From assembly GCA_022822185.1 (NCBI GenBank), contig JAJECE010000050.1, forward strand, positions 63,650 through 127,649: DNA of 64,000 nucleotides. The letters run 5' to 3'. Shown one piece after another: positions 1 through 64,000 of the stretch. The notes below the pieces were generated by a model. The model was given only the letters and a program-made list of their open reading frames with translations, searched no databases and was not told where the DNA came from. Both the position numbers and the translations under genes were made by a program. Within the stretch, counting starts at the first letter, position 1. Every line of letters starts with the position of its first letter. This DNA is from Rhodothermales bacterium (lineage in GTDB: Bacteria; Bacteroidota; Rhodothermia; Rhodothermales; Bin80).

Positions 1-1021
1 TCTTTCGATGGTTGCCGTTGCCTACTTTGAGTTTTTTGTGGACCTGCTTCCCTGGCAGGAAACTGTGATGGCGCTCAGTATTATTGCCGCTCTCTGCTAC
101 CTGAATTACACCGGGATCCAGCGTGCCAAAATCTATCAGAATTTTTCAACCGTCGTGAAAGCGGGCGGTCTCCTGCTTTTGGTGATCATTGCGCTGATCG
201 CCCTTCCAGGCAGCGAAAACAAACTTGGCGAGACAGCAGCCAGCCAAAGCAGACTTGGATTCACCGGGAGTATTGCCGACTCGTTACTTCTGGTTCTCTT
301 CACCCTGATTGGATGGGAGCGCCTTGGTTACGCGGCGGGCGAGATGAAAAACCCGAACCGATCCCTTCCCCGCGCACTGCTGATTGGATTTCTCATTGTA
401 TTCGTCCTTTACCTTGCCGTCAATATTGCCTATCACGGCATTGTAGGGCTGGAAGCCATTCGCGAAACCAACCGGGTTGGTGCTGACATGGCAACCATTC
501 TGTTAGGCCCCATTGGGGCAGGTGCCTTTGCGATTCTGGTGATGATTTCAGCCACGGGAAGCGTGAATGGGACGATCATTGCTGCGCCCAGAGTTTACTA
601 TGCGATGGCAAAGGACGGCATTTTCTTTAAGTGGCTTAACTATATCCATCCCAAATACCGCACTCCTTCCCGCGCAATCCTGCTTCAGTGTGGCTGGGGT
701 GCGGTCATTTTACTGGTCCGGGGATCTTTTGAAACGATTGTAACGGGGATGGTCTTTGTCATTCTGATCTTCTACGCCGTCACCACGATGGCATTGTTCG
801 TACTTCGACACCAAAATGTAGGGGGTGAGCATACGATTTTCAAGATGCCGGGATACCCTGTGCTCCCCGCCCTTTACCTGCTCCTCCTGGTGGCATTAAT
901 TCTTGTTCGCGGTACGCTGGACTGGCAGCAGTCTCTGATTGACTTATCCTTTGTACTTTCGGGGCTTCCTGCCGCAGCCTACTTCTTCTGGCGGCGACGG
1001 ACAGGTGCTGCCAGAGCGTAA
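1..1021 (+). CDS. APC-family amino acid permease (5' partial)
   Basis: Multiple TM helices; 'AGEMKNPNRSLPRA' and 'RVYYAMAKDG..F' APC motifs; the gene probably starts before the window. Confidence 0.85.
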   Translation, partial: LSMVAVAYFEFFVDLLPWQETVMALSIIAALCYLNYTGIQRAKIYQNFSTVVKAGGLLLLVIIALIALPGSENKLGETAASQSRLGFTGSIADSLLLVLFTLIGWERLGYAAGEMKNPNRSLPRALLIGFLIVFVLYLAVNIAYHGIVGLEAIRETNRVGADMATILLGPIGAGAFAILVMISATGSVNGTIIAAPRVYYAMAKDGIFFKWLNYIHPKYRTPSRAILLQCGWGAVILLVRGSFETIVTGMVFVILIFYAVTTMALFVLRHQNVGGEHTIFKMPGYPVLPALYLLLLVALILVRGTLDWQQSLIDLSFVLSGLPAAAYFFWRRRTGAARA

Positions 1022-1099
1022 CTACGCCGAACCAATCAAAGAACATTGTGATTTGATGTTCGCTAAAGCAACATTCCTGGAAATGTCCTCGCAGAGTAA

Positions 1100-1408
1100 T
1101 CAATTATCCGGCAGATCCCCGGAATCACTCGTTGAATTTTCGCAAAAATAGATCGGGGCTGGTGTCCAATGGCAGACTATACTCGTAATTTTTGAAGATG
1201 CAAAGCTCAATGCAAATGCAACCCCTACGATCAGAATAGACCAGCGGATAAACGTCTGTGTACTTTTATGAAATTTCCCGTACTCCTGACTGACTAAATT
1301 CCAGAGAGAATTGTTGGTCGTTGGATTGACGGTTTCCGGAGCGGGAAGACTGTCCACTTTATCTGGCCAATCAGCGGCGTCTTGCACCTCTACGGGATCA
1401 GAACTCAT
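1100..1408 (-). CDS. Small hypothetical protein with one C-terminal TM helix; possible partner (toxin?) of the Panacea antitoxin
   Basis: 102-aa ORF whose ATG overlaps the stop of the upstream Panacea C-terminal ORF (ATGA, 1405-1408). Confidence 0.5.
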   Translation of the reverse strand: MSSDPVEVQDAADWPDKVDSLPAPETVNPTTNNSLWNLVSQEYGKFHKSTQTFIRWSILIVGVAFALSFASSKITSIVCHWTPAPIYFCENSTSDSGDLPDN

Positions 1409-2119
1409 GCCTGCTGGTGCCTCTTCATCCGACTTCTGTAATAGGCATGAATGATCGGATCAGGAATAGGTATGTTGGGCATACTGGAAGTAAGCCCCCA
1501 TCTTTCCAGAACCCCCGGTTGGTGTCCCTGATAGCATTCATACCAGGGCGTTCCCACCTGATGCGTCAGCGTGATCAGTTGCCCTCCGCTATATCGTGTG
1601 TAATTCTCGTATACCCATTTTAGCCCTTTGACTACCTCTGGATGCTGTTTCTCGAATTCCACCAATTCGGAAGACCTAGTATCCCCGCGGCATCAAACCG
1701 GAATCGTAGTAACCATTGGATCGGACAATCTTTGCAAAAAAATCAAACACATTGATCGGTTGATCGCCATAGGATTTTAGCATGTGATAGACCCCTACGA
1801 CAACAGGCCCGTATTTCCAGGCCTGAATCTGGTTATTGCGATTATCAATGAGAGGTCTGCCGAAAACTCCCAGTATCCAGCCATGCGCAATATAGACCAG
1901 TTTATTGATCTGAAGTGGGGTTAAGGCTCTTCGATCATCCTTGAACGCAGAATGCAACATATACAGCACCACCTGCCCCTCCGGTAAATAGGGGGCATGA
2001 ATCATGCCGTTTTTGATCCCATTCGAACGAAGCGATGTGTCGGAATGCATAGAGATCTCATTCCCTGCCTGAGACCTAGATACTTGGGAGGATGAGGACT
2101 TCAGAGTCTCCCGTGCCAT
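1405..2119 (-). pseudogene. Panacea (SocA/DUF4065/GepA-like) antitoxin, split by a 1-bp frameshift near 1683-1686
   Basis: N-half 'LTPLQINKLVYIAHGW...QAWKYGPVV..VY'; C-half 'VYENY...GGQLITLTH..GTPW...IPDPIIHAYY' in the next frame; removing one G of a G4 run joins them (..MPRDTRSSELVEF..). Confidence 0.8.
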
Positions 2120-2130
2120 TTTGTAGAAGT

Positions 2131-2169
2131 ATTCGTACGCTTAGCGTAATATACGCAAACCGTACGAAT
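2131..2169. promoter_or_regulatory. Near-perfect 39-bp palindrome just upstream of the Panacea gene (candidate operator)
   Basis: ATTCGTACG-CTTA-GCGTA-ATA-TACGC-AAAC-CGTACGAAT. Confidence 0.45.
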
Positions 2170-2325
2170 GTGTTCCAGATCTGACTCGTTAAGGGCCATA
2201 TTCAATCCTGGGGAAGACCTTGATTAACGGAGGGACTGCACCATCATAGCGAATGAAACCCAAATCACGCATACTTCGTAAAGGGTTTGTTGCGGAGTAT
2301 CCACTGATAAATCTTAGTTTTACCC

Positions 2326-5070
2326 ATGAAACACATCCTATTCACCCTTGTAGCCCTGCTGCTCACCGCGCCAAGCGTCTGGGCACAAGAAGAAACAACG
2401 ATGCAAATACCCACGATCACATACGAAAAATTTCATCTGAGCAACGGACTGACCGTCATTGTCCATGAAGATGACAAGGCCCCTCTGGTGGCCGTAAATC
2501 TCTGGTATCATGTCGGATCAAAAAATGAACCAGAGGGACAAAGCGGATTCGCGCATCTGTTTGAGCATCTGATGTTCAACGGTTCCGAGAATTTTAACGA
2601 CGACTATTTCCAGGTGCTGGAACGACTTGGGGCAACCGACCTGAATGGCACAACCAGCAGGGACCGCACCAACTATTTTCAGACGGTACCCAAAAATGCC
2701 GTGGATCTGGTGTTATGGATGGAATCGGATCGAATGGGACATCTCCTCGGTGCGATTGATCAGGCCAAACTTGACGAGCAGCGCGGAGTCGTACAGAATG
2801 AAAAACGTCAGGGCGAAAACGCCCCGTATGGCCAAGTCTTCAATCACATTACAAAAGCAACCTACCCCGAAGGACATCCCTATGCCCACACCGTGATTGG
2901 ATCCATGGATGATTTGAATGCTGCCGAACTGGAGGATGTACAGGAATGGTTCAATGCCTACTATGGCCCCAATAATGCCGTCATCTCCATTGCAGGAGAT
3001 ATCACCGTGAGTGAAGCGCGGACACTGACCGAAAAATATTTTGGGAATATCCCACCTGGACCTCCAGTATCGCAGTTTGATACATGGGTTGCAAAACGTA
3101 CCGGTGAACAGCGTGAGAGCATGCAGGATCGTGTGCCGCAGGCACGGGTCTACAAGGTCTGGAATGTCCCCGAGCGCTATACCAACGATTTTCACCTGCT
3201 GGATCTTGCTTCAAGCGTCCTGTCTAGTGGCAAGAACTCAAGATTCTACAAGCGCCTCGTTTATACCGACCAGATTGCAACCAATGCCAGCGCCTACCTC
3301 TATTCGGGCAGCATTGGCAGTCAGTTTATCATCGATGCAACCGCCCGCCCCGACGTGTCCCTTGAGGAGGTCGAAACAGCCCTTGATGAAGAATTGGCAA
3401 CCTTTCTCACCGATGGGCCAACTCCCGAAGAACTCCGCCGGATCATAACACAGGAGAAAGCGAGTTTTATTTACGGGATGGAACGGATTGGCGGCTTTGG
3501 TGGAAAGTCGGATATCCTGGCATCCTCCGAGATTTACGGAGGAAGTCCTGACGCATATCTCCAATCATTCAAGGACAAAGATGCCGCGACTCCTGAGGAT
3601 GTTCGGCAGGCAGCCGAAAGATGGCTCTCGGACGGCGTTTATGTGATGGAAGTCCATCCGTTCCCCGAACTTGCGGCAACCGCAGAAGCAGTGGACCGGT
3701 CAGCGCTACCGGAAACCGGCCCCGAACCGGATGTAAAATTCCCTGAATTGCACCGGGCAACACTCAGTAACGGACTAGAGATTATTCTCGCAGAACGCAG
3801 TACAATCCCTTCGGTAAATCTTACCCTGATGCTTGATGCAGGCTACGCCTCGGATCAGGGAATCGCCCCGGGAACCGCCAGTATGGTGATGTCTATGCTG
3901 GATGAGGGCACCACCAGCCTCACCGCTCTGGAAATTAATGATCGTATCGCAAACCTGGGCGCAAACCTGAGCACCGGCACTGGACTAGATGGCTCATTTG
4001 TAAGTCTGGTCTCCCTGACCGCCAACCTGGAACCGAGCCTGGATCTCTTTGCAGATGTGATTCTTAACCCCTCCTTTACAGATTCGGAATTTGACCGGTT
4101 GAAAGGAGAACGACTTGCAGGCATTCAGAGGGAAAAAGTCAACCCGGTGCAGATGGCCCTGCGGGTCATGCCTGCACTCTATTACGGAACCGATCATGCC
4201 TACAGTAACCCGCTGACCGGCAGCGGCACCGAAGAATCGGTTACCAATATGACTCGTGAGGATCTTCTAACCTATCACAGCACCTGGTTCAAGCCAAATA
4301 ATGCGACTCTGATCGTTGTAGGAGATATTAACCTGGATGCCATTGTGCCACTTCTGGAGGCCCGCTTAGGCGACTGGGAACCCGCAGAGGTCCCTGCAAA
4401 AAATATAGCTTCCGTTCAGAACGAAGGCGGTTCACGCGTCTATCTGATGAACCGCCCTGAATCGCAGCAGTCCATTATTCTGGCCGGCCACCTTGCACCG
4501 CCCCGAAATACGCCGAACAATATCGGGATTGAGACAATGAATACCGTCCTCGGGGGCAACTTTGTTTCACGTATCAATATGAATCTGCGTGAAGATAAGG
4601 GTTGGTCCTACGGAGCAAGTTCCTTGCTGCTTGCAGCCCGCGGTCAGCGCCCCTTCCTGGTGTATGCTCCCGTACAAACGGACAAGACCAAGGAATCCAT
4701 GATGGAGATCAAAGGCGAATTGGAAGGCATCCTCGGGGACAGCCCTGCAACGGAAGAGGAGGTTCTGAAAGCACAGGAAAGCCAGACTCTGGCACTCCCG
4801 GGACTGTGGGAAACCAACGGATCCGTTGCAGGAAGTATCCAGAACCTTGTCCAGTATGATTTGCCGGAAAATTACTACGAAACGTATCCCGGCAAGGTAC
4901 GTGCGCTGAATGTGAATACCATTGCATCCGCGGCCGAAGAAGTGCTGCAACCCAGTGACATGATCTGGCTGATCGTCGGCGATTTAAAGGTCATTGAGTC
5001 CAGCGTTCGGGAATTGGGCTACGGCCCGGTAGTCCGACTGGATACGGAAGGAAACATTATCGACAACTGA
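2326..5070 (+). CDS. Secreted M16 (pitrilysin/insulinase) zinc peptidase, fused two-half type
   Basis: Signal peptide; HxxEH motif 'AHLFEHLMF'; second half with 'SRINMNLREDKGWSYG'. Confidence 0.92.
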   Translation: MKHILFTLVALLLTAPSVWAQEETTMQIPTITYEKFHLSNGLTVIVHEDDKAPLVAVNLWYHVGSKNEPEGQSGFAHLFEHLMFNGSENFNDDYFQVLERLGATDLNGTTSRDRTNYFQTVPKNAVDLVLWMESDRMGHLLGAIDQAKLDEQRGVVQNEKRQGENAPYGQVFNHITKATYPEGHPYAHTVIGSMDDLNAAELEDVQEWFNAYYGPNNAVISIAGDITVSEARTLTEKYFGNIPPGPPVSQFDTWVAKRTGEQRESMQDRVPQARVYKVWNVPERYTNDFHLLDLASSVLSSGKNSRFYKRLVYTDQIATNASAYLYSGSIGSQFIIDATARPDVSLEEVETALDEELATFLTDGPTPEELRRIITQEKASFIYGMERIGGFGGKSDILASSEIYGGSPDAYLQSFKDKDAATPEDVRQAAERWLSDGVYVMEVHPFPELAATAEAVDRSALPETGPEPDVKFPELHRATLSNGLEIILAERSTIPSVNLTLMLDAGYASDQGIAPGTASMVMSMLDEGTTSLTALEINDRIANLGANLSTGTGLDGSFVSLVSLTANLEPSLDLFADVILNPSFTDSEFDRLKGERLAGIQREKVNPVQMALRVMPALYYGTDHAYSNPLTGSGTEESVTNMTREDLLTYHSTWFKPNNATLIVVGDINLDAIVPLLEARLGDWEPAEVPAKNIASVQNEGGSRVYLMNRPESQQSIILAGHLAPPRNTPNNIGIETMNTVLGGNFVSRINMNLREDKGWSYGASSLLLAARGQRPFLVYAPVQTDKTKESMMEIKGELEGILGDSPATEEEVLKAQESQTLALPGLWETNGSVAGSIQNLVQYDLPENYYETYPGKVRALNVNTIASAAEEVLQPSDMIWLIVGDLKVIESSVRELGYGPVVRLDTEGNIIDN

Positions 5071-5077
5071 CATCCAA

Positions 5078-5110
5078 TCCGGGCCGGGGGCCCAAAGCCC
5101 TCGGCCTGGA
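5078..5110. terminator. GC-rich hairpin after the M16 peptidase gene, between convergent genes
   Basis: TCCGGGCCGGGGGC-ccaaa-GCCCTCGGCCTGGA; no strong U-tract. Confidence 0.5.
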
Positions 5111-5239
5111 ATCGTCCGACAATCATTCACCGGTGCTCCGCATCGTCAGTGCTCTGCAAGTTCATTAACTCCACTCTTCCTGTGTGTCTCACACGGCGAT
5201 GACCGCAGCGATTACTCACCGCCCTTCTATCTCCGCCTC

Positions 5240-6475
5240 CTACTCACTTTCCTCAGACGAGGCCGATGCGCCGCTCAGCATTGCGGCAACATCAATGCCG
5301 GTTGATGCTTTGAGGCTTTCCAATAAAGCCGGCGTTGATCCAGCAATCTGATTAAATACGGACGGAACCCCGGTCCCGTTGCCACTGTCAACGACCGTGA
5401 GTTTGTCAATTGAGAGATTGTCCACGGTCTGAACGACCTGTTTCAGGATATCCGGCAACATCTGGATCAGAAATAACCGCTCGGCATTGGGGCCCGCCTC
5501 TTGCCAGAGTTTCAATTTCTGGCGTAGAACTTCCACTTCTGCCTGCCCATCTTCAAAGATCCGGGCGGCATTCCCTTTTGCAATTTCCTCTTTTGCCTGA
5601 CGCTCTGCCTCCGCAGCCACAATTACCTCTGCCCGCTGTCTCTTCTCTGCGAGTTTGATCTCTTCCATTGCGAGCTGCTGCCGGGCCTGTGCGGCCGACA
5701 CTTCGGCGGCAACATCAATCCGCGCCTCCTCTGCGGCACTTTTCGCCGACAGTTGCGCCTTCAGGATACGCAGATCATTTTCTGCCTGTTCAATGCTCTT
5801 GTCCGCATTCGTTTCTGCGAGTCTTGCCTGTTCGCGTTTCTCCGCTTCCGCAACACGCGCTGCGGCAATAATGTGTGCGGACTGCTGCCGCCCGATTGCA
5901 TCCAGATAGCCTGCATCATCCTCAACACTCTGGATTTTCATGGTGTCAAGCTGCAGACCCAGATTACTTAAGTCAATATCGGCCTCGGCCAGAAGTTCTT
6001 TTGCAAATTTCAGACGATCCTCATTCACTTCTTCCGGTGTGAGCGTTGCCAGTACGCCCCGCAGATTCCCTTCCAGAGTTTCTTTTGCAATCATCTGAAT
6101 TTCGTGTGGATCTTTCCCCAGAAGCCGCTCAACCGCGTTCGCGAGCTCCGCTTCATTGGAGGCAACTTTAACATTGGCAATCGCCCGCACCGTAAGCGGG
6201 ATGCCTCCTTTCGAGTAAGCATTCTGAACCGTCAAATCTAGAGGGATGGTGTTCAGACGAATCCTTTCCACCTGCTCGATGATGGGAATCCTGAACCCGC
6301 GCCCTCCCTTGATGAACCGGTAGCCTACTTTGGTTCCATCTTCCATACGACGCCTGCGCCCGCTGAAGATCAGGACCTCATTGGGTTGACAGATTTTTAA
6401 ATTGGCTCGCACAATGCCAAACACCACGAAGATGGCCGTGACGAGCACTCCACTAATAACAATGATGGCTTCCAT
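5240..6475 (-). CDS. Flotillin-like SPFH-domain protein
   Basis: N-terminal TM, SPFH domain ('TLEGNLRGVLATLTPEEVNEDR'), AEA-rich coiled coil. Confidence 0.9.
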   Translation of the reverse strand: MEAIIVISGVLVTAIFVVFGIVRANLKICQPNEVLIFSGRRRRMEDGTKVGYRFIKGGRGFRIPIIEQVERIRLNTIPLDLTVQNAYSKGGIPLTVRAIANVKVASNEAELANAVERLLGKDPHEIQMIAKETLEGNLRGVLATLTPEEVNEDRLKFAKELLAEADIDLSNLGLQLDTMKIQSVEDDAGYLDAIGRQQSAHIIAAARVAEAEKREQARLAETNADKSIEQAENDLRILKAQLSAKSAAEEARIDVAAEVSAAQARQQLAMEEIKLAEKRQRAEVIVAAEAERQAKEEIAKGNAARIFEDGQAEVEVLRQKLKLWQEAGPNAERLFLIQMLPDILKQVVQTVDNLSIDKLTVVDSGNGTGVPSVFNQIAGSTPALLESLKASTGIDVAAMLSGASASSEESE

Positions 6476-6745
6476 TTTGATTTTTTATGAATAACAGTGG
6501 ACACCTTCCATGCCGCTAACAGAAAACTGCAATCCAGTTCTATACGAGAATGGAAACTACACCCTTAATATAGAACAGGGAATTTTTAGTTCGTCTCCGC
6601 AGCTGCGACCGCATGTGCCGTAATAAGAATACAGAATCCTGGGGAATTTTTTCCGAATTGAAGAGGAATGGAGATTGCTCTATGCGATAGCACCGCCTGT
6701 CTTGAACACATCCCCCATCCACAATAGATTACAACTTTGAAAATG

Positions 6746-7288
6746 CTATGTTTTCAATACCTCCGCCACCGCTCCCTCCATACGGACGACAACCACCTCC
6801 TCGCCTTGCTCAAAGACATCTTCGGCACCTTCAAATCCACGCGCTTTGAATTGCATACGCTGCCCTTTCGCCACCAGAACGATTTTTCCCACATCCGAGC
6901 GCCCGAATGGAATAATCACCTCGGCCGTCCGACCCGTAAGATCCGAAGCCGTAACCTCGCTGGAAACATGTGCATATCCGATCCGCTTGATCAGATAACT
7001 CCCGCCGGTTCCAACCGTTAAACCAACAGTCAGGGACACAAACAGTCGTACGATCTCATGTACATTCGCAAGGGATAACAGTACCCCGCACATGCCAAAG
7101 AATGCCGCGAACAGGAATATTGTACGTACCGAAAACAGATCAACCCAACCCGCCCCTACATCCGAATCCACATCCAGATCTGTCTCCATGTCCAGATCCG
7201 AATCCATATCCGAGTCGCCTCCACCGATCATGGAAAGCACAACAAATACTCCACCGACAATGAGGCTGATCCAATATAATGCGTCCAT
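6746..7288 (-). CDS. NfeD-like (YuaF-type) membrane partner of flotillin
   Basis: Three TM helices, Asp-rich linker, C-terminal OB-like domain; lies upstream of flotillin. Confidence 0.85.
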   Translation of the reverse strand: MDALYWISLIVGGVFVVLSMIGGGDSDMDSDLDMETDLDVDSDVGAGWVDLFSVRTIFLFAAFFGMCGVLLSLANVHEIVRLFVSLTVGLTVGTGGSYLIKRIGYAHVSSEVTASDLTGRTAEVIIPFGRSDVGKIVLVAKGQRMQFKARGFEGAEDVFEQGEEVVVVRMEGAVAEVLKT

Positions 7289-7316
7289 TCCAGATCATGT
7301 GCAGGGTTCATCCCTA

Positions 7317-7343
7317 CAACCGAGTAGCACGCCAAGGGATCCC
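7317..7343 (-). promoter_or_regulatory. Possible ECF-type promoter for nfeD-flotillin
   Basis: Minus strand GGGAT-N18-GTTG about 30 nt upstream of the ATG; resembles GGAAT-N18-GTT ECF promoters. Confidence 0.25.
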
Positions 7344-7710
7344 ATTACTCCCACCTTTCTTGATCTATTATTCGATCTGCCCCGCTGTAGGCAGGAACGC
7401 ATGCACTCCAAAAGCCCCTATTGCTGCAAAAAGCCGAGGTATCTGGAAAAACAATCCAGATACCCCGGCTGAATATGGCCGATTCGGGGGAACCAAAACA
7501 GGCACTCCAAGGCAGCGCACCGAATGAGTTATCGGACGTTTCGGTATTCGTGCCTACCGGCATTTCACAACGCCTGAGATGGCTCCGAACCCGTCCTATC
7601 GCGATTGGCTTTCTGGCCGGTTTGCTTCTTTTGAAACAGAACAGCCACAGGCATGCAGAGGGAGATCCCAGGCTTTTTCTGCATGATACCGTGCATGATT
7701 GTTCTCCCGG

Positions 7711-8061
7711 TTAACGTACAGGAGTCACCGCAGCCATATCCTCTTCTCTGGTGCGAACACGAATCACGCGCTCAACCGGTAAGACGAAAATCTTACCGTC
7801 ACCGACATTGCCGGTAAAGGCGCTTTTACAGATTGCATCCACAGCGATGTCAACAAAATCATCAGAGATACCGATGTCAATCATGATCTTGTCCTGTAAT
7901 TCCATTTTTGCGGTCGTCCCGCGATACGTTCCAACCACTTCAACCTCACCGCCATGTCCGCGCACATTCGATACGGTGAGTCCAGTAATATCTGCTGCAT
8001 AGAGAGCACGAAGTACATCCGACAGAGTTGAGGGTCGGACAATTGCTTTTACGAGTTTCAT
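7711..8061 (-). CDS. glnK: P-II nitrogen regulatory protein
   Basis: 'MKLVKAIVRP', 'TGNVGDGKIFV'; adjacent to amtB. Confidence 0.9.
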   Translation of the reverse strand: MKLVKAIVRPSTLSDVLRALYAADITGLTVSNVRGHGGEVEVVGTYRGTTAKMELQDKIMIDIGISDDFVDIAVDAICKSAFTGNVGDGKIFVLPVERVIRVRTREEDMAAVTPVR

Positions 8062-8075
8062 TTTGATTGATTTTA

Positions 8076-9437
8076 TTAACTGCCGTTTTTGATACCGTTG
8101 ACGCGGGCAGGGGCCTCCAGTTCATTCAACAGAACCGCCCCTTCTCCTGTCGCATAGGCTTCTTCTCCATGTGCGACAAGATCCATTCCCAGGCCTTCAT
8201 CGGACGATTCCGCCCGCAAACCACCGGTCACCATCCCAAGCACTTTCAATATACCAAAGGTCAAGCCGCCGCTATACACCGCAACTGCGCCAATTGATAA
8301 TGCCTGGATTCCCAACTGCCCAAATTCGCCGCTGAAAAACAAGCCCCCATCCTCTGTGAACAAAGGTGAAGCCAGCATTCCGGTCAACAGCGCCCCCATG
8401 ATTCCTCCCATACCGTGCGCCGCAAACACATCCAGCGAGTCATCCAGGCTGGTTCTTGTACGCCATTTGATGATGAAATAACTCGGAATTACCGCAACTG
8501 CACCTAAGATGATCGCCCCGCCAGGGCTCACAAAGCCTGCGGCCGGTGTAATGGCCACCAGCCCCACCACAATCCCGGTCGCAATCCCGACTGCAGTGAC
8601 CTTCCCTGTCGTAAACTGATCCAGAAGCGTCCAGACAAAGACCCCTGCTGCCGGAGCAAGGAGGGTATTTACAAGCGCCAGTGCAGCAATCCCATCTGCT
8701 GCGAGCGCACTCCCGCCATTAAATCCAAACCACCCAAACCAGAGAATTCCAGCTCCCAGAAGCACAAAGGGTACATTGTGCGGAAGAAGGGCCTCCCGGC
8801 CATAATCTTTTCGCGGCCCCAGCACCAGTGCAGCAACCACCGCGGCAACTCCTGCGTTAACATGAACCACTGCACCACCGGCAAAGTCTAACGCGCCGAG
8901 TTCCCCAAGCCAGCCGCCTCCCCATACCCAGTGGCATACCGGTGCATACACAATCAAGCCCCAGAGGCCAATGAAAATGACGTAAGGGATGAACTTCATC
9001 CGCTCCACGACTGCACCAGAAATAAGTGCGGCAGTAATGATGGCAAACGTTCCCTGAAATCCCATGAACAGAAGATCCGGGATGCTGCCATTCGGATCCA
9101 GCCCGACACCTGTCAGGAAAGACATCGAAAAATCACCCATCCAGGCACTCCCCTCCCCAAAGGCAATGGAATACCCGGCAATGGCCCATAGCGTGCCGGA
9201 AACCCCCAGCGCGACAAAACTCATCATCATGGTGTTGAGGGCATTCTTGGAACGGACAAGTCCCCCATAAAAGAATGCCAGCCCAGGGGTCATCAGCAAT
9301 ACAAGCGCCGTGGAAATCAGTAACCACGACGTATCTGCGCCGCTGATCGCAGGGACAGCTTCCGCTTCCTGAGCGAACGCTGAAAGAGGCATTAGCAGAC
9401 CCAATCCTGCTAATGTGCAAAGCATTTTATTAAGCAT
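8076..9437 (-). CDS. amtB: Ammonium transporter
   Basis: 'LMTPGLAFFYGG', 'DFAGGAVVH', 'WFGWFGFNGGS', 'DDSLDVFAAHG'; likely start MLNKM at 9437. Confidence 0.95.
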   Translation of the reverse strand: MLNKMLCTLAGLGLLMPLSAFAQEAEAVPAISGADTSWLLISTALVLLMTPGLAFFYGGLVRSKNALNTMMMSFVALGVSGTLWAIAGYSIAFGEGSAWMGDFSMSFLTGVGLDPNGSIPDLLFMGFQGTFAIITAALISGAVVERMKFIPYVIFIGLWGLIVYAPVCHWVWGGGWLGELGALDFAGGAVVHVNAGVAAVVAALVLGPRKDYGREALLPHNVPFVLLGAGILWFGWFGFNGGSALAADGIAALALVNTLLAPAAGVFVWTLLDQFTTGKVTAVGIATGIVVGLVAITPAAGFVSPGGAIILGAVAVIPSYFIIKWRTRTSLDDSLDVFAAHGMGGIMGALLTGMLASPLFTEDGGLFFSGEFGQLGIQALSIGAVAVYSGGLTFGILKVLGMVTGGLRAESSDEGLGMDLVAHGEEAYATGEGAVLLNELEAPARVNGIKNGS

Positions 9438-9520
9438 TGAAACCAAATTTATTAAGGAATAAAGAAGTTGAAACCTTAATAAATTAGGAAAAAGAATTGA
9501 AAAATCCAAATAATTAAGGA
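9437..9520. promoter_or_regulatory. Three ~31-bp tandem units with palindromic CC-(A/T-rich)-GG core directly upstream of amtB
   Basis: CCAAATTTATTAAGG (9443), CCTTAATAAATTAGG (9474), TCCAAATAATTAAGG (9505); each preceded by TTGAAA. Confidence 0.55.
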
Positions 9521-9603
9521 TTTTTATCCTTTTTTCTGAATACTTTCAGCAAAAACCTTGTGTTTGCGGGTCACAGGCATCTCCACGGGTTTTGATTTTT
9601 GTC

Positions 9604-9797
9604 TGATGAACTGGGGAACGTTCCGCCTTCCAGGTCGGAGACATGCCCCTCCCAGGCACCGCCATCCGGCCTCTGGCACTACACCCAGTTGCACGGATCG
9701 AATTACTTCCGTGCAAAGGAGCCCCCTGCCACAACCGGTACTTACGGATCACGGCAGGGGGGCGCACGGATCGGGGGATTCCGTCAAGGGAACATCA
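9604..9797. ncRNA. Candidate multi-stem structured RNA (family not recognised)
   Basis: Stems TGATG/CATCA, AACTGGG/CCCAGTT, TTGCACGGA/TCCGTGCAA, CCCCCTGCC/GGCAGGGGG, ACGGA/TCCGT in a GC-rich intergenic block. Confidence 0.45.
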
Positions 9798-9799
9798 CC

Positions 9800-10993
9800 C
9801 TAATCGGAATTCATAATAAAGAGGGGAGCATCCTGGAGATCCTTGAAATTAGGACGGAGCCGCTCCACATTGTAGAATTTTTCTATATCCACCACCTTAT
9901 GCGGACCGTTGATCACCTCCATTGAAATATTCCCGTACACGCCGTTGCGGATATTCACCAAACGCCCGGAGGTACCTTTCAGAATTAAATCCAGCGCTAA
10001 ATTACCGTATGCCATCGGTACAACTGAATCCAGAGCGTCCGGGGCACCACAGCGCACCAGATAACCCAGTCTCTGGTTCACCACATTGATCCGCTTTCCC
10101 TGATTGTATTCGGGAGAACGCTGCTTCAGTTCTTCGCCAACCCGATTCCCAATTCCCCCCAGTTTTGCATGTCCATACTGATCTTTTTCAGCCCCTAGGA
10201 AAGACATCCTGTCATCCCCCTTGATCTTTGCCCCCTCAGAAACCAGCACCACCGAATAGCGGCTGGGATGTCGATTGCGATCATAGACCATAAGACTTGT
10301 TAACTGATCCATATCAAAATCCGTCTCTGGAATCACGCAGCGATCCGCTGCACCCGCCATGGCAGGCAACAATGCGGAATACCCTGCGTAGCGGCCAAAT
10401 ACTTCAATGACCAGAAAACGCTCATGCGAGCCGGCAGAGGTCCGCAGTGTGTTGGTTAACTCAATCGTCCGGGTCACGCAGGTCCCGAACCCGATACAGT
10501 AATCCGTACCGGGCACATCATTGTCCATGGTTTTGGGGATGGCAACGACCTTTACACCTTCTTTGTGTAAGCGGTAACCATAGCTAAGCGTGTCATCTCC
10601 CCCGATGGGGATGAGATAGTCAATCCCTAGGTACTCAATATTGGAGAGCACGGCAGAGGTGACATCATTAATCTCGTCTTTGAACTGATTGCGCAGATGC
10701 ACGGGTAAGGTGCTCTTCGGCAAGTGGCTTGGCCGAGTACGTGAACTGTGCAAGAAGGTCCCCCCTGTACGTGCCGCAGCATTCACAGTGGGTTCGTTGA
10801 GTTCTTCCACACTTGCCGAATTGTCCGCCTCGGGATCCTGTACAAGATCCACCAGTCCTGCCCAGCCTCGCTTGATGCCGAGCACTTTATATCCTTCACG
10901 CAGTGCGCGAACTGTAACCGCACGGATTGCCGGATTCAGCCCCGGCACATCCCCTCCCCCCGTAAGAATTCCGATTGTACCTTTGTAAGCCAT
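9800..10993 (-). CDS. pfkA: 6-phosphofructokinase, probably PPi-dependent
   Basis: 'GILTGGGDVPGLN', 'GGDD', 'PKTMDND', 'EVFGRYAG'. Confidence 0.9.
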   Translation of the reverse strand: MAYKGTIGILTGGGDVPGLNPAIRAVTVRALREGYKVLGIKRGWAGLVDLVQDPEADNSASVEELNEPTVNAAARTGGTFLHSSRTRPSHLPKSTLPVHLRNQFKDEINDVTSAVLSNIEYLGIDYLIPIGGDDTLSYGYRLHKEGVKVVAIPKTMDNDVPGTDYCIGFGTCVTRTIELTNTLRTSAGSHERFLVIEVFGRYAGYSALLPAMAGAADRCVIPETDFDMDQLTSLMVYDRNRHPSRYSVVLVSEGAKIKGDDRMSFLGAEKDQYGHAKLGGIGNRVGEELKQRSPEYNQGKRINVVNQRLGYLVRCGAPDALDSVVPMAYGNLALDLILKGTSGRLVNIRNGVYGNISMEVINGPHKVVDIEKFYNVERLRPNFKDLQDAPLFIMNSD

Positions 10994-11106
10994 GATGAAT
11001 TTCGATTTGGTGAGTGAATTTCTCCGAAAATTACGACATAGCCAGCAATCGGTTACACTGTTTACAAAATGATAATCTTGGCAAATTCGTTTTTCTCACA
11101 AGTTCG

Positions 11107-11134
11107 GGAAGATTTTCCCGGATGAATCGTCTAA
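11107..11134 (+). promoter_or_regulatory. ECF sigma-type promoter for the ECF/MacAB-like operon
   Basis: GGAAG-N16-CGTCTAA, 31 nt before the first ATG. Confidence 0.55.
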
Positions 11135-11165
11135 ATGGTCGAAGTATCTGAATATTTGCCAAGCC

Positions 11166-11588
11166 ATGCGTCCTGTATCGTACTTTCCGTGTTGTATTCT
11201 ATTTCTAAGCGGACTGCTTTTCATCCAGAACAGTTTTGCCCAGCAGGGCCCCCGCGGTCAGCGCGGCAACGTTCTGGAAGTGCAGGCCTCCATCATGGAT
11301 ACCCTGATTTCCATCCTTGACCTCACCGAAGAGCAATTGCCGGCAGTTCACGCAATCCTGCAGGCCCGGACCGACTCTTTGATGACACTTCGGCCGGAAT
11401 CTGGCAGGGGGCGCGGACAGTTTGAGGCCATCCGGGCCAAACGCCAAGCTATTGATCAGGAAACCGAAACCGCACTTGCAGCACTTCTGACCCCCGAGCA
11501 AATGACCTCGTACCGAACATTTATGGATCATCAGTTCAGAGCACGAAGACAGCAGATGCGACGCTGGAATCAACAGAACCTTCTATGA
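11166..11588 (+). CDS. Periplasmic Spy/CpxP-like helical protein
   Basis: Signal peptide; LTxxQ motifs ('LDLTEEQ', 'LLTPEQ'). Confidence 0.65.
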   Translation: MRPVSYFPCCILFLSGLLFIQNSFAQQGPRGQRGNVLEVQASIMDTLISILDLTEEQLPAVHAILQARTDSLMTLRPESGRGRGQFEAIRAKRQAIDQETETALAALLTPEQMTSYRTFMDHQFRARRQQMRRWNQQNLL

Positions 11589-11694
11589 TTCCCGGCAATG
11601 GATCACGGATCAGGACATGTTACCGCTAAAAAGATGATCCCTAAGACGGTCATGCCCCGTAATAACGTGAACTGTAGCGCTGATCTGTGAAAAA

Positions 11695-12261
11695 GTGAAC
11701 CCCATTCCTTCGGATGAAATCCTGCTTGATCGTGCACGAAACGGAGATCAGAATGCATTTCGAGAGATCTTGGAACGGCATCAACCTGCCGTGGCACGTA
11801 CCGTTGCGGGGATGTTGGGTAATCCATCTGAAGTGGATGATGTGGTGCAAGTGGTCTTCATCCGATTTTATAAGGCAATGGACCGATTTCGCGGAGATGC
11901 TTCCTGCAGTACATACCTCACAAGGATTGCAATTAATGCATCCCTTGATGTTCTTCGACGAAGAAAAAAACTCCGTTCACGATTTATCAGCCGGGATAAT
12001 GCAGACAAAGCGCTGTCCGAACCGGGGGCTGATGATCCCGAATCAGAACGTTTTGACCAGATAAAACTCATTAACTCCGCGATGAATCAACTCAAACCCA
12101 AGCACCGCGCTGTCGTTGTACTTCGGCTGATTGATGGCTGCTCGGTCATTGAGACGGCTGAACTACTCGGGATTGCCCAGGGAACCGTAATGTCCAGACT
12201 GAGCCGTGCAACTGCGCATCTGCGCCAGATTCTAGGCCCGATCCTTGAAAAAGAACGTTAG
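11695..12261 (+). CDS. ECF RNA polymerase sigma factor
   Basis: Region 2 'DDVVQVVFIRFY...FRGDASCSTYLTRIAIN'; region 4 'ETAELLGIAQGTVMSRLSRA'. Confidence 0.92.
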   Translation: MNPIPSDEILLDRARNGDQNAFREILERHQPAVARTVAGMLGNPSEVDDVVQVVFIRFYKAMDRFRGDASCSTYLTRIAINASLDVLRRRKKLRSRFISRDNADKALSEPGADDPESERFDQIKLINSAMNQLKPKHRAVVVLRLIDGCSVIETAELLGIAQGTVMSRLSRATAHLRQILGPILEKER

Positions 12262-12291
12262 CATAAAAAACCCCATTGAATCAGATTTATC

Positions 12292-12636
12292 ATGACACCC
12301 TTAGGAGATTCCCGTTTGCCGTCCCTGCTCCAGGAAGCGGCACAAATGAATGCCGACTCTGGCATGAAGCCTTTCCTCGCTGACCGAATTATGCGGAGAG
12401 TGCGGAGTATCCATTCTCGGGAAGAGCAGTTTTTTCAAGCAATTTGGCTCGTGTTCAAGCCGGTTATCCTTGCAAGTGCACTCTTTATTCTGGGGGTTCT
12501 GTCTTATAATGCACTGGTCAGCCGCAACTATGAGATCCGGCCCACAACAACAGAGATGGTCTTTGGACTGCAGCCTCTGACCCTTACAACTGCCTACTCT
12601 GCAGATTTAGATGAACTATCGTCAACAATTCCATGA
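12292..12636 (+). CDS. Putative single-TM anti-sigma factor
   Basis: Directly follows the ECF sigma gene; 'PFLADRIM' then one TM helix. Confidence 0.55.
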   Translation: MTPLGDSRLPSLLQEAAQMNADSGMKPFLADRIMRRVRSIHSREEQFFQAIWLVFKPVILASALFILGVLSYNALVSRNYEIRPTTTEMVFGLQPLTLTTAYSADLDELSSTIP

Positions 12637-13073
12637 GTACCCGTGTTAAATCGCTGATCCTCCTTGGATGTACCCTGATCGCTGGAATTGCCATTGGCAT
12701 TCTGGGAACCGGTGCATGGCAACATCGCCGAAATGTTACATTATCGGAAACACGAGTTCAAGGTGGCCTTACCCGCCATATTGAACGAATCATTCACTTT
12801 GAAAATGAAGACCAGCGCAGTGAAGTCCGAGCCATTGTACACCGTGCGGAACAATCCTTTATGCAGCAGCGCCGAAGCATGTCTGACAGCCTAGCCGTTC
12901 ACCGCCAGATTCTGGTTGCGGATCTGCAGCAGGCGCTCACACCCGAGCAGTGGCAGCAACTTGAAATCTGGCTGGATCGAAAACCGCGGTATCGAAAAAA
13001 ACACCGTGGGCGTTCATCTGGACAGTACCGCTCATCTCGGAACGATTCTTCAAATCATAAACCCGCTTATTAG
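12633..13073 (+). CDS. Membrane-anchored periplasmic helical protein (LTxxQ type)
   Basis: N-terminal TM, 'LTPEQ'; ATGA-coupled to the upstream gene. Confidence 0.6.
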   Translation: MSTRVKSLILLGCTLIAGIAIGILGTGAWQHRRNVTLSETRVQGGLTRHIERIIHFENEDQRSEVRAIVHRAEQSFMQQRRSMSDSLAVHRQILVADLQQALTPEQWQQLEIWLDRKPRYRKKHRGRSSGQYRSSRNDSSNHKPAY

Positions 13074-13083
13074 TCTATCTCTG

Positions 13084-14346
13084 ATGCGACTCTCTATTAT
13101 CGTAACCGCAATCGTGATTACCGGTGCCTCTTTGTGGTATTTCAATCGGGGATCCGCCGAGCCTGTCAGCCCCTATCGGTTCGTAACTCTGGAAGAAGGA
13201 GACCTTGAAGCCGTTGTGGCAAGTACCGGTGCACTGGATGCGGTAACCACGGTCCAGGTCGGCACTCAGGTTTCCGGAATTATTGCCAGTATTTATGTTG
13301 ACTTCAACGACCGTGTACGTGCGGGACAGGTGATTGCCCGGATTGACACCACACTCCTGTGGAGTGCAGTACGTGATGCAGAGTCCAATCTGGAACGTAA
13401 TCAGGCACAACTCCGACAGGCCCAGCGGGAACTCGAGCGGCTAGTCCCCCTGTTTGAGCAACAGTTCGTGACCGACATCGACTACTCGCGGGCGCAATAC
13501 GACCTTGACATTGCCGAGGCCGCAACCAAAAGCGCGGAAATCAGCCTGGACCGTGCCCGCCAAAATCTGAGTTATGCGACGATTATTGCTCCGATTTCCG
13601 GGACGGTCATTGAACGGAATGTGGATGTTGGCCAGACGGTCGCAGCGAGTTTTTCTGCACCGCAGCTATTCCTGATTGCGGACGACCTCTCCCATATGGA
13701 AATCCTTGCCTCGGTAGATGAGAGTGATATTGGGCAGATCCAGGAGGGACAATCTGCCCGATTTACCGTGCAGGCCTATCCTGAAGAAACCTTCACCGGA
13801 CTGGTCCGACAGGTGCGCCTTCAGTCAACCGTTGAGGAAAATGTGGTGAATTACACCGTTGTCGTTGATGTTGAAAATCCTGATGGACGTCTTTTGCCCG
13901 GCATGACCGCCACCGTTGATTTTTTAATTGAATCGGCGACGAATGTGCTCAAGCTCCCCAATGCTGCACTGCGTTTTCGGGCAACTCCGCAAATGTTTGA
14001 GGTAATCCGTGCACGCAGGGAAGCCGCGGGAAGCACGCCTGGAGGAAATGCAAACCAAGGCAGCGGGGGCCGATCTGGCAATGGTGGCACATGGAGCGGC
14101 GGCGGAGCAGGCGGCTTCGGCGGCAGAGCAAATAACTTTGCTATGATCTGGTATCTAGATGAAAATAACGAGCTGACGGTCATTCCGGCGCAAACCGGCA
14201 TCACCGATGGGCAGATGACGGAAGTAACCAGTTCACGCCTTCAACCTGGCCTGCAGATCATTGCGGGAGTCACCCAACAGGATGATGAAGACTCAAATAA
14301 CCCATTTCAGCGCACCCAGAGACGTTTTCGTCCAGGAGGATTTTAG
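13084..14346 (+). CDS. MacA-like periplasmic adaptor (membrane fusion protein)
   Basis: 'VQVGTQVSG', 'IIAPISGTVIERNVDVGQTVAAS', 'LLPGMTA'. Confidence 0.9.
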   Translation: MRLSIIVTAIVITGASLWYFNRGSAEPVSPYRFVTLEEGDLEAVVASTGALDAVTTVQVGTQVSGIIASIYVDFNDRVRAGQVIARIDTTLLWSAVRDAESNLERNQAQLRQAQRELERLVPLFEQQFVTDIDYSRAQYDLDIAEAATKSAEISLDRARQNLSYATIIAPISGTVIERNVDVGQTVAASFSAPQLFLIADDLSHMEILASVDESDIGQIQEGQSARFTVQAYPEETFTGLVRQVRLQSTVEENVVNYTVVVDVENPDGRLLPGMTATVDFLIESATNVLKLPNAALRFRATPQMFEVIRARREAAGSTPGGNANQGSGGRSGNGGTWSGGGAGGFGGRANNFAMIWYLDENNELTVIPAQTGITDGQMTEVTSSRLQPGLQIIAGVTQQDDEDSNNPFQRTQRRFRPGGF

Positions 14347-14351
14347 TCTAC

Positions 14352-15077
14352 ATGGAACGCGAACCAGTGATGCAAACACAGGGATTGACCAAGGTTTATA
14401 CCATGGGCAAGACCGAGGTACATGCTCTCCAGGGGGTTGACCTAACCGTCGAACGAGGGGAGATGATTGCCATTGTAGGAGCTTCCGGCTCAGGGAAGTC
14501 CACCTTGATGAATATTATTGGCTGCCTGGATTATCCTACATCAGGAACCTACTTTCTGGATGATGTGCATGTAGAAAACCTGTCCCGCAACCAGTTGGCC
14601 GATATTCGCAACCGTAAGATTGGCTTTGTATTCCAGGGGTTTAATCTACTTGCCCGAACGACTGCCCTTGAAAATGTTGAATTACCGCTACTCTATGACC
14701 GGTCCCGGCGTAAACTTCAAATCCGAAAAGCAGCCCGGGAAGCGCTCGAACGGGTTGGGCTTGGTGACCGTATGGACCATGAACCGAATGAACTCTCCGG
14801 CGGCCAGCAGCAGCGTGTCGCCATTGCACGTGCTCTGGTGACGAATCCATCCATCCTGCTGGCAGATGAGCCGACTGGAAATCTGGACAGTCAGACCTCC
14901 ATCGAAGTTCTTACGCTTTTCCAGGAACTTCACGATCAGGGCATGACGGTCCTGCTCATCACGCACGAGTCCGATGTGGCAAATTGTACGCAACGTATCA
15001 TTGAGTTGCGGGATGGGAAGATCATTCAGGATCAGCACATTCAGGCGGTCAAAGCTCAGGAGATGGCTGTCGCATAG
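14352..15077 (+). CDS. MacB/LolD-like ABC transporter ATP-binding protein
   Basis: Walker [26 protein letters not shown]. Confidence 0.95.
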
Positions 15078-15110
15078 ACACTGAACCAGCATTTAGATCG
15101 AACGAAATCC

Positions 15111-16328
15111 ATGAAAGCTTCAAGACTCATCAAGGTCGCCTCTGCAAGCATCTTGAAAAACAAAATGCGCACCCTCCTGACCATGTTGGGAATCGTGATT
15201 GGGGTTGGTGCGGTCATTGTGATGGTGGCCATCGGACAGGGTGCACAGTCACAGATCCAGGAGCAAATCAATACACTGGGAACCAATATGATCGTCATCA
15301 CCCCGGGAGCCAGCAGCCAGGGCGGGGTGAGCCGGGGGGCACAAAGTTATAATCGTCTCACGGTCAAAGATTTTGAGAAAATTAAACGGGAGAGCCTGAT
15401 CGTGTCTGCGGTATCCCCGGTGGTGTTTAGTCGAACGCAGGTGATTGGAGGTCAGGGAAACTGGCGTACGACCATTAACGGGGTCTCTACCGATTACCAG
15501 ATCATTCGGAACTGGGATCTCAAGTATGGCCGGTTCTTTGATCAAAGTGAACAGCGCCAGATGCGGCGGGTTATCGTGCTAGGACATACGGTAGCTGAAA
15601 ACCTCTTTCCCGGAGAAGATCCGGTCGGACTGACCGTGCAGGTACGGAACGTTCCCGTACAGATCATTGGCGTTCTTGAGCCGAAGGGGCAAACCGCCAG
15701 TGGTACGGATCAGGACGATGTGATTTTTGCTCCCCACACAACCGTTCAGACACGGCTCAGTGGATGGAGTCGGATATTTCAGATTTTAGCGAGTACGCCT
15801 TCGTCGCGTGACATCCCCGCCGCACAGGAGGAAATTCGGGCCATTATGCGAGAGTCTCACGGCTTGGCAGAGTTTGCCGATGATGACTTTACGGTACGCA
15901 ACCAGAATGATCTCGCTGCCGCGGAACAGGGAACCACCGAAGTCATGACCATGCTGCTGGCTGCAATTGCCTCCATCTCCCTCCTCGTTGGGGGAATTGG
16001 AATCATGAATATTATGCTCGTATCGGTGACCGAGCGTACGCGAGAGATCGGGATCCGTATGGCGATTGGTGCTCGCGGACGGGATGTGCTGACTCAATTC
16101 CTGGTTGAGAGCATCGTTATGAGCGTATTGGGGGGCGCAATCGGGGTCGGGCTTGGGTTTGCGGGCTCCAGTATATTGAGCCAACTGACGGGTTGGAACA
16201 CGGTCACCTCACCCGCCACCATCATGATTGCGCTGGCATTCTCTGCAGGTGTCGGGATTTTCTTCGGCTTTTACCCTGCACGTAAAGCCTCCGCACTGAA
16301 CCCAATTGAGGCACTCCGCCACGAATAA
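15111..16328 (+). CDS. MacB/FtsX-like ABC transporter permease
   Basis: 'RTLLTMLGIVIGV', 'GGIGIMNIMLVSVTERTREIGIR', 'PIEALRHE'. Confidence 0.95.
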   Translation: MKASRLIKVASASILKNKMRTLLTMLGIVIGVGAVIVMVAIGQGAQSQIQEQINTLGTNMIVITPGASSQGGVSRGAQSYNRLTVKDFEKIKRESLIVSAVSPVVFSRTQVIGGQGNWRTTINGVSTDYQIIRNWDLKYGRFFDQSEQRQMRRVIVLGHTVAENLFPGEDPVGLTVQVRNVPVQIIGVLEPKGQTASGTDQDDVIFAPHTTVQTRLSGWSRIFQILASTPSSRDIPAAQEEIRAIMRESHGLAEFADDDFTVRNQNDLAAAEQGTTEVMTMLLAAIASISLLVGGIGIMNIMLVSVTERTREIGIRMAIGARGRDVLTQFLVESIVMSVLGGAIGVGLGFAGSSILSQLTGWNTVTSPATIMIALAFSAGVGIFFGFYPARKASALNPIEALRHE

Positions 16329-16439
16329 ACGCGTCACCTCCCCTTGTTCTATCTCAAGGAGAGCGATTCATTACACCCGGACGCAACCCCCCAGAGTGAC
16401 AGGGAGAGTCTCTCATGTACGGGAGAAGACCCCAAAAGC

Positions 16440-16485
16440 AAAAAAAGACTGCGGTGGAGGGCAGATATTGCACCCCCAACGCAGG
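16440..16485 (-). terminator. Putative intrinsic terminator downstream of the HC1-like gene
   Basis: Imperfect CTGCG..G-rich / C-rich..CGCAG stem followed by a T-run on the minus strand. Confidence 0.4.
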
Positions 16486-16553
16486 CACTACGGAAGATTG
16501 AACCGTTCGTTTCCCGAATCGGATAAAGCACCCATCGGGAGACCTTCTGTCCT

Positions 16554-16739
16554 TTAACCCGACTTTCTACTGTTCCTTTCCTCCTGCACTTCCTTGCGGA
16601 TCACATTGGCAAGATTCCGCAAGTCCAACATAGCTCTGCGAATACGTGCACCCGCAGCATCTACATTTTTGTCGTGGAACTTATTGAAATCAGACTCAAG
16701 GTCATCAACAATTGACTTAAGTTCACTGTATCTGCTCAT
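16554..16739 (-). CDS. Histone H1-like (HC1-type) small DNA-binding protein
   Basis: 'DFNKFHDKNVDAAGARIRRAMLDLRNLA..IRKEV' matches the HC1 N-terminal helical pattern; start MSRY at 16739. Confidence 0.75.
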   Translation of the reverse strand: MSRYSELKSIVDDLESDFNKFHDKNVDAAGARIRRAMLDLRNLANVIRKEVQEERNSRKSG

Positions 16740-17122
16740 TGTAATTTGCTTGCTAAGCGTTTGGTTGTAAAAGTTTGTGTGATTAGGATTGAGTACCCGA
16801 ATAAGACCAGTCAATTTAGACTGGCCCATTCAAAATTCCCGTTGAAACCGCCAATATACACAATTTGTTCAGATATACGGTGCAATTTCGAGTATTTATC
16901 TCTTATTTTTGCGTCTCTGCCATAAATTCAGCGCGAAATCGGGGAAATTTCCACTGAAACAAGCGCCCGAGGGAATGCAATCCACAGTTGGCATGCATCT
17001 TTACGAGGATGTAGCACTCAGGTATGACAGATGCATGGTGTCATTTACAACGGAACGCCCGCGCTTCCTGGGGGATTCTCCAATCTCACTAGCTGCATTG
17101 GGCGCTTCCTATGCCTTTTTCA

Positions 17123-18330
17123 TTACCTGCTTGATTTTCGCTGATTGCATTTGCTGCAGAGTACCTGACAGTTTTCTATCACGGTACGCCCCCTTTTACC
17201 CAGGGTTCAATGTGATCCGCCTGAGCATCCTCCCAGGGCATCTCATCTTCCTGTGGATCAATGCATGCAAAATCGTGGAGCGGTTGTATCTGATACGCAC
17301 ACAATTTGCCCTGCTGTTGCCAGACTGTCTCCCGCGTTTCCTCATCAAAAAATCTCGGTTCGAGGATCTGCGGATTCCTCTCCCCTTCTAGGATATATTG
17401 GTAGATCTGTCCTTTCTTTTTGAGTTCGGGGTAGTCTAGCATCTCCTGTGCACGCGCATGTGTGTGCTCGGTATCATACTGCTGCTCTCTGTAGTTTGCA
17501 TAGCGCATCCCCCAGTTGGGCTGCCCCATGATAGTACGCAGTCTGCTCGCATCTGATTTTTTTTTGCGTTGAGCAGATGCCACATTAAAAAGAGAAGCAA
17601 CCCATGTATGTACCTGCAGATAGTAGTCCCAGAGATCTTCGGCATTCTCTCTGTTACGCTTACACTGCATATAGGTGAGTATCTCCCTGTCATCCTTCGT
17701 CCCCAAACGCCAACGCAGAATCCGTTCAAGGTGCTGCTGGCGTTTTCTCTGACCATCCAGTAGGTCATTGCACAGAATCGTCTGTCCGGCTGTTGTTGAT
17801 GAGAAGTATGTTTTTGCTGAAGCGACCCAGGGACCGTCGCAAAGAGCATTCCGCACTTCCTGATTGGTTAGCTCCGCCGCCCCCTTATTGATGATCTTGA
17901 ACCACATCATGTAATCGTCTCCCGATCCCTCCTCGCAAAAACACACCAGGATTGCATAATCCATGAAGCGTGCATGCATTTTGTCATTGACCTCAACCTG
18001 ATCATAGATGTATGACTCTCCGTCTAGATCAACTGCAAAGGCACTGTCTTTGACAAAGTCGCAAATTGTTCGGAGGCGCTGCTGCCCGTCAAGTACGCTG
18101 TAAAAACCGGGGGTCTCTTCGGCGAAATATATCAAGTTGATCGGATGTCCGCGATACACTGACTGGATCAGAGGAACCTGCCATTTGGCATCCCCTGATC
18201 GGATGTGCTCACGCTGGCAGGAGGGCGTAATGTTCAACTTTTCGCCTCAACCGATTACGCTGTCGTCCTCTCGAACCTGATAGCCGTCAACGATCTCACT
18301 GATCTTGATCTGCTCTACATGTATTTTCAT
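17123..18330 (-). pseudogene. DUF262 + HNH endonuclease, disrupted by an in-frame TGA (18247-18249) and a frameshift in a G5 run (17189-17193)
   Basis: MKIHVEQIKISEIVDGY..VIG*GEKLNITP.CQRE, DGQQR, 'FKIINKG..LTNQE'; HNH 'ADHIEPWVKGG' continues in another frame as 'RTVIENCQVLCSKCNQRKS'. Confidence 0.85.
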
Positions 18331-18334
18331 TGAT

Positions 18335-19327
18335 CTATCTTTTGTGACGGATTAAGATACGGGCGTATTTCTTCTTTCCGTTTATGTAGGGGTACCCAAA
18401 ATTAAACTCCGTGATCTTGGTGGTGGCCATCTGCCCCAATATCTCGAATTGTTCCGGGTTGTACTTATCCAGGAAGGTAATTGGCACCCCCATCGCACCA
18501 TCGTAGTCACGCGGGATTTCGACGGTCTTACGCATCTCAATGGCATTATAGTTATCGTAGTGCGGATACTCCTCAAGGCTGTAGTCTTTGTACAGCACCA
18601 TTTTTCTGTTGCGCTTCGCATGAGGAAGATTCGTAAACCAGATGCTTTGTGATCTTCCCTTAACAGTGCCGTCAACTATCTTGTAAGCACTGCCTTCTTT
18701 TCTGGTTGCGATTAATTCATCAGCATAATTCTGGGGTACATCAAATAGGAGGTCTCTGCTCATGGGCGTATTCCCCACCCACAATCTACCGTCTCTAATC
18801 AGCGGAAATATCTCTTTATAGGTAATGGCATTTTTGTTGCCAATAATCAGAAATTGCTTCTCATGCCTCATTAGTTGGGCAACATACCCGCGAAAGAGTG
18901 AGAACGGTGGGTTCGTGCATACGATGTCGAACTGCTTTAGCAGTTCAATACATTCCGCACTCCTGAAGTCCCCGTCTCCCCGCAGCAGGGTCACATCAAT
19001 TTCGTGCCGGTCTGCTCGTTTGTTGCCATCGCGATCACCTGTGTACTCCATCATAACCGCCCGCTCAGAGTTATGCTGACTGAACAGATCCATGTTCTGG
19101 TTTTTATAGCATGTGTCGATGAGCCTCTTCAGCCCTAACGACTCGAAATTATCACTGAAGTACTTCCAGAAATTGGATACCCGTAGATCATCACAGTTGC
19201 AGTAGACCGTCTTGCCCGTGAAGTGATCTCGGTAGTGTCTGACTTCGTTTTCGATGTCCCTGCGCTGCGTATAGAACTCATCATTCTTTGCCCGCTTCGC
19301 AGCGTTGACGTTTTGGTTCTGTGCCAT
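18335..19327 (-). CDS. EcoRI-family adenine-specific DNA methyltransferase
   Basis: 'AKNDEFYT', 'VYCNCDD', 'GDGDFRSAEC', catalytic 'TNPPFSLFR', 'MGVPITFLDKYNPEQF'. Confidence 0.9.
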   Translation of the reverse strand: MAQNQNVNAAKRAKNDEFYTQRRDIENEVRHYRDHFTGKTVYCNCDDLRVSNFWKYFSDNFESLGLKRLIDTCYKNQNMDLFSQHNSERAVMMEYTGDRDGNKRADRHEIDVTLLRGDGDFRSAECIELLKQFDIVCTNPPFSLFRGYVAQLMRHEKQFLIIGNKNAITYKEIFPLIRDGRLWVGNTPMSRDLLFDVPQNYADELIATRKEGSAYKIVDGTVKGRSQSIWFTNLPHAKRNRKMVLYKDYSLEEYPHYDNYNAIEMRKTVEIPRDYDGAMGVPITFLDKYNPEQFEILGQMATTKITEFNFGYPYINGKKKYARILIRHKR

Positions 19328-19913
19328 CCTACTTGGTAATCACTCACATACGTGCAACTTATTCAGCCCCTCGGTCAGCCGATTATAGATCAGACGTTTG
19401 CCTGTAAATCCCATGACCGTCTGCTTCATTTGATCCTGTGTGTGTTCAGACTCCGAACGTTGTGTCGGCCTGCGAACTCATATCCATTTGTAAAGATCCC
19501 AATAATCCTCATTCGTTCAACCCGTTTACCGCATATATCACCGGACCTGCATATGCATCCCTGCTCACAAATACCACACCGAATTTGAGAAGCATATTCC
19601 ACTGCTAAGTCAGACCTGTACCGGTTTCCATGCTTTCACCATCCTAACATGCACTTGCCTCTGCGTAGAGACCTATTCCGGCTGTGATCTGGGCCGTTAC
19701 TTCCAAGCCTTCACGGATCTGGCAGGCTGATGTAGCGATGTCACGCGCTTCAATCTCTGCATCCATTACCAGAATATTGCGATGTCAGTTGAGTCTGCTG
19801 ACATCGCTGAAGATCTGCGTTCCCGTCTTTGCCAGAACAAGATGTTAGATACCCTCCGGCTTCATCTACAATTGACGCTGACCTTATTCAGTATTTGACA
19901 CGAGACAACTTGT

Positions 19914-20585
19914 TCAGGTCAGGGTAAAGACAAAGGTCAGAGATGTGATGACATTGACGGGAACTCCCTTGAGTTGACCAGGCAGAAACCGTGCAAATTG
20001 AACGGCCCGCAGAACTTCTTCATCGCATCCCGCTCCCAGCCCCCGGATCACTGTCGGGAAGCGGACATGTCCATCTTTATCAATGATGAAGGCTACGGTC
20101 ACCTGTCCCTCAAGGCTTGCCCGCCTCGCCCGTTCTGGATATCGAATTTCTTTGACCAGACTTTCCATGTTGCCGAGTAGGATTGGGATCTGATCTAGAA
20201 AGTCAGATAAATCCGGCAGGTTGTCGTATCCGCGAAAAGCGACCGGCATCGTCATTTCTATACGGGATGGCTGCAATCCAGCACGACGGGTGGAGAATCG
20301 ACTATATCGGATGGACTGAATCGCTTTCTGTTTTATCATCTCGTCTGATCCCTGAGTAACAACAGGGTTCACGATCTGTCCGGTCTGATCCACAATAAAG
20401 GATACGAACACATGCTGATTCTCTGCTCCATTGTGAGGGATTAGAGGGGGCCCCTTGATCATGCTGAGAAACTCTGAAGGCTTCCTGTTGATTTGATCTA
20501 CTTCCTGTAATGTCGCCTTAGGTGTGACACATGCGCTGAAACCTAGGCCAAGGAAGATGGCAAACAGTACGGTGATGCGGGTCAT
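19914..20585 (-). CDS. Lipoprotein with two tandem TonB C-terminal domains
   Basis: Lipobox FSAC; 'VSFIVDQTG' domain and 'RYPERARRASLEGQVTVAFIIDKDG...GCDEE' domain. Confidence 0.8.
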   Translation of the reverse strand: MTRITVLFAIFLGLGFSACVTPKATLQEVDQINRKPSEFLSMIKGPPLIPHNGAENQHVFVSFIVDQTGQIVNPVVTQGSDEMIKQKAIQSIRYSRFSTRRAGLQPSRIEMTMPVAFRGYDNLPDLSDFLDQIPILLGNMESLVKEIRYPERARRASLEGQVTVAFIIDKDGHVRFPTVIRGLGAGCDEEVLRAVQFARFLPGQLKGVPVNVITSLTFVFTLT

Positions 20586-20916
20586 GATAGTCTCCAGATA
20601 CGCCCACCTTGGTGGGCTGGTTTAGGTCATGAGCGATTAATTTTAACACTCTCTTAACATTGAAGTAACAATAAGATAATACATTTTGTCCAATATTGCA
20701 AGAAAAGCCGATCATGGGTACTTCTTCCACGCTGAATCGATGAGGATCGGGCAGGAACACAGGGATGGCGTTCCAGGAAATGACCGTGTACAGCTACGCT
20801 CCTGACGAAGGGGTCATCAAGGGCGATGTCCGGGAGGAGATGCCGGTCTCACAAATCCGAGATCAACCCGTCCAGTGTTGATACACGCGAATGATTTCTG
20901 GAGGAATGGAGGCGAT

Positions 20917-21310
20917 TCAGTATAGCTTTCCTACCACAATCGACATTTTCATTCTCCCGTTCACGGCGCGGCTATCTTGGTGACCGGGAGTGCATCTTAC
21001 CTATTTGGTGATGAGCCGGATTACGTCCGCATTGCAATGCCGATCCGTACCCCGATAAAAGGATCACGCACATTCCCATTCTGATCTGTAACGAACTGTA
21101 TGATGATTCGCCTGATTACATTGCAACACGCGCTATGGTCTAGATTCTGCAATAGTACGTCAGGTTCCACAGTCAAGTCTGACGGCCTATCAATCACCTC
21201 ATACACTTCGGGTAATTCACCCGTATTCAATGGAGACAGGACGGATTGAGATGTGCAGCCGGCACACACAACAGCGAAGACAGGAAATAATAGAATTTCC
21301 CTTTCGTAAT
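20917..21310 (-). pseudogene. Decayed TonB-C lipoprotein copy
   Basis: 'LLFPVFAVVCAGC...IIIQFVTDQNGNVRDP' then, after a frameshift, 'HCNADVIRLITK*VRCTPGHQDSRAVNGRMKM'; no clear start codon. Confidence 0.7.
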
Positions 21311-21479
21311 GCAGTCAGCAGTTCTAATTTGAACTCCATTGAACCGTATCCGCTGATTCCAGGATCCTCCTGCACAGACAGAATTCTCTCTAATCCGAAC
21401 GACTGGTTCAGGTATACGGGACACTTGGTTCAGGAATCATTGCAGATCTATGTCGAGAGGTCATTGCGTGGATGAGACA

Positions 21480-21869
21480 TCATTGAAATGCGACAGGAAG
21501 AGTAAATTTCACCTTTACCAGCTCTCCGTTTAGCCGTCCTGGAATAAACTTGGCATGTTCTCGAACAACCCGGATTGCTTCCGCATCACAGGCAGGACCA
21601 AGGCCTTCAGGAACAGAGGGGGCAAGCACATTTCCATTTTCGTCCACGGTAAAATACACATCCACACGCCTCCACATCTTCGGGGAGTTCTCACGACACG
21701 CACGATGATTGACATGCTCTTGCAATCCGGCAATCCCTCCAATCAGTTGTGGCATTTGGCCACCGGGAGTGGAAACCGTCTCGGAAGGTAAAAACTCTGT
21801 TAAGGGTTGAGGTGTGCCGCAGGCGCTCACGCCAACGAGGAGCAGGAGTCGCAGGAGAGTACGGGGCAT
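21480..21869 (-). CDS. Short TonB-C-domain lipoprotein (divergent, YP motif lost)
   Basis: Lipobox VSAC; 'QMPQLIGG...VYFTVDENG...ACDAEAIRVVREHAKFIPG...VKVKFTLP'. Confidence 0.8.
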   Translation of the reverse strand: MPRTLLRLLLLVGVSACGTPQPLTEFLPSETVSTPGGQMPQLIGGIAGLQEHVNHRACRENSPKMWRRVDVYFTVDENGNVLAPSVPEGLGPACDAEAIRVVREHAKFIPGRLNGELVKVKFTLPVAFQ

Positions 21870-22042
21870 GATCTACGATACATTCTATGGTCACTGTCGC
21901 TAAACAAATATAATGCCCGACCTCAAAAAAAAACAACTCCGTGCAAATCTCTCCTGCCCAAGGACACCATGATTTACGAACGGCCCCATCTGTGCTGACC
22001 AGTATTCTTTTGACCGGGATATGCTCCGGTTAAGGATCAAAA

Positions 22043-22079
22043 GATATGCCCTGCACCTCAAACAGGCACAGGGCATATC
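22043..22079 (-). terminator. Hairpin after a TonB-C copy, paralogous to the tonB terminator
   Basis: GATATGCCCTG...CAGGGCATATC. Confidence 0.6.
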
Positions 22080-22097
22080 CATTGGACGGGGGAGGAT

Positions 22098-22478
22098 TCA
22101 AGTCAATTTGAACGTGATTGGAAGTGTCATCTTCACATTTACGGCACGGCCATCCTGACGACCGGGTGTGAATTTTGCATGCTCATTCAGGACTCTGATT
22201 GCCTCTTCATCACACCCCCCGCCGAGGCCCTGTACAATGGAAGCATCACGCACATTTCCCTTTACGTCTACAACAAACTCTACAATAACTTTTCCCTCAA
22301 TGCCCGCCATACGGGCGATCTCAGGGTACGTCGCATTTGTCAGCAGACTATTTATGCCTCCAATGAGTTCAGGCATCTGCTCAACCGTTTCAAAAATTTC
22401 AGAGTCATCAACCGATTCAGACGTACTGCAGGCACTGACACTAATGAGAATGAAGAAAAATAACAGGGTACGGATCAT
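22098..22478 (-). CDS. Short TonB-C-domain lipoprotein
   Basis: Lipobox VSAC; 'YPEIARMAGIEGKVIVEFVVD...GCDEEAIRV'. Confidence 0.85.
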   Translation of the reverse strand: MIRTLLFFFILISVSACSTSESVDDSEIFETVEQMPELIGGINSLLTNATYPEIARMAGIEGKVIVEFVVDVKGNVRDASIVQGLGGGCDEEAIRVLNEHAKFTPGRQDGRAVNVKMTLPITFKLT

Positions 22479-22724
22479 GGAAGTAGATTTCTATAGTTGG
22501 ATTTCAATGACCACCAAAGCGAAGTTCAAGGTCATCATGACTAAATCTCTTGCCTGCCATGACAGATCGCTCAATCCTCTGGACGAGAGATCTCAACGAT
22601 ACAACCACCGACCTATGCACATCACACAGGGGGCTTTCCGGCAGGAAAGGGCTGCTGAAAGGGGTAAAAAATATTCTCTGCATCTTCGACAGGAACAGGA
22701 CAGATCTGTGGCAATGATGGTCAC

Positions 22725-23105
22725 TCAACTCAACTTGAATATGACCGGAAGTGAGAATTTCACTTTTACCGGGTGCCCATCTTGTCGACCGGGAACGAAT
22801 TTTGCGTGTTCCTTCAGGACTCTGATTGCCTCTTCATCACAGCCGGAACCAATGCCGCGCACTACGGAAGGATCGTACACAGTGCCATTTTCATCCACAA
22901 TAAACTGTACAATCACTCGGCCTTCCACCTTCATTCTGCGAGCAATCTCAGGATATCTTACCTTGGCCTGCAGCCCTGCAAAGCCTCCAATCAATGCAGG
23001 CATCTGCTCAACCATTTCAAAGGCTTCAGAATCATCAACCGACTCTGACATACTGCAGGCACTGACACCAATGAAGATGAAGAAAACTAACAAAATGCGG
23101 ATCAT
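22725..23105 (-). CDS. Short TonB-C-domain lipoprotein
   Basis: Lipobox VSAC; C-domain aligns closely by eye with the tonB C-terminus. Confidence 0.85.
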   Translation of the reverse strand: MIRILLVFFIFIGVSACSMSESVDDSEAFEMVEQMPALIGGFAGLQAKVRYPEIARRMKVEGRVIVQFIVDENGTVYDPSVVRGIGSGCDEEAIRVLKEHAKFVPGRQDGHPVKVKFSLPVIFKLS

Positions 23106-23289
23106 GGAAATAGATTTCTATAGTCTGGGTTTAAATGACCGTCAAAACGAAGTTCAAGGTCATTACGAATAAATGTCCTTCCATGACGGGTTGCTCAATT
23201 CCCTGAGCGATATCACAACAGTACCATCACCGAACCTATGCGCACACGAGAACTGTCCTTCTGGCAGAAAAGGATTTCTGTCATGGGCC

Positions 23290-23330
23290 AAAAAAATGCC
23301 CTGAATCTTAGGAAGGTGCAGGGCATTTTT
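23290..23330 (-). terminator. Intrinsic terminator of tonB
   Basis: AAAAAAATGCCCTG...CAGGGCATTTTT. Confidence 0.7.
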
Positions 23331-23346
23331 CTTGAAAAGTAACGGA

Positions 23347-24012
23347 TTAACGCAACTTGAACTGAATTGGAAGCGAGAATTTTACTTTCACCGGGCGACC
23401 ACGCTGCCGTCCAGGAATGAACTTGGCATGCTCGGTAATGACTCGGATTGCTTCCTGATCGCAACCACCCCCAATACCGCGCACAACCGTAGGTTCGCTC
23501 ACATCACCGTTTTCATCAACGATAAACTGCACAATCACGCGACCTTCCACATTCGCCTTACGTGCGATTTCAGGATATCTTGCTTTAGACTGCAAGCCCG
23601 GAATTCCTCCAATCAATTCAGGCATCTGCTCAACAATCTCGAAGATTTCAGGCTCCTCAATCACCTCTTCTTCTTCCGGTGGAGGTGGCGGTGGCGGAAC
23701 ATTGATCGGCGCATCCAAGTCAAGCGAAGCATCAAGATCCAACTCGTCATCTTCCAGGATCTCGTCATTTGGGACTTCCACTGGAACAGGGGGACGCGGA
23801 GGTGGCGGCGGCTTTTGAATTTGCTCCGTCTGCAGGATTTCCTCCATTTGGACAACTTCCTGCTGAACTTGCTCAATTTCCATCGCTTCCCCACGTTCTA
23901 GGTTTGCGTTGAACGCAAGAATGAGCAAGAGGAGTGAAGCGATCATTCCAACCTGGACAAAGAAGCCGTAAGTTCGTTTTAGATCGGCTGCTGGAGCCTT
24001 ACGTAATGCCAT
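23347..24012 (-). CDS. tonB: Energy transducer TonB
   Basis: N-terminal TM anchor, poly-Pro linker, YP motif and TonB_C domain. Confidence 0.92.
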   Translation of the reverse strand: MALRKAPAADLKRTYGFFVQVGMIASLLLLILAFNANLERGEAMEIEQVQQEVVQMEEILQTEQIQKPPPPPRPPVPVEVPNDEILEDDELDLDASLDLDAPINVPPPPPPPEEEEVIEEPEIFEIVEQMPELIGGIPGLQSKARYPEIARKANVEGRVIVQFIVDENGDVSEPTVVRGIGGGCDQEAIRVITEHAKFIPGRQRGRPVKVKFSLPIQFKLR

Positions 24013-24113
24013 GATTCAGCGGGGTTTGTAACTAATTAAAAACACGTTGATAAATATACACAACGAACATCACATGCTCCTACATTGATAAAAAGCATCT
24101 GGTTCCCCAGAAA

Positions 24114-25712
24114 TTATTTTTTCCTCAACGAGGTCAATGCAGTGACGATACCGTCAATCATATCTCCAGCAATCATCGTGCCAGAATGATTTTTAAGCGA
24201 GTACTGGTCTGCGGCTAGTCCCCCGATATGAGACGCGCAGATGGCCGCCGTTGATCTTGCGCAGCCTTGTGCAAGGAGTCCACCACACAGGCCCGCCAAC
24301 ACATCCCCTGTCCCTGCAGTGGCAAGAGCAGGATTTCCTGTTCCGCACACGAAGGCCGAATCCTGCGAGCGGCCGATTACCGTTGGATGCCCTTTAAGCA
24401 CAAGTGTGCAGTTCCATTTGGATGACCACTGACACGCTGCGTCAAGAGGATCAAATTTCCCGAACTCCGGGGCCACACGATTGAATTCACCCGAGTGAGG
24501 AGTAAATATCCAGTTTCTTTTCCGCGCAGAGGTCAACAACAGTACGGCAGCGGGGAGCGCATCCGCATCCACGACAACCGGCAGCTCCGAAGATCGAAGG
24601 ATGGATTGCACGAAATCCTGCGTGTTCGGATGTCTGCCTAAACCAGGCCCAATGACCAATGCATCCGCTTTCGCAAGCCATGGCTGGAGTACATTCATAG
24701 CAGCATCCGCAGCAATGCCCCCCTCCGGGCTTTCGGGCAGGCCGATTGCCGGGACTTCGGTCATAGCCGTTGCCAGAATGCTCTGTATACTTTCTGGTAC
24801 AGCACAGGCAACATAGCCCGCACCGACACGTGCCGCCGCGCGTGCCGTCAGCGTGGGAGCCCCGGAAAACCCCGGGGATCCTCCAATCACCAGAACCATC
24901 CCTGCAGTATACTTATGTGCCTGTAAATCCCGATCTGGCATACAAGACGAGATGACTGAATCGGTTGTAAGCCAGTGAATTGGGAGAGATGGTTCCCGGA
25001 GGATTGCAGACAGGGGGATTCCAATATGGACCAGTTCGATACGGCCCGAATACTTCGGCCCTTGCCCGAACAGCAATCCCGGCTTGTATGCACTGAACGT
25101 GACCGTCAGGTCAGCCTGCACGGCGCTTCCAAGCGGGGTCCCCGTATCGGCATGCAGCCCCGAGGGCAGATCCAGCGCAACCACAGGTGCATTCATTGTA
25201 TTCAATGCGTCCGCCAAATTCAGGACATCTCCCTGCAGTGGCCGATTCAGCCCCACGCCAAACAGAGCATCAACGTACAGGTCCGCCGGTGGAAGTGGTT
25301 GCCCCGTATAACCTTCAATCTTCAGTCGGTGTGATTGATCAAGTTCATTCAGCTTTTGGAGGAAATGCCAATTCTGTTTTGCTTCGGGTGTAGAGGGCGG
25401 TTTCAGAACCATCACACAAACCGATGCCCCGCGGTTATAGAGTGTCCGCGCAGCCACATATCCATCCCCACCATTATTCCCGCTGCCGCAGCAGATGACA
25501 ACCTTGCGTCCACACATAGCGCCATAGATGTTCTCAATGGCCAATGCCGCGCCTCTCCCCGCATTTTCCATGAGTGTGAATGCAGAAAACCCGAAGGACT
25601 CAATCGCTAATTGATCAAATTTTTGCTGCACACTGCCACGCAGGAGTGGGAGAAAACCTGTAACAAAAGGATCTGAATCAAGAGATGGGTTTTTCGTGAT
25701 CTGGACTTGCAT
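24114..25712 (-). CDS. nnr: Bifunctional NAD(P)H-hydrate epimerase/dehydratase
   Basis: 'LMENAG', 'GNNGGDG', 'DLPSG', 'GPGLG', 'TPHSGE', 'LATAGTGDVLAG'. Confidence 0.92.
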   Translation of the reverse strand: MQVQITKNPSLDSDPFVTGFLPLLRGSVQQKFDQLAIESFGFSAFTLMENAGRGAALAIENIYGAMCGRKVVICCGSGNNGGDGYVAARTLYNRGASVCVMVLKPPSTPEAKQNWHFLQKLNELDQSHRLKIEGYTGQPLPPADLYVDALFGVGLNRPLQGDVLNLADALNTMNAPVVALDLPSGLHADTGTPLGSAVQADLTVTFSAYKPGLLFGQGPKYSGRIELVHIGIPLSAILREPSLPIHWLTTDSVISSCMPDRDLQAHKYTAGMVLVIGGSPGFSGAPTLTARAAARVGAGYVACAVPESIQSILATAMTEVPAIGLPESPEGGIAADAAMNVLQPWLAKADALVIGPGLGRHPNTQDFVQSILRSSELPVVVDADALPAAVLLLTSARKRNWIFTPHSGEFNRVAPEFGKFDPLDAACQWSSKWNCTLVLKGHPTVIGRSQDSAFVCGTGNPALATAGTGDVLAGLCGGLLAQGCARSTAAICASHIGGLAADQYSLKNHSGTMIAGDMIDGIVTALTSLRKK

Positions 25713-25718
25713 AAGAAC

Positions 25719-27380
25719 TTACTGATCAGATGGAACGGGGAATTCTAGGATAGATTGACCGATTTTAAGGGTTTCAGGCAGGGCAGTATCCCATCGGGGA
25801 CGAATGGTCAGGGCTTCAGATGACCAGGTAATCGGCTCAACAGCCTGATACGGATCAATCCAACCCCCATCCCAGCGGCCATTACGGTTTCGGTCAATAA
25901 ATGCATGTAACTGATAGGTGTTTTCCGGGAGGTTATTGAAAAAGAAGGCACCCTCTGAATCGGGCACATCTACGGCCAGAACATGGCCGTCCGAGTCCGT
26001 GAGTGTCACTAATACACTATCTCCGGCGGGAACCGTTACTCCACTTAAACTCCCTAGTGACCGAGGTCCAAGCCGCTCAAAAAACCGCACATGCATGCTG
26101 TCGGGCTGCTGTACCGCAACCCGGTAAATCTGAGCCGGATCATTCAGGGACATTAAGGAATAACGGATTCCGTTTGAAGTCTGGAGTTCATGATTTACCA
26201 TCGTACCGGTGGAGTCCTGAACGCTGACCAAGCTATCCAGGCGATCTTCGTTAACGGGTTGATCAAACACAATTTGAGGGGTTTCCCAGGGGGGCAGTCT
26301 GTATGGATTCTCGTTACCCTCTGGAAAAAATCCTGCGAACGTTGGTTCCTCTGTGCGAATTCTTGCGGATCCCCTAAAATAAATCGTATCCAGATGCACC
26401 GTATTTCCGCTGGAGTCCTGTATGGCGGGATCAGGAAAGAGTGCATAGGTTTTTTCCTGAATCGGGTCTGTTACCAGATAGAGCAGGCGTGCATTTGACT
26501 CTGACTGATAACTGGAATGAACCATGATCGGGGCATGAATCACAGAGTCCCGAATGCTCCAGGGCTCGCCTGCCGGACTTTGCAGGGATACGCTTTCGCT
26601 GAAACGAATTTCTATAAGTTGATTGGCCGTTGCACGCACTCGTTCAATAAACGGCCCCAGTGTGTCCACTTTTGTATACACCCAGTCTGCATACCGGCGA
26701 CTTGTATCCGGCATTGCCCTGATCACTGGAACCGGCGGAACTGCAAACCACTCTCCTGGATCCGGTTTCAGATTCCGGTTCAGATCCCGCAATCCAAGAA
26801 CGAAAAAATCGGATTCCCGAACGTAGTCGAATGCAAATCGCCCTTCCGTATCGGTTTGGGTTTGATAGGCCGGGCCTTGATCAATGGTCTCCTGTGACGA
26901 ATAGGCGAGGACCAGCAGGCCGGCAACGGGCATCCCCTGGGCATGATCAACAACGCGTCCACGTAACCGGCCCTGGTCAATCACCGGCCCGGTAGCGAAT
27001 GCGAAGGAGATTGGACGTGTCAGCCGAACCCCGCGCCAGTCCCTGAATTCATCATCAAGCGTAACCACATACGTAGTGGAGTCTCGCAGCGGCTCGGGCA
27101 GTCGCACCGTCACGGACCGTCGCCGCCATCTATACTCCAATCTCCCCTGCGGGGTCGGGACGATAGATAGAGCACTCGCAAAGGATCCCTCATTCACATA
27201 TTCCGAAAAAACCAGCTTAAGTTCACTGGGAGAGACCTCTACCGATTCATGGGGAGGTTCGGTCGAGAGCAGGGCGGGTGGAATTTCGTCACGCGGACCA
27301 CCGGTTGGGGGCCGGGGATCTGCGCAGCTGCAGACCAGCAGGACACTCAGTATAGCAATCCGATTAGTCAGCACGATCAT
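25719..27380 (-). CDS. Ig-like (Big_5) domain lipoprotein
   Basis: 'CA.PRPPTGGPRDEIPP', 'FSEYV', 'AFATG', C-terminal 'DRNRNGRWDGG'. Confidence 0.8.
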   Translation of the reverse strand: MIVLTNRIAILSVLLVCSCADPRPPTGGPRDEIPPALLSTEPPHESVEVSPSELKLVFSEYVNEGSFASALSIVPTPQGRLEYRWRRRSVTVRLPEPLRDSTTYVVTLDDEFRDWRGVRLTRPISFAFATGPVIDQGRLRGRVVDHAQGMPVAGLLVLAYSSQETIDQGPAYQTQTDTEGRFAFDYVRESDFFVLGLRDLNRNLKPDPGEWFAVPPVPVIRAMPDTSRRYADWVYTKVDTLGPFIERVRATANQLIEIRFSESVSLQSPAGEPWSIRDSVIHAPIMVHSSYQSESNARLLYLVTDPIQEKTYALFPDPAIQDSSGNTVHLDTIYFRGSARIRTEEPTFAGFFPEGNENPYRLPPWETPQIVFDQPVNEDRLDSLVSVQDSTGTMVNHELQTSNGIRYSLMSLNDPAQIYRVAVQQPDSMHVRFFERLGPRSLGSLSGVTVPAGDSVLVTLTDSDGHVLAVDVPDSEGAFFFNNLPENTYQLHAFIDRNRNGRWDGGWIDPYQAVEPITWSSEALTIRPRWDTALPETLKIGQSILEFPVPSDQ

Positions 27381-27963
27381 TCCGCAAATTAAAGAAGAGG
27401 AATGCAGCGAGCCCCGTCGCAGCCGCAATGATCACCGGCTCAAAATGACGACGAATCCAATGCTGTGGAGGGAGTTCGGCCTGGGTTTCAGGGTAGGCAG
27501 GCGATTCCAGTTCAGGAATCAGACTCTTTCGAATCTGGTCTGAAAACACCTGCTGACAGGTATTCTGAGACAAAATCTCGCCATTCAGCCCTAAATATGT
27601 GTAACGCAAGTTCAGTTCTGCTGAGCGGGATAGCGTTTTGCGCCCGGCACGCATATAGGAGATGGTCGCATTGAACACTTCCCAGGAAAGTAGAAAAGGC
27701 GGATCTTGGGTATTCAGCGAATCGGCAAAGAAGAGGATTTTGTCCTGCTTTTGCCAGCGACGAATCAGTGCACCGGTCATATAGGGGAGAGTGGCTGATG
27801 GAGACAGAGCCAGAGAATCTGCCTCCGCAGGGACGGATTCCAGGCATGAAATACCAAGGTTTTCGAAGATTTGCATATTCGTCAGCAGTTCCTGCGCCGA
27901 AGAGGATGCGGACAGGCTAAGTCCCCCCCAGCCTGCAAACAAGAGCGCCAGAGTATACTTCAT
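27364..27963 (-). CDS. Hypothetical exported protein with C-terminal membrane anchor
   Basis: Signal peptide, C-terminal hydrophobic helix; coupled to neighbours. Confidence 0.65.
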   Translation of the reverse strand: MKYTLALLFAGWGGLSLSASSSAQELLTNMQIFENLGISCLESVPAEADSLALSPSATLPYMTGALIRRWQKQDKILFFADSLNTQDPPFLLSWEVFNATISYMRAGRKTLSRSAELNLRYTYLGLNGEILSQNTCQQVFSDQIRKSLIPELESPAYPETQAELPPQHWIRRHFEPVIIAAATGLAAFLFFNLRNDRAD

Positions 27964-28460
27964 GCTACATCCTTGTGTAATTCGGCAACTAGATGCCGGG
28001 CTTCGGGAAGGATCAGTTTTTCCATGGCCAACTCAACCGCCTTGGGGGATCCGGGGACTGCAAAAACAACCATACCCGCACATGTACCCGCAATCGCCCG
28101 GGAGAGCATCGCTCGGCTACCGACCTGTTCCCAGGAGAGTAAGCGAAAAAGTTCTCCGAACCCAGGCAATCTCTTGTCCAAAAGAGGATTGACTGTTTCA
28201 AATGTCTGATCTCGATGACTGATCCCGGTTCCTCCGCTCAAACAGATCACATCGGTATATCCAGACTGGGCATGAATGGTCTCCCGTATGATGTCCGGTT
28301 CATCAGGAATAATACACTGCGAGGCAATTATGTGTCCACTTTCCTGAATAAATCCGGCCATACATGCTCCGCTCTTATCGGTGGCTTTTGTCCGTGTATC
28401 ACTTACCGTTATGAGTGCAAATCGCAGTTTCGCAGGTGCACCTGATTCATGTATGCTCAT
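27960..28460 (-). CDS. moaB: MogA/MoaB molybdenum cofactor biosynthesis protein
   Basis: 'ITVSD..DKSG', 'GGTG...RDQT', 'AMLSRA', 'PGSPKAV'. Confidence 0.88.
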   Translation of the reverse strand: MSIHESGAPAKLRFALITVSDTRTKATDKSGACMAGFIQESGHIIASQCIIPDEPDIIRETIHAQSGYTDVICLSGGTGISHRDQTFETVNPLLDKRLPGFGELFRLLSWEQVGSRAMLSRAIAGTCAGMVVFAVPGSPKAVELAMEKLILPEARHLVAELHKDVA

Positions 28461-28699
28461 CTCTGCTCCTCCGGCGACTCACCAAACCAGCGGGGAGGGT
28501 CATATCCATGCTTTGCCCACGGATGACATCGCAGAACGCGCCATATCGCCAGTATAATCCCTTTCGGCACTCCATACTTGTTTATGGCCTGAATTGCATA
28601 ATTTGAGCACGAAGGCGTATACCGACATGCATTATGGAGATGCGGTGACAATAGCAGTTGATATGCGCGTATGGGTAACGTAAAAAGTCGCCGTACCAT
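28457..28699 (-). CDS. yidD: Membrane protein insertion efficiency factor
   Basis: '[11 protein letters not shown]...[12 protein letters not shown]'. Confidence 0.92.
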
Positions 28700-28771
28700 G
28701 TTTTGTTCGTACCTTATCCGTCAATCTTACATTTCTATTGTATAAAGGTCCCTCACAACGACAGTATCATC

Positions 28772-29110
28772 ATGAGTGAACTTACCATCGCAAAGATAAC
28801 GGATGTCGCATTCAATCAGGATGGACTTGTGCCTGTAATTGCGCAGGAAGCCACCACATTAGAAGTTCTAATGATGGCGTACATGAACAAGTCGACTCTG
28901 GAGCAGACACTGAGGACGAAAACCATGACCTATTGGAGCCGCTCACGACAGTGTGTATGGGTGAAGGGAGAAACCAGCGGACACTTCCAAATCGTTCGGT
29001 CTGCAAAATTGGATTGTGATGGCGATGCGTTACTCTTTATGGTGGATCAGCAGGGCAGTGGCGCATGCCATACGGGAGCCCGAACCTGCTTCTATCAAGA
29101 TTTAACGTGA
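28772..29110 (+). CDS. hisI: Phosphoribosyl-AMP cyclohydrolase
   Basis: '[15 protein letters not shown]', 'DCDGD', '[10 protein letters not shown]'. Confidence 0.95.
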
Positions 29111-29212
29111 TGGGGCTTCAGGTGAAGATACAGACCCAAAATTCGAATGCACAGGTACGATCCTACGATGGTTCTGTGCTGCACAGTTTCGCACCGTCCA
29201 TCTGATCGTTGA

Positions 29213-29968
29213 ATGGATTCAATGGGTTTCTGGAATCACTCATTTTGGCTTGCATGTGCAATTTTGATGGCAGGATGCCTGATTAAAAACCAGATGCCCG
29301 AACCGGACTGGATGGTGGACCAGGCAGATGTGTTAGATGTCGAAGATGAGCATGCCCTGATGAATCTCCTTTCGGATTTCTACGACAGTACATCCGTTAC
29401 ACTCGCCGGTCTTACACTGGCATCTCTGCAGGGGAAATCTATAGAATCGTATGCGGCATCGATGTACGCATACTGGGAATTAGGTTCCGCCGAAACGCAT
29501 AATGGAATCCTGGTGACACTTCTGGAATATGAGCGCCTGGTACATATTACAGTGGGCAGTGGCATGTCGCAGCAGTTACCCGTTCATGTACGTGATTCAA
29601 TTCAGGTGGCAATGGCGCAACGGTTCGGTCTGGAAGACTACTATGGTGGCTTTGAACTGGGTTTTGAGCTGCTCATGCGCCGTGCCAGTGCGGTACCGTG
29701 GAGGATCGCATATACAAGCATTTTTGATGCCGAACGTGACTCGCTCCACAATATGGATCAGATTCTTTCCACCGAAGGTGTCATTACGGGTTTTGAAGAG
29801 GATTTGGTTTTGATTACGGACTCCGATGGAAAAGAAATCCAACTGATGATTCCCACAGAAGCCCCCATTCTCTCTATAGAGGATGTGATCGGATTCACCG
29901 GGCGCATTGTGGAAATTCAACCGATGCGGATTCAAGCGCTGAATCTGGATGTTGATTACACCTTCTAG
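29213..29968 (+). CDS. TPM-domain lipoprotein with extra C-terminal domain
   Basis: Lipobox MAGC; 'VDQADVL', 'WELG....NGIL', 'ITVGSG'. Confidence 0.7.
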   Translation: MDSMGFWNHSFWLACAILMAGCLIKNQMPEPDWMVDQADVLDVEDEHALMNLLSDFYDSTSVTLAGLTLASLQGKSIESYAASMYAYWELGSAETHNGILVTLLEYERLVHITVGSGMSQQLPVHVRDSIQVAMAQRFGLEDYYGGFELGFELLMRRASAVPWRIAYTSIFDAERDSLHNMDQILSTEGVITGFEEDLVLITDSDGKEIQLMIPTEAPILSIEDVIGFTGRIVEIQPMRIQALNLDVDYTF

Positions 29969-30091
29969 TCTTGGGACTTCGCTTCAGATGGATCAATCCT
30001 GTGTACGTATCGGGGAATTGGTATGCCGACCCAGCGTGTTACCTCGAATACCTCCAATCAATGAACATAATCTTCAAACTTTCCAGCGACG

Positions 30092-31144
30092 ATGAATCGA
30101 CGTAAATTTTCTCAGCGTACTGCCCAGGCAGTGGCATCAATATTTTTTCCCGTGAATATCCTCAGTAAACGACCTGTGCCCAATGAATTGATCGGTCACG
30201 GAGACTACCGCTATCGTGTACATCGAACATGGGGGAATCTGGATCCAAAGGCGATACCCATTAATAACTGCCACGAGATGGTACAGGATCGTTCTGGGCG
30301 GCTGTTCATGATCGGAGATGAATTGCGCAACAATATCCTGATCTACAATACCTCAGGGAGGCTTCTTGATACTTGGGGGACGGATTATCCCTTTGGGCAC
30401 GGATTAACCATTTGGGATGAAGGTGACGAAGAATTTCTGTTCATTTGCGACAACGGGTTCAATGGGAATCCGCAGGTGGTCAAGACCACACTGGCTGGAG
30501 AAGTGGTTTTGAGATTACCGCATCCCAGCGCGTTGGGGGTGTACGGGGAGTCCGACACCTATCATCCTACAGAAACAGCGATTGCTCCGAACGGAGATAT
30601 CTATGTAGCCGACGGATACGGATCCCAGTGGATTCTCCAGTTTAATTCCAAAGGAGAATATATCCGCAAGTTTGGAGGGAGAGGAGATGAAGATCACCAG
30701 TTTCAAACGGCGCACGGTGTATGTGTGGATCCTCGAAATCCAGAGATGCCCTCACTGCTGTGTACAAGTCGAGGACATAATGCCTTCAAGAGGTTCTCAT
30801 TGGATGGAGACTATCTTTCCACGATTTTCCTGCCGGGTGCCTATGTATGCCGCGCAGTCATCCATGGGGAAATGATGTATTCGGGCGTATGCTGGTCTCG
30901 GCTTCGCTATCTGAACCAAACCCCTGATTCCGGTTTTGTCACGATCCTGAATAAAGATGATCGTGTCGTATCCAATCCAGGGGGAACCCCGCCGATCTAT
31001 GAGAACGGGGAATTGCAACTCATGCTGCAGCATGAACCGGTCTTCAATCATTGTCACGATGTATGTGTGGATCAGGACGAGAACCTGTATGTTTGCCAAT
31101 GGAACGCAGGAAAAACCTATCCCATCAAACTGGAACGGATTTAG
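30092..31144 (+). CDS. Tat-exported NHL-repeat six-bladed beta-propeller (PAL-like)
   Basis: 'MNRRKF' Tat motif; 'PTETAIAPNGDIYVADGYG', 'HDVCVD...LYVCQWN'. Confidence 0.8.
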   Translation: MNRRKFSQRTAQAVASIFFPVNILSKRPVPNELIGHGDYRYRVHRTWGNLDPKAIPINNCHEMVQDRSGRLFMIGDELRNNILIYNTSGRLLDTWGTDYPFGHGLTIWDEGDEEFLFICDNGFNGNPQVVKTTLAGEVVLRLPHPSALGVYGESDTYHPTETAIAPNGDIYVADGYGSQWILQFNSKGEYIRKFGGRGDEDHQFQTAHGVCVDPRNPEMPSLLCTSRGHNAFKRFSLDGDYLSTIFLPGAYVCRAVIHGEMMYSGVCWSRLRYLNQTPDSGFVTILNKDDRVVSNPGGTPPIYENGELQLMLQHEPVFNHCHDVCVDQDENLYVCQWNAGKTYPIKLERI

Positions 31145-31666
31145 CCTGTTTTGACAAATATTTCTATGATCCGTGGACGGTTCATGTTAATGCGCGTTCA
31201 CGGAATCGCAGCATCCATGGAATGAACGATCATGTCCCATTACTGATCAAGTATGATTGTGCTGGAAAAATTTGTGGGGATTGTATCCCTAACCGTATCA
31301 TAAGGAGATACCGTGAATTGGACTCAAGAATTGGGAACTACTGGAACGAACGCTGCTCACCATGCGGTTATCTGCTTCCTAAATGCTAATGGCAGATTAT
31401 GAGCCATGGACAGACCAACCCTGACACCCGCCCATTGTGGACGCAGAGGAGTTAACAAAGCGCACAGGGGGAACGTTTGCAGGCTAAAAAGCCCCCGTCG
31501 TGTGGTTTCGCAGAAAACAGGAAAATGCAGTATCTTTATAGACACTGATTGTAATCCAGACACATTGTGCAGTCATATCAACCCTGAAGACTAAGGTTGA
31601 GAAGCCCGGACAGCACGTTATTTTGACACCAGACCACAAATCTATGTCTTTGTTGTACCCACAATC

Positions 31667-34600
31667 ATGAGATTCAAGTTCGCGGCTATTGCTGGATTCG
31701 TTGTTCTGCTATTGACACTTACGGCTACCCTGCTACAGAAAGGAGAGATTTCAGAGTCTGATTCTTCAGAGACTTTGCACCACGAAGATACCTCTCCCTC
31801 AAAAGGGGATCCTGATCGCTTTTTCAAATACCACCGTGATATTAGAACCCCCATAGATGGCACAGAGGAGTATTCAGCAGGATATCAGATCAGGGAATTC
31901 CAGAAAGCGCTTGCAATGGCGAAAACCCCCGGGATCAAACTGGACTGGAGTGAACGGGGACCGGGAAATGTCGGTGGACGGACGCGGGCGCTTCTTGTAG
32001 ATCCAGAGGATCCAAATATGCATACATGGTATGCAGGATCTGTGTCCGGCGGACTGTGGAAGACGACAGACGGGGGAGAAAACTGGGTGTCTCTGACGGA
32101 CCATTTACCAAATCTGTCCGTCTCAGCCCTGGCCATGGTAGAAAGCAATCCCAATATTATCTACATGGGGACTGGCGAAAGTATGGCACAAGCCGGTTCG
32201 GTCGCAGGATATGGTATTTTCAAGTCATCTGACAAAGGTGAGACCTGGACACAACTGGCTTCAACCGCAGATCGTGATCAGTTCAGATATGTGAACCGGC
32301 TAGCCGTAGATCCTTCAAATCCAGATGTGGTGCTGGCAGCCACCAATTACGGGATTTTCCGATCCACCGACGGTGGATCGAGTTGGGAACAGACCTCACA
32401 GGAAAGGGTCGTACAGGATTTACGAGCACAACCGGACAATTTCAACCGGCAGATTGCGTCTGCTAGACAAAGCGGGGAAATCCTGGTTTCAGATGATGCA
32501 GGGCAAACCTGGGAGTTTGCCTGGATTAACCATATCGACGAAATGCGCAGAACCGAATTGGCGTATTCGCCCTCGCATCCAAACATCGCATATGCCTCTG
32601 TAGACGGAGCCGTTGAAGCACAACTCTATCGGAGTGATGACGGTGGTTTGAATTGGTGGCCAACATCAGAAACAACGGACTGGAGTGGGTGGATGGGTGG
32701 ACAGGGATGGTTTGATAATTCGATTGCAGTACATCCTTACGATCCGAACATTGTGTTCGTTGGTGGAATTGAACTGTTTCGTCTTGTACTGTCTGGTGAA
32801 AAAATACCTGGAGACCCATTGCCGGGCAGGCTGAATGATGGAGGCACGGATTCGTGGCTCGAATTTCGGAATATTGATGGGGAGGCGTTTGACGGCAGAG
32901 CCTATTCCGGAAGATTCCGGTCACTCGACACCGAAGAGGAGGATTTTACCAACATCGAAATAAGGTTCGGCCAAGGTTCGCAAAAAGCCCACCGTTTCTG
33001 GGTTTCCAAAACCGCGGGCAGATATGGCAATGGAGGCCCCGAGGTTCCCTTCTTTCGCTACATGTTTGCCGATTATGTTGATATTCCTTTTCAGGTATGG
33101 GATGTGGACAATAACCGTCAGCTTATGGTTTCTTTTCGTGATCAGGCGGAGGATGGCAAATTCAATCTGATTGAATACTATCGCAGCGAAGATCTGGAGA
33201 CCCGTGATTTGCAGAGTTATGAATTCATTTTTATTCATAAATACGATTACAGTGATGCTGCTCCTGATTCCCGTATCGCCCAAAATGGGGGCGTTGACAA
33301 AGGGATGGTTTATGGTCTGTTACCGGTTCTGGCATCCGGCGCTGCATGGACTCCGGATCACCTGCCAAATCAGACGGTCACACTAGAATTCATCTATAAC
33401 AGTTATTCCTATGTTCGATCCTTAGATGAGGAAATTGATCCAAGGAGGACGGTGCATGTGGACCATCATGGTATCTATCCATTACCAATTAATGAAGCTG
33501 AAAACAAATTCTGGATCCTGAATGTAAATGACGGGGGAGTTGCCGTATCCAAAGACAACGGCAAAACCTTTCGTGAGACGGACAGAGCCCACTCCGGTTA
33601 TAATACTTCGCAGGTTTATGGTGTAGCAAAGGCACCGGGAATATCCGATTATGTCACAGGCCTGCAAGATAATGGGAGTTGGAGATCGGGTGCCGCACCG
33701 ACCAGTGGAAGTGGATGGAAATTCCTTCACAGTGGTGATGGTATTGAAACAGTCTGGCATCCCAGGGACAGCCGCAAAATCCTGATCACTGCACAAAGAG
33801 ACCTCGTAGCCCGAACGACTGATGGCGGTGGAAGATGGGATCGAACGTCCCCCTTTGATGCCATAAATGGCATCTTTCTCACATCTATTGATAACAGTGA
33901 TCGTGCTCCAGACGACGTATATCTGGTAAAGGCGGAGGGGGTTATGGTTTCGAGAGACTTCGGATTGACCTGGAATCTGACAGCAATTGAAGATTCGTGG
34001 AATTCCTGGGATGGATGTAAGGTTAGAGTTTCGCTTTCCAGATCAAATGTAGTATGGGCAGGCTGCGGACTGTATCCTTATCGGATGCTGCATGTTTCCA
34101 GAGACAGGGGCCAGTCCTTCAATCAAGCCGCCTTGCCCACAATGGACAATGCGCCTTGGGGTGAAATTTCCGGACTCGCAACGCATCCACTTGAAGATGG
34201 GACGGCATATGCACTCTTTTCCCTGCCATCTCAACCCAAGATTCTGGAGACGAAGGATTACGGACAGACCTGGACGGATCTATCCGGTTTTTCGCCATCA
34301 GGAACCAGTATGAACGGATTCCCGAACGTCGCTGTGTATGACTTGATCATTATGCCGCATGCACCGCATGTATTCTGGGCGGGCACAGAGATTGGTCTCT
34401 TTGTGTCAAATAATCATGGTGCTCAGTGGAATTATGCGGATAACGGTTTACCTGCTGCATCTGTGTGGAGAATGAAGATTCGGGATGATGAACTCATTGT
34501 CGGCACGCATGGGCGCGGTGTATGGACGCTGCCTCTATCGGAAATTGACATTTACACATCCACGGAAGAATTAGCTTCCGAATTGCCGTCTGAATTTAGC

Positions 34601-34855
34601 CTGAGCCAGAACTATCCGAATCCATTTAATGCGTCAACGAATATAGAATTTTCCATATCTCACGATTCACATGTCCGTCTTGCTGTTTTTGATGTGACCG
34701 GACGGAAGGTGTCGGATTTAACGGACCGGGTTTATGCGCCTGGGATACACAGATTACAATGGAATGCCAATGCTTATTCCAGTGGCATATACATCTACCG
34801 GATGGAGTTGGACGGCAGTATGGTTCACACGCGCAGAATGACCCTTCAGAAGTAA
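31667..34855 (+). CDS. BNR/Asp-box (sortilin/GH74-like) propeller protein with T9SS type-A sorting domain
   Basis: 'GPGNVGGRTRA', many S/TxDGGxTW repeats, C-terminal 'LSQNYPNPFN'. Confidence 0.85.
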   Translation: MRFKFAAIAGFVVLLLTLTATLLQKGEISESDSSETLHHEDTSPSKGDPDRFFKYHRDIRTPIDGTEEYSAGYQIREFQKALAMAKTPGIKLDWSERGPGNVGGRTRALLVDPEDPNMHTWYAGSVSGGLWKTTDGGENWVSLTDHLPNLSVSALAMVESNPNIIYMGTGESMAQAGSVAGYGIFKSSDKGETWTQLASTADRDQFRYVNRLAVDPSNPDVVLAATNYGIFRSTDGGSSWEQTSQERVVQDLRAQPDNFNRQIASARQSGEILVSDDAGQTWEFAWINHIDEMRRTELAYSPSHPNIAYASVDGAVEAQLYRSDDGGLNWWPTSETTDWSGWMGGQGWFDNSIAVHPYDPNIVFVGGIELFRLVLSGEKIPGDPLPGRLNDGGTDSWLEFRNIDGEAFDGRAYSGRFRSLDTEEEDFTNIEIRFGQGSQKAHRFWVSKTAGRYGNGGPEVPFFRYMFADYVDIPFQVWDVDNNRQLMVSFRDQAEDGKFNLIEYYRSEDLETRDLQSYEFIFIHKYDYSDAAPDSRIAQNGGVDKGMVYGLLPVLASGAAWTPDHLPNQTVTLEFIYNSYSYVRSLDEEIDPRRTVHVDHHGIYPLPINEAENKFWILNVNDGGVAVSKDNGKTFRETDRAHSGYNTSQVYGVAKAPGISDYVTGLQDNGSWRSGAAPTSGSGWKFLHSGDGIETVWHPRDSRKILITAQRDLVARTTDGGGRWDRTSPFDAINGIFLTSIDNSDRAPDDVYLVKAEGVMVSRDFGLTWNLTAIEDSWNSWDGCKVRVSLSRSNVVWAGCGLYPYRMLHVSRDRGQSFNQAALPTMDNAPWGEISGLATHPLEDGTAYALFSLPSQPKILETKDYGQTWTDLSGFSPSGTSMNGFPNVAVYDLIIMPHAPHVFWAGTEIGLFVSNNHGAQWNYADNGLPAASVWRMKIRDDELIVGTHGRGVWTLPLSEIDIYTSTEELASELPSEFSLSQNYPNPFNASTNIEFSISHDSHVRLAVFDVTGRKVSDLTDRVYAPGIHRLQWNANAYSSGIYIYRMELDGSMVHTRRMTLQK

Positions 34856-35093
34856 TTCATGGGCGGAGACTGCGTGTAGAGTGAGGATGCCCAATCGGGA
34901 GGGAGTCTGGTGGCGGGGATAGTGTTTGTACACGACTTGCAGGTGAGGATCCTGATGACCATATCGGATCTATTCAATAATCTATGATTACTTCGCACTT
35001 GATTGTCCAAAAGTAAGTGACACCGAGCAGCAAGACCGACTGTGGCAATGTATTTGTACGTTCATGGACTTTGCTGCGAAAATTGACCGTTGA

Positions 35094-36770
35094 CTACGGC
35101 ATAGAGGTGCAAGACCGTGAATCGTGATCGTGTTGTAATCCAGATGTTACGCCGCTCTGGTATGAGACTTTTTCAAATACCACCTTTCGATTGCGCGTGC
35201 TGTTCGCCTCAAAATGTGTGATGGTTTGATGGTCAGGATTGGCAAAAAATCGGATTACCGGCATGAACCATGAATTACTGGTGAAGACATGTTCAAGTGT
35301 ACTTGAAAACTCAAAGCTCCTGCCCCGAGGACCGGTTGCAATCAGTTGATCATCCTGAATATGCATCCGGTAGGACACGCCGAGTTCCCTGCTGTGATAG
35401 CATCCTTCAATTGGGGCAAGGTTCAGTTCTTGGGGTAATGGGACACGCTTGGCCGCAAGCTCACCTGTGAAGGCTTGCACAATCTGATCCAGTGTGTCAC
35501 GTGAGAAAGCGACCGTCAAATTGAGTGCTGGAACGTACAGAGAATCTGTCCCGATTGACTGGACCGGCACGCCCGGAGTCGGAGGCAGGTAAGCGAAAAG
35601 TGATGGACCATTCACGGAAAGTCGTAAAATGTGCGCTTCACCAAAGTCATAGATTCCCTCATAATCACTTGGCATCTGATCAAAATTCAAGGGAACTGGA
35701 GGCATTTCCGGTGGCCCCATGAACGCTCCCAGATAATGTTCTGCGACACGTTCGGCCATCATGGTGGCATTCAGAGATGCATGGTTGCCGAGTATAATGA
35801 CCGTGAACTCATGATCGGGAATCCGCAGAATGACCGTCCGAAAACCAGCCCATCCGCCCGAATGGGAATGTGTCTTCAATCCTCGGTATACCCCTCTGAC
35901 CAGTCCAAAGCCATAGGGAATGACCGTACTATCGCCGAGATGGCCCTGTAAATTCATCATCGCATGCACCGCAGGAGTCCCCAGACTCGGTTCCTCAAAG
36001 TTTCGGACCCATTTGAGCAGGTCGTCGGTTGTTGCATGCAGTGAACTGGATCCAGTGGCCATCAGACCGTTCCCGACACGATGAAAACGCCCCGTCTGCA
36101 GGCGGTAGCTGGTTACGCGTCCAGATACAATCTCTTCATGATCATCCTGAAAAAATGTATGGGTCATGCCGAGCGGGGAAAAGATTCTGTCCTCCATGAA
36201 TGATCGGAAAGACTGCCCGCTGACACGCTCAATAATCAGGGCTAGAAGCGTATATCCTGTATTTGAATAACTGAATTTTGTCCCTGGGACAAAATTCAGG
36301 GTTTGCTGGTGCATCACAAAGGAGCGGATTTCCTCCATAGAGATCATATCCTCCATCTCACGCCCGGATAGGCCGAGCATGCCCGGCCAGTCTCTAAGCC
36401 CACTGGTATGATAGATCAGGTTTTGGACTGTAATTGTGCGGCCAAAATCCGGCAGTTCCGGCAGATAGGTCCGCACATCTTCATCCAGTGCAATCTTTCC
36501 TTCGTCAATCAGCATTGCAATTGCGAATGCACAGAATTGTTTGGACACCGAGGCAACATCAAAGACACTGGCGGAGGTAACAGGAACATTGTGTTCCAGA
36601 TTGGCCATCCCATACCCCTTATGATGAATGACTTCTCCCCGGTACAGCACGGCAACCATGGCACCGGGGCTTTTACTGGAGTCCCAGGGGCGGAAGATTC
36701 TGTCTACCTGTCCATAGACCGGGACCGTCATTACTGTGATCAACCATAGAAGGAGGAGCCGGTACATCAT
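35094..36770 (-). CDS. Serine hydrolase, beta-lactamase class C/PBP family
   Basis: SVSK, YSN, HSG motifs; signal peptide. Confidence 0.88.
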   Translation of the reverse strand: MMYRLLLLWLITVMTVPVYGQVDRIFRPWDSSKSPGAMVAVLYRGEVIHHKGYGMANLEHNVPVTSASVFDVASVSKQFCAFAIAMLIDEGKIALDEDVRTYLPELPDFGRTITVQNLIYHTSGLRDWPGMLGLSGREMEDMISMEEIRSFVMHQQTLNFVPGTKFSYSNTGYTLLALIIERVSGQSFRSFMEDRIFSPLGMTHTFFQDDHEEIVSGRVTSYRLQTGRFHRVGNGLMATGSSSLHATTDDLLKWVRNFEEPSLGTPAVHAMMNLQGHLGDSTVIPYGFGLVRGVYRGLKTHSHSGGWAGFRTVILRIPDHEFTVIILGNHASLNATMMAERVAEHYLGAFMGPPEMPPVPLNFDQMPSDYEGIYDFGEAHILRLSVNGPSLFAYLPPTPGVPVQSIGTDSLYVPALNLTVAFSRDTLDQIVQAFTGELAAKRVPLPQELNLAPIEGCYHSRELGVSYRMHIQDDQLIATGPRGRSFEFSSTLEHVFTSNSWFMPVIRFFANPDHQTITHFEANSTRNRKVVFEKVSYQSGVTSGLQHDHDSRSCTSMP

Positions 36771-38089
36771 TACTTTATCTTCTCAAACCAGACATTCTGC
36801 GAACGTCCGGAACTGATATGAACTCCGGTCAGGCGGTCATCTTCCCGTTTGAACTCAAAGGAATTCATGTACCATGTATCACTGGAAAAGGAGTCCCGTC
36901 CTGTTCGGGATAGTGTCGCCAATTCACCTCGTCGGGAACGCACACGAAGGGTATCCGACCTGATGGAGATATAAATTGTGCTTCCGAGTTCCCTGCTGTG
37001 ATAGGTCCCCTCGTACGCGCCCAGATTTTTTTCTTCAATGAAGAAAGCGGCGATCTTCTGTGCCATATTTGACGGATTAAATTCCTCCAGATTGCCAAGC
37101 ACGGCAATACCTAGGTCATATTCAGGAAATCGTCCTGCCCAGGTGCGGTATCCCCGGTGTGAGCCGCTATGACCAATGGACCGTGTCCCCCGAAACCATC
37201 CATGACTGATCCCGAATGCATAGGTGAGCGTGTCCCCATCGGAGAGAATTCCGCGGGAATGGACTAGATCACGCGTCTCAACGCCGCCGACATCGCCCCG
37301 CTTCAGTGCAATGAGCCATCGCCCCAGATCCAGCGCTGTCGTATAGAGCCCGCTGGCACCGACACTGGAATAATTCACACGCTGCGCTTTATATCCATCG
37401 GAGGCAGTGATATATCCGGAGGCGACATTTTCAATCATCTGCCCCCGTTCTGAACGAAACTGTGAACGGGTCATTCCAAGCGGACGGAAGAGATTCTCGT
37501 GCATCCAGTCACGGAAGGACTGTCCGCTTACGCGTGTGATGATTTCTGCTATCAGCGTATAGCCGGAGTTGCTATACATATATCGTTCTCCGGGATCAAA
37601 ATTCAGATCCTTTTGCTGATAAATGAGTCGCAAAATATCATCTTTGGTGATTACATCGTCCATTCGGTATCCCGCCAATGCCAGGAGGCTGAACTCGTCG
37701 CGCAGTCCGCTGGTGTGATGCACTAAATGCCGAATGGTCATCGGATACTGAAAGTTTGGAAGTTCCGGTATGTAGTCGGTGACCGGGTCATCCAGTGAAA
37801 TCTTTCCCTGATTCGCAAGGAGTGCAATTCCGTAAGCGGTGAACTGCTTTGACACGCTTGCGGCCATGAAGACGGTATTGGGGGTAACCGGGATATCATG
37901 CTCTAGGTCAGCAATCCCATATCCCTTGGCAAATTGGACGCTATCGCCGCGCACAATGGCAACGGCGGCACCGGGCGTATCTATCTGATCCATCAAAGCG
38001 AACAGGGAATCCATGTGCGCCTCCAGTGACTGACCGAATGTGGGCCAGGCGAACATAAGCAGGCATGGAGTTAAAATCTTGCGTAACAT
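36770..38089 (-). CDS. Serine hydrolase, beta-lactamase class C/PBP family (tandem paralogue)
   Basis: SVSK, YSN, HSG motifs; signal peptide. Confidence 0.88.
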   Translation of the reverse strand: MLRKILTPCLLMFAWPTFGQSLEAHMDSLFALMDQIDTPGAAVAIVRGDSVQFAKGYGIADLEHDIPVTPNTVFMAASVSKQFTAYGIALLANQGKISLDDPVTDYIPELPNFQYPMTIRHLVHHTSGLRDEFSLLALAGYRMDDVITKDDILRLIYQQKDLNFDPGERYMYSNSGYTLIAEIITRVSGQSFRDWMHENLFRPLGMTRSQFRSERGQMIENVASGYITASDGYKAQRVNYSSVGASGLYTTALDLGRWLIALKRGDVGGVETRDLVHSRGILSDGDTLTYAFGISHGWFRGTRSIGHSGSHRGYRTWAGRFPEYDLGIAVLGNLEEFNPSNMAQKIAAFFIEEKNLGAYEGTYHSRELGSTIYISIRSDTLRVRSRRGELATLSRTGRDSFSSDTWYMNSFEFKREDDRLTGVHISSGRSQNVWFEKIK

Positions 38090-38278
38090 GGGAATGCAAA
38101 AATCACAATTTAATCATTGATAGTGAAGTTTCAAAGTTCAGTATCTGGAGACGGCCCCAAGCGATGAGCACAGTGAGCAAGAACGATGCTACAGGGGTAC
38201 GTTTGGTATACATGCCAAAAATATGTATTTTCGGATCATACAACTCTTTTCTTAACATGGACAAATCAATCGCTTATC

Positions 38279-40279
38279 ATGCCAACAGTTGACAGCATTC
38301 TCGTTAACATAGCCGCCGAGAAGCTCATTCTTCCGGAATTTCAACGCGGATATGTTTGGAAGCGGAGGCAAGTACGAGATTTCTTTGACTCACTGTACCG
38401 GAAACATCCAGTAGGAAGTCTTCTCACATGGACCACTAAACGAGATGACGTTCATGTAGATCTATTATTGGATGGGCAGCAGAGAGTAACTTCGCTCTAT
38501 GGTGTGATTAAAGGCAGTCCCCCTAATTTCTTCTCTGGAGACGAAAAGGCATTCAAAGGCCTCTATTTCCACGCTATAGAAGAAAGGTTTGAATTTTATC
38601 AACCAATCAAAATGAAAGGTGATCCATTCTGGTTTGACGTGACAAAGGTCATGAAAGCAGGACCTGGTGGGATAGAAAACATCATACTTGAACAATGCGC
38701 AACTAATTTTGACTCGCCCGAAACTACTTCACAGTTGAAATTGCAGATTAAAATTGGACACCGCCTAAACCGTTTGCTTGATTTACGAGAAAAGGATTTC
38801 CATATTGACGAAGTTATAGCCAAGGAAGGTGAATCTGATGAAGTCGTTGATATTTTTAACCGCTTGAATAGTGCAGGCACCCGATTATCAACGGGTGATT
38901 TGGCACTGGCGAAAATTTCTGCAAAATGGCCGAACGCAAGAGAAGCAATGCGCAAAAATGTCAGAAAATGGAAAAAACAGGGCTTCTACTTCACACTGGA
39001 TTGGCTTTTGAGATGTGTCAATGCGGCCGTACATGGAGAGGCAGCTTTCCGACACTTGCACACCACCCCACGAGATACATTCGAAAATGGACTTAAAAAG
39101 ACTGTTGTGCATGTGGATGAGGCACTGAACCAGATTGCAGTTAAGCTGGGACTAGATCACGACCGAGTACTGTTTGCCAAATATGCGATTCCCGTTATCG
39201 TTCGGCATTTGGAATTGCACGAAGCTAAATTCCTGGACCAGAAAGAGTGGAACTTGCTGCTCTACTGGTACTTGAGGGCGGGAATGCATGGACGCTTTTC
39301 CGGGAGTACCGAAACAAAAATCAAGCGAACTTTGGAAAAGATTGACGGCACACCAAAAGGGATAGAACGGCTGCTTGCAGAGATTGGGACGACCTGGGGG
39401 CGTCCTCAAATTATTCCCGCTGACTTTGACTCCTGGTCAATCGGGGCCTACTCCTATCCGATACTCTACTGGATGACGAGAATGGGCGGGGCCAGAGATT
39501 TTTGTACCGGAATTCAACTTAAGACCGGGCTACTGGGGAAGGGGGCAAAATTGCAGGTTCATCATATCTTCCCCAAAGCGGTACTTTATAAAGCAGGATA
39601 CCCGCGGCCCCAAGTGAATGCAGTTGGAAACTTCTGCTTCCTTACCGCGAATTGCAATCAATGGATCAGCGCTGCTGCACCGGCCGAACCCTCCAGATTT
39701 GTGAAAGGGAGTCATGATGATGACCTTCGCCGCATGGGTACAGAAGGATACTTCCCCTGGGTTCAAGAGCATCACCCGGAAGTACTGGAATCTCAGTGGA
39801 TTCCGATGGATGCGGAGTTGTGGAAGGTTGAGAATTACCCTGATTTTCTAGAGGCGCGACGTCAACTGCTGGCAGACGCTGCAAACAGGTATTTAACGGA
39901 ACTCAGTCCTGAACATTCCCAAAATAAAGATACTGCCTATGGGCAACGCAGTGGAATTGCACCGTCCAAACCTGATTCCCATATTTCCAGTGTCGACGAA
40001 GAGGAGGAATTGAAAAATCTTCAAACATGGATGGCATCCCACGGACTGCCGGCCGGTGAATTCGGCTATGACTTGGCGGGCGAGTCTGAAACTGGTAATC
40101 GTGTAATCATCGACTTGGCCTGGCCGAATGGGATTCAAGAGGGGCAGGGACGGCCTGTGGCACTGCTTCTGAATGAGCCCGCTGAAACCTATCAGATCGT
40201 CAACCAGACCGGCTATGACTGTTACATTGATGTTGGCACCTTTAAGCAGTACGTGAGAGACACAATCATTGGAGAATGA
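38279..40279 (+). CDS. GmrSD-like (DUF262 + DUF1524-type) modification-dependent restriction enzyme with extra C-terminal domain
   Basis: 'PEFQRGYVW', 'DGQQR', 'IFNRLNSAG', 'HHIFP...NAVGNFCFL..CN'. Confidence 0.8.
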   Translation: MPTVDSILVNIAAEKLILPEFQRGYVWKRRQVRDFFDSLYRKHPVGSLLTWTTKRDDVHVDLLLDGQQRVTSLYGVIKGSPPNFFSGDEKAFKGLYFHAIEERFEFYQPIKMKGDPFWFDVTKVMKAGPGGIENIILEQCATNFDSPETTSQLKLQIKIGHRLNRLLDLREKDFHIDEVIAKEGESDEVVDIFNRLNSAGTRLSTGDLALAKISAKWPNAREAMRKNVRKWKKQGFYFTLDWLLRCVNAAVHGEAAFRHLHTTPRDTFENGLKKTVVHVDEALNQIAVKLGLDHDRVLFAKYAIPVIVRHLELHEAKFLDQKEWNLLLYWYLRAGMHGRFSGSTETKIKRTLEKIDGTPKGIERLLAEIGTTWGRPQIIPADFDSWSIGAYSYPILYWMTRMGGARDFCTGIQLKTGLLGKGAKLQVHHIFPKAVLYKAGYPRPQVNAVGNFCFLTANCNQWISAAAPAEPSRFVKGSHDDDLRRMGTEGYFPWVQEHHPEVLESQWIPMDAELWKVENYPDFLEARRQLLADAANRYLTELSPEHSQNKDTAYGQRSGIAPSKPDSHISSVDEEEELKNLQTWMASHGLPAGEFGYDLAGESETGNRVIIDLAWPNGIQEGQGRPVALLLNEPAETYQIVNQTGYDCYIDVGTFKQYVRDTIIGE

Positions 40280-40743
40280 GTTTCTGCCTGATCCGGGGAT
40301 TGCAATCCATGAACCCCTGCTCCCGAATTGATACGCAACGCAAAACCGGGATCATCAAATACAGATACTGAAACTGCACAGTGTAAAATGTTGGATCAGT
40401 ATTTCACTGCAACTGTAATGGGGCGGTATTCCCCTCCCCTATTTGGTGTCTGTACGAATATAAGCCCAAATAAAATGCATGGACTGACAGGAAAATTCAT
40501 CAGGGAATGATGGAGTGCACTGGTTAACGCATTTTGAATTTGCCGAGTCGGATTGGGCCTGCCGGGTTGTCTGCTAAATTCTAAGTCGTGTCGGGTTTAT
40601 ATTATGAGAACGGAAACCAACAGAAATGCCGGGTTCCTAGAAACCATTTTTCGCTCTTCAGCCGAAAACCCTGAATTCTTGCAGTTACGTGAGAAAGTGC
40701 TATTATTCAGGTGGACATGCAAACGATCACTTAGTTCAATATC

Positions 40744-41664
40744 ATGAAAACTCAAGATTCAGCCCGCTGGGTGTTTATCTGTCTATTCCTGATTGGAATT
40801 ATCCTTCCTACCTGTGTAGAGGCACAAGAACAGAAGCCCCTCCGGATTATTGCCTTCGGAGGACATCCAGATGACTGCGAGGTACGCGCGGCCGGCGTTG
40901 CTTCCATGTGGGCCGCAATGGGACACAAAGTGAAATTCGTCTCCGTCACGAATGGAGATATCGGACATTACGCAATGGCAGGCGGCCCACTTGCCCTTAC
41001 ACGAAAGGCCGAGATTGAAGACTGCCGGGACATCCTGGGGATAGAAGAGACCGTCATGCTTGATAACCATGACGGAGAACTCATGCCTACGCTGGAGAAC
41101 CGCAAGATTATTGCTCGACTGATTCGGGACTGGCAAGCCGATATCGTCCTGGGGCCGCGCTCAAATGATTATCACCCTGACCACCGGTATACGGCAATAC
41201 TGGTTCAGGATGCCGCATTCATGGTAACCGTTCCCTTTTTTACACCTACGACTCCGCGTGTAGAAAAAAATCCGGTATTCCTGTACTACTACGATCATTT
41301 TCAACGGCCCTATCCCTTTGAACCGGATATTGCCGTGGATATTGGTCCGGTCGGAGACCAGAAGTATGGTTGTATGGCTGCACTCAGGAGTCAGTTTTCC
41401 GACTGGAATGCATGGCTTGCCGGGTACCACGATCAGGTTCCTCAAGAAGAGGAGGCCCGCAAGGCCTGGATTCGGGAACGCTTTCAGGCCCGGGATGCAC
41501 ATGTGGCAGACACCTACAGAGATTTACTCATACAGTATTATGGAGAGGAACGTGGACGGGCGATTGAATTTGCAGAAGCCTTTGAGATCTCGGAATACGG
41601 GAGTCAGCCAACATCAGAGCAACTGAGAGCACTATTCCCGTTTTTTGATGAACGGCCAGAATAG
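40744..41664 (+). CDS. PIG-L/LmbE-family deacetylase, exported
   Basis: 'GHPDD', 'YHPDH'; signal peptide. Confidence 0.88.
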   Translation: MKTQDSARWVFICLFLIGIILPTCVEAQEQKPLRIIAFGGHPDDCEVRAAGVASMWAAMGHKVKFVSVTNGDIGHYAMAGGPLALTRKAEIEDCRDILGIEETVMLDNHDGELMPTLENRKIIARLIRDWQADIVLGPRSNDYHPDHRYTAILVQDAAFMVTVPFFTPTTPRVEKNPVFLYYYDHFQRPYPFEPDIAVDIGPVGDQKYGCMAALRSQFSDWNAWLAGYHDQVPQEEEARKAWIRERFQARDAHVADTYRDLLIQYYGEERGRAIEFAEAFEISEYGSQPTSEQLRALFPFFDERPE

Positions 41665-41823
41665 GAGGTGACTCAACAACAACCCCCGTTCATAGGATGC
41701 TTCCGGGGAGTACAGGATTAGCCAACCGCACTATCGCTGCGATCAGATGCCTCCACTGATCCACGATTGCACCTCAATTCAACGGTAATCCCATCAAAGT
41801 AAAATGCGGGAATTAGATTGATC

Positions 41824-42603
41824 ATGCAGTTACAGGGAAAAACATTTATCATTACAGGATCTGCAGGAGGCATTGGACGCGCCATTGCCCATGCGTGTAT
41901 TCAAGAGGGCGCACAGGTTCTTCTGGTAGACCGGAATGAAACTGGGCTGCATGAGTCGCAGAGAATTTTAGGTGAGCACAGTAAGATCCATGTTGACGAC
42001 CTACTGGATCCGGAATCTGCACCCCGTATTGTTAATTCAGCACTCAGTCAGTACGGAGCATTGGATGGGGTCGTGAATAATGCTGCACTCCTGACAAGAT
42101 CAACAATTAAAACGACGACCCCCGATCTTTTTGACCGTGTCGTGAACGTCAATGCAAAGGCCCCACTCCTATTGATTCAGGCTGGATTAGAGTACTTAAC
42201 CCAACGTAAAGGAAGTATCGTAAATATCGGATCCATCAATGCACACTGCGGAGAAGAACCACTTCTGGCTTACAGCATGTCCAAGGGGGCATTAATGACC
42301 ATGACCCGCAATCTTGGCAACAGTCTTCATATGCAATACGGTGTTCGAGTAAACCAGATTAATCCTGGATGGGTGCTGACCGAAAATGAATACCAGATCA
42401 AGATTAACGATGGACTGCCCGAGGATTGGCCAAATCGTATACCACATGATGTGGCCCCGTCTGGCGCACTGATTACACCTGAGACGATTGCCGCCGCCGC
42501 GGTTTATTGGCTGAGTGATCGTTCCCGTCCCATCAGTGGGACGGTAATTGATATGGAACAGTATCCAGTTATCGGGCGATACCCGGTGAAGGAAGTCGCA
42601 TAG
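41824..42603 (+). CDS. SDR-family oxidoreductase
   Basis: TGSAGGIG, NNAA, YSMSK. Confidence 0.9.
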   Translation: MQLQGKTFIITGSAGGIGRAIAHACIQEGAQVLLVDRNETGLHESQRILGEHSKIHVDDLLDPESAPRIVNSALSQYGALDGVVNNAALLTRSTIKTTTPDLFDRVVNVNAKAPLLLIQAGLEYLTQRKGSIVNIGSINAHCGEEPLLAYSMSKGALMTMTRNLGNSLHMQYGVRVNQINPGWVLTENEYQIKINDGLPEDWPNRIPHDVAPSGALITPETIAAAAVYWLSDRSRPISGTVIDMEQYPVIGRYPVKEVA

Positions 42604-42695
42604 TATTGTGCTGCATCTTACAGATTCGGGATCGTCTTTGCTTTGGAGCCTGATTACATGAATTTTTGAGCTCAAATAGGTTTGGGAAATCTCAT

Positions 42696-43526
42696 ATGGA
42701 GACAGGATCGGATTCATTGAAGATTGCGCTGATCAGTGAGGTTTTCAGCGCAGAAGAGGCGCTGATTGCATGTCTGCAGGAAGCACATAAGCAAGGAGCA
42801 GATTTGGCCGTCCTGCCCGAATTGCCACTCAATGAATGGTCTCCAGCTACCAGACAGGCAAGAACTGAAGATGCCGAAACTCCAGGTGGCTGGCGGGAAA
42901 CTGTGCAGCGTAATGCCGCCCGGAGAATAGGGATTGCCGTACTGGGAGGTGTGATCCGTGTCATGCATGATGGTCACCGCATAAACCTTGCAATGCTCAT
43001 TGATGCACACGGAGATATCGTAGGCACATCAGAAAAACACGTTCTGCCTGACGAAGAGGGATTCTGGGAATGTGACCACTATGAACCCACGGATAATCCT
43101 CCGCGCGTCATTGAATGTATGGGTACAAAGTTCGGGGTCCAGATTTGCTCGGATGCCAATCGGCCTACCGCGGCACAGCTGCTTGCAGCGCAGGGGGTAC
43201 AGGTGATTCTGGCCCCGCGTGCAACCAGTCCATCTTCATGGAACCGATGGCATCTGGCTTACCGGGCAATGGCACTTACCGCCTCCGCCTGGGTGATGTC
43301 CGTGGGCCGCCCCCGACCGGAGTTCGGTGTTGAGATGGGAGGTCCATCTCTGGTTGTGGATCCAATGGGAGAGGTGGTTTTGGAGACCATGGAGCGCATT
43401 TCGACTGTGGAGATTGATTGGCGTGCGGTCAAAGATGCCCGTCAATCGTATCCCGGCTACCTTGCATGGCCGGCCAAGGCATATGTGGCGGGCTGGCAGG
43501 AAATTTTCAACAACCAACAAAAATGA
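42696..43526 (+). CDS. Carbon-nitrogen hydrolase (nitrilase superfamily)
   Basis: E-K-C triad: 'LPEL', 'KHVLP.EEGFWE', 'QICSD'. Confidence 0.88.
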   Translation: METGSDSLKIALISEVFSAEEALIACLQEAHKQGADLAVLPELPLNEWSPATRQARTEDAETPGGWRETVQRNAARRIGIAVLGGVIRVMHDGHRINLAMLIDAHGDIVGTSEKHVLPDEEGFWECDHYEPTDNPPRVIECMGTKFGVQICSDANRPTAAQLLAAQGVQVILAPRATSPSSWNRWHLAYRAMALTASAWVMSVGRPRPEFGVEMGGPSLVVDPMGEVVLETMERISTVEIDWRAVKDARQSYPGYLAWPAKAYVAGWQEIFNNQQK

Positions 43527-43701
43527 TGACGGACATGAACTGTCTAGCGTCAGCAAAACTTCCTGCGTTAAAATTTGTGCCGAAAAAGATTTGCTTTCAT
43601 TGGTGAGCAGTAGCCGGCCTGGGAAGTGGATCCAGTGACTCTTTAGGTCCATCGGCGGTCAGACTGAACAATGATTCTGTGCCCGGCGAATCGGATAGTC
43701 C

Positions 43702-44304
43702 TCAATTTACCTTGTGGAACAGCTTATCCACGATGTGGGTCGGCTCGCCGATATATCTCTGAAAATATATACGTTCCACTCTGCGGTTACAGTCGTGAGC
43801 CAGGATATGTTTGCAGTTCAAATTTGATGCAGAGAAGATGCTTTGCATGCGGCCGGGAAACCGTCCTTTATTACCTCTTGGAGCGTCAATAAACACTACA
43901 TCCCAGAAAGTTTCAAGAACAGCCCGGGGTAAGGATAACTGGAGTTTTTCGGGTTGGTCAATAATCCGCCTCCACTGCCTTCGCTTGGTCGTATAAGTTA
44001 TTTCTTCCACCACAATGGTCGGATTTTGGGATTTTACCTTTTGAATCCAATACGTGCTGTCTTCCAGAAATAGCGTCTGTCCGCCAGAATTAATATCCAT
44101 CCAGTAGGGGGAGTCATAGCCGATACCAAAGACGAGAATATTCCCGGGAGCGTGCAAGTCAATCAGATTGCCGATATATTGATATTCTCCGAGAGAGCAG
44201 TTCCCGGGATTGGAATCTACCAATTTTTGAAAATCAACATCCATGCCTCTGCTCATTACCGTTGTTGTCTGTAAAATGATATTGGGCGCAGTCATTATGG
44301 TCAA
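43702..44304 (-). CDS. DUF579-like (plant glucuronoxylan 4-O-methyltransferase-like) protein
   Basis: 'NILVFGIGYDS..W..INSGGQTLFLED', 'WDVVFIDAPRG....PGRMQSIFSA', 'HDCNRRVE'. Confidence 0.75.
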   Translation of the reverse strand: MTIMTAPNIILQTTTVMSRGMDVDFQKLVDSNPGNCSLGEYQYIGNLIDLHAPGNILVFGIGYDSPYWMDINSGGQTLFLEDSTYWIQKVKSQNPTIVVEEITYTTKRRQWRRIIDQPEKLQLSLPRAVLETFWDVVFIDAPRGNKGRFPGRMQSIFSASNLNCKHILAHDCNRRVERIYFQRYIGEPTHIVDKLFHKVN

Positions 44305-44505
44305 ACTTGCGGGCCCTGTTTACTCCTGCGGGTAGGATGATTTTAATTGACCGCAATGGTCATTAATCGAAACATGAACAGGGATCTTCCATTTCCACAT
44401 GCATACTTCAAGTAGAAAGCGTTTTCCCGAACTTAATCCATGGACATCGTACATCTCGAAAGGGTCGTAGTCGGGGCCCGTTACGCCAGTATTCCTGCAA
44501 AGTTA

Positions 44506-44650
44506 GGGAATTATATCCATGAGTCACAACTCTCATGGTCTTTTTGGTGTTTCATCGCCCGTTGCCTGTCATTGCAGGCTTGCACTCCGCAATGACAGGT
44601 CTTACATAGGCTCCACAACCCGTTCGGTACAATTCGTGCCAGGATGCCAT
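44506..44650 (-). ncRNA. Putative TnpB omegaRNA (reRNA) scaffold overlapping the tnpB 3' end; 5' limit uncertain
   Basis: Minus strand GTGGAG..GTAAGACC, perfect stem CCTGTCATTGC/GCAATGACAGG, CGATGAAAC, terminal hairpin CCATGAG/CTCATGG. Confidence 0.55.
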
Positions 44651-45841
44651 CCCCGACGCCCGGATATTTACGGACGCATTCGTGTCCGCATTCGCCTGGT
44701 ACCCGCACGCCAGACATAGAAACTCGGACTGCTTTTGCCGATTCTTTGCGTTCACATAGGAACACTTGCTACATGTCTGCGATGTATAATGCGGGGGTAC
44801 CTTGATCACCACGCCTCGCTCCCGCAGGAACTGCTCCAGTATCGCCCATCCTGTTCCCAGTATTGAGCGGTTCAGTCCTGCTTTCTGCTTCACGTTCCTG
44901 CCCGGCTTCTCGACCGTTCCTTTCGCGCTTGCGGTCATACCCTTGGTTTTCAGGTCTTCCAGGATTACAAGCGTAGAGATTTCGGTGAGCGATAAGGCAA
45001 TATGACGCAAGTCATTCCTTCGGATGTTCTTGATCTTGCGTTCGTGGCGTGCAATGGTTTTCTTTAGTTTCCTCCAGGAATAACTTCCTTTCTGTTTTTT
45101 CGATAATCGACGTTGAAGCTTCTGAATGCGCTTTTCAATACCCGATGTGTCGGTCAGATAGAAGATCCTTCCCGCACTGTCCGCAACCTGCCCGCAATTG
45201 CGGTCGACCCCAATGCCAATGCCGTCCGCGTATTGTAGGGTCGCGTCCACTTCATAGACGACCGTCATATACCAGTTCCCGTTTTCTTCAAAGATGCGAG
45301 CCGTCTTGGGTACGGGGTTTGTGTAGCGGTTCACTCGATAAAATCGCAGCATCTTCATATGCATTCCCCGCTTTAGCCGAACGTATTCATTCGTTGAAAA
45401 TATCTTCCCCCCTGACACAGCTACGCTGAAGCTTTTTTTCGCCTTGCCCCTTTTCTTGAACCTGGGCAGCCCCCGCTTTTTCTTGAAGAACTGCTTGTAG
45501 GCATCCGCCAGATCCTTCAGTCCAGTGCGAGTCGCGTTTACGGGATACTCTCTTAGCCAAGGTGCGACCGTATCCTTGTGTACTTTATACCACTTGTAGA
45601 AATCAAACTGAGAGGTCTGGGATTGCCCGGTTTCCGCATAATCGTCTTTGGCTTTCGCCAGCGCCGCATTCCAGAGATACCGGTTGACACCCGCCAGTTT
45701 ATTCAGAAACCGGCAGGTCTTTTTGTCGCCTCGCAGACGAAAGCGGATCGTCACATGCTGCCGTGTCCTTGAACCAGCGGGGGACTTTGTCTTACAATCT
45801 TTAATGGGCATAGCATCAAGCGGATGATGTTGTGTAGACAA
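44552..45841 (-). CDS. tnpB: RNA-guided endonuclease TnpB
   Basis: N-terminal OrfB HTH; RuvC D 'GIGVDRN', E 'ILEDL', D 'NADTNA'; Zn ribbon CSKC/CLAC. Confidence 0.95.
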   Translation of the reverse strand: MSTQHHPLDAMPIKDCKTKSPAGSRTRQHVTIRFRLRGDKKTCRFLNKLAGVNRYLWNAALAKAKDDYAETGQSQTSQFDFYKWYKVHKDTVAPWLREYPVNATRTGLKDLADAYKQFFKKKRGLPRFKKRGKAKKSFSVAVSGGKIFSTNEYVRLKRGMHMKMLRFYRVNRYTNPVPKTARIFEENGNWYMTVVYEVDATLQYADGIGIGVDRNCGQVADSAGRIFYLTDTSGIEKRIQKLQRRLSKKQKGSYSWRKLKKTIARHERKIKNIRRNDLRHIALSLTEISTLVILEDLKTKGMTASAKGTVEKPGRNVKQKAGLNRSILGTGWAILEQFLRERGVVIKVPPHYTSQTCSKCSYVNAKNRQKQSEFLCLACGYQANADTNASVNIRASGMASWHELYRTGCGAYVRPVIAECKPAMTGNGR

Positions 45842-45962
45842 TCAGGGAGGCACTATCCTTTCCGATTGTATCCATTTTATCCACCTGAATGGGAAAGGTT
45901 CCCCTCATTGTGACTTATGGATATAATTCCCATTTGTATCGGTAAAGGAACAGAAAGATACT

Positions 45963-47540
45963 TCACGGGAGCGCAGGTTCCACCATCACCACTTCTTCCC
46001 GGCTTACCGCAACCTCGCCAAGTGGAGTCCCACGTACCTTACGAACATATTTCCTGGGGGTTACGATGACCGGAGCAATGCTGCTGGTGCGTGCCTTGCT
46101 GTGCCAGGCCGCAATCGCCGCCGCCTGTTCAATCAGGTGGCGGCTTGGCTGCGCATCACGTTTCGGAAGCCGCAATACCGCGTGGGCACCGCTTACTCCA
46201 CGCGCATGAAGCCACAAATCGTAGGGGCGGGCATGCCGAAGCGTAAGCATCTCACTTTCTTTTGCATTACGCCCGACCCATAATTCATACGGAGGCGCAA
46301 GAGCATAGCGACGGAATGGCCGCCCAGGTGATCCCGGCTTCGTGCGACCCTTCTGAAATGCTTGCAACTCCTTATAGGTCTTCGCCTTTTCCAGTTCCGT
46401 CAGGTCTCTTTTCAATGAGAGCACTTTCTCTTCGACCTGCCTGATGAGTATATCCAGATGGGTCCGGGATGTGCGTGCCTTTCGGGCTTTTAAATAATAG
46501 CGCTCGGCATTCTGCAGCGAGTTTAATGCCGGATCCAGAGACACCGTGACCTTTGTTCCCGGATGAAATACATCCGGCAGTTCCACACGGGAATTGCCGG
46601 CGGACAGCGGTGGCGAAGCCATCAGAATATGCCCGATCCGTTCGTATTCATCTGCGCGTGAGGGGGTTGAGCGTTCCATACGCATTCGCTTTGCCGAGCG
46701 CTCGGCCTTGTCTAGCATCCGCACGAGGTTTTTCCGCAGCGGCTCATACCGGGCCCGGTAGGCTCTCTCGGAGAGTACGCGCTGTGCATAGGTGCGCAGC
46801 GCATCATCCACATCATCATATTTCTGCACCTCCGCGTCCATTCGCCCGGCAAGAGGAATCAGAGAAAGTGCAGGCGGGTTCTGATATACATACAATGCAT
46901 CCCGGGTATTCAATAATTGCAGGTGCAATGCCTGTGCCGCTTCATAGACTGCAGCGGGGTTCGGTGGATCTGTCCCTTCGCAGGGCTTCAGCACTTCTCG
47001 GGCCTGATCTCGATTGAAGCGTACATAGATGCGCTGCAGTGCTTTGATTCGGTTCTCTGCCACCGGATTCCATTTAGCGGTAAACTCGGTCAGACTCTGA
47101 GGCTCCGGTGCCGCGCGTGCCGGCGGGAACTCCACCGGACCACCTTTACGAAATGCTTCCTGTACATGTCCGCTTTCATTTCCTAGAAGCACATTCGCCC
47201 GACTCCCGTACAGATGCGCCTGCAGTTGAAGCCCACCCGTAAACGCCAGAATCAGAATTCGATCCCCCTCGGAAACACGCACGCCTGTAACGGACTGCTG
47301 CCGCAGTGTACGAAAAAGAGATTTTGCATTACGCCGGGGGCGACCAGCATCCTTGCGTCGAAATGCGCCAACGATGGGTGCATGCGTCAGAAACGAGATC
47401 GCTGTGGTTTCTGCGTGGTGCTCCAGTGCAATAATGAGTTCCCCAGGTGCATGGCACCATGCATCCGTGAACGCAGCACCCAGAATGGATTGATCCCAGA
47501 TACGGGCAAGCCTGTGCAGAATATAGTAATTGTTGAGCAT
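45963..47540 (-). CDS. NFACT/Rqc2 (RqcH, FbpA-like) ribosome quality-control protein
   Basis: 'DRIL' NFACT-N, 'NAERYY..ARK', NFACT-R 'VGRNAKE..WLHARGVSGAH'. Confidence 0.85.
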   Translation of the reverse strand: MLNNYYILHRLARIWDQSILGAAFTDAWCHAPGELIIALEHHAETTAISFLTHAPIVGAFRRKDAGRPRRNAKSLFRTLRQQSVTGVRVSEGDRILILAFTGGLQLQAHLYGSRANVLLGNESGHVQEAFRKGGPVEFPPARAAPEPQSLTEFTAKWNPVAENRIKALQRIYVRFNRDQAREVLKPCEGTDPPNPAAVYEAAQALHLQLLNTRDALYVYQNPPALSLIPLAGRMDAEVQKYDDVDDALRTYAQRVLSERAYRARYEPLRKNLVRMLDKAERSAKRMRMERSTPSRADEYERIGHILMASPPLSAGNSRVELPDVFHPGTKVTVSLDPALNSLQNAERYYLKARKARTSRTHLDILIRQVEEKVLSLKRDLTELEKAKTYKELQAFQKGRTKPGSPGRPFRRYALAPPYELWVGRNAKESEMLTLRHARPYDLWLHARGVSGAHAVLRLPKRDAQPSRHLIEQAAAIAAWHSKARTSSIAPVIVTPRKYVRKVRGTPLGEVAVSREEVVMVEPALP

Positions 47541-47760
47541 TCCCGGAAAGATAATGCGTAACCGACCATTTCATGCGAAAGAGTTGATGGTTAGTACCGG
47601 ATCACCGATTCCTGCCGCGGCGACCTTTCCAGTGGACGCATCATTTGAACGACATTAAAGCTTGGATGCACAATCACTGTCTGATCTTTCCCAATTGCTG
47701 ACTATACTGGAACAACGATCAGAGGATCAGGTATAACGCGCTCACTCCCCAAAACGCCTG

Positions 47761-49323
47761 ATGAGAAAGATCTGTCACTTCGTATTGATTGCCGTCTTAT
47801 CCTCCCAGTCCGTCTGGGCACAGTCGTCTCATTCAAGTATTCGTGGATCCCGCGTAGCGTGCGTAAATAAGATGGCCTCTGATCATGCGTGCAGGGATAT
47901 TGACCTCCTAGCCCGCCTGTCTAGAGTGGATATGGAGGCGCAGGAAATTCTGCTCAACGATATCTGGGGTTGGACCGATCCTGAGACAAAACGTGAATAT
48001 GCCCTCGTAGGCACCGCGAAGTTTGTGGCTTTCGTAGATGTGACGGATCCCGTCAATCCCATCTACCTTGGAAAACTTCCAGGTCATGATTCGCAGGTTC
48101 CCATCATTTGGCGGGATATGAAGGTCTACAACAACCACATGTATGTGACCGTTGACGGGGGTAACAATGGAATGCAGGTTTTTGATCTTCGTCAACTGCG
48201 CGACGTTGTGGGGACTCCCCGGGATTTTAAGGAAACTGCACATTACGATGGAATTCTAACAGCACATAATTTGGCGATCAACGAAGAGACCGGCTACGCC
48301 TACATTACCGCTTATCGCCTTTCACGCTCAGATGAGGGTGTAAAAGACACCTGTAATGGCGCGGGACTGCACATCGTGGACATTCGAGATCCAGGCAATC
48401 CGACGTATGCAGGCTGCTTTGCAGATCACAACACCGGTTATGCAGGAAGCGGGTACTCCCATGATGCGCAGTGTGTGATTTACCGCGGCCCGGATGCAAA
48501 CTATCAGGGCCGGGAAATCTGTATCGGATCGAATGAAAACCACATCAGTATTGCTGACGTGACGGATAAGGCAAATCCTGTGTCTGTAGGAATTGCAACA
48601 TATCCCAACGTGGGATATGCGCATCAGGGCTGGCTGACCAGCGATCAGGATTACTTCATCATGAATGACGAGACTGACGAAGGAAACCCGGATATCACGA
48701 ACACGAGGATGATTATCTGGGATCTGCAGGACATTGAAGATCCAGTCTACCATTCTGCATTTTATTTTTCCTCTACTGGCGCGGACCACAACCTTTATGT
48801 GCACGGGGATTATGTGTTTGCGGCCAACTACACAGAGGGACTCCGCATTGTGGATATTTCAGATATTAATGAGCCCCGGGAGATTGCATTCTTCGACACG
48901 CATCCAGAGCGTAGCACTGGTCTTGACGGAGCCTGGAGTTCCTATCGATTTCCCGGGAGCGGTACGACCATCGTCGGGAGCCACCCGCATGGACTGATGA
49001 TTTTGGATCCGCGCTCGGTCACCGTCGCCACACATACCGAAACATCCGTCACAATTCCAGAGGCTTTCTCGCTGTCGCCCGCGTACCCAAACCCGTTCAA
49101 TCCTGTAACCTCCACCATACTCTCGCTGCCTGAGCAGGCCGAGGTTCGTGCAGATGTTCTGGATTTGCTTGGACGTTCTGTTGAAGTCCTGGAGGACGGT
49201 GTCCTGTCTGCCGGGGAGCATACGCTCACCTTTGATGCCAGCCAACTCCCGAGTGGCACCTATTATATTCGTGTCCAAACCGACGGATATTTGACCGGTA
49301 CCCGGGCTATTCTGGTCAAGTAA
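47761..49323 (+). CDS. Choice-of-anchor B (LVIVD-repeat) protein with T9SS sorting domain
   Basis: 'NDIWGWTDPET..EYA', 'WRDMK', 'HDAQCV', 'HQGW', 'AYPNPFNP'. Confidence 0.85.
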   Translation: MRKICHFVLIAVLSSQSVWAQSSHSSIRGSRVACVNKMASDHACRDIDLLARLSRVDMEAQEILLNDIWGWTDPETKREYALVGTAKFVAFVDVTDPVNPIYLGKLPGHDSQVPIIWRDMKVYNNHMYVTVDGGNNGMQVFDLRQLRDVVGTPRDFKETAHYDGILTAHNLAINEETGYAYITAYRLSRSDEGVKDTCNGAGLHIVDIRDPGNPTYAGCFADHNTGYAGSGYSHDAQCVIYRGPDANYQGREICIGSNENHISIADVTDKANPVSVGIATYPNVGYAHQGWLTSDQDYFIMNDETDEGNPDITNTRMIIWDLQDIEDPVYHSAFYFSSTGADHNLYVHGDYVFAANYTEGLRIVDISDINEPREIAFFDTHPERSTGLDGAWSSYRFPGSGTTIVGSHPHGLMILDPRSVTVATHTETSVTIPEAFSLSPAYPNPFNPVTSTILSLPEQAEVRADVLDLLGRSVEVLEDGVLSAGEHTLTFDASQLPSGTYYIRVQTDGYLTGTRAILVK

Positions 49324-49927
49324 GAAATTTCAGGACGGCAAAGCCTCCTATCAGCAGTACGGTGAAGGCGACTGCAAGCCAGTTAAAGTAGCGATCAATA
49401 AAGGCCTGTACAGGCTCACCAAATCGCCAGATTAAACCGCTGACAAGCATGAACCGGGCCGTTCGACTGGTCGCAGAGGCCAGCAGGAATAGCGGAAAAG
49501 AAATCCCGAAAGCGCCCGCGCTGATGGTGAACAGTTTGTAGGGTACCGGTGTGAATCCGGCAGTGAAAATAATTGCAAAGCCCCACTCTTCAAATCTTTG
49601 CCCCAAATCCGTATAGACTGCCTCGTTGAATCCAGGCACGTTGTGAAAGAAGAACTGTGCAAGGGGCGTGAATCCATCCGCAGCGATCCATGCATAATGG
49701 CCGAGCATATAGCCTACTGCGCCTCCACATAAGGAGCCGACGCTGCAGATCAGTCCAAAGTACAATGCTTTTTTTTGCCGTCCCAGTGCAAGTGCAATCA
49801 GGAGCACATCCGGGGGGACTGGAAAGAAAATTGACTCACAGACCGCCAACACAAACAGCGACAATGCTCCATAGGGGGTTTGCGCCCAGCTGAGTACCCA
49901 GTTATATAACTGCCGAATCCAGTGCAA
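49316..49927 (-). CDS. DedA/YqaA-family membrane protein
   Basis: 'ESIFFPVPPD', 'GFTPVPYK.FTISAG'. Confidence 0.88.
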   Translation of the reverse strand: MHWIRQLYNWVLSWAQTPYGALSLFVLAVCESIFFPVPPDVLLIALALGRQKKALYFGLICSVGSLCGGAVGYMLGHYAWIAADGFTPLAQFFFHNVPGFNEAVYTDLGQRFEEWGFAIIFTAGFTPVPYKLFTISAGAFGISFPLFLLASATSRTARFMLVSGLIWRFGEPVQAFIDRYFNWLAVAFTVLLIGGFAVLKFLT

Positions 49928-49929
49928 GA

Positions 49930-51342
49930 CTAACTGTGCTCGTCAATGCACTCCCGAAAGAGTGGATGGTGATAGACCTCAGTCGGACATTGTTCGATGA
50001 ATACATCCACATAAGTAGGGTCCAAAGTGAAGGATTCGCGGAGTGCATCCAGGCACGGCTCAATCTGTCCCAGCATAAATAGAACACCGGAATAATGATA
50101 CCAGGTCGCTGCATACTTCGGTTGCAGGTGAAGGGCATGCTCATAGGCCGTACAGGCTTCCTGAAGTTTTTTGTTGATCGAAAGCGCGGACGCATACCGC
50201 ATCCATACATGATGACTCTGCGGTTCCAGTTCGGTCATTTTTTTGAAGGATCTCAGGGCTTTTCTCGTATAGCCCGCCCGCATTTCCGCATCGGCTTTAC
50301 TGTACCAGTACTCGGAACTTCCCGGATTCAGTTCCGCCGCCCGTGTGTGCGCTTTCGCGGCTAACCGATACCTCTTTTGAAGCATATACTCCCGCCCCAA
50401 ACCATTCCAGACTTCCGGCAGGTTCGGGTCCAATCGGGAGGCCTTTTCATAGAGGCGAATACTGGCTTGGTGATCTCCCCGTTCGGCCATGACCAGTGCC
50501 ATATTGCAATAGGCCGGCGCATCCTCCCCCTTGCGTGTGATCACTTCTTGATAACAGGCCAGCGCCTCATCATAACGCTCAATAATAGAGAGGATATTCC
50601 CCCGGTTATAATATGCGGGGACAAAATCGGGATCGATATCCAAGGTTAAATCATAGCAGCGAAGTGCATCTTCCATGCGTCCCATTCTGGCGAGTACCAC
50701 GGCTTTATTGAACCAGGCCTCACAGGAATACGGATCCAGATCAATCTGATGGTCATACGCGTCCAGACATCCCGTAAGGTCTCCCAGAATATCGTAGCAG
50801 TACCCAAGTTCAAACCAGGCTTCGGGGTGTTCTGGATTTCTCTCAATACAGGTTTCCAGAGCCGCCGCTGCATCGGAAAAATTTTCTGCCTGAATCATTG
50901 CATACCCGATATAGAAATGAGCATCATCATTGAGCGGATCTACACGGATTGCATCGTAAAAATAATTCATGGCATCCTGATGATGCCCCATCATGTTCAG
51001 CGTGATCCCTAAATTCAGAAGTACCTCACTGTCCGCTGGATTCAGACTCAGTGATTTCTCGAATGCCTGCTGCGCATCTTCCAGATGTCCCAGGTTGCCC
51101 ATCAGGATCCCACGTCTCAACCATGTGTACGAGCAGAACGGCTGTCTTGCCAGAATCTTGTCTATGACGGTGAGGGAGTCTTCGATTCGTCCGGTCTCGA
51201 AATAATGCAGTGCAATGTCCTCCAGCGAACTCACGTCAAAATACGCCTCTGGCCCCCCGCGCTCAAAGGCATGAATCAGCGCATGAAGGTCCTCTTCATC
51301 AAACGGATCATCATCCCCGTAGCTAAAATCAAATGTACTCAT
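49930..51342 (-). CDS. Tetratricopeptide-repeat protein
   Basis: About a dozen consecutive TPR-like repeats. Confidence 0.9.
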   Translation of the reverse strand: MSTFDFSYGDDDPFDEEDLHALIHAFERGGPEAYFDVSSLEDIALHYFETGRIEDSLTVIDKILARQPFCSYTWLRRGILMGNLGHLEDAQQAFEKSLSLNPADSEVLLNLGITLNMMGHHQDAMNYFYDAIRVDPLNDDAHFYIGYAMIQAENFSDAAAALETCIERNPEHPEAWFELGYCYDILGDLTGCLDAYDHQIDLDPYSCEAWFNKAVVLARMGRMEDALRCYDLTLDIDPDFVPAYYNRGNILSIIERYDEALACYQEVITRKGEDAPAYCNMALVMAERGDHQASIRLYEKASRLDPNLPEVWNGLGREYMLQKRYRLAAKAHTRAAELNPGSSEYWYSKADAEMRAGYTRKALRSFKKMTELEPQSHHVWMRYASALSINKKLQEACTAYEHALHLQPKYAATWYHYSGVLFMLGQIEPCLDALRESFTLDPTYVDVFIEQCPTEVYHHPLFRECIDEHS

Positions 51343-51508
51343 TGAACTAGTCTTATGGCCCCCTCTAAATTACGTCAATATCTTCGAAACGTCAAAATTT
51401 TGGGCGTATTTGAGGTCCAAAGTTTTTTTATTCTGGTAATTCTTAAACATTTAAGTCGGAACCCCCCAGAGTCCCCGGTGTAGACGGGTATGATCAAGCC
51501 GTAGTACG

Positions 51509-51997
51509 TTGGCAAAACTCTCTCAAATCCAGCAAGAGGAAGTCCGGGACCACTTCCGGTCATTCCTGAAGCAGCGCGGTCTTCGGGAGACCAGGGAGCG
51601 CCTTACTGTGCTTGATGCCATATACGAGGTCACGGGGCATATTGATGCGGATGCACTGCACCTTCGCCTGCAACAGCAGAAGCATTCAATCAGCCGTGCA
51701 ACTGTCTACAATACACTCAGCCTTCTGTTGGAGTGTGATCTGGTGGTGCGCCACCAGTTTGGTAATTCACAGGCCAAATATGAGTCCTCTTATCTTTTTC
51801 GGCAGCATGATCATCTTATTTGTCTGGACTGTCAGGAGATCATGGAATTTTGTGACCCCCGTATTCAGAATATCCAGGAGATGGTTGCCGATGTCTATGC
51901 ATTTGAGATCAAGCGGCACGCGCTCAATCTCTATGGTCACTGTCAGCGGCCCGATTGTGCGAACCGCCGCACATCCCAGCCTGATACAGCGACTTAA
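51509..51997 (+). CDS. fur: Fur-family transcriptional regulator
   Basis: 'ISRATVYNTL', 'HDHLICLDC', 'YGHC'. Confidence 0.9.
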   Translation: MAKLSQIQQEEVRDHFRSFLKQRGLRETRERLTVLDAIYEVTGHIDADALHLRLQQQKHSISRATVYNTLSLLLECDLVVRHQFGNSQAKYESSYLFRQHDHLICLDCQEIMEFCDPRIQNIQEMVADVYAFEIKRHALNLYGHCQRPDCANRRTSQPDTAT

Positions 51998-52210
51998 TCC
52001 ATAAACCCGTTGTCCACCTCTGAACACTTCCGGCAGAATTGGAGACTTGTCATCGGTGGGTGGACGATTTCGTTCAGGATCATTGCATGATTGGGGTGTT
52101 CATCCCACAAGAAACGTGCGATATGTTGAAGGATACCCGCAGATCCTGGAGCGTATTTCTTTGAAGAGGCTCTGAAATGAAAGGGAATGTCGAGTAGCCG
52201 GGGCGATTTT

Positions 52211-52861
52211 TCATGAGTTTGTGTTTATGATAGAACTCCATATATCTTGCGGCAGCGGGAGTCCGCGGTTGAGCCAGTTTTGAATCTGTTTCAGGCCTGC
52301 AACTTGATAAATGGGGATCTCTCTTTTTGCTGACTTATTTCCAACCTCACTACTCTGTTTGGAATTACGCGCAAGTACGAGTATCTGGGGGGTAGCATTC
52401 ACACCTTGGATGTTCATTGAGTAGATACTTGCTCCTGTTCCATGCCATTTTCGTCCTGTCATTACTTCGTCGAAATAGCCGAATTTCTTCAAATGAGTAA
52501 TGCCTTCCGCGGTTATCCAGTCAACCGACACACCAATTACACTGAAGGCCCAGCCTTGATCATAAGCTTTGCGTTGCAGTTTCAGTTTAGCCTCTTCAAT
52601 CAAATCCGGCAGGGAACGGTCATTGCTGTATCCGCAGGTTGACGATCCAATAAACACCATCACAAGTTCCTTATCAGGAATTGTTCCATAGGACGGGACA
52701 TATCTGGGGTATACGCCCTCGCTGTGCCAACGAAGTTCTATGGTAGGAATAAAATGGAATCTTCCACTGAAGCCTAAAACAAATGAGGCAGAGATCAAGA
52801 TGATTGCAGACACCCTCCACCAGAGGCTACCTACTCCGATAATGTTAGACTTTATTCTCAT
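52211..52861 (-). CDS. Membrane-anchored protein, possible thioredoxin-like fold (CxxS)
   Basis: N-terminal TM; 'LVMVFIGSSTCGYS', 'VIGVSVD', 'GVNATPQILV'. Confidence 0.6.
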   Translation of the reverse strand: MRIKSNIIGVGSLWWRVSAIILISASFVLGFSGRFHFIPTIELRWHSEGVYPRYVPSYGTIPDKELVMVFIGSSTCGYSNDRSLPDLIEEAKLKLQRKAYDQGWAFSVIGVSVDWITAEGITHLKKFGYFDEVMTGRKWHGTGASIYSMNIQGVNATPQILVLARNSKQSSEVGNKSAKREIPIYQVAGLKQIQNWLNRGLPLPQDIWSSIINTNS

Positions 52862-52884
52862 TACAGTTTATCTAGCCTCAAGGC

Positions 52885-54114
52885 CTATTGGGATTTGTGG
52901 ATCCGAATCTGAGGAAACCCTAAACTTTCTGTTGTAGTGAAGCGATAGTTCCCGTCTATCCCCCTTAATATCTCTCCAATTCTTGGGCCTGCCGCTCCCA
53001 GATAGATACCGAGTCCAGTTTGTGCATGGACTCTGAACGCGTGGCTGTCCGAAATTTCTTTCGGTCCGAATGAAAACCGTGAGGGTTTTTCGAGGAAGGC
53101 ATAAACCACATAGAAATACTCCCCATCAGAGAATAATGCCAAAAACATGGATCCATCAACTTCGTGATTCACTGCAATGTATGTTTTCCCATCCCTCCGG
53201 TACTGTTTATATCCAACGGAGCGATAATCTGGAAAAGTAACCTGCCAAAGTATTTCACCCTGATCTGAATAGCCAGTCATTGCAGGAATGTGATTTGCGA
53301 CTAATGCAACGGTTTGATGCTCAGAGTTACAGGCAATGAAGGTGTCGTGTGCAAAAGACTGCACAGGAAATGGATCTTCGTGGCTATACGCTTCTCCAAA
53401 AGACGTAACCCATGTACCATCTAGCATGTACTTGTGAACTATCTTCCTTTCAGCGGGGGTCTTCATGCTATAATCGATGAGGTAGTAGTGTCCATTCATT
53501 GCACACATTCTACCATTCATGCTTGAATATTCCGGCCACTGGGTCGCCGCAAGTACGAATGATGAATCCTTACGTTCGAAAACATGATTTATGAGTTGAT
53601 CAGCAATCATGACTTGATTACGATCAGGGAAAATGGTCATGCCAAGAGGGCTATCAAGTTCTCCTGGCCCAGTTCCTGAAGAACCGACATTTGCTATCCA
53701 GTCCCCCTTGTAATCATAAGCCCGAACTTCCTTATGGATGATATCGAAATAATAAATCGTCCCGTTACCATCGATCTTTAAATCCCAGACAAACCCGAGC
53801 ATTTGAGAATAATCTCCCTCATTGACTCCAATCTCTACCACATCCGATGAATCCCATTTCCAGAAATCGGCACCGTCCACTTCGTGTCGCAATTCAAAGC
53901 GGGAATCCGAAGAAACAGGAATATTCTCTTTGGTAGGATGGATCACGACCTGAGACGATGCTGATGTATGAAGCGAAAAAAGCAGAACGGCAAAAAATAT
54001 GCAACGGCCCTTGCAGGGAAAGGAGAAAATGGTGTTATGCAGAACTTCTGGAAAAAGCTTCATCAGATCAATCATGTTTGAATAAATGCCCCCAATCTGG
54101 TTAGTCAACCACAA
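52885..54114 (-). CDS. Exported six-bladed beta-propeller (TolB/NHL-like)
   Basis: 'VRAYDYKGDWIANVGSSGTGPGEL', 'VHKYMLDGTWVTSFG'; start uncertain. Confidence 0.7.
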   Translation of the reverse strand: MWLTNQIGGIYSNMIDLMKLFPEVLHNTIFSFPCKGRCIFFAVLLFSLHTSASSQVVIHPTKENIPVSSDSRFELRHEVDGADFWKWDSSDVVEIGVNEGDYSQMLGFVWDLKIDGNGTIYYFDIIHKEVRAYDYKGDWIANVGSSGTGPGELDSPLGMTIFPDRNQVMIADQLINHVFERKDSSFVLAATQWPEYSSMNGRMCAMNGHYYLIDYSMKTPAERKIVHKYMLDGTWVTSFGEAYSHEDPFPVQSFAHDTFIACNSEHQTVALVANHIPAMTGYSDQGEILWQVTFPDYRSVGYKQYRRDGKTYIAVNHEVDGSMFLALFSDGEYFYVVYAFLEKPSRFSFGPKEISDSHAFRVHAQTGLGIYLGAAGPRIGEILRGIDGNYRFTTTESLGFPQIRIHKSQ

Positions 54115-54246
54115 TTCCCAAAATCAAGGTCTCAGGTTATGCAGGTCAAATCGCTTGATTCTCCTGCACGAAAGTGTTTTTGCAAAGTATCTACAGGGAG
54201 TACAGAGATGTACTTCCTGCGATACGGAAGGTCATCAAGGGCTCTC

Positions 54247-54462
54247 TCAATTCATCTCACAACTATAGGTTCTGCACCCCCCGCCTGTTTTGTCACAGCC
54301 GGTATTGGCATTCGGATTATCTGAGCACAAGCCCAACCCCCCGACTTTATTGCAGACATCGTTCTCGCAGAATTCAAACTCAACGGTGGCCGTTGCTTGA
54401 TCAAGCCACATGCCACCGGTATAGGCTAGGAACGATAAAACGAGCACTACAATTGCACGCAC
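54247..54462 (-). CDS. Small secreted six-cysteine peptide
   Basis: Hydrophobic leader ending AxA, then C-x4-C-x8-C-x9-C-x6-C-x4-C. Confidence 0.65.
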   Translation of the reverse strand: MRAIVVLVLSFLAYTGGMWLDQATATVEFEFCENDVCNKVGGLGLCSDNPNANTGCDKTGGGCRTYSCEMN

Positions 54463-55495
54463 GGACCAAAATTAATTCTGTTTGTCATGATTTGCTGATT
54501 TTAGCGTTGAAGAAATAGAGTCAAATTCAGAGACGGTGTCTTAGCGGCGTACCACACCGCCGCAACCGCAATTTCCTTCAAGGCTCTTGCAACTGCTACA
54601 GACACAGAATTCTAAATGACCAACACGAACATTGAAGCCCTGCGAAGAGCATCTGGCTGTTTCACAGCCGCCGGATCGCAACCCAGAAATACAATGTTCT
54701 GTCTTAAGATACAACATTCTTTAGAAAGATACAGCATCCGTCTTGATTTTTATTTTCTGAACTACGTTCGAGGTGCTGTGAGTTCTTTTCGGGGATGTGT
54801 CGTTTTCAGCGGGGTTGCAGACAGGCACAACTGAAATCACGTAAATATCTGCACTCACGAACTTACAGCAAACGCCTCCCTTCCACCTTAAGAGAATGCA
54901 ACTGCTCAAGGATTCCATATAGAGTCAGGTTGGTACTACTCGAATGTACCTGATCTGATGACCGAGTACACCTCATCCGCGCCTGCGAGGCCCAGTTCGG
55001 CACCCGTCCAGACTGAAACGCGGCTGGAGATCAAGCGCAGGCCTCTGCAGGATAGAGCAGGCCTTCAGCCTGTGGATAAAGTTCAGAAAAAATCTGAGCA
55101 ACGCTTTTCGGGTTGGTTTTTGGAGATTAAACTGCTCAAAATAGCCATAGAAGAGAGATTTTTCGCTCTTCAGAGTCTCAAAAAGGACGCAAAACAGATG
55201 ATTTGGCCATCTATGACACGCAGGTGTGCTGTCTGGCTCAGTGATCATATTTTATTCACGGGCTGCTGGCCATCCTCAATTGGAGTCCGTCAAGGCCGCT
55301 CAACAAATCAAGCATCATCGTTTCGCCGTTTGGACCGAACACTGGATTCCTCTCGGTCTATTCATCGGCCGTGAACAGAGTCATCCTGCGCGGGCATGCA
55401 TTGCCAAACCGCCTGCTGCGGAACCACATTTCGGTGATTTGCATGGCCAGACTCAAGCCGGGAGAAGTTCGGATCTCCTGAACCTGCGGGAGTGC

Positions 55496-56761
55496 TTATT
55501 CCTCAAATTTCCGGAACGCAACCGAAGTATTGTGGCCGCCAAATCCAAATGCATTCGAAACCGCCACATTGACCGGACGCTTTTGCGGCGTATTGAACGT
55601 ATAATTCAGATCGCACTCCGGGTCCGGATGCACAAAATTGATGGTCGGGGGCACGCAGTCATTGCGAATGGCCTGAATCGTTGCAATAGCCTCCACCGCC
55701 CCCGCCGCTCCCAGCAAATGACCGGTCATGCTCTTGGTCGAGGAGAGATTCATCCGGTAGGCATGACTGCCGAAGACATTCTTGACAGACTTCGTTTCTG
55801 CAATGTCTCCCAGTGGTGTGGAGGTGCCGTGCATGTTGAGATAATCCACCTCCTCCGGTGCCAGATGCGCATCTGCCAGCATATTCCGCATAGCCAGCGT
55901 TGCCCCGCTTCCCTCGGGGTCAGGAGCCGTAATATGGTTTGCGTCTGCACTCATGCCGATACCGATAATTTCGGCATAGATTTGTGCTTCACGTGCCTGT
56001 GCATGCTCCAGGGACTCAATCACCAGCACACCTGCCCCCTCTCCCAGCACGAACCCGTCGCGGGTCTTGTCAAACGGGCGACTAGCGGTTGCCGGATCCT
56101 CGTTTCGGGTGGAGAGTGCGCGCAGTGCATTGAAGCCCCCGATCCCCAGTTCGCTGACCGCGGCCTCGGTCCCGCCGCACAGCGCAGCATCAATCATCCC
56201 CCGCTGCATCATCATGTAGACATCACTGATGTTGTTGTTCCCCGTCGCACAGGCACTCACCACACAGTAGTTCGGCCCGCGAAACTTATAGCGGATGGAG
56301 ATGTGACCACTCACGATATCCGGGATCAGCTTGGGAATAAAGAACGGCGAAATGCGGCGCGGGCCCTTGCCCAGATAGGCGGAGGTCTGTTCCAGGAACA
56401 CCTGAATCCCGCCGATCCCGCTCCCGATGATGACCGCCACCCGGTCCCGTTCATCCTGAGACATACGCTCGGGCGCAAGCCCTGAATCTTCAACGGCCTG
56501 GACCGCTGCAACCACGGCATACTGCGCGAACGGATCCATTTTGCGGGCTTCACGGCGGTCAAAATGATCCATCGGATCAAATCCCTTCAACTCGCAGGCA
56601 AACTTGGTTGCGAAGCGCTCCGTATCAAAGTGGGTAATGGGGGCGGCCCCACTCCTGCCCTTCATCAGCCCATCCCAGAATTCATCCAGAGAGTGCCCCA
56701 GGGGCGTGAGCATCCCCATTCCCGTGACAACAACGCGGCGCGGCTTGTCTTGAATCGCCAT
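55496..56761 (-). CDS. fabF: 3-oxoacyl-ACP synthase II
   Basis: 'SACATG', 'HGTST', 'KSMTGHLLGAAG', 'NAFGFGGHN'. Confidence 0.96.
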   Translation of the reverse strand: MAIQDKPRRVVVTGMGMLTPLGHSLDEFWDGLMKGRSGAAPITHFDTERFATKFACELKGFDPMDHFDRREARKMDPFAQYAVVAAVQAVEDSGLAPERMSQDERDRVAVIIGSGIGGIQVFLEQTSAYLGKGPRRISPFFIPKLIPDIVSGHISIRYKFRGPNYCVVSACATGNNNISDVYMMMQRGMIDAALCGGTEAAVSELGIGGFNALRALSTRNEDPATASRPFDKTRDGFVLGEGAGVLVIESLEHAQAREAQIYAEIIGIGMSADANHITAPDPEGSGATLAMRNMLADAHLAPEEVDYLNMHGTSTPLGDIAETKSVKNVFGSHAYRMNLSSTKSMTGHLLGAAGAVEAIATIQAIRNDCVPPTINFVHPDPECDLNYTFNTPQKRPVNVAVSNAFGFGGHNTSVAFRKFEE

Positions 56762-56785
56762 GCCTCTAGGCTTCTAAAAGAAGAG

Positions 56786-57022
56786 TTATCCGCTCTTTTT
56801 CGTGAGATACTCTATGGCATCTCCAACGGTGGCAATCTTTTCAGCATCCTCATCCGGGATACTAATGTCGAATTCTTTCTCGAATTCCATGATCAATTCA
56901 ACCGTGTCAAGCGAATCCGCCCCTAAATCATCCGAGAAAGAAGCCTCGGGGGTAATTCCATCCTCGGCAACCCCCAACTGATCCACCACAATTGCCTTGA
57001 CCTTATCTGCAAGTTCTGACAT
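56786..57022 (-). CDS. acpP: Acyl carrier protein
   Basis: '[12 protein letters not shown]'. Confidence 0.97.
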
Positions 57023-57137
57023 AATTATCTGATTAGTAGCTTATTTGAAGAAACCGCAGCGATTATTCGCGCGGCAAAGGACAACTAAATTACGGCAAAT
57101 TCATACAACTTTCCCTAAAGTGCCTGAATTTCACCGT

Positions 57138-57189
57138 AAACAGGGGAGTTGAACCAACAAGAACCGCAACCGGTTCAATGCCCCTGTTT
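57138..57189. promoter_or_regulatory. 18-bp-arm inverted repeat 15 nt upstream of metK
   Basis: AAACAGGGGAGTTGAACC ... GGTTCAATGCCCCTGTTT (16/18). Confidence 0.45.
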
Positions 57190-57204
57190 GATTCTATTTA
57201 GCTT

Positions 57205-58407
57205 ATGTCCAATTACTTATTCACATCTGAGTCTGTGTCGGAGGGACACCCTGATAAGGTTGCCGATCAGATTTCAGACGCAATCCTGGATGCATACTTA
57301 GCCCAGGACCCCGACAGCCGCGTGGCCGTTGAGACGATGGTGACCACCGATATTGTGATCCTCGCCGGAGAGGTTCGATCGAAAGCTGACATTTACTATG
57401 AATCCATCGTCCGTGGGGTCGTCCGGGATATCGGTTATATATACCCTGATCTTCGTTTTTGTGCAGATACCCTTAAGGTAATTAATCTTGTTCACGATCA
57501 GAGTGGTGATATTGCTCAGGGAGTGGACGCGGATGCTTCTAGCGGGAAACCTCAGGGGGCCGGCGATCAGGGGATGATGTTCGGGTTTGCCTGTAAGGAG
57601 GTTGAAGAAGACGGCCAGGGGAATTCGGTGCTGATGCCCATGCCGCTCTACTATGCACATGGACTGGTGAGAGAATTGGCACGCATTCGAAAGAATGAAT
57701 CCATCATGCCCTATCTGCGCCCGGATTCCAAAAGCCAGGTCACCGTTGAGTATGGCCAGACCGGGCGAACCCCCAAAAGAATTGACACTATCGTGATTGC
57801 AACCCAGCATGATGCAGGCGTAGAGCGGGATCAGATCAAACAGGATCTGAACGATCATCTTCTGCCGCGTGTGATTGCTGACGATCTGCGGGATGGCGAA
57901 ACCAAACTTATCGTGAACAAGACCGGCCAGTTTATTGCGGGCGGCCCGCACGCCGATGCGGGACTCACCGGACGCAAAATCATTGTGGACACGTACGGCG
58001 GCCGGGGAGCACACGGCGGCGGTGCCTTCAGTGGCAAAGATCCCTCGAAAGTTGATCGATCTGCTGCCTATGCCGCACGGCATGTCGCCAAGAATCTGGT
58101 GGCCGCCGATCTAGCCGATATGGTCGAAATTCAATTTGCCTATGTCATTGGCAGAGCGGATCCCGTATCCATCTTTGTTGACTCGTTCGGTACGGCCAAA
58201 CATGGGTTATGTGATCATGATCTGTCCAAAATCGTAGAAAGCACATTTGATCTGAGACCCGAGGGCATCATCAATCACCTCGGACTCAAAAAACCAATCT
58301 ATCAGCAGACTGCTGCTTATGGCCATTTCGGGCGCATTCACCTCCCCTGGGAGCAATTAGATGCCGTAGAAAAATTGCAGAGATATGCAGGGTTGCATTC
58401 AGGCTAA
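57205..58407 (+). CDS. metK: S-adenosylmethionine synthetase
   Basis: 'FTSESVSEGHPDK', 'GAGDQG', 'GGGAFSGKD'. Confidence 0.97.
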   Translation: MSNYLFTSESVSEGHPDKVADQISDAILDAYLAQDPDSRVAVETMVTTDIVILAGEVRSKADIYYESIVRGVVRDIGYIYPDLRFCADTLKVINLVHDQSGDIAQGVDADASSGKPQGAGDQGMMFGFACKEVEEDGQGNSVLMPMPLYYAHGLVRELARIRKNESIMPYLRPDSKSQVTVEYGQTGRTPKRIDTIVIATQHDAGVERDQIKQDLNDHLLPRVIADDLRDGETKLIVNKTGQFIAGGPHADAGLTGRKIIVDTYGGRGAHGGGAFSGKDPSKVDRSAAYAARHVAKNLVAADLADMVEIQFAYVIGRADPVSIFVDSFGTAKHGLCDHDLSKIVESTFDLRPEGIINHLGLKKPIYQQTAAYGHFGRIHLPWEQLDAVEKLQRYAGLHSG

Positions 58408-58423
58408 TGACTAAATATTCTGC

Positions 58424-61400
58424 ATGATACGCTCATCCATCACCACACTGCTGACCTTGTTTTGTGTGGTGACAACTGTTGCGCAGGATCATCGTCTGGA
58501 AGCCGTCCAGTCACTTCCAGAGGCTTCCCGCAGTTTGGTTGCGGAGTTGAATATCTGGACGGACTTTTCCACAACCCAGACAGCAAACGGGCGGATTGAT
58601 AACGAACTGGGCATCCTGCGGGCCGCCTACCGACTAAGTCTGGATATGACTCCAGAGTCCACGCTGGAGGCTACTGTAAGGTCATGGCTCACACGGGATG
58701 GGGAGGACTTCGGGATTGGTGCGCCGGAGGCGCTGCAGCTGGTGCAGGAAAAAGAGACCTATGGAGCCCATCACCTGACCTTTCAACAGACGCTGGCCGG
58801 TGTTCCGGTTTACGGCCGTTATGTACATGTAAATCTGAACCGGGCCGGATTGCCCGTGATGGCCATCAGCGGCTACGCCCCTCATCTGGAACGCGTGGAT
58901 GCATTTCATTCTGTACCTGCGCTCAGCGCAGCACAGGCCGAATCTCTGGCACAGCGTGCCGTCTCCAGAGATGGAGCAACCTCAACCCCTGCTGAACTTC
59001 TGGTCCTGCCCGGCCAGCCGCCGCGGCTGGTCTGGCGGACGGTTGCATGGCCGGACGATACCCCGGAAGAATGGGAAGTTCTCCTGGATGCCAATACCGG
59101 AGAGTTGATCCAATTACTGGATCAGCGCGTGCACTCGCACGCTCACCCGGATCCGCCCCCTTCTAAAGTAGATGGGGAGGGGCAGGTATGGCTGTATGAT
59201 CCGCTGACCGCCTCCGGCGCGTCCTATGGAGGCGACTATGTCGACAACAATGATAAGAATAACGCAGCACTGTCTGCTCTGCTTCAGACCGTTACACTTC
59301 AAGATATTGAACGGGGCGGCGATGGAGACTACCGGCTGCGTGGACCGTGGGTGAGAATTACCGGTGAGGATGCGCCCGTAGAGAGTGATCCGACGGACTT
59401 TAAGTATACACGGGATAATCCGAATTTTGAGGCGGTTATGGTGTACTACTATATTGATATGAGCGAGCGTTATATCCAGTCTCTGGATGTAGGAAGATCT
59501 CCACCGTCCCGCCCGATATCCGCAGATCCCTATGCATTTTCGCAGGATAATTCCTATTACCTTCCGTCAAGGAGATCCCTGCACTTTGGATATGGCGGCG
59601 TGGACGATGCCGAGGATGCCGGCGTGATCCTGCACGAGTACGGCCATGCCATCATGCATCATCATCTTGGATTTAGTACACGTCCATTACAGGAATGGGG
59701 AGTTCTTGGTGAGGGGTTTGGCGATTATTGGGCGGTCTCTTACCGCCGGGATCTTATGGATCGTGGACTGGTTCCTGCAAGAGACTGGAAGCAGGTCTTC
59801 CCCTGGGATGGCGTTGCCTGGGGAGGGCGCCGCGTCGACGGGAATCATGACTACGATGTGATCCAGCGGGACTGCAGAGGCACATGCAATATCTATACCT
59901 ACGGACGAACCTGGGCGAGCCTGATGATGAAACTGTGGGAACGAATTGGCCGTGAGAATGCGGACCGTCTGCATCTGGCCGGGTTTTCATATCTGGAGCC
60001 CAGTAATTTCAAGCTTCCCGACATGGTTGAAGCAATCATAATGGCCGACGAAGCACTGAATAACGGACAATATACTGCCGACATTTATGACATCTTTGAA
60101 CCCAAAGGATTTATTGAGTCCCCGGATGGGATTCCCGCCATTACCCACACTCCCCCGGATTGGCATATGGATCTCACGCTTCCCCTGAAACTTGAGGCGG
60201 ATATTGAAGCGGCCGAGTTTTCGATTACCAGCGCGGATCTCCATTACCGCCTGGATTCGGGAGAGTTTGAAATAAAAGCATTAACGCACGAGGGGGGCAC
60301 CAAATGGAGCACCGAACTCATGTTTCCTGCATCGGCCGCGCTTCTGGAGTACTATTTTCGGGCTTCAACGGAAGTGGCAGCGGTGACCCAGCCGCGATCC
60401 GCGCCTGAAGACCTCTGGTCCGTACGTTTAGGTCCGGATACCCAGGCCCCAGCGATCACCTACACGCCTGTAATGCATGTAGTGCCGGAGGAAGTTCGGG
60501 ACCCGCTCTCCATCCAGGTAACCGATGATAATGCCGTGTCCCGGGTTACACTTGCCTATACGATCCATGACCCAAGGCAGGAAAGAACGACTTCCGGCAC
60601 GCTTGAATTGCAGCGCTCAGGTAGCAGCACCTATACCCTGAAGATGCCATTTCCTGATGTTCCTGAAAGTGCCTTGCCGGGGGTATGGGTAGAGTATCGA
60701 ATTATAGCATATGATGTTGCAGATCCGCCAAACAGGGCAGTATTTCCATCTTTGGAAGCACCGCAGTTGCGACTGGATGTGATCCCCGGCCCTGAGCAGC
60801 TTGGCGTATGGAATCCTGAAGATTGGCCAAATTTGGGCGATGGCGAGTGGGCCCCCAGAGAGGATGGGTTCGGATATGATGGGATGCTCTGGGTGACGGT
60901 GCCTGATGGGCCGTATAGTGACAAACCCGCGCAGAGTGTACTCTCTTTCCCCGAGGTCAATGTGGCCGGACACCCTGATGCGCATCTGGAATTCTGGCAC
61001 TGGCATGACTTTGAGCACTCGAATGTTCCCAGGCCAGGAGAGGCGGGCGGTATTCTTTATGATGGCGGACAGATTCAGTTTTCAACGGATGGCGGGCAGT
61101 CCTGGAGCGTTGCTAAGCCGCAGTGGGGCTATAACGGGGACATTGAATCCACGCTCTCGAATCCGCTGTCGGGGACCCGTGCCTTCGGAGGGTCCAGTTT
61201 TGGCTGGCGCCGGGTCCGTGTACCTCTGCCGGATGCACCTGCAGGTGCTTACCGCTTTGAAGTCCATACACGGCTTGCGTTTGGAACTGGAACCGGGAAC
61301 TCAAATGCCACCACGGACAATTATGCAGGATGGGCCGTTCGGGATATACGTGTATTTACCGATCCGCCGGTGGAGACAACCCCGCCTGTGGTCCACCGTG

Positions 61401-62452
61401 CTCCGCTTGCGCACCAGTTTATCCCTCCCGGTAAAACAACAAGCACCATGCAGGTCGCTGCATCCGACGATACGGGGATTGAATCGGTTCGTCTTTATCT
61501 ATACAGATCCGATCAGGTACAACTGCCGTTTCTGGGAGATTATCGGCTCAATCCGCTGTGGACGAACCCGGACTGGTTCCGTGCATCCATTCCCATACCG
61601 GATCTTCCGCCGGGTGCAGAGTTGGGCTACTACATCATGGTCCGAGACTTTGACAGTAATCTTCGCATTCTTGGCGAAGAGCCACCAGGAGAACTTCTTA
61701 AACTGTATGCCCCTTCTCGTACCCCGCAAACGGCATTGACCAATGGCCGCCTTAACGGTACATGGACGGATTCCGAAGAGGGTTATCTTGCGCGAACCAA
61801 CACGTCTGAACGGCAATCGTCCCTCGTATTGGCACCCGCCTATTTTGCGGATCGTCCAGCACGAACGATGCTGCGCCTGCGTCACGCCTATCAGCTGAGT
61901 GAAGAAAGCCTGGGGCAGATAAGCGTAACCGAGGATGGTGGCGGAACATGGAATGCGTTGGTAGCCGGCATCGGTTATTCTGACATACACCAGTCGGGCA
62001 CAGATATATTTTTCGGGAATTCTCCCGAAGTCGTTGAGTCCTGGTTTGATCTTACATCCCTGCAGCAGCCCTATCAGTTGCGTCTGGATTTAATTCGGGG
62101 GAGACAGCAGAGAGCAGATGGGTTCTGGCAGATTTTCAGTGCAGAGTACTACCACTTAGAACGAGATACACCGGCGATTCCTTCTCCTGAAGATCTTGTA
62201 CTCTATCCAAACTTCCCGAATCCATTCACCGGCGAGACGACCATTAATTATATCCTCCCGGAAGCCGCAGATGTGCGGATTACGGTCTATAATCTTCTGG
62301 GGCAGAATATCCGGAATGTGACGGACCGGAGGCATGAGGCGGGAGGGTATGCAATTAACTTAAACCTACATGGCTTTGCACCCGGTGTATACTGGATCCG
62401 GATGCAGGCCGGTAATAAACTTCTGCAGCAGTCGATCACGCTTGTGCGTTAA
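58424..62452 (+). CDS. Secreted M36/M4-like zinc metallopeptidase with FTP/PepSY propeptide, accessory beta-domains and T9SS sorting domain
   Basis: 'FQQTLAGVPVYG', 'DANTGE', 'HEYGH', 'GEGFGDY', 'NFPNPF'. Confidence 0.85.
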   Translation: MIRSSITTLLTLFCVVTTVAQDHRLEAVQSLPEASRSLVAELNIWTDFSTTQTANGRIDNELGILRAAYRLSLDMTPESTLEATVRSWLTRDGEDFGIGAPEALQLVQEKETYGAHHLTFQQTLAGVPVYGRYVHVNLNRAGLPVMAISGYAPHLERVDAFHSVPALSAAQAESLAQRAVSRDGATSTPAELLVLPGQPPRLVWRTVAWPDDTPEEWEVLLDANTGELIQLLDQRVHSHAHPDPPPSKVDGEGQVWLYDPLTASGASYGGDYVDNNDKNNAALSALLQTVTLQDIERGGDGDYRLRGPWVRITGEDAPVESDPTDFKYTRDNPNFEAVMVYYYIDMSERYIQSLDVGRSPPSRPISADPYAFSQDNSYYLPSRRSLHFGYGGVDDAEDAGVILHEYGHAIMHHHLGFSTRPLQEWGVLGEGFGDYWAVSYRRDLMDRGLVPARDWKQVFPWDGVAWGGRRVDGNHDYDVIQRDCRGTCNIYTYGRTWASLMMKLWERIGRENADRLHLAGFSYLEPSNFKLPDMVEAIIMADEALNNGQYTADIYDIFEPKGFIESPDGIPAITHTPPDWHMDLTLPLKLEADIEAAEFSITSADLHYRLDSGEFEIKALTHEGGTKWSTELMFPASAALLEYYFRASTEVAAVTQPRSAPEDLWSVRLGPDTQAPAITYTPVMHVVPEEVRDPLSIQVTDDNAVSRVTLAYTIHDPRQERTTSGTLELQRSGSSTYTLKMPFPDVPESALPGVWVEYRIIAYDVADPPNRAVFPSLEAPQLRLDVIPGPEQLGVWNPEDWPNLGDGEWAPREDGFGYDGMLWVTVPDGPYSDKPAQSVLSFPEVNVAGHPDAHLEFWHWHDFEHSNVPRPGEAGGILYDGGQIQFSTDGGQSWSVAKPQWGYNGDIESTLSNPLSGTRAFGGSSFGWRRVRVPLPDAPAGAYRFEVHTRLAFGTGTGNSNATTDNYAGWAVRDIRVFTDPPVETTPPVVHRAPLAHQFIPPGKTTSTMQVAASDDTGIESVRLYLYRSDQVQLPFLGDYRLNPLWTNPDWFRASIPIPDLPPGAELGYYIMVRDFDSNLRILGEEPPGELLKLYAPSRTPQTALTNGRLNGTWTDSEEGYLARTNTSERQSSLVLAPAYFADRPARTMLRLRHAYQLSEESLGQISVTEDGGGTWNALVAGIGYSDIHQSGTDIFFGNSPEVVESWFDLTSLQQPYQLRLDLIRGRQQRADGFWQIFSAEYYHLERDTPAIPSPEDLVLYPNFPNPFTGETTINYILPEAADVRITVYNLLGQNIRNVTDRRHEAGGYAINLNLHGFAPGVYWIRMQAGNKLLQQSITLVR

Positions 62453-62513
62453 ACGAACGGAAGGGAACGATGCGGGTTTGAACGCTGCCAACTTATTTTA
62501 ATCAAATTAATCC

Positions 62514-63791
62514 ATGGATCATTTGGAGGGAAAGTACAAAGTGCGTGACCTCAGCCTTGCTGACAACGGTCGTATGCGAATTGAATGGGCGGAAAGCCGG
62601 ATGCCCGTGCTGATGCGTCTGCGTAAGCAATATGCAGATATTCAGCCGTTCAAGGGGTACAAGATCACCGGCTGTCTGCATGTCACCAAAGAGACCGCTG
62701 TGCTCATTGAAACTCTGGCCACCTGCGGCGCCGAAGTTTCATGGAGCGGATGCAACCCCCTTTCAACGAATGATGAGGTGGCTGCCGCGCTGGCGCTTGG
62801 TGGAATTGAAATCTATGCATGGTACGGGCAGGATGTTGAGGGCTTCTACTGGAGCATTGACCGGACCATTGACAAAGCTCCAGACACCACATTGGATGAT
62901 GGGGCGGATCTGATTTTCACGATCCATAAGCGGTTTCCACATCTTGCGGATCATATCATTGGCGGGAGCGAGGAAACCACCACCGGTGTGCAGCGGCTGC
63001 GCGCAATGGCAGACGATGGGAAACTCCTTTATCCGGTGTATGCTGTGAACGATACGGAAACCAAATGGGACTTTGACAATGTCTACGGAACCGGGCAGTC
63101 CACACTGGACGGGATCCTGCGTGCCAGCAGCGTGCTTCTTGCCGGAAAGAATCTGGTCGTAGCGGGCTATGGACACTGCGGCCGGGGCGTTGCCATTAGG
63201 GGACGCGGAATGGGGGCCAATGTGATCGTGACCGAAGTGCGCCCTGCAGCGGCCCTCAAGGCAACTCTGGACGGGATGCGTGTCATGCCCATGGAGGAGG
63301 CCGCCCGTATCGGGGATGTATTTGTAACGGCAACCGGGATGAAAGATGTGATTCGAGGATCGCACTTTGACTTGATGAAGGATGGAGCCATTGTTTGTAA
63401 TACAGGGCACTACGATGTTGAGTTAAACCTGATTGAACTCTCCGAAATCGCAACCGCAAAACGGGATATCCGCCCCAATAACCGTGAGTATACGCGATCA
63501 GACGGAGTCAGAATTTATGTGCTGGCAGACGGGCGGCTGGTCAACCTTGCGGCAGCAGAGGGGCATCCCTCCGAAGTAATGGACATGAGTTTTGCCAACC
63601 AGTTTATGGCCCACCTGGGACTGATTCAGGCCAAAGAAAGCGGGGAGGAACTGCCACGCAGGGTGATTGACCTGCCTGCCTCGGTCGATGAAGAGATTGC
63701 CCGCCTGAAACTGGATACAATGGGCCTCAGGATTGACACCCTGACCCTGGAGCAAGAGAGGTATGCGAGTGATTACTCGGCGGGCACTTAG
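62514..63791 (+). CDS. ahcY: Adenosylhomocysteinase
   Basis: 'GCLHVT.ETAVL', 'EETTTG', 'GYGHCGRG', 'GRLVNL..AEGHP'. Confidence 0.97.
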   Translation: MDHLEGKYKVRDLSLADNGRMRIEWAESRMPVLMRLRKQYADIQPFKGYKITGCLHVTKETAVLIETLATCGAEVSWSGCNPLSTNDEVAAALALGGIEIYAWYGQDVEGFYWSIDRTIDKAPDTTLDDGADLIFTIHKRFPHLADHIIGGSEETTTGVQRLRAMADDGKLLYPVYAVNDTETKWDFDNVYGTGQSTLDGILRASSVLLAGKNLVVAGYGHCGRGVAIRGRGMGANVIVTEVRPAAALKATLDGMRVMPMEEAARIGDVFVTATGMKDVIRGSHFDLMKDGAIVCNTGHYDVELNLIELSEIATAKRDIRPNNREYTRSDGVRIYVLADGRLVNLAAAEGHPSEVMDMSFANQFMAHLGLIQAKESGEELPRRVIDLPASVDEEIARLKLDTMGLRIDTLTLEQERYASDYSAGT

Positions 63792-64000
63792 ACATCCCAC
63801 TCCAGAATGTCCTCTTCGGATTTTTCTTTGGTTTTCCACTCCTCCGCATCAGGCAGTGGGTCTTTGCGCTCAATGATATTGTAGTCCTGCTCCTGCCATT
63901 TTTCTGCAAGGTAGGTGTTCCAGTCGGCGTAGTGCGCCCACTTTTCAGGCACCTCGTCATCTGGATAGATGGCCTCTACCGGACACACCGGTACGCATGC
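63788..64000 (-). CDS. Ferredoxin, FdxA-like (5' partial)
   Basis: 'ACVPVCPVEAIYPDDEVPEKW'. Confidence 0.8.
   Translation of the reverse strand, partial: ACVPVCPVEAIYPDDEVPEKWAHYADWNTYLAEKWQEQDYNIIERKDPLPDAEEWKTKEKSEEDILEWDV

Follow-up and report, generated by a model that had tools for sequence, protein, structure and literature searches.

Organization of the tonB array

Directly beside a canonical tonB gene in this genome of an uncultured Rhodothermales bacterium lies a row of smaller genes that encode the TonB C-terminal (TonB_C) domain. This raises the question of what TonB-like proteins may do when they have lost the half that couples TonB to its energy source. The window, i.e. the whole analyzed stretch of 64,000 nucleotides, carries on its minus strand, in this order, tonB, three genes for predicted single-domain TonB_C lipoproteins, a decayed copy and a gene for a predicted two-domain TonB_C lipoprotein. 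A preliminary description had listed tonB plus five downstream TonB_C elements (126, 126 and 129 aa, a pseudogene and 223 aa), and all positions were confirmed:

24012..23347, minus strand: canonical tonB, ORF of 221 aa; Pfam TonB_C E 5e-20
23290..23332, minus strand: tonB terminator hairpin with U tract, intrinsic type; -17.8 kcal/mol, z -4.87
23106..23346, minus strand: tonB-m1 spacer, homologous end to end in the alignment to the m1-m2 spacer
23105..22725, minus strand: m1, predicted lipoprotein of 126 aa; Pfam TonB_C E 5e-22
22479..22724, minus strand: m1-m2 spacer with a degenerate terminator remnant and a second inverted repeat
22478..22098, minus strand: m2, predicted lipoprotein of 126 aa (..ISVSAC..) with one TonB_C; Pfam E 1.4e-22
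22038..22084, minus strand: strong terminator hairpin after m2, homologue of the tonB terminator; -33.1 kcal/mol, z -7.11
21869..21480, minus strand: m3, predicted lipoprotein of 129 aa (..VGVSAC..) with a diverged TonB_C; Pfam E 1.6e-9
~21293..20917, minus strand: decayed fourth small copy, read in three frames
20585..19914, minus strand: m5, predicted lipoprotein of 223 aa (..LGFSAC..); Pfam E 3.6e-26 in two stretches

The tonB product consists of an N-terminal membrane helix, a proline-rich linker and the TonB_C domain at residues 121-221. In m1 a signal (MIRILLVFFIFIGVSAC...) is followed by a short acidic tether and a single TonB_C domain, and m5 combines a degenerate N-terminal TonB_C-like domain with a well preserved C-terminal one. 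Two neighbouring genes match PADLOC models of a type II methyltransferase and a restriction enzyme; m1, m2, m3 and m5 themselves matched none of the PADLOC defence-system families. A comparison of the neighbourhood across loci revealed no partner gene kept beside the array, and no regulator for the array was found.

The tandem unit of the first copies measures 622-627 nt and comprises C-domain, terminator, spacer and signal peptide. The units of tonB and m1 share 74% DNA identity across 620 aligned bases, non-coding sequence included, and the resemblance is therefore not due to chance. The 3' part of the spacer and the signal-peptide region are 84-88% identical between the tonB-m1 and m1-m2 units. 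Moreover, an inverted repeat ATGACC-N17-GGTCAT is found at 23135-23163 in the tonB-m1 spacer and again at 22507-22535 in the m1-m2 spacer. It had been proposed that the tonB terminator was copied along with the gene, which proved only partly correct. None of 200 shuffled sequences folded as well as the tonB hairpin and a homologous hairpin follows m2, but the structure after m1 is a degenerate remnant (-7.6 kcal/mol, z +0.47), and alignment and folding detected no terminator hairpin after m3 or m5. A weak Rfam match to 'mir-3121' (E 0.58) coincides with the hairpin after m2.

The decayed fourth copy lacks a start codon and shows a lipobox remnant, VCAGC; its reading frame is shifted and interrupted by an in-frame stop. 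Its 82-aa ORF fragment had no match in Pfam; a profile built from the local domains matched the copy at 8e-6. The counterpart in the related genome G005 carries additional deletions, one of which removes 43 nt across the signal region. Around the decayed copy the two genomes (G000 and G005) are 91.7% identical, compared with 94.7-97.5% in the other spacers.

The copies retain the TonB C-terminal domain

Five of the six submitted proteins matched Pfam TonB_C (PF03544) above its curated cut-off of 24.6 bits, and the copies scored 78.5 (m1), 80.3 (m2), 38.5 (m3) and 91.8 bits (m5). As had been described, similarity to tonB drops with distance along the array, the C-domain identity falling from 77% in m1 to 67% in m2, 54% in m3 and 45% in the C-domain of m5. 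The m5 N-domain is 29% identical to tonB. Among 57 positions invariant in tonB, m1 retains 46, m2 48, the m3 family 36 and the m5 C-domain 35. The most conserved feature of TonB_C is the YP motif that precedes the first long strand. This motif is present in tonB, m1, m2 and the m5 C-domain; the m5 N-domain has lost it, and in m3 it is substituted and an additional cysteine is found. The C-terminal strand is preserved in the array copies. The PGRQ(R to D)G loop carries a charge-reversing R to D exchange that is common to all single-domain copies other than tonB.

The AlphaFold model of m1 contains 89 residues with a pLDDT above 90. In a Foldseek search against the PDB its top match was 6i97_D (E 5.5e-6, target TM-score 0.83), a TonB C-domain in complex with FoxA. 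The 17 best matches were TonB or TonB-like C-domains, or 19 with TolA domain III counted in, and transporter-bound TonB C-domains were among them (6i97_D, 9dc4_T, 2gsk_B, 2grx_C). The m5 model has a mean pLDDT of 62.5, with values of ~80-89 across most of the C-terminal domain.

A lipoprotein-type signal supplants the energy-coupling half

The alignment shows no counterpart in m1-m3 for tonB residues 26-120, i.e. ~95 residues of the linker region, and, as read by eye, m1-m3 also lack the N-terminal membrane helix of tonB. Instead, the N-termini of m1, m2, m3 and m5, likewise read by eye, comprise one basic residue, a hydrophobic run of 11-13 residues and a lipobox (VSAC in m1, m2 and m3, FSAC in m5) with the cysteine at position 17-19. 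Judged by eye, these signals fit the PROSITE lipobox rule. On our reading of the sequence, hydrophobic runs of this length do not suffice for a membrane anchor that stays uncleaved. Directly behind the lipobox cysteine m1 and m2 carry an acidic stretch (C-S-M/T-S-E-S-V-D-D-S-E) that m3 and m5 lack. The genome encodes Lgt and LspA, each with one match above the cut-offs; its ExbD genes sit on contigs other than that of the array.

The lipobox cysteine is invariant in all 12 aligned orthologues of the two-domain form. One m2 orthologue, P0006, has no such cysteine and lipidation of that copy may therefore be dispensable; in the related protein P0019 (124 aa) the signal peptide is a plain one. 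Alignment, domain assignment and reading of the N-termini thus agree with the earlier proposal that membrane anchor and proline linker were exchanged for a lipoprotein-type signal. We conclude that m1, m2, m3 and m5 are tonB-derived paralogues which retain only the TonB-box-binding C-domain, with a lipoprotein signal in place of the energy-coupling half.

Origin of the array

The comparison drew on 21 loci, taken from the genus and from its sister. A tonB orthologue of 220-221 aa is present in every locus and the two-domain form in 15 of them; the number of extra copies ranges from none to at least 3, and no extra TonB_C copy was detected within the stretches fetched for G007 and G020. A domain tree with 67 rows places every extra domain with the C-domains of the genus's own tonB. 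There, m3 belongs to a clade of eight rows with small lipoproteins of G003, G006, G017 and G023 (support 97/94).

The tree bears out that the copies were derived from tonB. However, bare copying of its 3' half, as suggested previously, is too simple since sibling genomes contain anchor intermediates, namely linker-less forms that retain a tonB-like N-terminal helix. In one genome this helix ends in a lipobox-like LILAC. Such forms point to an origin as whole-gene duplicates minus the linker, and on the available sequences this scenario fits better than copying of the 3' half. Accordingly, the genus displays a full TonB, helix-anchored linker-less multi-domain forms, a lipobox-ended helix and short lipoprotein signals, a series of stages that shows a route from energy transducer to passive binder. 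On this route tonB would have been duplicated in tandem and the duplicates would have lost the proline-rich linker, after which the N-terminal helix may have been shortened to a signal peptide with a terminal lipobox cysteine. The unit of ~625 nt could then have multiplied by unequal crossover between paralogous C-domains. One relative shows a gene-conversion tract from tonB to m1; such conversion would hold the nearest copy closest to tonB and homogenise the array.

Selection and expression

Purifying selection acts on the intact copies. Pooling of m1, m2 and m3 gave a pN/pS of 0.26 (Fisher p 1.2e-4). The dN/dS ratio is 0.24 for m1 (against G005), 0.30 for m2, a value based on six differences only, 0.26 for m3 and 0.09-0.20 for the two-domain form in all seven pairs. 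Neutral evolution, which the preliminary description had named among the outcomes that would speak against its reading, is thus contradicted by a dN/dS well below 1 in every intact copy with enough differences. For tonB dN/dS is 0.03-0.06, so that the ratios of the small copies, 4-8 times higher, indicate relaxed constraint. Between tonB and m1 dS is ~1.5 and dN 0.16, and both genes have therefore been retained over a long time. In an RNA library of a near relative, contigs span tonB-m1-m2, and m3 and m5 are found at low depth. This is a weak sign of expression, as DNA carry-over is possible and strand and level are not readable from these contigs.

Proposed function and alternative explanations

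The copies correspond to the transporter-gripping end of TonB alone and therefore probably bind transporters without the power to drive them. In the genome (3.7 Mb) at least 46 Plug-domain transporters were matched, and judging by the conserved domain the array copies most likely bind the TonB boxes of these transporters without energising them. The best explanation as a whole, which we put at somewhat less than an even chance, is that of tonB-derived lipoproteins that pair with TonB boxes and are unable to energise the transporters. According to this explanation, the protein would be exported, lipidated by Lgt and cleaved by LspA, and would then be held by a tether of ~10-15 residues, most probably on the inner face of the outer membrane; from the inner membrane so short a tether could not reach the transporters. 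The intact last beta-strand would pair with the TonB box of TonB-dependent transporters. As it has no membrane helix for ExbB/ExbD, such a lipoprotein cannot pull. Occupying or holding the TonB box might instead lead to competition with the real TonB, gating of it or handover to it. The diverged copies (m1 to m5, with m3 lacking YP) may serve distinct subsets of transporters.

A point against this explanation is that a constitutive inhibitor of a heavily used uptake system would be costly for the cell. To our knowledge, such an effect of uncoupled binders is known in E. coli only with overproduced TonB and its proteolytic fragments. Control of TonB-dependent uptake is thought to consist of transporter expression and one or a few energised TonB proteins. 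Naturally selected TonB tips that are not energisable would add a control layer at the periplasmic face of the transporter. In a preprint, free TonB fragments are described as competitive inhibitors of energy transduction in E. coli (bioRxiv 10.1101/2022.09.26.509584). A more specific version of the explanation, in which the array represents diversifying chromosomal TonB decoys, appears unlikely to us. These decoys would be tethered to the outer membrane, motor-less and repeatedly born from tonB, each locking a subset of transporters and thereby shutting out phages, bacteriocins or unwanted cargo or rationing the proton-motive force.

Among the alternatives, it is conceivable, though somewhat less probable than binding of TonB boxes, that the lipoproteins have another partner. 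They might form heterodimers with the TonB C-domain itself and so park or sequester TonB, or they might bind ExbD through its periplasmic domain, peptidoglycan or imported cargo; their role would then be to tune the TonB cycle or to accept cargo. The shared R to D exchange hints at an altered partner surface, and m3 has lost YP. The TonB homologue FusB is described as directly binding its ferredoxin cargo, and PDB 9hi3 is among the fold matches of m1. However, m1 and m2 retain the strand and most tonB-invariant residues, no partner gene is conserved beside the array, and no evidence here favours any particular partner. Improbable in our view is a transfer of the proteins to the cell surface, where the TonB_C fold would serve to bind ligands from outside. 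Surface exposure is frequent among lipoproteins of Bacteroidota, and secreted proteins with several TonB_C domains are abundant in databases. The acidic residues of m1 and m2 follow the lipid cysteine directly; they lie off the positions of the consensus, and m3 and m5 have no such stretch. We know of no outside ligand for any TonB_C domain. In Bacteroidetes, acidic residues behind the cysteine are described to serve as a signal for export (Lauber et al., PMC5080379); Rhodothermales may not use this signal.

That the copies are functionless by-products of a recombination hotspot, decaying like the fourth one, is very improbable and already largely refuted by dN/dS. The array pseudogene, a frame-shifted dispersed copy on contig C129, the variable copy number and the lack of an extra copy in the fetched stretches of G007 and G020 agree with such by-products. 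Nevertheless, the selection on the intact copies, the long retention indicated by tonB and m1 and the persistence of the two-domain form in most loci argue against it, and the true pseudogene decays visibly through indels and loss of its start.

Relation to known systems

Profile, sequence and predicted fold connect the C-terminal domain of the copies with canonical TonB, both with the neighbouring tonB and with 1u07, 2gsk, 2grx, 6i97 and 5lw8, solved TonB C-domains of E. coli, Pseudomonas and Helicobacter. The last strand, which pairs with the TonB box, is shared as well. Unlike canonical TonB, the array copies have neither helix nor proline-rich linker and hence no route to ExbB/ExbD. Two TonB_C domains per chain, as in m5, also occur in TonB9 (BT3896) and TonB10 (BT3898) of B. 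thetaiotaomicron, whereas m5 is a short predicted lipoprotein with a degenerate first domain. This dual architecture is described as restricted to Bacteroidetes (PMC10350073).

The Llp protein of phage T5, which acts in superinfection exclusion, is described as a small lipoprotein anchored in the inner leaflet of the outer membrane, where it binds the transporter FhuA. By analogy, Llp would work as proposed for the array copies, namely as an inner-leaflet lipoprotein on a TonB-dependent transporter; it is phage-encoded, in contrast to the chromosomal array. No sequence relation to T5 Llp was found, and none of the four proteins matched a PHROGs family. If the decoy version were true, the array would be a cellular counterpart of such phage lipoproteins.

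Signal-peptide TonB_C proteins are common in databases and unstudied. Similar to the array copies, secreted metagenomic proteins with several TonB_C domains carry TonB_C straight behind the signal peptide and have no coupling half. Of the best 150 metagenomic representatives 149 contained 2-7 TonB_C domains according to the local-domain profile, and four, including that of m1's own cluster, fitted a crude lipobox rule. Most of these relatives are multi-domain chains that begin with an ordinary signal peptide or a long membrane N-terminus, in contrast to the separate lipoprotein genes beside tonB. Motor-less TonB_C proteins of this kind are very common in Bacteroidota-like metagenomic proteins, and a function found for the array would account for many unannotated 'energy transducer TonB' entries. 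They also occur in phage records, where tblastn identified TonB_C relatives in nine records (33-43% identity, all unannotated).

Gene content of the tonB array

Downstream of tonB lies a series of TonB_C genes that had been described from the sequence as coding for proteins of 126, 126 and 129 aa, a pseudogene and a two-domain form of 223 aa. Open reading frames and Pfam agree with this description. The array comprises the following features:

24012..23347, minus strand: tonB, 221 aa; TonB_C by Pfam, above the cut-off
23105..22725, minus strand: m1, 126 aa; Pfam TonB_C above the cut-off
22478..22098, minus strand: m2, 126 aa; Pfam TonB_C above the cut-off
21869..21480, minus strand: m3, 129 aa; Pfam TonB_C above the cut-off
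about 21293..20917, minus strand: decayed copy, 82-aa open reading frame fragment
20585..19914, minus strand: m5, 223 aa; Pfam TonB_C above the cut-off in two stretches

The NCBIfam TonB C-terminal model agrees with Pfam except for m3, which scores 21.2 bits and stays below the curated cut-off of 27.1. Pfam does not match the 82-aa fragment of the decayed copy; reading this copy in three frames reveals what is left of a lipobox, no start codon, one frame shift and an in-frame stop.

The tonB protein has a helix at its N-terminus, followed by a proline-rich stretch and then the C-domain. In m1, m2, m3 and m5 a lipoprotein-type signal takes the place of the membrane anchor and the proline linker, just as the preliminary description had stated. 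Each of these four proteins opens with a single basic residue and a hydrophobic run of 11-13 residues, which leads to VSAC, or to FSAC in m5. After the lipobox of the small proteins about ten residues, mostly acidic or polar, lead directly into the C-domain. These four signals were judged by eye against the PROSITE-type lipobox rule. Both LspA and Lgt are encoded by this genome (G000). Neither PADLOC nor PHROGs assigned m1, m2, m3 or m5 to a family. Open frames were also found antisense to m1 and m2 (22168-23172, plus strand, 334 aa) and to tonB (23332-23901, plus strand, 189 aa), which are probably just a side effect of the repetition in the coding sequence.

Tandem units and spacers

With each unit counted from a C-domain start to the following one, the repeats measure 622, 627 and 624 nt. 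The tonB and m1 units share 74% identity over 620 aligned bases that include coding and non-coding sequence. The best-kept part of the units is the region just 5' of the start codon together with the signal peptide (84-88%). Given that m1 and m2 differ by a dS of 0.89 at synonymous sites, a lower identity would be expected, so either constraint acts on this stretch or its homogenisation is more recent. Identity of the C-domain to tonB drops along the array from 77% (m1) to 67% (m2), 54% (m3) and 45% (C-domain of m5), in agreement with the earlier observation that similarity declines with distance. The tonB terminator had also been described as co-copied, which holds for m2, where a hairpin homologous to that of tonB folds at -33.1 kcal/mol (tonB: -17.8 kcal/mol), but not for m1, which is followed only by a degenerate hairpin.

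An Rfam match to mir-3121 (E 0.58) is merely the m2 terminator hairpin, and Rfam found no riboswitch or small RNA in the array spacers. A promoter scan, whose consensus may not fit this phylum, returned 4 sites versus 5.3 expected by chance and none before m1-m3. An inverted repeat, ATGACC-N17-GGTCAT, is located upstream of m1 (23135-23163) and of m2 (22507-22535). Genome-wide, ATGACC-N13-21-GGTCAT occurs at three sites versus about two expected, two of them being these spacers, and no regulon emerged. The repeat may serve m1 and m2 alone, as an operator or as an RNA hairpin.

Derivation from tonB

We compared the tonB neighbourhoods of 19 genomes of the same genus, one genome of a sister genus and the window (21 loci), annotated with a profile built from the local TonB_C domains. 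All 21 loci contain tonB, 15 contain a two-domain lipoprotein resembling m5, and seven contain single-domain small forms (G000, G003, G005, G006, G017, G022 and G023). Seven other genomes encode a form of 261-379 aa that lacks the proline linker, is anchored by an N-terminal helix like that of tonB and has two to three TonB_C domains per chain (loci L041, L048, L051, L052, L054, L055 and L057; genomes G001, G010, G015, G016, G018, G019 and G021). These proteins may be alternative TonBs in which a domain string stands in place of the proline rod. They occupy the same place relative to tonB, and the copy of G016 is interrupted. No extra copy was found within the stretch fetched from G007 and G020. 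Unrelated genes lie within the tonB-to-lipoprotein stretch of G006 (L045:2925-4403, 492 aa) and G010 (L048:2360-3787, 475 aa), and thus the locus accepts insertions.

A maximum-likelihood tree was calculated from 67 domain rows and 101 columns, leaving out six degenerate N-domains that had passed the length filter. All extra domains fall together with the tonB C-domains of the genus into one group without internal resolution, apart from the sister genus (96/89). Within it, the two-domain form (100/100), the helix-anchored multi-domain form (98/85) and m3 with seven other small lipoproteins (97/94) are one clade each, and m1 and m2 are placed on separate long branches. Many forks lack resolution because the alignment has only 101 columns.

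The anchors form a series. In tonB the anchor reads FFVQVGMIASLLLLILAF and in the multi-domain forms FSVQIGLIVALLLVSSILLIS, and a small form of G022 (L058:2222-2677, 151 aa) carries LLVQIGAIAALPLLILAC, a tonB-type helix that ends in the lipobox-like cysteine of LILAC. Judged by its sequence, this 151-aa protein looks like an intermediate between membrane anchor and lipoprotein signal. Moreover, full-length tonB paralogues in tandem occur in other families of the order. Because of the anchor series and these paralogues, we read the origin as a whole-gene duplication of tonB followed by linker loss and anchor conversion. The preliminary description had the copies spawned from the 3' half of tonB; their descent from tonB is borne out by the tree, whereas the anchor forms favour whole-gene duplicates over bare 3'-half copying. 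Anchor conversion is argued from G022 and the helix-anchored forms and not from m1-m3, whose signal peptide resembles the tonB helix only weakly (FFxxxGxxA), and a derivation of the one from the other is not claimed. The evolutionary series from tonB to the lipoprotein forms is clean.

A dispersed member of the small-lipoprotein family on another contig of this genome (C129, L006:1223-1734; signal MTRIFLLFSIVIGTSAC) runs in two reading frames instead of one, owing either to a frame shift or to a misassembly. Elsewhere in G005 and G008, open frames of 169 and 159 aa are apparently its intact counterparts.

Recombination and selection

In P0004, a relative's m1 orthologue with 90% identity, all seven positions at which m1 and tonB differ within one tract show the tonB state, and beyond the tract the m1 state is found. 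Similarly, an RNA-library contig of a relative contains a 90-nt m1 patch identical to tonB of the window. The contig alone could be an assembly chimera, but the P0004 protein record is independent of it. Both records point to the same feature:

22855-22944 versus 23477-23566 of the window: conversion tract from tonB to m1 in relatives

Recombination within the array is ongoing.

Array genes of this genome compared with those of its nearest relative, G005
tonB: dN/dS 0.06, 17 differences
m1: dN/dS 0.24, 11 differences
m2: dN/dS 0.30, 6 differences
m3: dN/dS 0.26, 16 differences
m5: dN/dS 0.16, 32 differences

Pooling m1, m2 and m3 yields a pN/pS of 0.26 (p 1.2e-4, one-sided Fisher). In comparisons of more distant pairs dN/dS was 0.09-0.20 for the two-domain form (7/7 pairs) and 0.03-0.04 for tonB (4/4). 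Of three small-lipoprotein pairs from other genomes, two have saturated synonymous sites and the remaining one gave 0.52. Neutral evolution, which the preliminary description had named among the grounds for refutation, thus does not apply to the intact copies. The decayed copy, which serves as an internal control, had been disrupted before G000 and G005 diverged; since that split it has undergone separate deletions of 43, 15 and 1 nt. As dN/dS is low while the decayed copy gathers deletions, the intact copies are, as far as substitution patterns tell, functional genes under relaxed yet clear constraint. Between tonB and m1 dN is 0.16 and dS about 1.5, so the split is old.

Fold and binding end

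The structural model of m1 is confident from residue 31 onward, and its best PDB matches are TonB C-domains, several of them from transporter complexes. The two-domain model of m5 has a mean pLDDT of 62.5, and its N-terminal half is too weak for domain packing. Across 20 tonB C-domains from the genus, 57 positions are invariant; m1 retains 46 of these, m2 48, the m3 family 36 and the C-domain of m5 35, and the last strand is present in every copy. In m3 and its relatives the YP region is replaced and a cysteine gained. The sequence there is H-V-N-x-R-A-C in m3 (21480-21869) and in the relatives of G003, G006 and G017; the cysteine is the second beside that of the conserved GCD motif, and a disulfide is possible in this family. 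In the PGRQRG loop, which is invariant in tonB, the second R is D in all single-domain copies and multi-domain forms. This change, at residue 109 of both m1 and m2, is a common charge reversal before the last strands. A complex prediction of m1 (residues 18-126) with a native transporter from contig C18 (residues 32-100, TonB box included) scored 0.00; it was run without controls and speaks neither for nor against binding.

Proposed function

The copies descend from tonB and have kept the TonB fold but not the coupling half; their signal is of the lipoprotein type, and purifying selection acts on them. The preliminary description is thus partly supported: structure and origin mostly hold, and function stays a proposal. 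In that proposal, which we put forward tentatively and at somewhat less than even odds, the exported copies would be lipidated, reside in the outer membrane and engage TonB boxes, thereby competing with TonB or gating it. We consider this because energy transduction in E. coli is inhibited by TonB fragments in free form (bioRxiv 10.1101/2022.09.26.509584), because Llp of phage T5, a small lipoprotein anchored in the outer membrane's inner leaflet, is reported to lock a transporter, and because a tether of about ten residues suits a target in the same membrane. However, P0006, one m2 orthologue, has no lipobox cysteine, the YP motif is lost in m3, lipoprotein sorting in this lineage may direct the copies to another membrane, and a standing inhibitor of uptake would be costly.

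Somewhat less probably, the lipoproteins bind other partners, such as TonB itself, ExbD or a cargo as for FusB. Their display on the cell surface is improbable, and copies without function are the least credible alternative, since the intact copies are constrained (pN/pS 0.26 for m1, m2 and m3). Natural competitors of TonB are a testable idea.

Comparison with known proteins

Motor-less TonB_C proteins are already known and common in databases. An exhaustive search with an m1 profile retrieved 60,795 protein representatives with E no higher than 0.001; among the best 150 of these, 149 have two to seven TonB_C domains per protein according to the local-domain profile, and many begin with a short signal-like sequence, the N-terminal classes being crude heuristics. 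Close matches that span m1 or m2 almost completely are scarce: at least five proteins of 124-126 aa match over nearly their full length (query cover >=95%; best 120 of 435 matches). By tblastn, TonB_C relatives were found in 9 unannotated phage records. The TonB family is reportedly the subject of Chu et al. 2007, and periplasmic TonB fragments are said to be that of Howard et al. 2001. The two-domain layout of m5 resembles the dual TonB_C proteins of Bacteroides, which are said to be limited to Bacteroidetes (PMC10350073). In the literature searched, mostly outside subscription journals, we found no study of lipid-anchored stand-alone TonB C-domains. Here, TonB-family paralogues without the energy-coupling half form a recombining array of lipoprotein genes adjoining tonB.

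Genomic setting

The genome of 3.7 Mb contains 46 Plug-domain matches, i.e. about as many TonB-dependent transporters, and three helix-anchored TonB-like proteins; its ExbD genes are located on contigs other than that of the array. An RNA library (one run, sponge metagenome) contains contigs of a close relative. One of them, 2,068 nt long, spans tonB, m1 and m2, and for m3, the decayed copy and m5 there are short contigs of low depth. These contigs indicate presence only and not transcription, strand, ends or level, and uncovered parts carry no meaning.

A type II restriction-modification pair on the minus strand (17179-19327) immediately follows the array on its downstream side:

18335-19327, minus strand: EcoRI-type adenine methyltransferase
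17179-18237, minus strand: GmrSD_N/REase_II-like protein

At this place most relatives have rpiA and two FtsX-type permease genes. Elsewhere the window encodes a SocA/Panacea antitoxin-like protein (1676-2119, minus strand) and a second GmrSD_N protein (38186-40279, plus strand).

Follow-up and report, generated by a model that had tools for sequence, protein, structure and literature searches.

The DNA analysed here (the window, a stretch of 64,000 nucleotides) belongs to a sponge-associated Rhodothermales metagenome-assembled genome (MAG; G000, 98.8% complete). On its contig C50 lies a non-autonomous element with a single tnpB gene between two terminal inverted repeats (TIRs). The features of the locus are as follows, the left end (LE) and right end (RE) being named in the tnpB orientation.

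44506..45931, minus strand (tnpB on minus): whole non-autonomous element, 1426 bp; boundaries common to copies with other flanks, and contigs from other samples diverge there
44506..44529, no strand: TIR on the tnpB-3' side (RE), which begins GGGAATTATAT
44517..44538, minus strand: RE stem-loop with a 7-bp stem and an 8-nt loop; its 3' arm is part of the repeat, and the structure stops 11 nt short of the tip
44506..44735 (approximate; 230 nt analysed), minus strand: candidate omega-RNA scaffold, the tnpB 3' end plus 46 nt downstream (RNAalifold)
44552..45841, minus strand: tnpB, 429 aa, TTG start, with an ATG at residue 11
45908..45931, no strand: TIR on the tnpB-5' side (LE), from the inverted-repeat search
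44498..44505, no strand: CAAAGTTA, one 8-bp duplication copy of site A; partner copy at G000:C22:503-510, empty site in G001, G002 and G003
45932..45939, no strand: ATTTGTAT, one 8-bp duplication copy of site B; partner copy at G000:C32:11220-11227
45940..45940, minus strand: candidate TAM position, C on the plus strand and so G on the tnpB strand, directly 5' of the LE-side duplication; G in 19/19 verified sites

A repeat search of positions 44200-46200 returned a single inverted pair, 44506-44529 with 45908-45931, in which 23 of 24 nt (96%) are complementary, just as the earlier note on this DNA had read it. In the ORF list tnpB was the only long ORF between the repeat arms; no transposase gene was found among the ORFs of 44506-45931, and the note was right that the element lacks tnpA. 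The tnpB stop codon lies 46 nt from the element tip.

The encoded protein has the domain set that defines TnpB (HTH/REC, split RuvC with D-E-D, zinc-finger TNB). It matched the Pfam models HTH_OrfB_IS605, OrfB_IS605 and Cas12f1-like_TNB (PF12323, PF01385 and PF07282, each above cut-off), scored 191.5 bits against NCBIfam guided_TnpB (NF040570, cut-off 100) and matched the ISDra2 TnpB structures 8h1j and 8exa (E ~1e-16). The three RuvC acidic residues noted earlier are D213, E295 and D386; four cysteines, C357/C360/C376/C379, make up the CxxC...CxxC zinc finger, and both these and the D-E-D residues were invariant in a six-sequence alignment. Comparisons between copies gave dN/dS values of 0.12-0.28 in eight of nine cases, the ninth (window copy against L128, 0.51) being disregarded; the ORF picks for L128, L036 and L041 were partly wrong or shortened. 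As judged from its sequence, TnpB is thereby shown to be an intact enzyme kept under selection. The IS200_TnpB model (NF038281) scored 152, far below its cut-off of 425. Membership in IS607 was rejected, given the presence of TIRs and duplications and a score of 86.9 against IS607_TnpB (NF038280, cut-off 350).

The genome contained 28 places matching the element, among them four near-full copies (C50, C12, C31 and C45) and eight partial ones at the ends of contigs. The identical GGGAATTAT... base was the start of nine copies whose flanks differ, and five finished at ...ATAATTCCC; contigs from other samples diverged exactly at 44506 and at 45931-45933. As copies with different flanks share boundary bases, and contigs from other samples diverge there, the repeats are not a chance pairing. 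The element was present at about 5-20 times the depth of its flanks in DNA contigs of other samples. An objective scan for TIRs plus duplications found 8-bp duplications at 16 elements, to which four split copies were added, giving 19 distinct sites (G000:C56 and L046 were merged as one). Copies bounded by the repeats (nine on the left, five on the right), 8-bp target duplications and an empty site were what the earlier note had proposed to look for, and all were found, the empty site for both window flanks in 3/3 relatives searched (G001, G002 and G003).

The flanks of the window copy itself belong to two different insertions. CAAAGTTA follows the element end on C22 and ATTTGTAT precedes the element end on C32; the window-left and C22-right flanks are contiguous in three related genomes, as are the C32-left and window-right flanks, with an 8-nt overlap in each case. 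Site B in G002, for example, is empty and reads ATTCGTAT. The window copy is thus a hybrid of the insertions at site A and site B, the outcome of a chimeric contig or of an IS-mediated inversion, which on the G003 map would span about 0.7 Mb, and for this reason has no duplication of its own. The earlier note had reported no exact duplication: this holds for the assembled flanks, CAAAGTTA versus ATTTGTAT, but is an artefact of the hybrid copy and not a property of the element. Other assembled copies also lacked a duplication (L033, L035, L036 and L041 in G001/G002; L109 and L111 in G003). Missing duplications came mostly from short-read MAGs, whose contigs can be chimeric across repeats.

These copies could be immobile now, old insertions reshuffled by homologous recombination with the window copy as one product. 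Such a history would fit the 6-11% divergence among copies, the group II intron that interrupts the LE repeat of at least two other copies (C12 and C123) and the many assembled copies without a duplication. We consider it very improbable. Both window insertions are recent, since G001 and G002, sister genomes with 92-98% identity in the flanks, have each site empty where G000 has it occupied; moreover, the long-read chromosomes G003 and G305 had intact duplications in 9/11 elements, and it is mainly in short-read assemblies that duplications are missing.

IS1595 transposase matches were found in 7/7 genomes holding the TnpB element. The earlier note had suggested searching for autonomous partners with the same repeat plus a transposase, and two proved to be good matches. 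An IS1595-family element of G000 (C29:1304-4286) has perfect 24-nt TIRs, an 8-bp duplication and a transposase with Zn_ribbon_IS1595 and DDE_Tnp_IS1595 domains (180 bits against NF033547); its TIR agrees with that of tnpB copy C31 at 23/24 positions. In the sister genome G001 a 1604-bp IS1595-family IS (L084) has a TIR that matches the window-type TIR at 24/25. The GGGAATTATAT start of the RE repeat in the window is the same as the terminal bases of both elements. Matches extending into the inner repeat were found for five pairs in four genomes (G000, C31 with C29; G001, window type with L084; G003, L044 with L078 and L047 with L087; G005, L069 with L093), and six of the transposase elements (C29, L097, L084, L082, L086 and L092) also had 8-bp duplications. 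Hence the TnpB elements share with the IS1595 family TIRs that begin GGGAATTAT and AT-rich 8-bp duplications. The GGGAATTAT start also fits the ISfinder end pattern given in the earlier note for the ISNwi1 group; a literature search on 'ISNwi1' found no paper describing that group.

The match between partners was not uniform. Within G000 only C29 has a cognate repeat, which fits the C31 sub-type and agrees with the window sub-type over the first 12 nt only; when L084, the IS that best matches the window-type repeat, was sought in the G000 assembly, the repeat alone matched and the IS was absent. The other two IS1595 transposases of G000 (C111 and C90) had no repeats of the TnpB-element type, and in G004 and G305 the likeness between transposase elements and TnpB elements is limited to the terminal 10-13 nt. 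The element tip (ATATAATTCCC...) is identical across all sub-families and the transposase elements. C29 carries a methylase-Mrr passenger gene unrelated to tnpB, showing that IS1595 elements here acquire cargo; transposase-less or passenger-carrying IS1595 derivatives are presumably what are called 'mobile insertion cassettes'. The TnpB element differs from these relatives in that its cargo is an RNA-guided nuclease and a candidate RNA scaffold is merged into one of its ends.

As the element ends match those of transposase-bearing IS1595 elements, the element is most likely moved by a borrowed IS1595-family enzyme. The earlier note had read it as an element moved in trans: copies, duplications, empty sites and cognate IS1595 elements bear this out, and the step to mobilization in trans is one that we infer from the shared ends. 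No intact transposase was found beside tnpB at 149 loci when flanks of only 1.5-2.5 kb were searched by tblastn with two IS1595 transposases; matches occurred at 1/69 genome loci (a truncated chimera, decayed and lacking a duplication) and at 0/80 metagenome loci. The stretch at about 2989928-2991624 of C1 in G003, considered as a transposase plus tnpB element, was rejected as a nested or deleted chimera owing to its decayed genes, unlike repeats and lack of a duplication.

The more conventional reading would place the element in the IS1341 group of IS200/IS605, as an ordinary tnpB-only unit that a Y1 TnpA moves as single-stranded DNA and whose repeats are incidental subterminal motifs, a case that the earlier note had named as one that would overturn its proposal. 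The IS1341 group resembles the present element in having a lone tnpB in multiple copies whose 3' end overlaps a structured RNA region. In favour of this reading, the protein does fit the OrfB_IS605 and guided_TnpB models and there is a stem-loop near the RE. However, the 24-nt TIRs, which are those of IS1595 transposase elements, the 8-bp duplications at 19 sites and the empty sites contradict it, as does the low score against NF038281. Y1 TnpA (PF01797) had no matches in G000, G001, G003, G305 and G004 in searches in which the positive controls worked; G005, with six matches, was the sole exception among the six host genomes searched. According to review passages, members of IS200/IS605 lack TIRs, insert 3' of a 4-5-nt motif without duplicating the target and depend on a Y1 TnpA; none of this applies here. 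We therefore regard the IS200/IS605 assignment as scarcely credible. All 15 TnpB-family matches in G000 belong to the IS1595-ended element.

The same type of end was found around related TnpBs of 35-94% identity in Rhodothermota, Bacteroidota and Pseudomonadota and in sponge and other metagenomes. In a FastTree tree the TIR label clusters, a pattern that does not imply a single origin given open forks, long branches and midpoint rooting. Three loci (L145, L147 and L168) showed no such repeat though they are placed in TIR-rich groups of the tree.

The tnpB 3' end and the adjoining element end appear to encode a structured RNA. RNAalifold applied to 14 diverged copies gave 18 pairs, 10 of which have compensatory changes; 90.2% of cells were paired, versus 77.0% in shuffles (0/500 reached the observed value) and 35-47% when slid. 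Folding 19 copies from seven genomes over their terminal 62 nt (ViennaRNA) gave mostly a stem-loop that ends 11-17 nt from the tip, and the RE stem sequences differ between sub-families. The conserved structured region together with this stem-loop looks like an omega-RNA. An Rfam search of 44000-46500 found no family; isrK alone matched, at 21 bits versus a gathering score of 50, and was read as chance. In contigs from RNA libraries the depth was 12-187 over the element and 0-3 over the flanks (11-28 just right of the LE), numbers to be read with the caveat that these contigs carry neither strand nor ends and that DNA depth is likewise raised 5-20x. An opposite-strand T-run after the RE stem-loop was considered as part of an inward-facing terminator; that reading was dropped because the G004 and G005 lineages lack the T-run and because it coincides with a conserved motif of the tnpB strand.

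A G lies directly 5' of the tnpB-5'-side duplication at 19/19 distinct sites with verified duplications. IS1595 ends without TnpB lack this orientation-specific G, having it in 6/21 cases (Fisher p = 1.4e-6) and in 6/13 transposase-only ends in a within-genus comparison (p = 0.001); these statistics include kin, which are not independent, and control ends of which the majority lack verification by a duplication. In metagenomic elements that have the same type of end but are more distant, G was present in 4/9 cases and a purine in 8/9, and thus the G is not general. No conservation was seen at the base following the RE-side duplication of the verified sites, and a longer TAM was discarded since positions -10 to -12 showed no preference by eye in the flank lists. 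We regard the G as a candidate TAM or as its key base. A one-base TAM would be unusually short, as the TAMs quoted for IS605 relatives in review passages have 4-5 bases.

The G also bears on a different view of TnpB, as mere cargo or a fossil of nested capture in which an IS605-type tnpB unit landed in an IS1595 miniature element and the constant tip (ATATAATTCCC...), not the flank, serves as 'guide'. In that case TnpB would be idle as far as the element is concerned, or would act on IS1595-type ends generally. The scaffold could stop at the stem-loop, which in most of the 19 folded copies ends short of the tip, the tip is constant across sub-families and transposase elements, and the unrelated passenger of autonomous C29 sets a precedent for cargo. 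Against this, a flank without any role would leave little reason for the orientation-specific G that lies past the duplication. Purifying selection acts on tnpB in multi-copy elements, the deletion derivative C56 retains both the RNA region (224 nt at the RE) and the upstream region (214 nt at the LE), and the architecture is kept in a lineage that reaches down to 35% identity. On balance we think the cargo or fossil view improbable.

What we observed of the element's anatomy, the boundaries of its copies, the duplications, the empty sites and the cognate IS1595 elements points to what is very probably an IS1595-family non-autonomous cassette of tnpB and a guide-RNA scaffold, moved in trans by an IS1595 DDE transposase and likely to use flank-guided homing with G as a candidate TAM. 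The IS1595-family transposase of autonomous elements with the same repeat would move the cassette, and insertion would leave an AT-rich 8-bp target duplication. By analogy with IS605 and Fanzor elements, the omega-RNA would be transcribed through the tnpB 3' end, the RE stem-loop and the repeat on into the flank, and its guide would consist of the duplicated 8 bp plus the downstream flank. TnpB may then cut an unoccupied allele of the form (...G)(8 bp)(flank), after which recombination with a copy that carries the element could restore or spread it. The G, as TAM or key base, would filter which insertions persist. The benefit of TnpB is less obvious than this scheme suggests, since cut-and-paste excision already leaves a break, as passages of a 2026 review state (PMC13565253).

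A further proposal is more doubtful: that a diversified lineage (to ~35% identity) exists only in transposase-less form between IS1595 ends, with its scaffold fused with the transposase-binding repeat and a one-base G TAM acting as filter. If true, this would be a natural footprint of RNA-guided homing in the service of a bacterial cut-and-paste DDE transposon, a prokaryotic counterpart to the Fanzor1 lifestyle.

The earlier note had treated TIR hosts as a speciality of eukaryotic Fanzors and the element as a candidate for an undescribed system. The first point is out of date: in its main text the study of Altae-Tran et al. (2023, PNAS; PMC10691335) describes six DDE-transposase-associated TnpB branches of prokaryotes (DDE-1 to DDE-6), each of which has inverted terminal repeats, together with solo TnpBs whose ends are those of DDE elements, 'mobilized by transposases in trans'. 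As TIR/DDE TnpBs and solo copies moved in trans are thus on record, the second point fails as well, the kind having been published in 2023, and what is left is at most an unnamed partner family. IS630 (DDE-6) is the sole family named in that main text, where IS1595 occurs 0 times, and the passages of the 2026 review (PMC13565253) list ISL2, IS630 and IS1031 as TnpB-associated DDE families. A search by titles and the beginnings of abstracts found no paper on a TnpB-IS1595 pairing, and one joining TnpB and ISXO2 found nothing; the supplements of PMC10691335 may list the family. At most, then, IS1595 appears to be a TnpB partner family unnamed so far.

Like the DDE branches in the text of PMC10691335, the present family has a prokaryotic TnpB inside inverted terminal repeats, a tnpB 3' end close to the element end (less than 250 bp there, 46 nt here) and solo TnpBs whose transposase-element-like ends point to movement in trans. 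It differs in that some members of those branches have a transposase next to tnpB, whereas here none was intact at 149 loci. Compared with the IS1595 family, the likeness extends to the Zn-ribbon and DDE_Tnp_IS1595 domains of the autonomous same-repeat relatives and to passengers in the autonomous form (methylase-Mrr in C29). Fanzor1 and Fanzor2* elements, as treated in passages of Yoon et al. (2023, PMC10711439), also place a TnpB-family nuclease in non-autonomous, duplication-making TIR elements with the TIR as part of the guide-RNA region. Their hosts are eukaryotic, whereas here the host is bacterial and TnpB has ordinary size and the canonical D-E-D triad. Since the duplication here is 8 bp long and variable, it is excluded as a constant component of the scaffold or TAM, the role described for it in those Fanzors.

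An open point in the review passages (PMC13565253) is why RNA-guided nucleases are common in the 'scarless' IS605/IS607 and rare in prokaryotic cut-and-paste DDE elements. With its many copies, empty sites in sister genomes, candidate transposases and concrete G prediction, this family is a compact natural test case for the role of TnpB in a DDE transposon. The prediction is that a G is required beside a target composed of the 8-bp duplication and flank. The family could also be a source of a small nuclease (~420 aa) whose TAM is very relaxed. In annotation work, genes found as tnpB alone should not by default be assigned to IS200/IS605, and a contig of a short-read MAG may be a hybrid where it crosses repeats of this kind.

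A 24-nt inverted repeat, complementary at 23 of 24 positions, bounds window 44506-45931 and was the only inverted pair of at least 12 nt in the 2 kb searched. Between its arms lies a single long ORF:

Window 44552-45841, minus strand: tnpB, 429 aa.

The ORF exceeded the Pfam cut-offs for HTH_OrfB_IS605, OrfB_IS605 and Cas12f1-like_TNB, scored 191.5 bits against NCBIfam guided_TnpB (cut-off 100) and matched solved ISDra2 TnpB structures (E about 1e-16); the NCBIfam IS200-type and IS607-type "exception" models gave scores far below their cut-offs. The protein carries RuvC residues D213, E295 and D386 plus four zinc-finger cysteines, none of which varies when the protein is aligned with five relatives of 37-66% identity. 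Judged by its sequence the ORF is a TnpB; the gene is intact and, by codon comparisons, under purifying selection (dN/dS of 0.12-0.28 in eight of nine comparisons). Only 46 nt separate its stop codon from the element tip. Repeat search and protein domains agree in this with an earlier note, made without database searches, that described one tnpB with the RuvC triad between such repeats.

The window is C50:63650-127649 of the source genome (G000; 3.7 Mb in 132 contigs, 98.8% complete), which matches the element at 28 places:

Contigs C50 (the window copy), C12, C31 and C45: four near-full copies.
Eight places: partial copies, cut by contig ends.
Contigs C56 (497 bp) and C10 (873 bp): internally deleted derivatives.
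Remaining matches: older fragments.

Nine copies begin at a common base (GGGAATTAT...) next to unrelated flanks, five have a common end (...ATAATTCCC), and contigs from four other runs depart from the window sequence exactly at 44506 and at 45931-45933. Hence the copy boundaries are the repeats, and the expectation of copies with the same ends and different flanks was borne out. In the contigs of those four runs sequence depth within the element exceeded flank depth about 5-20-fold, and sponge and marine metagenomes hold DNA near-identical to the window's. G000:C56:53406-53902 and locus L046 of the sister MAG G002 occupy one chromosomal site (duplication AAGGCTAT), with a full-length TnpB element in G002 and the 497-bp derivative in G000. 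As the derivative retains both ends (224 nt at the tnpB 3' side, 214 nt at the promoter end), it represents an in-place internal deletion yielding a miniature element. Locus L110 (G003:C1:2089528-2093712) has a TnpB element of 2609 bp, which exceeds its relatives in length by about 1.2 kb and whose duplication, ATTTTCAT, is intact.

A scan requiring GG...CC ends, at least 10/14 repeat matches and at least 7/8 duplication matches detected the proposed 8-bp target duplications at 13 elements in relatives and at C31, C10 and C56 in G000. Four more G000 insertions are split across contig ends: C11 with C13, C36 with C123, and two involving the window flanks. The left flank CAAAGTTA recurs directly after the element end on C22 and the right flank ATTTGTAT directly before the element end on C32; the duplication reported as missing is indeed absent from the window copy as assembled, but the partners of the two flanks lie on these two contigs. 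In the sister MAGs G001 and G002 and the complete chromosome G003, empty sites join window-left to C22-right and C32-left to window-right, each junction in G001 and G002 having an exact 8-nt overlap. Empty sites thus exist, although not with the sequence that the earlier note had written. Because each flank has its duplication partner elsewhere and the empty sites join them, the window copy is a hybrid of two insertions. Contig C50 joins these loci (window 44506-45931 with G000:C22:1-510 and C32:11220-11586), which the G003 map places at a distance of about 0.7 Mb and with the elements in inverted orientation, and users of the contig should beware of this join. An IS-mediated inversion fits the hybrid, as does a chimeric short-read contig. 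Duplications were missing in all four tabulated elements of short-read MAGs and intact in 9 of 11 elements of the long-read chromosomes G003 and G305, a distribution that leans towards assembly chimeras. Just left of the element, contigs of two other runs (X2 and X3) skip 109 nt (window 44281-44389) at the 3' end of ORF 43702-44304 (minus strand), a strain-level insertion or deletion.

G000 contains three IS1595-family transposase genes, one of them in an autonomous element:

G000:C29:1304-4286: IS1595-family element L032, 2983 bp, with perfect 24-nt repeats and 8-bp duplication TAAAAAAT.

Its 348-aa transposase has Zn_ribbon_IS1595 and DDE_Tnp_IS1595 domains (NF033547, 180 bits; cut-off 75), and its repeat matches that of the C31 tnpB copy at 23 of 24 positions. 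Directly 3' of the transposase gene, with overlapping stop and start codons, is a passenger encoding a 544-aa fusion of an N6/N4 DNA methylase with an Mrr-type restriction-endonuclease domain. The best match to the window-type repeat (24 of 25) was that of a 1604-bp IS1595-family IS in G001, which has perfect repeats and duplication TTTGGTTT and was not found in the G000 assembly. G003 has two TnpB sub-families, each with its own transposase element of matching inner repeat, and in the Pseudomonadales MAG G005 a TnpB just 36% identical to the window's has a repeat matching a local IS1595-type element. The TnpB and transposase elements of G004 (Flavobacteriaceae) and G305 have in common only the terminal 10-13 nt. 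Autonomous partners with matching repeats plus a transposase are thus at hand in G000, G001, G003 and G005, and the copies, duplications, empty sites and cognate transposase elements support the earlier note's reading of a non-autonomous element with IS1595-type ends, probably moved in trans.

In five of the six genomes searched (G000, G001, G003, G305 and G004) no Y1 TnpA was found, and all 15 TnpB-family matches in G000 belong to the window-type element. An intact transposase adjoined tnpB at none of 69 genome and 80 metagenome loci (flanks of 1.5-2.5 kb). The sole transposase match near tnpB, at one of the 69 genome loci, was rejected as an autonomous element, being a decayed chimera.

A structured region is conserved over the tnpB 3' end, with 18 pairs, 10 having compensatory changes; paired cells were 90.2% versus 77% when shuffled (0/500) and 35-47% when slid, for a structure derived from the same alignment. 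In most of 19 copies folded, a stem-loop ended 11-17 nt before the tip, its stem sequence differing among copies and its 3' arm lying within the repeat. The main alternative, that the scaffold stops at this stem-loop and the constant element tip serves as the guide, seems improbable to us. On the flank-guide model, the omega-RNA (the TnpB guide RNA) would read through the repeat into the flank, the guide would consist of the 8 duplicated bp and the flank downstream of them, and TnpB would be targeted to the unoccupied allele. This model is supported by the base immediately preceding the duplication at the tnpB 5' side (in tnpB orientation), which was G in 19/19 distinct verified sites; the base following the other duplication copy was variable. 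In IS1595 elements without TnpB the equivalent position was G at 6 of 21 ends, most of these control ends being without a verified duplication (Fisher p = 1.4e-6, or 0.001 within the genus, with sites partly from related elements). Among distant metagenomic members only 4 of 9 had G. The G of the verified sites sits where the TAM, the motif next to a TnpB target, would lie, and is a candidate TAM. A one-base TAM would be unusual.

IS200/IS605 and IS607 elements have neither repeats nor duplications and depend on a Y1 or serine TnpA, whereas the window element has terminal repeats and 8-bp duplications. Assignment to those families was rejected for want of their defining features; by its features the element is a transposase-less IS1595 derivative. 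The main text of Altae-Tran et al. 2023 (PMC10691335) describes six branches of DDE-associated TnpBs, each of them with inverted terminal repeats, and solo TnpBs that have the same ends as DDE elements and are moved in trans, and so the suggestion of an undescribed system overstated the novelty. A 2026 review (PMC13565253) gives, in its main text, ISL2, IS630 and IS1031 as DDE partners of TnpB. IS1595 is unnamed as a TnpB partner in both main texts and in the literature searched; the supplements may list it. Three features merit further study: the IS1595 partner, the strictly solo occurrence of tnpB and the G footprint.

In a sample of 401 genomes of the phylum only three, of the same genus, had close relatives (E <= 1e-40); a species-representative collection and metagenomes extend the range to Rhodothermaceae, Flavobacteriaceae, Pseudomonadales and uncultured sources. 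GGGnnTTAT-type repeats with an 8-bp duplication bounded 9 of 72 metagenomic relatives having both flanks, eight further relatives of the same tree groups had repeats and no clean duplication, and none of 48 in the remaining tree group (31-35% identity) had such repeats. TnpB phylogeny, proposed as a check, placed the repeat-bearing rows in two adjacent groups, but the quick tree leaves the forks between them unresolved, and thus one origin and several origins both fit. The TnpB of metagenome contig L145 groups with the window clade, has a perfect 16-nt inverted repeat of another type that is not GGG-initial, and may belong to another transposon host.

Several TnpB elements carry a group II intron exactly between GGATATA and ATTCCC of the terminal repeat at the tnpB 5' side:

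G000:C123:77-750, antisense to tnpB: ORF-less intron L139, 674 nt.
C12:22407-end: second copy in this repeat.
C29 about 20054 and C45 about 6685: partial intron copies.

Rfam scored the intron at 101.8 bits for group-II-D1D4-2 and 66.4 bits for Intron_gpII. The intron splits the transposase-binding end and may have immobilised those copies. The same junction (window position 45925) was present in contigs of 4/4 other runs, including an RNA library, and the intron has additional copies on C69, C107, C1 and C16 of G000.
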